From Candidatus Hadarchaeum sp. (GTDB lineage: Archaea > Hadarchaeota > Hadarchaeia > Hadarchaeales > Hadarchaeaceae): a stretch of 21,337 bases of DNA. The stretch is taken from the NCBI RefSeq assembly GCF_049969415.1, contig NZ_JBMFOX010000021.1:1-21337 (forward strand). Reading direction: 5' to 3'. The notes under the pieces were generated by a model, which saw nothing but the letters and a program-made list of their open reading frames with translations, was not told where the DNA came from and searched no databases. A program made the translations under genes and the position numbers. This document shows, one piece after another, positions 1 to 21,337 of this stretch (positions are counted from its first letter, which is position 1; the number at the start of each line of letters is the position of its first letter).

Positions 1-465
1 CCGGCCTCTGATCTCATGCGAAAGCACGTGTTTGTCGTCTGGGAGGGCACACCCATTAAGGCGGCAATTGAAATAATGGACTTGGCCGGCTTCCGCGGGC
101 TGCCCGTGATAAATGAAAACGGGGTCATGGTGGGAATAATCGACGATTCCGATATCATCAAGGTCAGCGACATTGAAGTTGGATCCAAGGTAAGTCAGAT
201 GTCGGGACGGAGCGAGGGTGACAGTTGGACCTGGGATAGCGAGGACCGGGTCTACATCACTAAGAGCATGTTGAAGATACCCGACAAGCTGGTAAAGGAT
301 ATCATGACCAAGGAACTGGTCACCATCACCCGAAAGACGCCGATTAGCCGGGTGGCTCAGCTGATGAAACAGAACCGGGTCGAGCAGACGCCGGTGGTCT
401 CATCCGAGGGGAAGCTAGTGGGCATCGTGCGGGATGTTGATCTACTCCGGGCGCTGGCGGAGTGA
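1..465 (+). CDS. CBS-domain protein, C-terminal part (5' truncated by window edge)
   Basis: Frame is open from base 1 (PASDLMRKH...). Two CBS motifs (GLPVINENGVMVGII; QTPVVSSEGKLVGIVRDVDLL) separated by a WTWD-containing insert. Confidence 0.85.
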   Translation, partial: PASDLMRKHVFVVWEGTPIKAAIEIMDLAGFRGLPVINENGVMVGIIDDSDIIKVSDIEVGSKVSQMSGRSEGDSWTWDSEDRVYITKSMLKIPDKLVKDIMTKELVTITRKTPISRVAQLMKQNRVEQTPVVSSEGKLVGIVRDVDLLRALAE

Positions 466-480
466 TGGATTCTCGAACTT

Positions 481-2013
481 TTGGTGCTTGAATTGAGGGA
501 CAAATCAGAGGAGATGATGGAGCTGGCCCGCAGGCGGGGCTTTATCTGGCCCTCGTTTGAGATCTACGGCGGGGTGGGCGGGTTCTATGACTTTGGTCCG
601 CTAGGTTCGGTGCTGAAAAACAAGATCATTCAGAAATGGCGCGAGTTCTACCTGATCGGTGAGAACTTCTTTGAAATAGATTCTCCAAGCGTCTTGCCCG
701 AGGAGGTGCTGAAGGCGAGCGGGCATGTCAACCATTTCGTCGACGCGATGGTGGAGTGTAAAAAGTGTGGAAACTCTTTCAAGGCGGTCGATGTTGCTCG
801 TGAGGATACTGGTAAAGATGTCGAAGGCATGAAGGAGGCCGAGATGGACGAGTTCTTTGCCCAGAACCGCATCAGGTGTCCCGATTGCGGCGGAGAGCTG
901 GGTAAGGTCTTCCTCTTCAACGCGATGTTTCGTACGACAATTGGTCCCGGCAGCCAGAGAGTGGGTTATCTGCGGCCGGAAACCGCGCAGGGAATTTTCA
1001 TCGATTTCAAGAGACTGCAGCGCCATGCCCGCGGCCGTCTGCCCTTCGGGGTGATTCAGATTGGTAAGGGATATCGGAACGAGATCTCGCCGCGCCAAGG
1101 GATAATCCGGCTGCGCGAGTTCACGATGGCAGAGGCAGAGGTTTTCTTTGACCCGGAAAATCCACACCATCCCAACTTCTCCTGTCTTGCCGAAGAGAGG
1201 ATCCGGTTGTGGCGAGCTGAGGACCAGATTAAGGGTGAGGAGAAAATAATGGAGGTCACCGCCCGGGAGGCGGTGGAAAGAAACTATATTCATAACGAGC
1301 TGATTGCCTACTACGCCGCGCTGACGAAAAGGTTCCTTGTGGAATTGGGCATACCTTACGAACACATCCGATTCCGAGAACAAAAGCCTTGGCAGAGGGC
1401 GCATTACTCCAGCGAGACTTGGGACGCCGAGGTTTTCACGGAGCGTTTTGGCTGGGTGGAAGTTGCTGGCATTGCTAACCGCACCGATTATGACCTCTCG
1501 CGTCACATGAAGTACAGCGGCGAGGACTTGACGATGACGGTTGGTGAAAGCGGTAGAAAAATTCTCTGCCATGTGGTTGAACCTTCCTATGGCATTGATA
1601 GGCCACTCTACTGCGTCCTGGAGCACGCCTTTGTCGAAGAAGGTGATCGGAAGTACCTGAAGCTGAAAAAGTGGTTGGCCCCGGTTGAAGTCGGAGTCCT
1701 CCCGCTGCTCAAACGCGATGGGCTGCCGGAAAAGGCGATAGAGGTGCAGAATCTTTTAAGGGGGAAGGGTTTGCTGGCAGAATATGACGACTCGGGCTCG
1801 ATTGGTCGGCGTTACGCTCGTGCAGATGAGATCGGCACGCCTTATTGCGTGACGATTGACCACCAGACGCTGGAGGATGATACGGTTACTGTGAGGGATA
1901 GGGATTCCACTAAACAGATTAGAGTCAGCATCGGTCAACTTCCCGATGTTTTAATCTCGCTTATTCATGATCGGATTGATTTCGAGGAAGCTGGAGCTTT
2001 GGTTAAAAAATAA
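481..2013 (+). CDS. glyS: Glycine--tRNA ligase, alpha2 archaeal/eukaryote type
   Basis: RRGFIWPSFEIYGG, YDFGPLG, LRPETAQGIF, motif 2 GKGYRNEISPRQGIIRLREFTMAEAE, motif 3 EPSYGIDR, anticodon domain GSIGRRYARADEIGTPYCVTID; two CxxC pairs in insertion 1. Confidence 0.97.
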   Translation: MVLELRDKSEEMMELARRRGFIWPSFEIYGGVGGFYDFGPLGSVLKNKIIQKWREFYLIGENFFEIDSPSVLPEEVLKASGHVNHFVDAMVECKKCGNSFKAVDVAREDTGKDVEGMKEAEMDEFFAQNRIRCPDCGGELGKVFLFNAMFRTTIGPGSQRVGYLRPETAQGIFIDFKRLQRHARGRLPFGVIQIGKGYRNEISPRQGIIRLREFTMAEAEVFFDPENPHHPNFSCLAEERIRLWRAEDQIKGEEKIMEVTAREAVERNYIHNELIAYYAALTKRFLVELGIPYEHIRFREQKPWQRAHYSSETWDAEVFTERFGWVEVAGIANRTDYDLSRHMKYSGEDLTMTVGESGRKILCHVVEPSYGIDRPLYCVLEHAFVEEGDRKYLKLKKWLAPVEVGVLPLLKRDGLPEKAIEVQNLLRGKGLLAEYDDSGSIGRRYARADEIGTPYCVTIDHQTLEDDTVTVRDRDSTKQIRVSIGQLPDVLISLIHDRIDFEEAGALVKK

Positions 2014-2932
2014 ACATGTACGTTAGCGGCAGCACGATGAAGAGCGACAGCAAGGTTGTGTAGAAGATAATCGCGCTGTACATCTTCAGGTCTAGTTTGT
2101 AGTTCCAGGCCAGCATCATGTTAAAAAACCCCGGCGGCATTATCGCTAGGATCATTGATGGTCGCGGTGTGATGTCGGTATGTAGGCTCAGCCCCAACGC
2201 CATGATTAGGCCATAGGTCACCAGCGGGCAGACGATGAACCTCAGCAGCGAGACCATGGTGATGTCCTTCACATATTTTCTCGGGCTAACGACTGGCATC
2301 TGATATCCCACGAGCAGCAGCATGAGGGCGAAGAACGGCTTAGTGAGGTAGGTGTCAAAAAATGCTCGGGCGACTGTTGGCAGCGGGGCGCTAAAGGCGA
2401 CGAAAAGTAGGGCGATGATTAAGGCGAAGGCAGCGGGGAAAGTGATGACATTTTCGACCACGGTACCTACGCTGATCTTTTTCCTCACCGCAGTTGATGC
2501 CAGCATTACTCCCAAGATTAAGTGGGGGACTGAGATGCCGACAGCATAAAGGGCAGCCGGACCCAGCCCGTTGAGGCCCCTGACGTCAAAAAATGCGTAG
2601 ATGATGGGAAAACCGAGAAAGGTGACATTTTGAAATGCCGAGTTTAAAACGATGGCAACCATGGTCTTTCTGTCGTCTCCTGAGATTCTAGAAACCGCCA
2701 CCGAAGAAACGAAACAAACACCCATTCCGAAAAAGGCCAAGACAAAGGCGTTTCCCATCATGGCCAGTTCTACCATGCTGTAGCGGGAGATCGAGACGAA
2801 GACCACTGCGGGCAGCATGACCCAGATGGCCAATGTGTTTAGGAGGCTAAACCCTTTGTCAGCAACGGGTTTCAGAAATCTTAGCGACTTAATCTGGTGA
2901 GTAATTACTCTGATCAGAGTTCCGGCCACCAC
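2003..2932 (-). CDS. AEC (auxin efflux carrier / malate permease) family transporter; true start probably further upstream
   Basis: Many hydrophobic segments; family-like motifs LPAVVFVSI, FQNVTFLGFPII, LRFIVCPLV, AIMPPGF. The stop overlaps the glyS stop (convergent). Confidence 0.85.
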   Translation of the reverse strand: MVAGTLIRVITHQIKSLRFLKPVADKGFSLLNTLAIWVMLPAVVFVSISRYSMVELAMMGNAFVLAFFGMGVCFVSSVAVSRISGDDRKTMVAIVLNSAFQNVTFLGFPIIYAFFDVRGLNGLGPAALYAVGISVPHLILGVMLASTAVRKKISVGTVVENVITFPAAFALIIALLFVAFSAPLPTVARAFFDTYLTKPFFALMLLLVGYQMPVVSPRKYVKDITMVSLLRFIVCPLVTYGLIMALGLSLHTDITPRPSMILAIMPPGFFNMMLAWNYKLDLKMYSAIIFYTTLLSLFIVLPLTYMFIF

Positions 2933-3276
2933 GATTGAAAAGACGTAGAGGGCAGCGCTGAAGAACGTCTCGAGCGTTGTTTCAACCCCATTGGTTATCG
3001 TTTTGAACCTTTTTCAACCTTCTGGGGCGAAAACATAGCCTAGCTTTCTTCGGCACATCGATCATAACAGCAACTCAACCCGCGTTGGGAACACTCACGC
3101 TTTTTTGATGGATTTAGGTCCTTTTTTTGGCCCTAACCCTTGGTATAGGCTTGCTCTTCACAATTTTCGCTCTAATTTTTTTTAAATTTTCTTTCAAACT
3201 TTTTAAAATTTTTCAAAATTATCCACTTTCCTCTTCTTAATATATTTTTTGATTTATATTTTTTATTATAGATAAG

Positions 3277-3284
3277 TTTAAATA
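3277..3284 (+). promoter_or_regulatory. Putative archaeal TATA box (TTTAAATA) for the wHTH gene at 3317
   Basis: TTTAAATA preceded by purine-rich GATAAG (BRE-like), about 33 bp before the TTG start; the same octamer precedes the next gene. Confidence 0.55.
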
Positions 3285-3316
3285 GATATAATTTTTTATA
3301 TAAATGCGGGATAAAT

Positions 3317-3826
3317 TTGAACGCGCTAAAAAAAGAAGAGGAAATATACGGGCTTTTTTTACAAGAAAAGCCAGCTAAGATACTTGTTTGCCTAAAAAAA
3401 GAAAATAAACAGATTTATACTACAATAATAGCTAAAGAAGTTAATGCTACATATGCACATACTTTTAACGTATTAAAAAAGATGAAAAAGCTAAATTTGG
3501 TCTCATTTATGGAATCAGGGAGAATTAAGCTGGTGAAATTGACCGAATTGGGTGAGGAAGTGGCCAAGACAATTATAAATTTGGCTGATCTATTGAAGAT
3601 AGGAAGTTTAGAAAATGAGCTTTTTAAAATTTATGAAATTGAAATCAAGGGTAAACTCAGGGAACAAATGAATAAAGAGAGCATATCAAAGCAATTGAAC
3701 AAATTAAAACAAAAATTAACCGAATTAAGTGAAAATAGTTCACAAAACGTGGCTATTTTTTCAAAAAAAGTTTTAAAAAAGGTAGACGAGACGCTGGCGG
3801 AGGTTTTCGGCTATCCTCCTGGTTGA
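3317..3826 (+). CDS. Winged helix-turn-helix (MarR-like) DNA-binding protein with helical C-terminal extension
   Basis: FLQEKPAKIL...IYTTIIAKEVNATYAHTFNVLKKMKKLNLVSFMESGRIKLVKLTELG is an HTH followed by a wing; AT-rich codon usage. Confidence 0.8.
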   Translation: MNALKKEEEIYGLFLQEKPAKILVCLKKENKQIYTTIIAKEVNATYAHTFNVLKKMKKLNLVSFMESGRIKLVKLTELGEEVAKTIINLADLLKIGSLENELFKIYEIEIKGKLREQMNKESISKQLNKLKQKLTELSENSSQNVAIFSKKVLKKVDETLAEVFGYPPG

Positions 3827-3933
3827 GGATGGATTAACGGAGTGGAAAATGATTCATATAGAGTAACGACCCAAAAGCTGGACCTCCTTGGAGAGCGCGG
3901 TTTTGGCCAAAGGATCCCCATGAAGTCGGCTGT

Positions 3934-3951
3934 TTACCTTGTATAAGGTAA
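3934..3951. promoter_or_regulatory. Palindrome TTACCTT-GTAT-AAGGTAA, putative operator
   Basis: Perfect 7-bp inverted repeat with 4-bp spacer between two wHTH genes. Confidence 0.5.
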
Positions 3952-3984
3952 CCCAAAAACAGGAAAAATCGGCGGGTGTAAAAC

Positions 3985-4068
3985 AAAATTACTGTTGAAG
4001 AGTGCTAAAATTACTTACCATAAGGTTTAAATATTGAAGTTACTCATTAATGAAGTGAAAATTACTTA
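3985..4068 (+). repeat. Iterated AAAATTACT-like direct repeats around a TATA box
   Basis: AAAATTACT at 3985, 4007 and 4058, and GAAGTTACT at 4036; TTTAAATA at 4026-4033. Confidence 0.6.
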
Positions 4069-4070
4069 GG

Positions 4071-4430
4071 ATGGGTGATAATGTGGAAGAGAGAGGAGGA
4101 GCAGAGAGGCTGTTGGACTTAGCCTACGGGAACCACCCCAAGAGCTCGTCGTTGAAGCCGGAGGCGTTGAAGGTGATGCGGTCGTTGCGGGAGGGTGCGA
4201 AGAGCATCGACGAGCTGGCGGCGGTGCTAGGGCTGGATCTGAAAACGCCTGGGGGCCGTAAGCACTTTTATGTATTGATGAAACCACTGCGGGAGACCGG
4301 GATGATTGCCACGAGAAAAGCGGGAGGGAAGACAGTTTACTATTTGAGCTATGACGGGTTCAGCCAGTTCCTGCGCGACATAAGGAAGGAGGCCGAGTAT
4401 TGGTTGGTTCCAGAGACGCATCAAGGTTAA
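4071..4430 (+). CDS. ArsR/TrmB-like winged-helix transcriptional regulator
   Basis: LREGAKSIDELAAVLGL...FYVLMKPLRETGMIATRKAGGKTVYYLS fits an HTH plus beta-wing. Confidence 0.75.
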   Translation: MGDNVEERGGAERLLDLAYGNHPKSSSLKPEALKVMRSLREGAKSIDELAAVLGLDLKTPGGRKHFYVLMKPLRETGMIATRKAGGKTVYYLSYDGFSQFLRDIRKEAEYWLVPETHQG

Positions 4431-4464
4431 AATAGGGGGAGTGTTAGTAAAAGGCGGTGAAAGT

Positions 4465-4797
4465 TTGACCCGTAAGACCGGCAAGATGGCCGTAAAGGCC
4501 AGGCAACTGGCCCGTTCCGCAAAGCTGGCAAGATATAAGCGCGAGCTCTCGCAGGCCGGGGTGAGCCTAAGCCTACCCAAGCCGTCGAAAAAAGCCCTGA
4601 AGGAGAAGGAGGAGGAGCTTAAGAAGCTGTACATGGAACTCGTTCCGCAGAAGACGGAGGAGAAAACCGAGGAAGAGAAATCCGAGGAGCAGGCGGAGCA
4701 GGAACAGGCCGAGGGCGCTGAAGAGCGGGCTGAAGAGGAACCGCTGGAGTCTGAGGACGACACCGGCTTTGAGGCTCAAGACCAGTATGACACCTGA
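4465..4797 (+). CDS. Hypothetical protein with basic N-terminus and Glu-rich C-terminal tail
   Basis: ORF 4441-4797; TTG at 4465 preferred because GGTGA (SD-like) lies at 4456-4460; codon usage looks native. Confidence 0.65.
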   Translation: MTRKTGKMAVKARQLARSAKLARYKRELSQAGVSLSLPKPSKKALKEKEEELKKLYMELVPQKTEEKTEEEKSEEQAEQEQAEGAEERAEEEPLESEDDTGFEAQDQYDT

Positions 4798-5356
4798 GCA
4801 CAGGCGTTTGAGGCTCGCCGGGGTTTGCGGAATCGCGGCACCGATAGTGGCACTTTCGTTCATCTTCATCGCGATATCGCTTTCGCCTTGGTTTACTTGG
4901 ACAGGGAACGCCCTCAGCGATCTGGGAGTGGGTGAAGCGGCTCTGGTCTTTAACTCGGGCTTGGTGCTGGGAGGGTTGTTGGCCACCGTGGCCGCTGTGG
5001 TAATGTTTTCAACCTACCAAGATAAGATTCGGCGGGTGGGCGCGCTGGTTTTCTTGCTGGGCACAATTTCCCTCATCGGCATCGGGATATTCTCCGAGGC
5101 GGCCGGGCGAATCCACTTTTACTTCTCCGTGGCCTTTTTCCTGCTGGTGCCGATTTCCTTCTGGATCCTTGGCGTAGGCATATATCGCTCGGGTTCTAAA
5201 TTTTGGGGCGTGCTGACAGTTTTGCTCGGGGTGGTGGGGACCCTTCCTTGGACCCAACACTGGACCGCCGTGGCGATTCCGGAGCTATCATCGGCCCTCT
5301 GTTTTGCCGTTTGGAGCCTCGTTCAGGGAGCGAGATTTTATCTGGGCAGACCATAA
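4787..5356 (+). CDS. DUF998-family membrane protein
   Basis: SPWFTWTGNALSDLG, FNSGLVLGG, IGIFSE...IH...VAFF, AIPE; ATG 4787 overlaps the end of the upstream gene. Confidence 0.8.
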   Translation: MTPEHRRLRLAGVCGIAAPIVALSFIFIAISLSPWFTWTGNALSDLGVGEAALVFNSGLVLGGLLATVAAVVMFSTYQDKIRRVGALVFLLGTISLIGIGIFSEAAGRIHFYFSVAFFLLVPISFWILGVGIYRSGSKFWGVLTVLLGVVGTLPWTQHWTAVAIPELSSALCFAVWSLVQGARFYLGRP

Positions 5357-5364
5357 TCGTCCAT

Positions 5365-6090
5365 TTAAAAATTTGCCCAGTCTGAAGAGAAAATGGAATT
5401 TAAACATTCCTGCGCTAAGAACCAGTATTCAAAGAGTTTTTTCTCAATCTCCCGGTAGTTGTTGAACTCACTACCGACCAATGACCAGAATCTTTTTCCG
5501 TGCCCCCTTTCCCGCAGGTGAGCTACCTCATGGCAGGCCAGATACCAGACCAGTTCCCTGGGCAGGTGGACGAGGCGGAGGTTGAAGTTCAGGTTGCCGC
5601 GGAAGGAACAGCTACCCCACTTGCTCCTGTGTCTTTTGATACAAATCCTCTTGAAGTTCACCCCAAATCTTTGGCAGTAGTAGGTTACCGCCTGGTGCAA
5701 CTCCTCGGCGAGCATTTTCTTGAGCATGGCGGCCAGTCTCTTTTTCTGATTGGTGTCGTCGGGATTGAGTTCTATTATCCTCCTAGCTGGATCGAAGAGC
5801 AAAGACGTCCCCCGCCTTATTTCGAAGAGTTCTCCAAAGATAGGCACTGCATTGCCTCCGGCGGCCCGTTTGTCCAGTCTCTCGAAGGCGGCCTTTATCT
5901 GGGCGTGTTTCTTTGAGATCCAACCGATTTTCTCCTTCAATAAGTGGGTTTCGTCGCCCCAACCAACCGGAAGGACGACCACCAGCCCCTCGGCTCTGAA
6001 TTCCAGCCGCGGATTTCTGACCCTTCGTCGCTCGACGGAATAGGGCAGGATTTCACCGTTGACTTGGATGAACCTGTCATTTTTTTCCAT
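5365..6090 (-). CDS. YgjP/DUF45 (M48-like) zinc metallohydrolase
   Basis: SKWGSCS, LNFNLRL, YLACHEVAHL (HExxH), GHGKRFWSLV. Confidence 0.88.
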   Translation of the reverse strand: MEKNDRFIQVNGEILPYSVERRRVRNPRLEFRAEGLVVVLPVGWGDETHLLKEKIGWISKKHAQIKAAFERLDKRAAGGNAVPIFGELFEIRRGTSLLFDPARRIIELNPDDTNQKKRLAAMLKKMLAEELHQAVTYYCQRFGVNFKRICIKRHRSKWGSCSFRGNLNFNLRLVHLPRELVWYLACHEVAHLRERGHGKRFWSLVGSEFNNYREIEKKLFEYWFLAQECLNSIFSSDWANF

Positions 6091-6173
6091 AATTTCACCC
6101 GCGGGTTATCCCTTTAGAATTAGTCTAAGATAAAAATAAAATGACCCAACCCAAATGGATAAGAGCTGATAAC

Positions 6174-6812
6174 ATGGTGAGGATCGTATCCCTTGACCTG
6201 GACGGAACCTTAGTAGACTGGACGTTTGCCGACGCCTTCTGGTTTGATTGCATGGCCCGTCTGTATTCCAAGCGCTGGGGCTTGAGCTTCCCGGAGGCGC
6301 TTCGGGAAATCAGGAGAAGGTACAATGAGGTGGGCATGGACAACTTGGCGTGGTACAACATCGGTTACTGGTGGAAGGAGTTCGGCTTTGAGGGCCACTG
6401 GAGTGATTTAATCGAGGAGTGCCGGCCCAAGGTCAGGCTCTATCCCGACGCCCGTGAGGCGCTGGAGCGGCTTCACGGCAGGTTCAAGCTCATCATAATC
6501 ACGAATGGCGTCAGGGAGCTGGCCGAGGTCGAGGTCAAGGAGTCGGGTCTGGAGAAATACTTCGACCGGGTTTTTTCCGCAACCTCGGACTTCGGCTTGG
6601 TGAAGAAGACCGGGGATTTTTACCTAAAGGTCCTGGCCCAGATAGGTGCCTCGGCGGATGAGGTGGTCCACATCGGTGACAACTATATTTTTGACTACTT
6701 GGCGCCTCGGGAGGCAGGAATAAGGGCCTTCTTTCTCGACCGTGAGGGAAAGCACACCGGGGATTTTGTTGTCAGGGACCTTCTGGAGTTCACGCGCAAG
6801 CTGCTGCGCTGA
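6174..6812 (+). CDS. HAD-superfamily hydrolase (subfamily IA)
   Basis: Motif I DLDGTL, motif II ITNG, Lys motif, motif IV HIGDNYIFD; start 6174 preferred over 6141. Confidence 0.9.
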   Translation: MVRIVSLDLDGTLVDWTFADAFWFDCMARLYSKRWGLSFPEALREIRRRYNEVGMDNLAWYNIGYWWKEFGFEGHWSDLIEECRPKVRLYPDAREALERLHGRFKLIIITNGVRELAEVEVKESGLEKYFDRVFSATSDFGLVKKTGDFYLKVLAQIGASADEVVHIGDNYIFDYLAPREAGIRAFFLDREGKHTGDFVVRDLLEFTRKLLR

Positions 6813-6848
6813 GGGCGTTAATTTAAAATATTAAAACAGTGGAGAAGA

Positions 6849-7574
6849 TTATTCTACCTTTCCTTTAGAAACATGAGGTATCGGCTCGCCATTATGAGTT
6901 AGGTTGACAATGTTTGCCCCGAGCTCTGAGGAAAGCCAGCCCAGCAGCTCCCTGCAGATCTCCAGCTTGAGCAGCTTGTGCGCCCTGTTTTTTCTGCCCG
7001 AGTACTTTCCAATCTCGGTGCCGAGGTCCATGCCGGCGAGGTAGATTTTTTTCGCCCCCAGCTCGTGGGCCAGGAAAACGGACCGGTCACCGTCCGTGAA
7101 CCCGCCGAAGTTGAAGAGCTTCCCGAAGGGCTTCGTCTGGGTGGTGCCCACAACCCGTTCCGAGAGTTTTGGTACATATTTGCGCAGCCGGTCCATGTTA
7201 TCCCCGTGGCCGTGAACCACCAGCCAGCTGCCTTTTCTCCAGGCCCTCAGCTGGTCCACAACCGCACCATCTAGGTCGGTGACGATGACCTCCGGGTTCC
7301 GATAATGGATAACTGCAGAGGTGGCCCCGTCAGCCGAAATTAGGACTTTTTTTAGGTAACCTTCCTTTTCCAACCCTTTCAAATCCACCTCAAGCGACGG
7401 CCCCGCTCCGAAGACGATGCATTCCTTGCTCCTGATTATTTTTGCCAGCGCCTTTAGGTTCGGTTCGGGCAGCAAGCTGTCCAGCAGCTTGGCGGCCGCA
7501 ACGTCAGTCTGCTCATCCAGCTCGAGCCTTTTGGCAATCTTTTGGTACCAGGGCTTCCAAGTCCGCCAGCGCAT
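6849..7574 (-). CDS. mptE: 6-hydroxymethyl-7,8-dihydropterin pyrophosphokinase (archaeal, DUF115)
   Basis: GAGPSL, SADGA, VTDLDG, VHGHGDN, GTTQ, NFGGFTDGDRSVFLA, LAGMD; ATG 7574 follows a GGGGTGA SD-like sequence. Confidence 0.88.
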   Translation of the reverse strand: MRWRTWKPWYQKIAKRLELDEQTDVAAAKLLDSLLPEPNLKALAKIIRSKECIVFGAGPSLEVDLKGLEKEGYLKKVLISADGATSAVIHYRNPEVIVTDLDGAVVDQLRAWRKGSWLVVHGHGDNMDRLRKYVPKLSERVVGTTQTKPFGKLFNFGGFTDGDRSVFLAHELGAKKIYLAGMDLGTEIGKYSGRKNRAHKLLKLEICRELLGWLSSELGANIVNLTHNGEPIPHVSKGKVE

Positions 7575-7579
7575 TGCTT

Positions 7580-7954
7580 TCACCCCACCACTTCCAAATC
7601 CACCCTCTCCCCGCGGTGGTTGTAGGCCCGCCACGACCTCTCATTATAGGGGAAGGCGACGACGATGTGGACGCGGCCGAACTTTGCGAACAGGAGAAGA
7701 TCGTCCTCGGACGGCACGGGCGATGGCGAGGGGTGGCTGTGCACGGTGCCGCAGGCGCCTGGGTCGATTGGCATCATGTGAAGGCGGAGGACCGCAGATT
7801 CCTCCGAGGAGAGCGTTCCGGGCAGCACCAGAATCTCCCGAATCACATCTCCCTTTGCCCGCAGTATCCCGGCGAACTCCCTGGGGTGGCTGGAGCGTGA
7901 GACGTTGAGGATAAACTCCAAGGCCTCCCGGTCAATCTTGTTTACCAGTTTCAT
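7580..7954 (-). CDS. JAMM/MPN+ (Mov34) zinc isopeptidase
   Basis: E-xn-HSH-x7-S-x2-D motif: HPREF...VHSHPSPSPVPSEDD. Confidence 0.9.
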   Translation of the reverse strand: MKLVNKIDREALEFILNVSRSSHPREFAGILRAKGDVIREILVLPGTLSSEESAVLRLHMMPIDPGACGTVHSHPSPSPVPSEDDLLLFAKFGRVHIVVAFPYNERSWRAYNHRGERVDLEVVG

Positions 7955-7966
7955 TTTAATCGCCTT

Positions 7967-9838
7967 TCAGAACAGATCACCGTAAACCGTTTCGTATTGG
8001 GCCAGCACCTCGGGCCAAGTCTCCTCAATTCGGGAATAAATTTTATCCGCATATTCTGGGCGGTCAAAGTAACCCGCAGTGGAATCAGCGAACCGCCAGC
8101 CTTCCCCAAATATGTAGACCTCCGTCCAAGCATGTCCGACGAGGTATTTCCCATCCGGAGTCACACCGGCGATGTCCGTGAAGGGCGGCCCAACTTGGTC
8201 GAAGATTAGAAAACCTGAAACGCGCCTAGCGGGGAGCCCGGCGGTGCGGGCGATGGCTAGGTAAAGATTGGCCTTGTCCAAGCACTTTCCAGATTTCATC
8301 TCCAGCACTTCCTCGGAGGTGAACCAGCCTAGGACCAGCGGACTGGGATAGGTGATGTTGCCGTAGACCCAGCTGCAGGCATTTTCCGCGAAGTCTCGGT
8401 CGGTGGTCTCAGTCTGCTTTAGCTCCGTGATTATCTGTTTCACTCGGTCAGTCCCAGTAACGACGTACTTTTCTCCCAGCGTGAAATAGGCGAGATGGGC
8501 GGGAACTTCAAACCCGCTTTTTTCTAGGTTTCCGCTGGGCACGGGGAGAAACTTCAGCTGGCTGGGCAGTGTTTTCTGCTCCTGGTAATAAGAAAGGGCC
8601 TTCAAGAAGGTGTACAGCGCGTCCTTTGGTCTTATTCTGCCGATGGGGATTTCCAGGCTCTCGGGCACAGTCCTGGTTGCCTCTATTTGGCCGCAGACGT
8701 CTCTGGCCAGAGCCGTCAGGTCATCCAAGTTAAAGGTTTGCAGGAAAGTTCCCCAGCTCCCCCGTTCGGCTTTGGGGCTTGCCACGGCGAGCGGGTGTCC
8801 GCTCTGGAGCAAGGGGCGGGCGTCGTTTTCTTGAATTCTGAGCAGCTGCAGCGCCGAGTAGTAAAGAAGTTGGTAGGGTGTGAGGTTAACCTCGACCCCA
8901 TCTAGGACCACGGTATAAACACTTTTTTCTCTGCCAAACTTGAGGTTGACGGCCACCCCGGCCACGGAGTCGACAAAGTCGACTGGCGGAGGCACGCCTG
9001 CGTACTCAATGGTGATGAATCTGGTGTTTTCCAGGAATTCCGCAGTTGAGATTGAAATCGGTTTGGAGGTGATGGTAATCAGATCTTCCATTACCACTGC
9101 CTGAATCCCGCCGGCATTGACCACGCGGACGGTGCAGGTTTCCCTGGTTCCGCCTCCAAAGTCGATGCTGTATTCGAAATTCAGCTCTCCGGAGTTGGTG
9201 ATCTCAGCTCCGTTGGGTAAGATGTAGGTCATTGTCGAGGTGAGGTTAAGCTGACAGGTACCAGAAAAGTTTTTGGAGAGGAGTGAGAGGTTGCCCTGAA
9301 GATCCTTTATCTGGTTCAAAGTGTTGCTCGTGTACGTTTCTAAGTCAACGGGCTCGACAACGACTTTCCAAACCCCATCCTCCCAGTGGGCCAGTTGACG
9401 TACCGTCCATTCTGCCTTAATCTGTAAATCGTTACCGACCTCCAAGCTGACGAGATCACAATTGGTGACCTCAATCTCTTGGCCGAAGGTAGCATAGGAC
9501 CCCTTCAGTTCGGCGACGTACATCTGCCGGGCGTTCTCCCGGCCAGTCCCATGAACCGGGGTACCGCCAATCGTCCCGCCCGTAAACGATAGCACGTTTA
9601 AATCGGTGAACTCAGACGCCGGCATTTCCATGATCCAGTTTGCTTTTGCATCACCAGAGCCATCAATCCGGAAGGTCGTGTTTTCAAAGTAGTAAAATAT
9701 CTTGGATTCTTCCTCCGTCGGGGATAGTGTGGGCTGGGTCAGCGGATGGATGCTGGCGAACGAGAGCGCAACAACGGCAAACGCCAGAGCGAGGATGAAC
9801 AGCCCCGCCGCCGCCCGTCTCGTTTTACCTCCCTCCAA
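7967..9838 (-). CDS. Secreted/membrane-anchored transglutaminase-like Cys protein with pseudomurein-binding-repeat-like region
   Basis: N-terminal signal/anchor helix; triad GKCLD (Cys codon 8282-8284), GHAWTEV (His 8132-8134), FADST (Asp 8084-8086); PMBR-like segment about 8550-8983. Confidence 0.8.
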   Translation of the reverse strand: MEGGKTRRAAAGLFILALAFAVVALSFASIHPLTQPTLSPTEEESKIFYYFENTTFRIDGSGDAKANWIMEMPASEFTDLNVLSFTGGTIGGTPVHGTGRENARQMYVAELKGSYATFGQEIEVTNCDLVSLEVGNDLQIKAEWTVRQLAHWEDGVWKVVVEPVDLETYTSNTLNQIKDLQGNLSLLSKNFSGTCQLNLTSTMTYILPNGAEITNSGELNFEYSIDFGGGTRETCTVRVVNAGGIQAVVMEDLITITSKPISISTAEFLENTRFITIEYAGVPPPVDFVDSVAGVAVNLKFGREKSVYTVVLDGVEVNLTPYQLLYYSALQLLRIQENDARPLLQSGHPLAVASPKAERGSWGTFLQTFNLDDLTALARDVCGQIEATRTVPESLEIPIGRIRPKDALYTFLKALSYYQEQKTLPSQLKFLPVPSGNLEKSGFEVPAHLAYFTLGEKYVVTGTDRVKQIITELKQTETTDRDFAENACSWVYGNITYPSPLVLGWFTSEEVLEMKSGKCLDKANLYLAIARTAGLPARRVSGFLIFDQVGPPFTDIAGVTPDGKYLVGHAWTEVYIFGEGWRFADSTAGYFDRPEYADKIYSRIEETWPEVLAQYETVYGDLF

Positions 9839-10832
9839 GACCGGCCCTTACTCTCCTCACGGCTTCGACCATGTTCTTTAATTTGCCCACGGCTTCCTCC
9901 CTGGCGCGAGTCTTCAGACCGCAGTCAGGATCTACCCAAAGCTGTTCGGGCCGGAGAACTTCGAGGGCTTTCCTGATCCTCCTCTCGATGGTTTCCACAG
10001 TTTCCACCTCATGGGAGTGGACATCAACCACGCCGAAGGAGAGGTCTTTGGTGAAAGGATGGACGCGGAAGAGTTCGACGAGGTCAAGTTCGGAGTTGGA
10101 CATCTCTAGGTCGAAGTTGTCCACCGGCAGCTGCAGCATCTCGGGATAAATGAACTCGAAAGCACCGTAACAGATGTGGCAGATAAAGTAGGCGTCAATC
10201 CCGCTGGTGACGATGCGCAGGGCCTCAACGGCGAACTCGGAAAGCTCCTCGGGCCGCGCCGATATCGCCGGTTCATCGATTTGGATGATTTTAGCTCCGG
10301 CCTTGGAAAGGGCATTGACCTCTTCATGAAGGGCCTTGGCCAGCGCTAGGCAGGCGTCTCTCCGGGACGGATAATACTCGTTGAATGACCAGTCCATCAT
10401 GGTGTATGGTCCCGTGATCATTCCCTTTAGTGGTTTTTTCGTCAGGCGCTGGGCAAATTTCCACCATTCTACAGTGATTGGTCCCCTCCACCTGATTTCT
10501 CCGGCGATGATGGGCTTTCGGTAGTAGCGGTTGCCATAGCTGCGGACAAGACCGCTAGTTCTGAATCCCTCCAGGTTTTCAGCAAAAAAGGCGGCCATAT
10601 CCCCGCGGTACATCTCTCCATCGACGAGGACATCAATGCCCAGCTCCTCCTGTGTTGTTATCCACTCCTTCGTCGCCTTTTCCTCCAGCGCCTTTAGCTC
10701 GGCTGCCCCGATTTTTTTCGCCGAGAATTTCTGTCTGGCTTCGAGGATGTAGGGCGGCTTGGGCAGGCTCCCCACCGAAGTGGTCGGCAGAAGCGGCAGG
10801 TTGATCCCGAGCCTTTTCAGTTTTTCGGGCAT
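9825..10832 (-). CDS. metE: Cobalamin-independent methionine synthase, catalytic (C-terminal) half of split MetE
   Basis: PTTSVGSLPKP, DGEMYRGDM, GPYTM, IQIDEPA; Zn ligands H-x-C (CHICYG) and DPDCGLKTR. Confidence 0.9.
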   Translation of the reverse strand: MPEKLKRLGINLPLLPTTSVGSLPKPPYILEARQKFSAKKIGAAELKALEEKATKEWITTQEELGIDVLVDGEMYRGDMAAFFAENLEGFRTSGLVRSYGNRYYRKPIIAGEIRWRGPITVEWWKFAQRLTKKPLKGMITGPYTMMDWSFNEYYPSRRDACLALAKALHEEVNALSKAGAKIIQIDEPAISARPEELSEFAVEALRIVTSGIDAYFICHICYGAFEFIYPEMLQLPVDNFDLEMSNSELDLVELFRVHPFTKDLSFGVVDVHSHEVETVETIERRIRKALEVLRPEQLWVDPDCGLKTRAREEAVGKLKNMVEAVRRVRAGLGGR

Positions 10833-11824
10833 CAGAACATCCTCCTAGCTCTTTCGGCAACTGTGGCCACAATCTGAAGTTTTTTGAACGCGATGTCTCG
10901 AGGGAGATAGTCGCCCAAGCCACAGGAGGTGTTCAGATAGATGTTTTCACCATGCAGAGCTGAGATAATTCTTTGCAGCTTCTCTAGTATTTCCTCAGGT
11001 CTTTCGAGCTTGGTGTTCCTTCCGTCGATCAGTCCCAGCCCGATATCCTTGTCGCATCCTAGCCTCTCAATTAGTTGTGGTAGCGTGGGGCTGTAGGTGA
11101 AATCCAGCCCGACTGCGTCCACGGGTAGCTCCAGCATTTTTTCATAGAGGGGGGCCGCGTCGCCGAAGTAGGTGTAGAGCGCTAGATGGGACCGCCCCTT
11201 CTCCGCAGAGACGGTTTCGATTGCTTCGGAGAACAGGTCAAATTCCTCTGGGTGTTTCAGAATCGCGGGCTCATCCAGCTGGATTATTTCGGCACCCTCC
11301 TGTTCCAAATCTTTCACCTCATCGGCGATTATCTCGGCAAAGTCTTTAACTATCCTTTGCAGGCCGAAACCGCCATGGTCAATGGAAAGCTTGGCCAGCG
11401 TGTAAGGACCGGTAAGCACCGGCTTCACCGGTTTTTTGGAGAACTTTTTGGCAAAGGAGAACTCCTTCAGGATTGTTGGCCCGGCGCGCGAGAGCCTGTT
11501 CTCGATTACCGGCTGTCGGAAGTAAAAGTTGGTGTCGAAGAACCTGAGGAGGCCGTTTATCTTGCAGCCCTTCACTGATCTCGCTATGTGTGAGATTGGG
11601 TCATACCATCTTACCTGGCCATCGGTGACGATGTCCAGTCCGGCCCTAATCTGTTCCTCGATGACATCCCGCGTGACTTCATCTTGGACGCGTTCGAATT
11701 CCTCCAAGGTGATCTCGCCACGCTCCAGCTGGGCGTAGGCCTGGCGGTGCCGCTGTTGTTCCAAGCTGTCGCCGATGCGAGGGTAGCTCCCGGCGCTGGT
11801 AGATATAATCTTCATTTGAATCAT
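10832..11824 (-). CDS. MetE N-terminal-like half (split MetE subunit)
   Basis: GSYPRIG, TDGQVRWYD, RFFDTNFYFRQP, VLTGPYTL, YTYFG in place of HxC, IDGRN; its TGA overlaps the ATG of the catalytic half (TGATG). Confidence 0.88.
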   Translation of the reverse strand: MIQMKIISTSAGSYPRIGDSLEQQRHRQAYAQLERGEITLEEFERVQDEVTRDVIEEQIRAGLDIVTDGQVRWYDPISHIARSVKGCKINGLLRFFDTNFYFRQPVIENRLSRAGPTILKEFSFAKKFSKKPVKPVLTGPYTLAKLSIDHGGFGLQRIVKDFAEIIADEVKDLEQEGAEIIQLDEPAILKHPEEFDLFSEAIETVSAEKGRSHLALYTYFGDAAPLYEKMLELPVDAVGLDFTYSPTLPQLIERLGCDKDIGLGLIDGRNTKLERPEEILEKLQRIISALHGENIYLNTSCGLGDYLPRDIAFKKLQIVATVAERARRMF

Positions 11825-11859
11825 ATTCGATATTTTCTTGAAAGTTAAATACCTACCCG

Positions 11860-12489
11860 GTGAAGATAGAAGGGGGATTGAACTTGGAGATAAGCAAAAA
11901 ATTCCATCCGCACCCGAACCTGAAGAAGCTCTACTACAGCTATCTGGCGCTTGCGGCCGCGGTGCCGTTGGCCGCCTGCCTGTTTGTCCTTTATGCCGCT
12001 ATGACCTATGCCCCTGAGATATGGCCCGGCAGCTGGCCATATCTGATGATACCGTTGGCACTCGTGGTGGCCATCGTTGCCTTCGTTGCGTACTGGATTC
12101 GGAAGTACTATGACTCCATCACCTACACGCTGACCTCTGAGGAAGTATTAGTCGAGCGGGGTGTGTGGTGGAAGATGAAGCATACGGTCCCCTATGCGCG
12201 GGTGATGTCGATAGATGTTATCCAGGGCCCCTTGTCGCGTAGGTTTGGAATCGGATCTGTGCAGATATACACCGCCGGATATACCGGGCCTGCAGGCGGG
12301 ACTTCTGGACCTGGGCACCGCGGAGCAGAAGCTTCGATCTGGGGAGTGACCAACTTTTTAGAGATCAGAGAGGCCATCTTAAAACACGTTAGGAGCCGAC
12401 CGCTGTTTGGGACACCCAAACCCCAAGCGGACGTTGGGGCCGAGATACTGAAGGAGCTGAAAAGCATAAGAAAAGCCCTGTCGCGGTGA
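11860..12489 (+). CDS. Membrane protein with bacterial PH (bPH_2/YdbS-like) domain
   Basis: Two N-terminal TM helices, then YTLTSEEVLVERGVWW...VPYARVMSIDVIQGPLSRRFGIGSVQIYTAG. Confidence 0.8.
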   Translation: MKIEGGLNLEISKKFHPHPNLKKLYYSYLALAAAVPLAACLFVLYAAMTYAPEIWPGSWPYLMIPLALVVAIVAFVAYWIRKYYDSITYTLTSEEVLVERGVWWKMKHTVPYARVMSIDVIQGPLSRRFGIGSVQIYTAGYTGPAGGTSGPGHRGAEASIWGVTNFLEIREAILKHVRSRPLFGTPKPQADVGAEILKELKSIRKALSR

Positions 12490-12498
12490 GGTGGGCGG

Positions 12499-13419
12499 AT
12501 GGGAGAAGGAAAAGGCTACGGAAAAGTAATCCTCATCAATGAACACTTTGTGGTCTACGGAATACCCTCCATCGTCTCCGCCATCGAGAAGGCCACAGTG
12601 GCCAGGGTTGAAAGGGAGGAAGGCTCGGGGTGGGTCCTTGATGACCGCAGACCGGCCACGCCTGGATACAAGGAGGAGAAGCTGGAACAGCAGCGGGACT
12701 CGATTGAGCGGATAATCAGAGCTGTTGGGGTCGATCTCTCCCGGACCTCAATCAAGATCACATTGGAGGGCGACCTCGTGGCGGCTAGCGGAATCGGGGC
12801 CAGTGCGGCCTCCTGCGTGGCCATAGCCCGGGCACTTTCCGAGGAGTTCAACCTCTCATTGACCGATGACCAGATTAACCAGATTGCCTATGAGGGGGAG
12901 AAGGCCTATCACGGCAATCCCTCTGGGGTGGACAATACCGCCGCCACCTACGGAGGGTTGCTTTGGTTCGTCCGTGGAAAGCCAATTGAACGGATTTCCA
13001 TCAGGCGCCCGGTGGAGATCGTGATGGCCAATACCGGTCTGGTTGCCAATACTGAGGCGGCTGTGGCTGGCGTCAGAGAGCGCCGGCAGAAAAACCCGGC
13101 CAAGTATGAACGGATTTTCAAGGAGGCGGAGGAGCTCGCCTACATCGCTAGGAAAGCGCTGGTCGACTACGATTTAAGGACGGTCGGGATACTTATGAAC
13201 CGAAACCACGAGCTCCTCCAGGCGATAGAGGTTTCCTGCAAGGAGCTGGACTTTCTCGTCGAGCTGGCCAGAGAAAATGGCGCCTACGGGGCAAAGATGA
13301 CTGGTGGCGGTCTGGGGGGCAACATGGTGGCGCTCACCCCGGGCAGGGAACTACAGGAGAGGGTGGCTCGGGCGATAAGAAGGGAGGGTTTTGAAGCCCT
13401 TGTGACTAGGATCGGGTGA
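12499..13419 (+). CDS. mvk: Mevalonate kinase (GHMP family)
   Basis: GKVILxxEHFVVYG, SGIGASAA, HGNPSGVD, GAKMTGGGLGG; mevalonate-pathway neighbours. Confidence 0.92.
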   Translation: MGEGKGYGKVILINEHFVVYGIPSIVSAIEKATVARVEREEGSGWVLDDRRPATPGYKEEKLEQQRDSIERIIRAVGVDLSRTSIKITLEGDLVAASGIGASAASCVAIARALSEEFNLSLTDDQINQIAYEGEKAYHGNPSGVDNTAATYGGLLWFVRGKPIERISIRRPVEIVMANTGLVANTEAAVAGVRERRQKNPAKYERIFKEAEELAYIARKALVDYDLRTVGILMNRNHELLQAIEVSCKELDFLVELARENGAYGAKMTGGGLGGNMVALTPGRELQERVARAIRREGFEALVTRIG

Positions 13420-13423
13420 TGTT

Positions 13424-14698
13424 GTGGATTTGCGCAGTTTCCTCAAACTGCTCGACGAAAAGGGCTTGCTTACGAGGATCAGGCGCCCCGTAGACACGAA
13501 GTATGAGATCTCCACCTTAATCCGGCTCAAGAATGATAGGCCTCTGCTGTTCGAGAACGTTAAGGGATTTTCCATGCCGGTGGTGGCCAACCTCTGCTCC
13601 ACGCGCGAGTTGGTGGCCCTGGGTCTTGGCATCAGACCGGAGGAAATAATCTCTAAACTAGCGTGGGCAATCGATAACCCTCGAGAGCCCCGGGTGGTCT
13701 CGGCCGATGACTATCATGAGGTTACCGCCGACCTCACCCAATTTCCAATACTTTGGCACTACCCGTTTGATGGTGGACCCTACCTCTCCTCGGCCGTGGT
13801 GATCGCGCGGGACCCTGAACTCGGGTTGAACGCCTCCTTCCACCGGATGATGGTAATCGGGAGAGATCGAGTGGTGGTTAGGATACTGCCGCGTGATTTT
13901 GATGCCTATCTCAAGCGCGGTAACAAGGAGTTCGCTATCTGCATCGGCAATTCCATCCCGGTTTTGGTTGCAGCCGCGGTCTCGGTGGAGCTTGGGAAAA
14001 GCGAGTTGAGCATCGCCAACGCTCTGGGCGAGACCAATCTGATTGAGCTGAACGGACATCTGGTTCCGGAGGCGGAAATAGTGATGATTGCCGAGATGAC
14101 GGGAGAGGAACACGACGAGGGGCCGTTTGTCGACCTCACGGAAATCCCGGACATAGTGAGAAAGCAGCCGGTGGCCCGAATCAAGAGGATGTTTGTCAGA
14201 GAGGGGGCCGTTTACCATGCCCTGCTCCCCGGAGGATTGGAGCACAAGACGCTGATGGGGATGCCGCGCGAGCCGACGATTTTTCGCGAGGTCAACAGCG
14301 TCTGCGAGTGCAAAGACGTTTACATCACCCCGGCGGGATGCTCTTGGCTGCACGCCGTGGTCAGCATAAAGAAGAAGCACCCCGATGACGGTAAAAAAGC
14401 GATTGAGGCGGCCTTCCGAGGACACAAGTCGTTAAAGCATGTCTGGGTGGTCGACGAGGACATCGATGTTCATAACCCGCATGAGGTTGAGTGGGCGATG
14501 GCCACGAGGTTCCAAGGGGACCGGGACATCATTATGAAACGTGAGCCCGGATCATCGCTTGACCCATCCTCAGACATGAAGACGAGGATGACCACAAAAA
14601 TGGGCTTTGATTTGACAATTCCCTGGGGTGAGGGTCAGAAGGGTTTCTTCAAGCCGGAGCCCCCGCTGAAATTGAAGTTTGAGGATTATCTGGAATGA
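13424..14698 (+). CDS. UbiD-family prFMN decarboxylase, probably trans-anhydromevalonate 5-phosphate decarboxylase
   Basis: DGGPYL, NASFHRMM, EGPFVD, VVDEDIDVHNP.EVEWAMATRFQ, GSSLDPS; directly follows mvk. Confidence 0.88.
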   Translation: MDLRSFLKLLDEKGLLTRIRRPVDTKYEISTLIRLKNDRPLLFENVKGFSMPVVANLCSTRELVALGLGIRPEEIISKLAWAIDNPREPRVVSADDYHEVTADLTQFPILWHYPFDGGPYLSSAVVIARDPELGLNASFHRMMVIGRDRVVVRILPRDFDAYLKRGNKEFAICIGNSIPVLVAAAVSVELGKSELSIANALGETNLIELNGHLVPEAEIVMIAEMTGEEHDEGPFVDLTEIPDIVRKQPVARIKRMFVREGAVYHALLPGGLEHKTLMGMPREPTIFREVNSVCECKDVYITPAGCSWLHAVVSIKKKHPDDGKKAIEAAFRGHKSLKHVWVVDEDIDVHNPHEVEWAMATRFQGDRDIIMKREPGSSLDPSSDMKTRMTTKMGFDLTIPWGEGQKGFFKPEPPLKLKFEDYLE

Positions 14699-14806
14699 AA
14701 CGATAAAATTTAAAAAACCGTTATCTTAAAAGTTAAAGGATTATCGGGTTGCAGGATTTAAATTCTTGAAATGCTGCTTGCGAGCCGGTTTTCTGAGGTG
14801 GTGGGG

Positions 14807-15319
14807 ATGGCGGCGGAGGTAAAGGTGGAACCGGAGACACAAAAGCTGCAGGAAAAGCTGATCGAGCTGCAGCGGGAGATGGAGGAGAAGGCCAAGCTAG
14901 CTGAAGAAAGGCTGAACCAGCTGAAATATCTGCAGGCCGATTTTGAGAACTACCGGAAGAGTCTGGACCGGGAAAGGGAGCAAATCATAGAGCTGGCTAA
15001 CGAAGGTTTGATCAAGGATTTGCTGGTCGTGCTGGATGATTTCGAGAGGGCCTTGGGATCGATGAAAGAGGGTAAAGACAAGGAAGGGCTGCGAATGTTG
15101 TATAAAAACTTTTTTAAGATCTTGGAACAGCGCGGTTTGAGACCGATCGAAGCCTTGGGAAAGAAGTTCGACCCCTACTATCATGAGGCAGTTTTGCGAG
15201 AAAAATCGGATCAGGAGGAGGGGACGGTTCTCGAGGAGCTGCAGAAGGGTTATATGCTTAAATCCAAGGTCATTCGACATTCGAAAGTGAAGGTCGCGGT
15301 AAAATCAGGGGAGGGATGA
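14807..15319 (+). CDS. grpE: Nucleotide exchange factor GrpE
   Basis: [35 protein letters not shown]; ATG 14807 follows GAGGTGG (ORF open from 14771). Confidence 0.95.
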
Positions 15320-15323
15320 TTTT

Positions 15324-17192
15324 ATGGCCAAGGAGAAGATTATCGGGATAGATCTCGGCACCTCGAACAGTCAGGCCGCGGTCGTGATCGGAGGTAAACC
15401 TACCATCATCCCCTCTGCGGAGGGGCCAACCGTGGCCGGAAAGATGTTCCCCTCAGTGGTGGCCTTCACCAAAGACGGGCAGCTGTTAGTTGGCGAGCCC
15501 GCGAGGAGACAGGCGGTTTCCAACCCTGAGGGAACGATTATCGGTGTCAAGAGAAAGATGGGGACTGATTATAAGTACAAAATTTATGGCAAGGAATACA
15601 CCCCTCAACAGATTTCGGCGTTTATCCTGCAGAAGATTAAGCGTGACGCCGAGGCATTCCTTGGGGAGGAGGTCAAAAAGGCAGTGATAACCGTCCCAGC
15701 TTACTTCAACGACAACCAGCGAACGGCCACCAAAGATGCCGGCACCATCGCGGGATTAGAGGTGGTGCGGCTGGTCAACGAGCCTACGGCTGCAGCGATG
15801 GCCTATGGATTGGACAAGGAGGGTGAGCACAAGATCTTGGTCTTCGACTTCGGCGGCGGTACCCTCGACGTCACCATCATGGAGTTTGGCGAGGGAACCT
15901 TCACCGTGTTGTCGACTGCGGGGGACACCCAGCTCGGTGGGACCGATATGGACAACGCCATCATCGACTGGATTGTGGAGCGGTTCAAGGAGCAGGAGGG
16001 CATCGACCTTAGAAATGACAAGACAGCGATGCAGCGAATCAGGGAGGCGGCGGAGAAGGCAAAGATTGAACTCTCCACAGTCTTGGAGACCGAGATTAAC
16101 CTCCCCTATATCACCGCGGATAAAGACGGGCCCAAGCACCTCTCCCTGAAGCTGACCAGGGCCAAGCTGGAGCAGCTGGTAGAGCCCATAATCAACCGAT
16201 GTATTGGACCGATTGAACAGGCGCTTGCTGATGCTAAGCTGACCAAGGATGATATCGACAAGGTGATTCTGGTCGGCGGGCCCACGCGGATGCCCTGCGT
16301 GCAGAGGTTTGTCGAGGAGAAAATCGGCAAGAAACTGGTGAGAGGGTTAGATCCCATGGAGTGCGTCGCCATGGGAGCTGCAATTCAAGGTGCAATTCTA
16401 GCCGGGGAAATCAAGGACATTGTTCTACTCGACGTCACGCCACTCACGCTCGGGATTGAGACGCTAGGAGGCGTGATGACCCCGATTATCCCGCGAAACA
16501 CCACGATACCCGTAAGGAAAAGCCAGATCTTTACCACGGTCGCAGATTTTCAGACGGCCGTGACCATCCACGTGCTCCAGGGAGAGAGGACGATGGCTGC
16601 GGACAACACTAGCTTGGGCAAGTTCAACTTGACGGGAATTCCGCCTGCTCCAAGAGGGATACCCCAGATCGAGGTGACCTTCGACATCGACGCCTCTGGA
16701 ATTCTGCATGTCTCGGCGAAGGACCTCGGCACCGGAAAGGAACAGAAGATAACGATCACCGCCTCAACCAAACTCTCTGACAAGGAGATCGAGCGGATGA
16801 TCAAGGAGGCCAAGGAGCACGAGGAGGAGGACCGGAGGAAGAGGGAAGAGATTGAGCTCAGGAACAACGCCGATGCCTTAATTTACACCACGGAGAAGAC
16901 CCTTTCCGAGCTCGGGGAAAAGCTGAGCCAGGAACAGAAGGAAAAAGTTGAGTCGTCGCTGAAGTCGCTAAAAGCGGCGCTGGAGGGCAAGGACGTGGGC
17001 AAAATCAGGGTAGAGATGGATAAGCTGCAGAAGGCTCTGCAGGAGGCCGGTGCCACTATCTATCAGGAGGCCGCGCGTCGATATGCCGAGGAGCAGGCGA
17101 AGCAGAAGGCGGGAGCGGAGAAAACAGAGGGCGGCGGGGGTAAGAAGGACAAGGAAAAAGTGATCGATGCCGACTTCAAGGTAGAGGAATAA
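15324..17192 (+). CDS. dnaK: Chaperone DnaK (Hsp70), short archaeal/Gram-positive type
   Basis: [49 protein letters not shown]; lacks the subdomain IB insertion typical of Gram-negative DnaK. Confidence 0.98.
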
Positions 17193-17209
17193 TCTCCTTT
17201 TAGATTAAC

Positions 17210-18316
17210 ATGACCAAAAAGGACTACTACGAAATCCTTGGGGTGAGCCGGGATGCCAGCCCCGAGGAGATAAAGAGGGCATTTCGCCAGCTGGCTAGAA
17301 AGTACCATCCGGATGTCAATCCTGGAAACAAGGAGGCCGAGGAGAAGTTCAAGGAGATTAACGAGGCGTTTCAGGTACTGAGCGACCCCCAGAAGCGGGC
17401 CCAGTACGACCAGTTTGGCCACGCCGCATTCAGGCCCGAGGACTTCATCGGCTTCAGGTGGCCCAGCTTCGACGAGCTCTTCAGGGATTTGGGCTTCGGG
17501 GACATCTTCGACGTTTTCACCGGCTTTGAGCGGGGCGAGCGGGCCCGGGAAGGCCGGGATTTAAGCGTCGAGGTCGAGATCTCGCTCGAGGAGGCCTTCC
17601 ACGGCCTGAGGACTACCATCGAGGTCCCTCATTTTTCCGAATGCCCAGCCTGCCACGGAACAGGGGCTAAACCTGGCTACTTGAGGAAATGTAACAGTTG
17701 CGGTGGTACCGGCGAGATTAGAAGGATACAGCGGAGCGCCTTTGCCCAGGTGGTGAACATAATCACCTGTCCCCGATGTCAGGGGACGGGAAGGGTGGTG
17801 GAAAGGATCTGTGAGGTCTGTCGGGGCAGCGGCAAGACCAAGAGGACGAGAAAGATTGAGGTTCAGATCCCGAGGGGCGTTAGCGACGGTCAGTATCTGA
17901 GGATTCCAGGTGAGGGAGAACCCGGTGAGCGGGGCGGGCCTCCGGGCGATCTTTACGTGGTGGTTCGGGTAAGGGAGCACGAGATTTTTGACAGACACGA
18001 CGGCGACCTTTTCTGTGTCACCACGATTGACCTCGGCACCGCTATCTTTGGCGGGGAGGTTGAGGTCCCGACGATAACCGGAAAGGCCATCCTCCGGATC
18101 CCGCCCGGGACGCAGAGCCACACAGTGTTCCGAATGCGAGGGCAGGGCATGCCTAACGTTCATACAGGCAAGAGGGGTGACCAGCTGGTGAAGGTGGTCG
18201 TGGAGATACCGGAGAGGCTGCCCAAGGACAGGGAGGCGTTGCTACGGGAGGTTTTCGAGAAAAAGGCCAGAACGAGAAAGGGATTCTTCGAGAGGCTGAA
18301 GGAGCGCGTCACTTGA
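17210..18316 (+). CDS. dnaJ: Chaperone DnaJ (class A)
   Basis: J domain with HPD, four CxxCxGxG repeats, C-terminal substrate-binding domain. Confidence 0.97.
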
Positions 18317-18361
18317 TTTTCCATTTAATTCCCGTCCCATCGGGAAAAGGGATTAAATCAA
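18313..18361 (+). terminator. Nested inverted repeat after dnaJ, possible terminator or operator
   Basis: TTGATTT...TTCCCG-TCCCAT-CGGGAA...AAATCAA. Confidence 0.35.
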
Positions 18362-18386
18362 GGCGGGTCTATTTTTAGCTGATGCC

Positions 18387-19574
18387 ATGTATCTGACGAA
18401 GGAACAGGAGCGCATGCTCGCCGGCGAGAAGGGTGAAGTCGTCGAGCGCATGTTTCGGTTGCTGGTCCGACTGGGTGAGGTCTACGGCGCGGACCGCATG
18501 ATTCCTGTGGCCTCGGCGCAGGTCGCCGGCGTTTCCTACAAGTCAATCGGTGACCCTGGCCTCGAGTTCCTTGAGGACATCGCCGCCCAGGGGGCACGGG
18601 TAGGGGTACCCACGACGCTGAACCCTCCCGGGATGGACCTTGTTGATTGGAAGGAGCTGGGCTTTCCCGAGGATTTCGCCCAAAAGCAGCTGAGGATCAT
18701 GGAGGCTTTTAGGAAAATGGGGGTCCTGATGACCGCGACCTGTACTCCCTACCTAGTCGGAAATTTACCGCGTTTTGGCGAGCACCTTGCTTGGTCCGAG
18801 TCCTCGGCGGTTTCCTTTGCCAACTCCGTCATCGGCGCCCGGACGAACCGGGAGGGCGGTCCCTCGGCGCTCGCGGCGGCCATCTGCGGCCTCACGCCCA
18901 ACTACGGACTACACCTCGACGAAAACAGAAAGCCCCACTACTTGATTGAGGTCAAGGCCGAACTGAGGAGCACCTCGGACTTCGGCGCGCTGGGATATTA
19001 CGTGGGAAAAATAGTCAAGGACAAGGTTCCCTATTTCCGGGGGATTAAGGAGGCCGATGTGGACCAGCTCAAGGCGCTCGGGGCGGCGATGGCGGCGTCG
19101 GGGGCGGTGGCGCTCTACCACGTTGAGGGAATCACACCAGAGGCCAAGCTGATGGATGTTTCCAGTCTGGAGAGAATCGGGGTCGGTGAACAGGAGCTCC
19201 GGGAGGCCCACGAAAAGCTGAACACCGGGGTCGACCCCGATATCGTGATTCTGGGTTGCCCGCACGCCTCGCTCAAGGAGATCGCCACGCTCGCAGCCAA
19301 GCTGGACGGGAAAAGGCTCAAGAAGCCGCTCTGGATCTGCACCTCGCGCATGACCAAGGAAGCGGCGACCAGAATGGGGCTAACGGCTGCGATAGAGGGG
19401 GCTGGCGGCAGGGTGGTTGCCGACACCTGCACCGTGGTGTCACCGATTGAGCGGATGGGTTACAGGACCATAGGGGTTGATTCCGGAAAGGCGGCGAACT
19501 ACCTGCCCGGGTTCTGCAAGCAGCAGGTGGTCTTCAGGAGCCTCGATGAATTGCTCGAGGAGCTGGTGGTGTGA
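18387..19574 (+). CDS. Aconitase X catalytic subunit, probable phosphomevalonate dehydratase large subunit
   Basis: TTLNP, TCTPY, AWSESSAVSFANSVIGARTNRE, GCPHAS, DTC (Fe-S Cys ligands). Confidence 0.92.
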   Translation: MYLTKEQERMLAGEKGEVVERMFRLLVRLGEVYGADRMIPVASAQVAGVSYKSIGDPGLEFLEDIAAQGARVGVPTTLNPPGMDLVDWKELGFPEDFAQKQLRIMEAFRKMGVLMTATCTPYLVGNLPRFGEHLAWSESSAVSFANSVIGARTNREGGPSALAAAICGLTPNYGLHLDENRKPHYLIEVKAELRSTSDFGALGYYVGKIVKDKVPYFRGIKEADVDQLKALGAAMAASGAVALYHVEGITPEAKLMDVSSLERIGVGEQELREAHEKLNTGVDPDIVILGCPHASLKEIATLAAKLDGKRLKKPLWICTSRMTKEAATRMGLTAAIEGAGGRVVADTCTVVSPIERMGYRTIGVDSGKAANYLPGFCKQQVVFRSLDELLEELVV

Positions 19575-19966
19575 AGGGGAGGACGATCAGCCCGGGAAAG
19601 GCCAGCGGCGCGGCGCTGGTTTCAAGGTCCCCGCTCAGCTTCTACGGCGGCGTCGACCCCAAGACGGGAATCGTCATTGAGAAAGGGCATGAGCTCGAGG
19701 GCGAGTGCGTCAAGGGACGGGTTCTGGTCTTCCCCCAGGGAAAGGGCTCCACGGTTGGCTCCTACGTCATCTACGGGCTGAAGAAGAATGGCGTGGCCCC
19801 CGCGGCCATTGTGAACCAGGAGACCGAGACCATCGTGGCCACCGGCGTCATCCTAGCCGGGATACCCTGCGTGGACAAAATTGACATCGGGAAGATTAAG
19901 ACCGGGGACAAAGTGGTGGTCGACGCCGACAACGGGACAGTGGAGATAGTCCAAGAAATCACCTGA
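19571..19966 (+). CDS. Aconitase X swivel subunit, probable phosphomevalonate dehydratase small subunit
   Basis: [21 protein letters not shown]; GTGA overlap with the large subunit. Confidence 0.92.
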
Positions 19967-21337
19967 TTTTCGTGGATAGCCTCTCCAACAGCAAACCGAT
20001 CGCGATCACCAAGAAGACAAGAATCAGGCCGGGAATTATGATTAATTCTACAGGTATGGGTGGAACTTCAGGCGCCAGGGTGGGTTGGGGCACCGAAGGA
20101 GTGGGTTTTGGTTTTGGGGTTGGTGTCGGCGTGGGCGTCGGGGTTGGCGTTGGAGTCGGTGTTGGGGTAGGAGTCGGCGTCGGGGTTGGCGTTGGTGTGG
20201 GCTGGGGTGGCGCAGCGGTTGAGGCAGAGCTCCCAAAAATGCCAAACAACGTCAGGTGGTTGACCCATCCCGAAACGGTGTTGTTGACCGTATCCACGGC
20301 GATGTTGTCGCACTGGTGCCAAGCGTTGTCCGTCGAGCTCCACCAGTAGATCTTCAGCGAGCTTTCATCAATTCCGGCCACGTCTTCATCGGTGTAGTGG
20401 AAGATGAGGCGTAAGTTTTCTGCTAGGTTCTCAGAGGTGCTGATGTCCACAAACAACCCGGCTTGGAGCAGGCTTTCGGGAAAGGCGATTTCGGAGAGCA
20501 CCGTTATCACCGTTATCGAGACCTCCCCGGCTTTGGCGGCATCCAAGGTGATGTCGGCCACCCCCGGCAGGCTGACGGCGTTGGTCCCTTGCGCCACGGT
20601 TTTGGAGGTCTGTTTCGAGACTGTGTTCTCAAAGAGCGCGGTGAGCCAAGGTGTGTAGCTCACGTTTGCGCTGACGTTGTCTCCCGTGCCGGGGCCAACT
20701 CCACCCGGGCCGTTGGGGTGGCCCCACCAGTTGTACCTGGCGTTGAGCTCCCCGTCACCACCGTTGTAGATCCCGTAGTTCCCGGCCTTGGTTGAGTTGC
20801 CGACGATGTTGTTATTGTTCACGGTTATTCCCGTGCTGTTAACTCCAGCCTCAACGTGAATCCCGGAGCCCACCGCCGTGTTGTTTGTGATGCGGTTGAA
20901 GCGGATGACCGCAAATGAGGTGCTCCCCTCGATATATATTCCGTGGGCATTGTTGTCGATGTAGTTATTCTCGATGAAGTTCCTGTAAGAATTGTTCAGA
21001 TAGATGCCGTAGCTGGAACTGCCACTGCATGTGTTTTTGCGGATGGTCGTGTTTTCAAATCTTTGTATGTAGATTCCGTAGTAGTTGTTCTCGCAGGTGT
21101 TGCTGTCTAAGATATTGTAGTCGGACGAGGACAAGTAGATCCCGTAGCCCACGGAGTACCCCCACTGGTAAGAGCAGTTGTTGTTGGAGATGGTGTTGTT
21201 GGACGAGGACTCTAGGTAAATGCCCCAAGAATTCCACATGCAAGTGTTGTTGTCTAGGGTGTTGTAGGACGAGGAGGACAGATAAATCCCAGTGCCATCT
21301 CCATCGTAGTTGCTCTCGCAGGTGTTTTTGCTCATTG
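19959..21337 (-). CDS. Cell-surface protein (5' truncated): parallel beta-helix (NosD/PbH1-like) repeats, beta-sandwich ending in HLT motif, PT linker, C-terminal TM anchor
   Basis: Repeats like GIYLxSSxxNxxxNNxC; ARYNWWG cap; WVNHLTLF; (PT)14; hydrophobic tail followed by ERLSTKIR. Confidence 0.85.
20118..20201 (-). repeat. Coding (Pro-Thr)14 low-complexity repeat
   Basis: 84 bp of alternating CCN/ACN codons, with a 20-bp exact duplication (20134-20153 = 20176-20195). Confidence 0.9.

Follow-up and report, generated by a model that had tools for sequence, protein, structure and literature searches.

The question raised by this locus is whether a domain lying directly before the membrane anchor of an archaeal surface protein cuts itself, and whether the head of the protein is afterwards held on the cell by a single beta-strand. 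The window, meaning the whole stretch of DNA that was analysed (21,337 nucleotides), is the entire contig C21 of a 138-contig, 1.47-Mb assembly. The ORF list and translation place the 3' part of the surface-protein gene (458 codons plus stop) at 19959..21335 on the minus strand, with the 5' part running off the contig end. The domain very probably belongs to the ZU5/GPS(GAIN_B)/MAIN superfamily, and, by analogy with its relatives, it is predicted with a probability of roughly 0.7 to cut itself between L361 and T362. The initial annotation, a sequence-only guess of a GAIN/ZU5-type self-cleavage module in an archaeal surface protein, is largely right, with cleavage being predicted by analogy.

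The assembly contains archaeal SSU and LSU rRNA, and a search of a species-representative genome collection with the single domain found the two closest loci in Candidatus Hadarchaeum, at domain identities of 84% and 71%. In both of these loci the gene adjoins an aconitase-X-like protein, DnaJ and DnaK, as in the window. The description "archaeal surface protein" is therefore correct, as evidenced through the rRNAs and the common neighbours. In the orthologue L007 the reading frame stays open for 1112 codons, of which only the final ~480 aa match the window assembly; it consists of ~830 aa of beta-helix repeats followed by the domain, linker and helix, being 71% identical to the window's part. 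Just upstream of this frame, and in a different frame, is a signal-peptide-like stretch, and the break between them suggests either a frameshift or an error of assembly. The N-terminus of the window protein, and hence any signal peptide, lies beyond the contig end, and the missing 5' part of the gene was absent from all other contigs in a tblastn search of the assembly with the L007 orthologue. The stretch WVNHLTLFG, the linker and the TM helix are kept in three Hadarchaeum-type orthologues, with conservation of the C-terminal hydrophobic helix seen in L007 and L008. The only other copy of the domain in the genome is one HFS-bearing fragment on the 769-bp contig C129.

All parts of the protein are encoded on the minus strand, and translation, Pfam and hydropathy agree on the order proposed initially, which was beta-helix, beta domain, PT stalk and TM anchor. 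The first part (aa 1–225, 20661..21335) is the end of a right-handed parallel beta-helix of PbH1/NosD-like repeats with an NWWG...PWL cap, matching Beta_helix (4.9e-26) and NosD (7.1e-24) in Pfam at aa 8–195 and the para_beta_helix repeat (1.2e-25) in NCBIfam. As the head is only a NosD-like beta-helix to which no activity is assigned, the name "adhesin" given to it is a guess; it may be an adhesin or a polysaccharide-active enzyme. The AlphaFold2 model and structure searches define the second part as a MAIN-like (GAIN_B/ZU5-fold) beta-sandwich of 145 aa (aa 228–372, 20220..20654). The beta domain is thus present as proposed, with a size in the model of ~145 aa and 11 strands rather than the ~120 aa originally estimated. 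Near its end is the predicted catalytic triplet H360-L361-T362 (20250..20258, with H at 20258–20256, L at 20255–20253 and T at 20252–20250), for which translation of 19959–21335 on the minus strand reproduced exactly both the peptide and the codon positions first reported (20258–20250). The predicted scissile bond, L361-T362, falls between bases 20253 and 20252, and the last beta-strand, TLFGIFG, follows at aa 362–368 (20232..20252; DSSP strand, domain residues 136–141).

Beyond the domain, the sequence continues with a Pro/Thr-rich linker of ~58 residues that includes (TP)n (aa 373–430, 20046..20219) and that gave only low-complexity matches in Pfam and NCBIfam, such as Trypan_PARP at E 0.019, below the cut-off. 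A hydropathy scan identified a single C-terminal hydrophobic helix (aa 431–450, 19986..20045), after which there is a short basic tail of eight residues, ERLSTKIR, and the stop codon (19959..19985). The last 58 aa have no match at E<=10 to PGF-CTERM or any other NCBIfam sorting signal. A search of the genome, which is 95% complete, for an exosortase/archaeosortase (PF09721) gave no match, but this negative carries little weight, the search being insensitive, with a control that was positive in only 1 of 14 reference genomes.

The AlphaFold2 model of the domain, built from a 32-sequence alignment, has a pLDDT of 92.0, a pTM of 0.84 and eleven strands, and is all-beta apart from short turns. Domain residues 132–135 (N-H-L-T) form a loop between the strands at 126–131 and 136–141. 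The relation to the GAIN and ZU5 folds proposed in the initial annotation is supported by AlphaFold2, Foldseek and VIA, in which the top matches are GAIN and ZU5, so that the first refuting condition named there, an unrelated fold, does not hold. Against the PDB, Foldseek ranked the CD97 GAIN domain first (E 1.4e-4), followed by BAI3 GAIN, the NLRP1 FIIND and ankyrin ZU5. VIA-align placed the ankyrin-B ZU5 (4d8o) at Z 11.4, with an rmsd of 3.1 over 126 residues, and CD97 (9mqr) at Z 11.2, with an rmsd of 3.7 over 133 residues. The ZU5 chains 3ud2, 3ud1 and 3f59 scored Z 11.2 and 11.0, and the ZU5 set as a whole has rmsd values of 2.5–3.1 over 121–126 residues. The remaining GAIN domains scored Z 10.9 (BAI3, 4dlo), 10.0 (BAI2), 8.8 (CELSR1) and 7.3 (latrophilin, 4dlq), with NLRP1 at 9.3 and CARD8 at 7.9–8.2, so that GAIN_B and ZU5 are tied in structure scores. 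Run independently of Foldseek, a scan over 48,161 representative chains returned 11 chains at Z>=8, all of which are GAIN, ZU5/FIIND-type or axonemal doublet-microtubule chains.

Sequence searches reach less far. Searched alone, the domain has no match among PDB sequences at E<=10 and matches no Pfam family at E<=10, there is no PF00791 match for the whole protein at E<=1, and neither in the window protein nor in 76 homologues is the domain covered by a Pfam or NCBIfam model. The Pfam GPS model (PF01825) matches 1 of 32 relatives (E 0.0037) and does not match the window's domain. A profile of the 32 relatives searched against the PDB found ADGRF1 alone, at a non-significant E of 0.5, in which the HLs position was aligned on the HLT-SFSIL of ADGRF1 and the TLFGIFG strand on its TSFSIL stretch. 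A feature search of the ESM Atlas returned, besides archaeal clusters, one ZU5 cluster at 0.85, and is taken as a lead only.

The tripeptide is widely conserved in the domain family. An exhaustive HMMER search of 1.84 billion representative proteins gave 1151 relatives at E<=1e-3, of which 47 reach E<=1e-10. In the 32-sequence alignment, which has a mean column identity of 32%, only two residues are invariant, one of them being His360, and the position two residues after it is S or T in all 32 relatives. A loose regular expression for the tripeptide has 12 sites in the ORFs of >=200 aa in this genome; the bare pattern is common, and it is conservation, as judged from the alignments, that sets the HLT site above chance. 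Among 227 domain copies in the best 150 of the 1151 representatives, 169 read H-[LFI]-[ST], 18 are truncated and the remaining 40 differ. The reading of HLT as a GPS-like motif holds, as it is located in the turn before the last strand of the model and is conserved in both counts (32/32 and 169/227). The individual triplets are HLS (53), HLT (43), HFS (36), HFT (34) and HIT (3), which does not support the expectation that prokaryotic relatives usually read HFS. HLT, with 43 copies, is ordinary among the relatives, and its suggested status as a eukaryote-like variant with a bearing on the origins of GAIN is not supported either. As a mark of a eukaryote-like lineage, HLT is ruled out by the totals for HL[ST] and HF[ST] (96 vs 70). 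The wider pattern W...W...C described initially was found in part: the Trp of "AWHQ" is near-invariant, whereas the Cys, the sole one in the window's domain, is present in just 11 of the 32 relatives.

The relatives for which a name is given belong to Chloroflexota, Thermoplasmatales and Elusimicrobiota, with none annotated as GAIN or MAIN and none called YfkN. Tandem arrangements of at least two copies (two to five) were observed in 80 of 191 relatives. After the last copy, exactly one hydrophobic segment follows in 123 of the 191 and none in 66, many of which are fragments; the median distance from the last copy to this segment is 122 aa. None of 150 relatives has an LPXTG near the C-terminus. 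The partner domains in 76 relatives include NosD/Beta_helix, Ig-like, CARDB, PKD, fn3, cadherin-like, Glucodextran_B, dockerin and cohesin. PF27332 is annotated on three relatives.

For the window protein, the following course of events is proposed. Once the protein is exported and folded, the hydroxyl of Thr362, activated by His360, would attack the carbonyl of Leu361 in an N-to-O acyl shift, and the resulting ester would then be hydrolysed. The large N-terminal fragment would comprise the beta-helix head and ten strands of the sandwich, and the small C-terminal fragment would begin with TLFGIFG and continue through the Pro/Thr linker and TM helix to the tail. By analogy, we infer that the two fragments would stay associated, with the new N-terminal strand remaining hydrogen-bonded in the sandwich as the sole link between head and stalk. 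The head would be kept on the cell non-covalently, and, since only this hydrogen-bonded strand would hold it, could be shed once TLFGIFG is pulled out. Mechanical force may be the natural trigger, again by analogy, but this part of the proposal is doubtful.

The caution in the initial annotation that GAIN-like domains of microbes might be described already was well placed, with MAIN (Microbial Autoproteolysis INducing) domains presented in a preprint of May 2026 (Brogan and Rudner, bioRxiv 10.64898/2026.05.12.724683). The preprint text reports a search that began from the latrophilin GAIN structure, domains in both bacteria and archaea, a prototype in YfkN of B. subtilis, and a family gathered by PSI-BLAST from YfkN. 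Edman sequencing placed the YfkN cut at HF-S; the S1346A substitution blocks cleavage, and substitution by Thr restores it. A T770A construct of a Gracilibacillus protein indicates a natural Thr nucleophile (Brogan and Rudner, 2026). The YfkN fragments both co-purify and co-elute, cleavage extends to several further MAIN domains of bacteria, and the ectodomain is freed by SDS or heat only if cleavage is possible, with shear-triggered release of adhesins, enzymes and toxins put forward there as a proposal (Brogan and Rudner, 2026). The cleavage assays in the main text of the preprint are of bacterial domains, with no archaeal member, and its text makes no mention of PGF, archaeosortase or "tandem". 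A search of the literature from 2020 onward with the family name and YfkN found no further paper on the domain. A ZU5 superfamily that takes in GPS and Nup98 domains had been defined earlier by Zhang et al. (2012; PMC3482391), who noted relatives in large surface proteins of bacteria that also contain adhesion and enzyme modules, and who suggested that these are processed by autoproteolysis.

The rival explanation that survives best accepts cleavage and places it in constitutive maturation or release, for example steady loss of a beta-helix enzyme to the medium or processing required in envelope assembly, instead of a force-gated tether. The window offers nothing on the trigger, and YfkN was freed only by SDS or heat, which the preprint itself terms non-physiological, force-dependence being just proposed there; the bacterial fragments nevertheless held together through purification and gel filtration, which argues against spontaneous release (Brogan and Rudner, 2026). 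This explanation is somewhat unlikely.

Less likely again is a domain of ZU5/GAIN_B fold that serves as a structural spacer or a binding module and does not cleave, in which the H-x-S/T would be structural or ligand-binding and the head would be covalently anchored for good. The fold by itself is no proof of cleavage. The ZU5 domains of ankyrin, whose scores equal those of GAIN in this study and include the highest (Z 11.4 to 10.8), are not reported to be self-cleaving, and an uncleaved GAIN structure is known, PDB 8oek being titled as BAI2 in the uncleaved state. The motif is missing in 40 of the 227 related copies, suggesting from the sequences that the scaffold probably occurs also in non-cleaving forms, and the His is missing in 18 of 32 copies from the Hadarchaeota phylum. 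Taken together, these uncleaved cases and the motif-less and His-less copies make it clear that the scaffold is also in use where the canonical triad is lacking. An invariant His with S or T at a mean identity of 32% is, however, hard to derive from structure alone, and the microbial motif-bearing domains that were assayed cleaved in nearly all cases (Brogan and Rudner, 2026).

A beta-sandwich of the carbohydrate-binding or glycosidase-accessory type, with HLT fortuitous, is very improbable, as, although GH66 dextranase, GH98 and other C-terminal sandwiches appear among the lower matches (Z 5.3–7.4, none above 7.4) and many relatives have carbohydrate-related partners such as CBM96, Glucodextran_B and similar domains, these sandwiches rank 3–4 Z units under GAIN/ZU5 and cover fewer residues (~95–100 vs 125–139), and the conserved motif would be left unexplained.

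Within the window's phylum the motif is not uniform. Of 66 genomes of this phylum, the family profile matches 23 at E<=1e-5, and 8 of the 26 that are of high quality. From 33 matched regions taken, 32 yielded a domain match; 12 of these copies have H-[LF]-[ST] and two have neither His nor [LF]-S. In the 18 His-less copies [LF]-S is kept and His gives way to G, S, K or Q, the typical reading being "PGFS" or "PGLS". Six of eight copies tested match the NCBIfam model of the PGF-pre-PGF domain (TIGR04213) at 1.7e-23 to 2.1e-30, comprising five His-less copies and one with HLS, and the two others, both H-bearing, have no NCBIfam match. The window's own protein has no match to TIGR04213 at E<=1, the threshold of the model being 28 bits.

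Alignment of the PGF-pre-PGF type shows that Ser is kept in 15 of 15 sequences, with His mostly replaced by Gly. Comparison of the window family with this alignment in hhalign gave a probability of 98.7% (E 4.1e-16, 130 columns), with the H-L-S column aligned on G-[FL]-S, and the AlphaFold2 model of PGF-pre-PGF (pLDDT 92.9) finds the common ZU5/GAIN set at Z 8.6–9.5. Given this profile match and the common fold, the curated PGF-pre-PGF domain of archaea is related to MAIN/GAIN_B and mostly lacks the His, and, like the window's domain, it is positioned just before a C-terminal anchor. In a full-text literature search its name occurs in two papers, once in each. By analogy with FIIND, which cleaves at SF-S, PGF-pre-PGF might cleave itself at [FL]-S without an adjacent His, in which case the name-giving "PGF" motif would be the cleavage site. 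A broader reading, in which MAIN-type modules would be a general archaeal device keeping surface heads on their anchors, the Hadarchaeum protein and PGF-pre-PGF being two branches of a single superfamily, is improbable.

The kind of module described here is already known, having been predicted in 2012 for bacterial surface proteins (PMC3482391) and shown in 2026 for bacterial MAIN domains, with archaeal members reported in the preprint text (10.64898/2026.05.12.724683). What this study adds is a Hadarchaeum-type example in which a Pro/Thr linker and TM helix provide a direct anchor in place of a wall anchor, the observation that HL[ST] and HF[ST] are equally common in an archaeal, Chloroflexota-rich branch, the frequency of tandem copies, and a link at the level of profile and fold to the uncharacterised PGF-pre-PGF domain. 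If archaeal members do cleave, they would offer a simple membrane-anchored, wall-free system for studies of force-dependent shedding.

Amongst known systems, the SEA/SEAL domains of mucins and of clostridial RsgI anti-sigma factors (the latter the subject of PMC10328401) follow the same logic, with self-cleavage in a beta-sheet turn and, as proposed for the window protein, fragments held non-covalently beside a membrane anchor. Their fold and motif are different, which makes them an analogue and not a relative. The ZU5 domains of ankyrin, UNC5 and PIDD, and also the NLRP1 and CARD8 FIIND, provide the best structural scores, led by ankyrin-B. Eukaryotic ZU5 domains are cytoplasmic, however, the window's domain has no Pfam ZU5 match, and FIIND differs from the window's HLT in cleaving without an adjacent His.

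With the GAIN domains of adhesion GPCRs and polycystin-1, the window's domain shares the subdomain-B fold (Z 10–11.2) and the HLT triplet at the same turn, followed by the hydrophobic strand LFGIFG, which is equivalent to the tethered-agonist strand. There are also clear differences. The window protein has no helical subdomain A, the beta-helix instead running to ~aa 225, and it has one TM helix with an eight-residue tail, as opposed to 7 or 11 TM helices. Paired cysteines are a feature of GPS, whereas the window's domain has one Cys and thus no pair. Neither is there a Pfam GPS/GAIN match, the sequence similarity to GAIN being non-significant.

The likeness to MAIN is the most extensive, covering the GAIN_B-like sandwich, an H-X-(S/T) within the turn that precedes the last strand, the placement of the domain between a large ectodomain and a cell-surface anchor, the partner types of the relatives (beta-helix, Ig-like, cadherin-like, fn3 and dockerin) and a Thr nucleophile, which is known there. 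MAIN proteins begin with a signal peptide and go on to ectodomain, MAIN domain and anchor; of these parts the window protein, cut at the contig end, shows the last three. According to the preprint, MAIN proteins mostly have sortase signals, wall-binding or SLH domains (Brogan and Rudner, 2026), whereas the window protein has none of these and is anchored by a Pro/Thr linker and single TM helix; its host, in addition, is archaeal and Hadarchaeum-related, unlike those of the assayed MAIN domains. On the basis of fold, motif and architecture, rather than of a sequence comparison with YfkN, the window's domain is best filed with the MAIN kind.

Two neighbouring aconitase-X-like genes (products of 395 aa and 131 aa; window positions 18387–19966, + strand) converge on the surface-protein gene of the window, their 3' end overlapping it by 8 bases, and genes for DnaJ and DnaK adjoin this pair. 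The aconitase-X-like/DnaJ/DnaK neighbourhood is kept in both Hadarchaeum loci (2/2). In one of these, the complete orthologue locus L007, a signal-peptide-like stretch containing LLIPYLGTICLFTLLILTFLPKSQAQ (L007:1279–1419) lies in a different frame from the 1112-codon open frame of the surface-protein orthologue (L007:1340–4678) and overlaps its start; either a frameshift or a fault in the assembly probably accounts for this at the 5' end of the gene.

The sole further copy of the MAIN-like domain in the source assembly was found on the 769-bp contig C129, as a 96-aa open frame on the + strand. This copy is a fragment with an HFS-type motif and a tail unlike that of the window's protein, and it may come from another organism within the bin. 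Four archaeal SSU rRNA matches were also identified in the assembly (contigs C19, C41, C62 and C69; L002–L005), with scores as far apart as 1505, 977, 912 and 432 bits, and LSU pieces adjoin two of the four. More than one archaeon may be represented among the rRNA of this bin, although its contamination estimate is 2%.

Among the 191 proteins collected as relatives of the domain (P0001–P0191), 80 carry two to five MAIN-like domains in tandem, frequently with HLS in the first copy and HF[ST] in the next. The preprint describing MAIN domains (Brogan & Rudner, bioRxiv 10.64898/2026.05.12.724683) nowhere uses the word 'tandem' in its text. One relative from outside the window, the 677-aa metagenomic protein P0124, has N-L-T in place of H-L-T in its MAIN-like domain, which is followed C-terminally by approximately seven hydrophobic segments. 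This layout amounts to a GAIN-plus-polytopic-membrane architecture; the sole Pfam match of the membrane part at E ≤ 1 was to DUF5345 (E = 0.25).

Homology also links the MAIN-like domain of the window to PGF-pre-PGF (TIGR04213), a curated domain of archaea: the two share the ZU5/GAIN fold, and the alignment of the PGF-pre-PGF copies to the window's domain family reached a probability of 98.7% (E = 4e-16, hhalign). The observation concerns L026, L047, L040, L041, L035, L030 and other loci among L015–L047 from genomes of the window's phylum. The 'PGFS' or 'PGLS' of the PGF-pre-PGF domain aligned with the predicted H-[LF]-S cleavage triplet of the MAIN-like family. The Ser is kept in all aligned PGF-pre-PGF copies (15/15) and the His is mostly gone, yet one copy that matches TIGR04213, at L030, retains the His and reads HLS.
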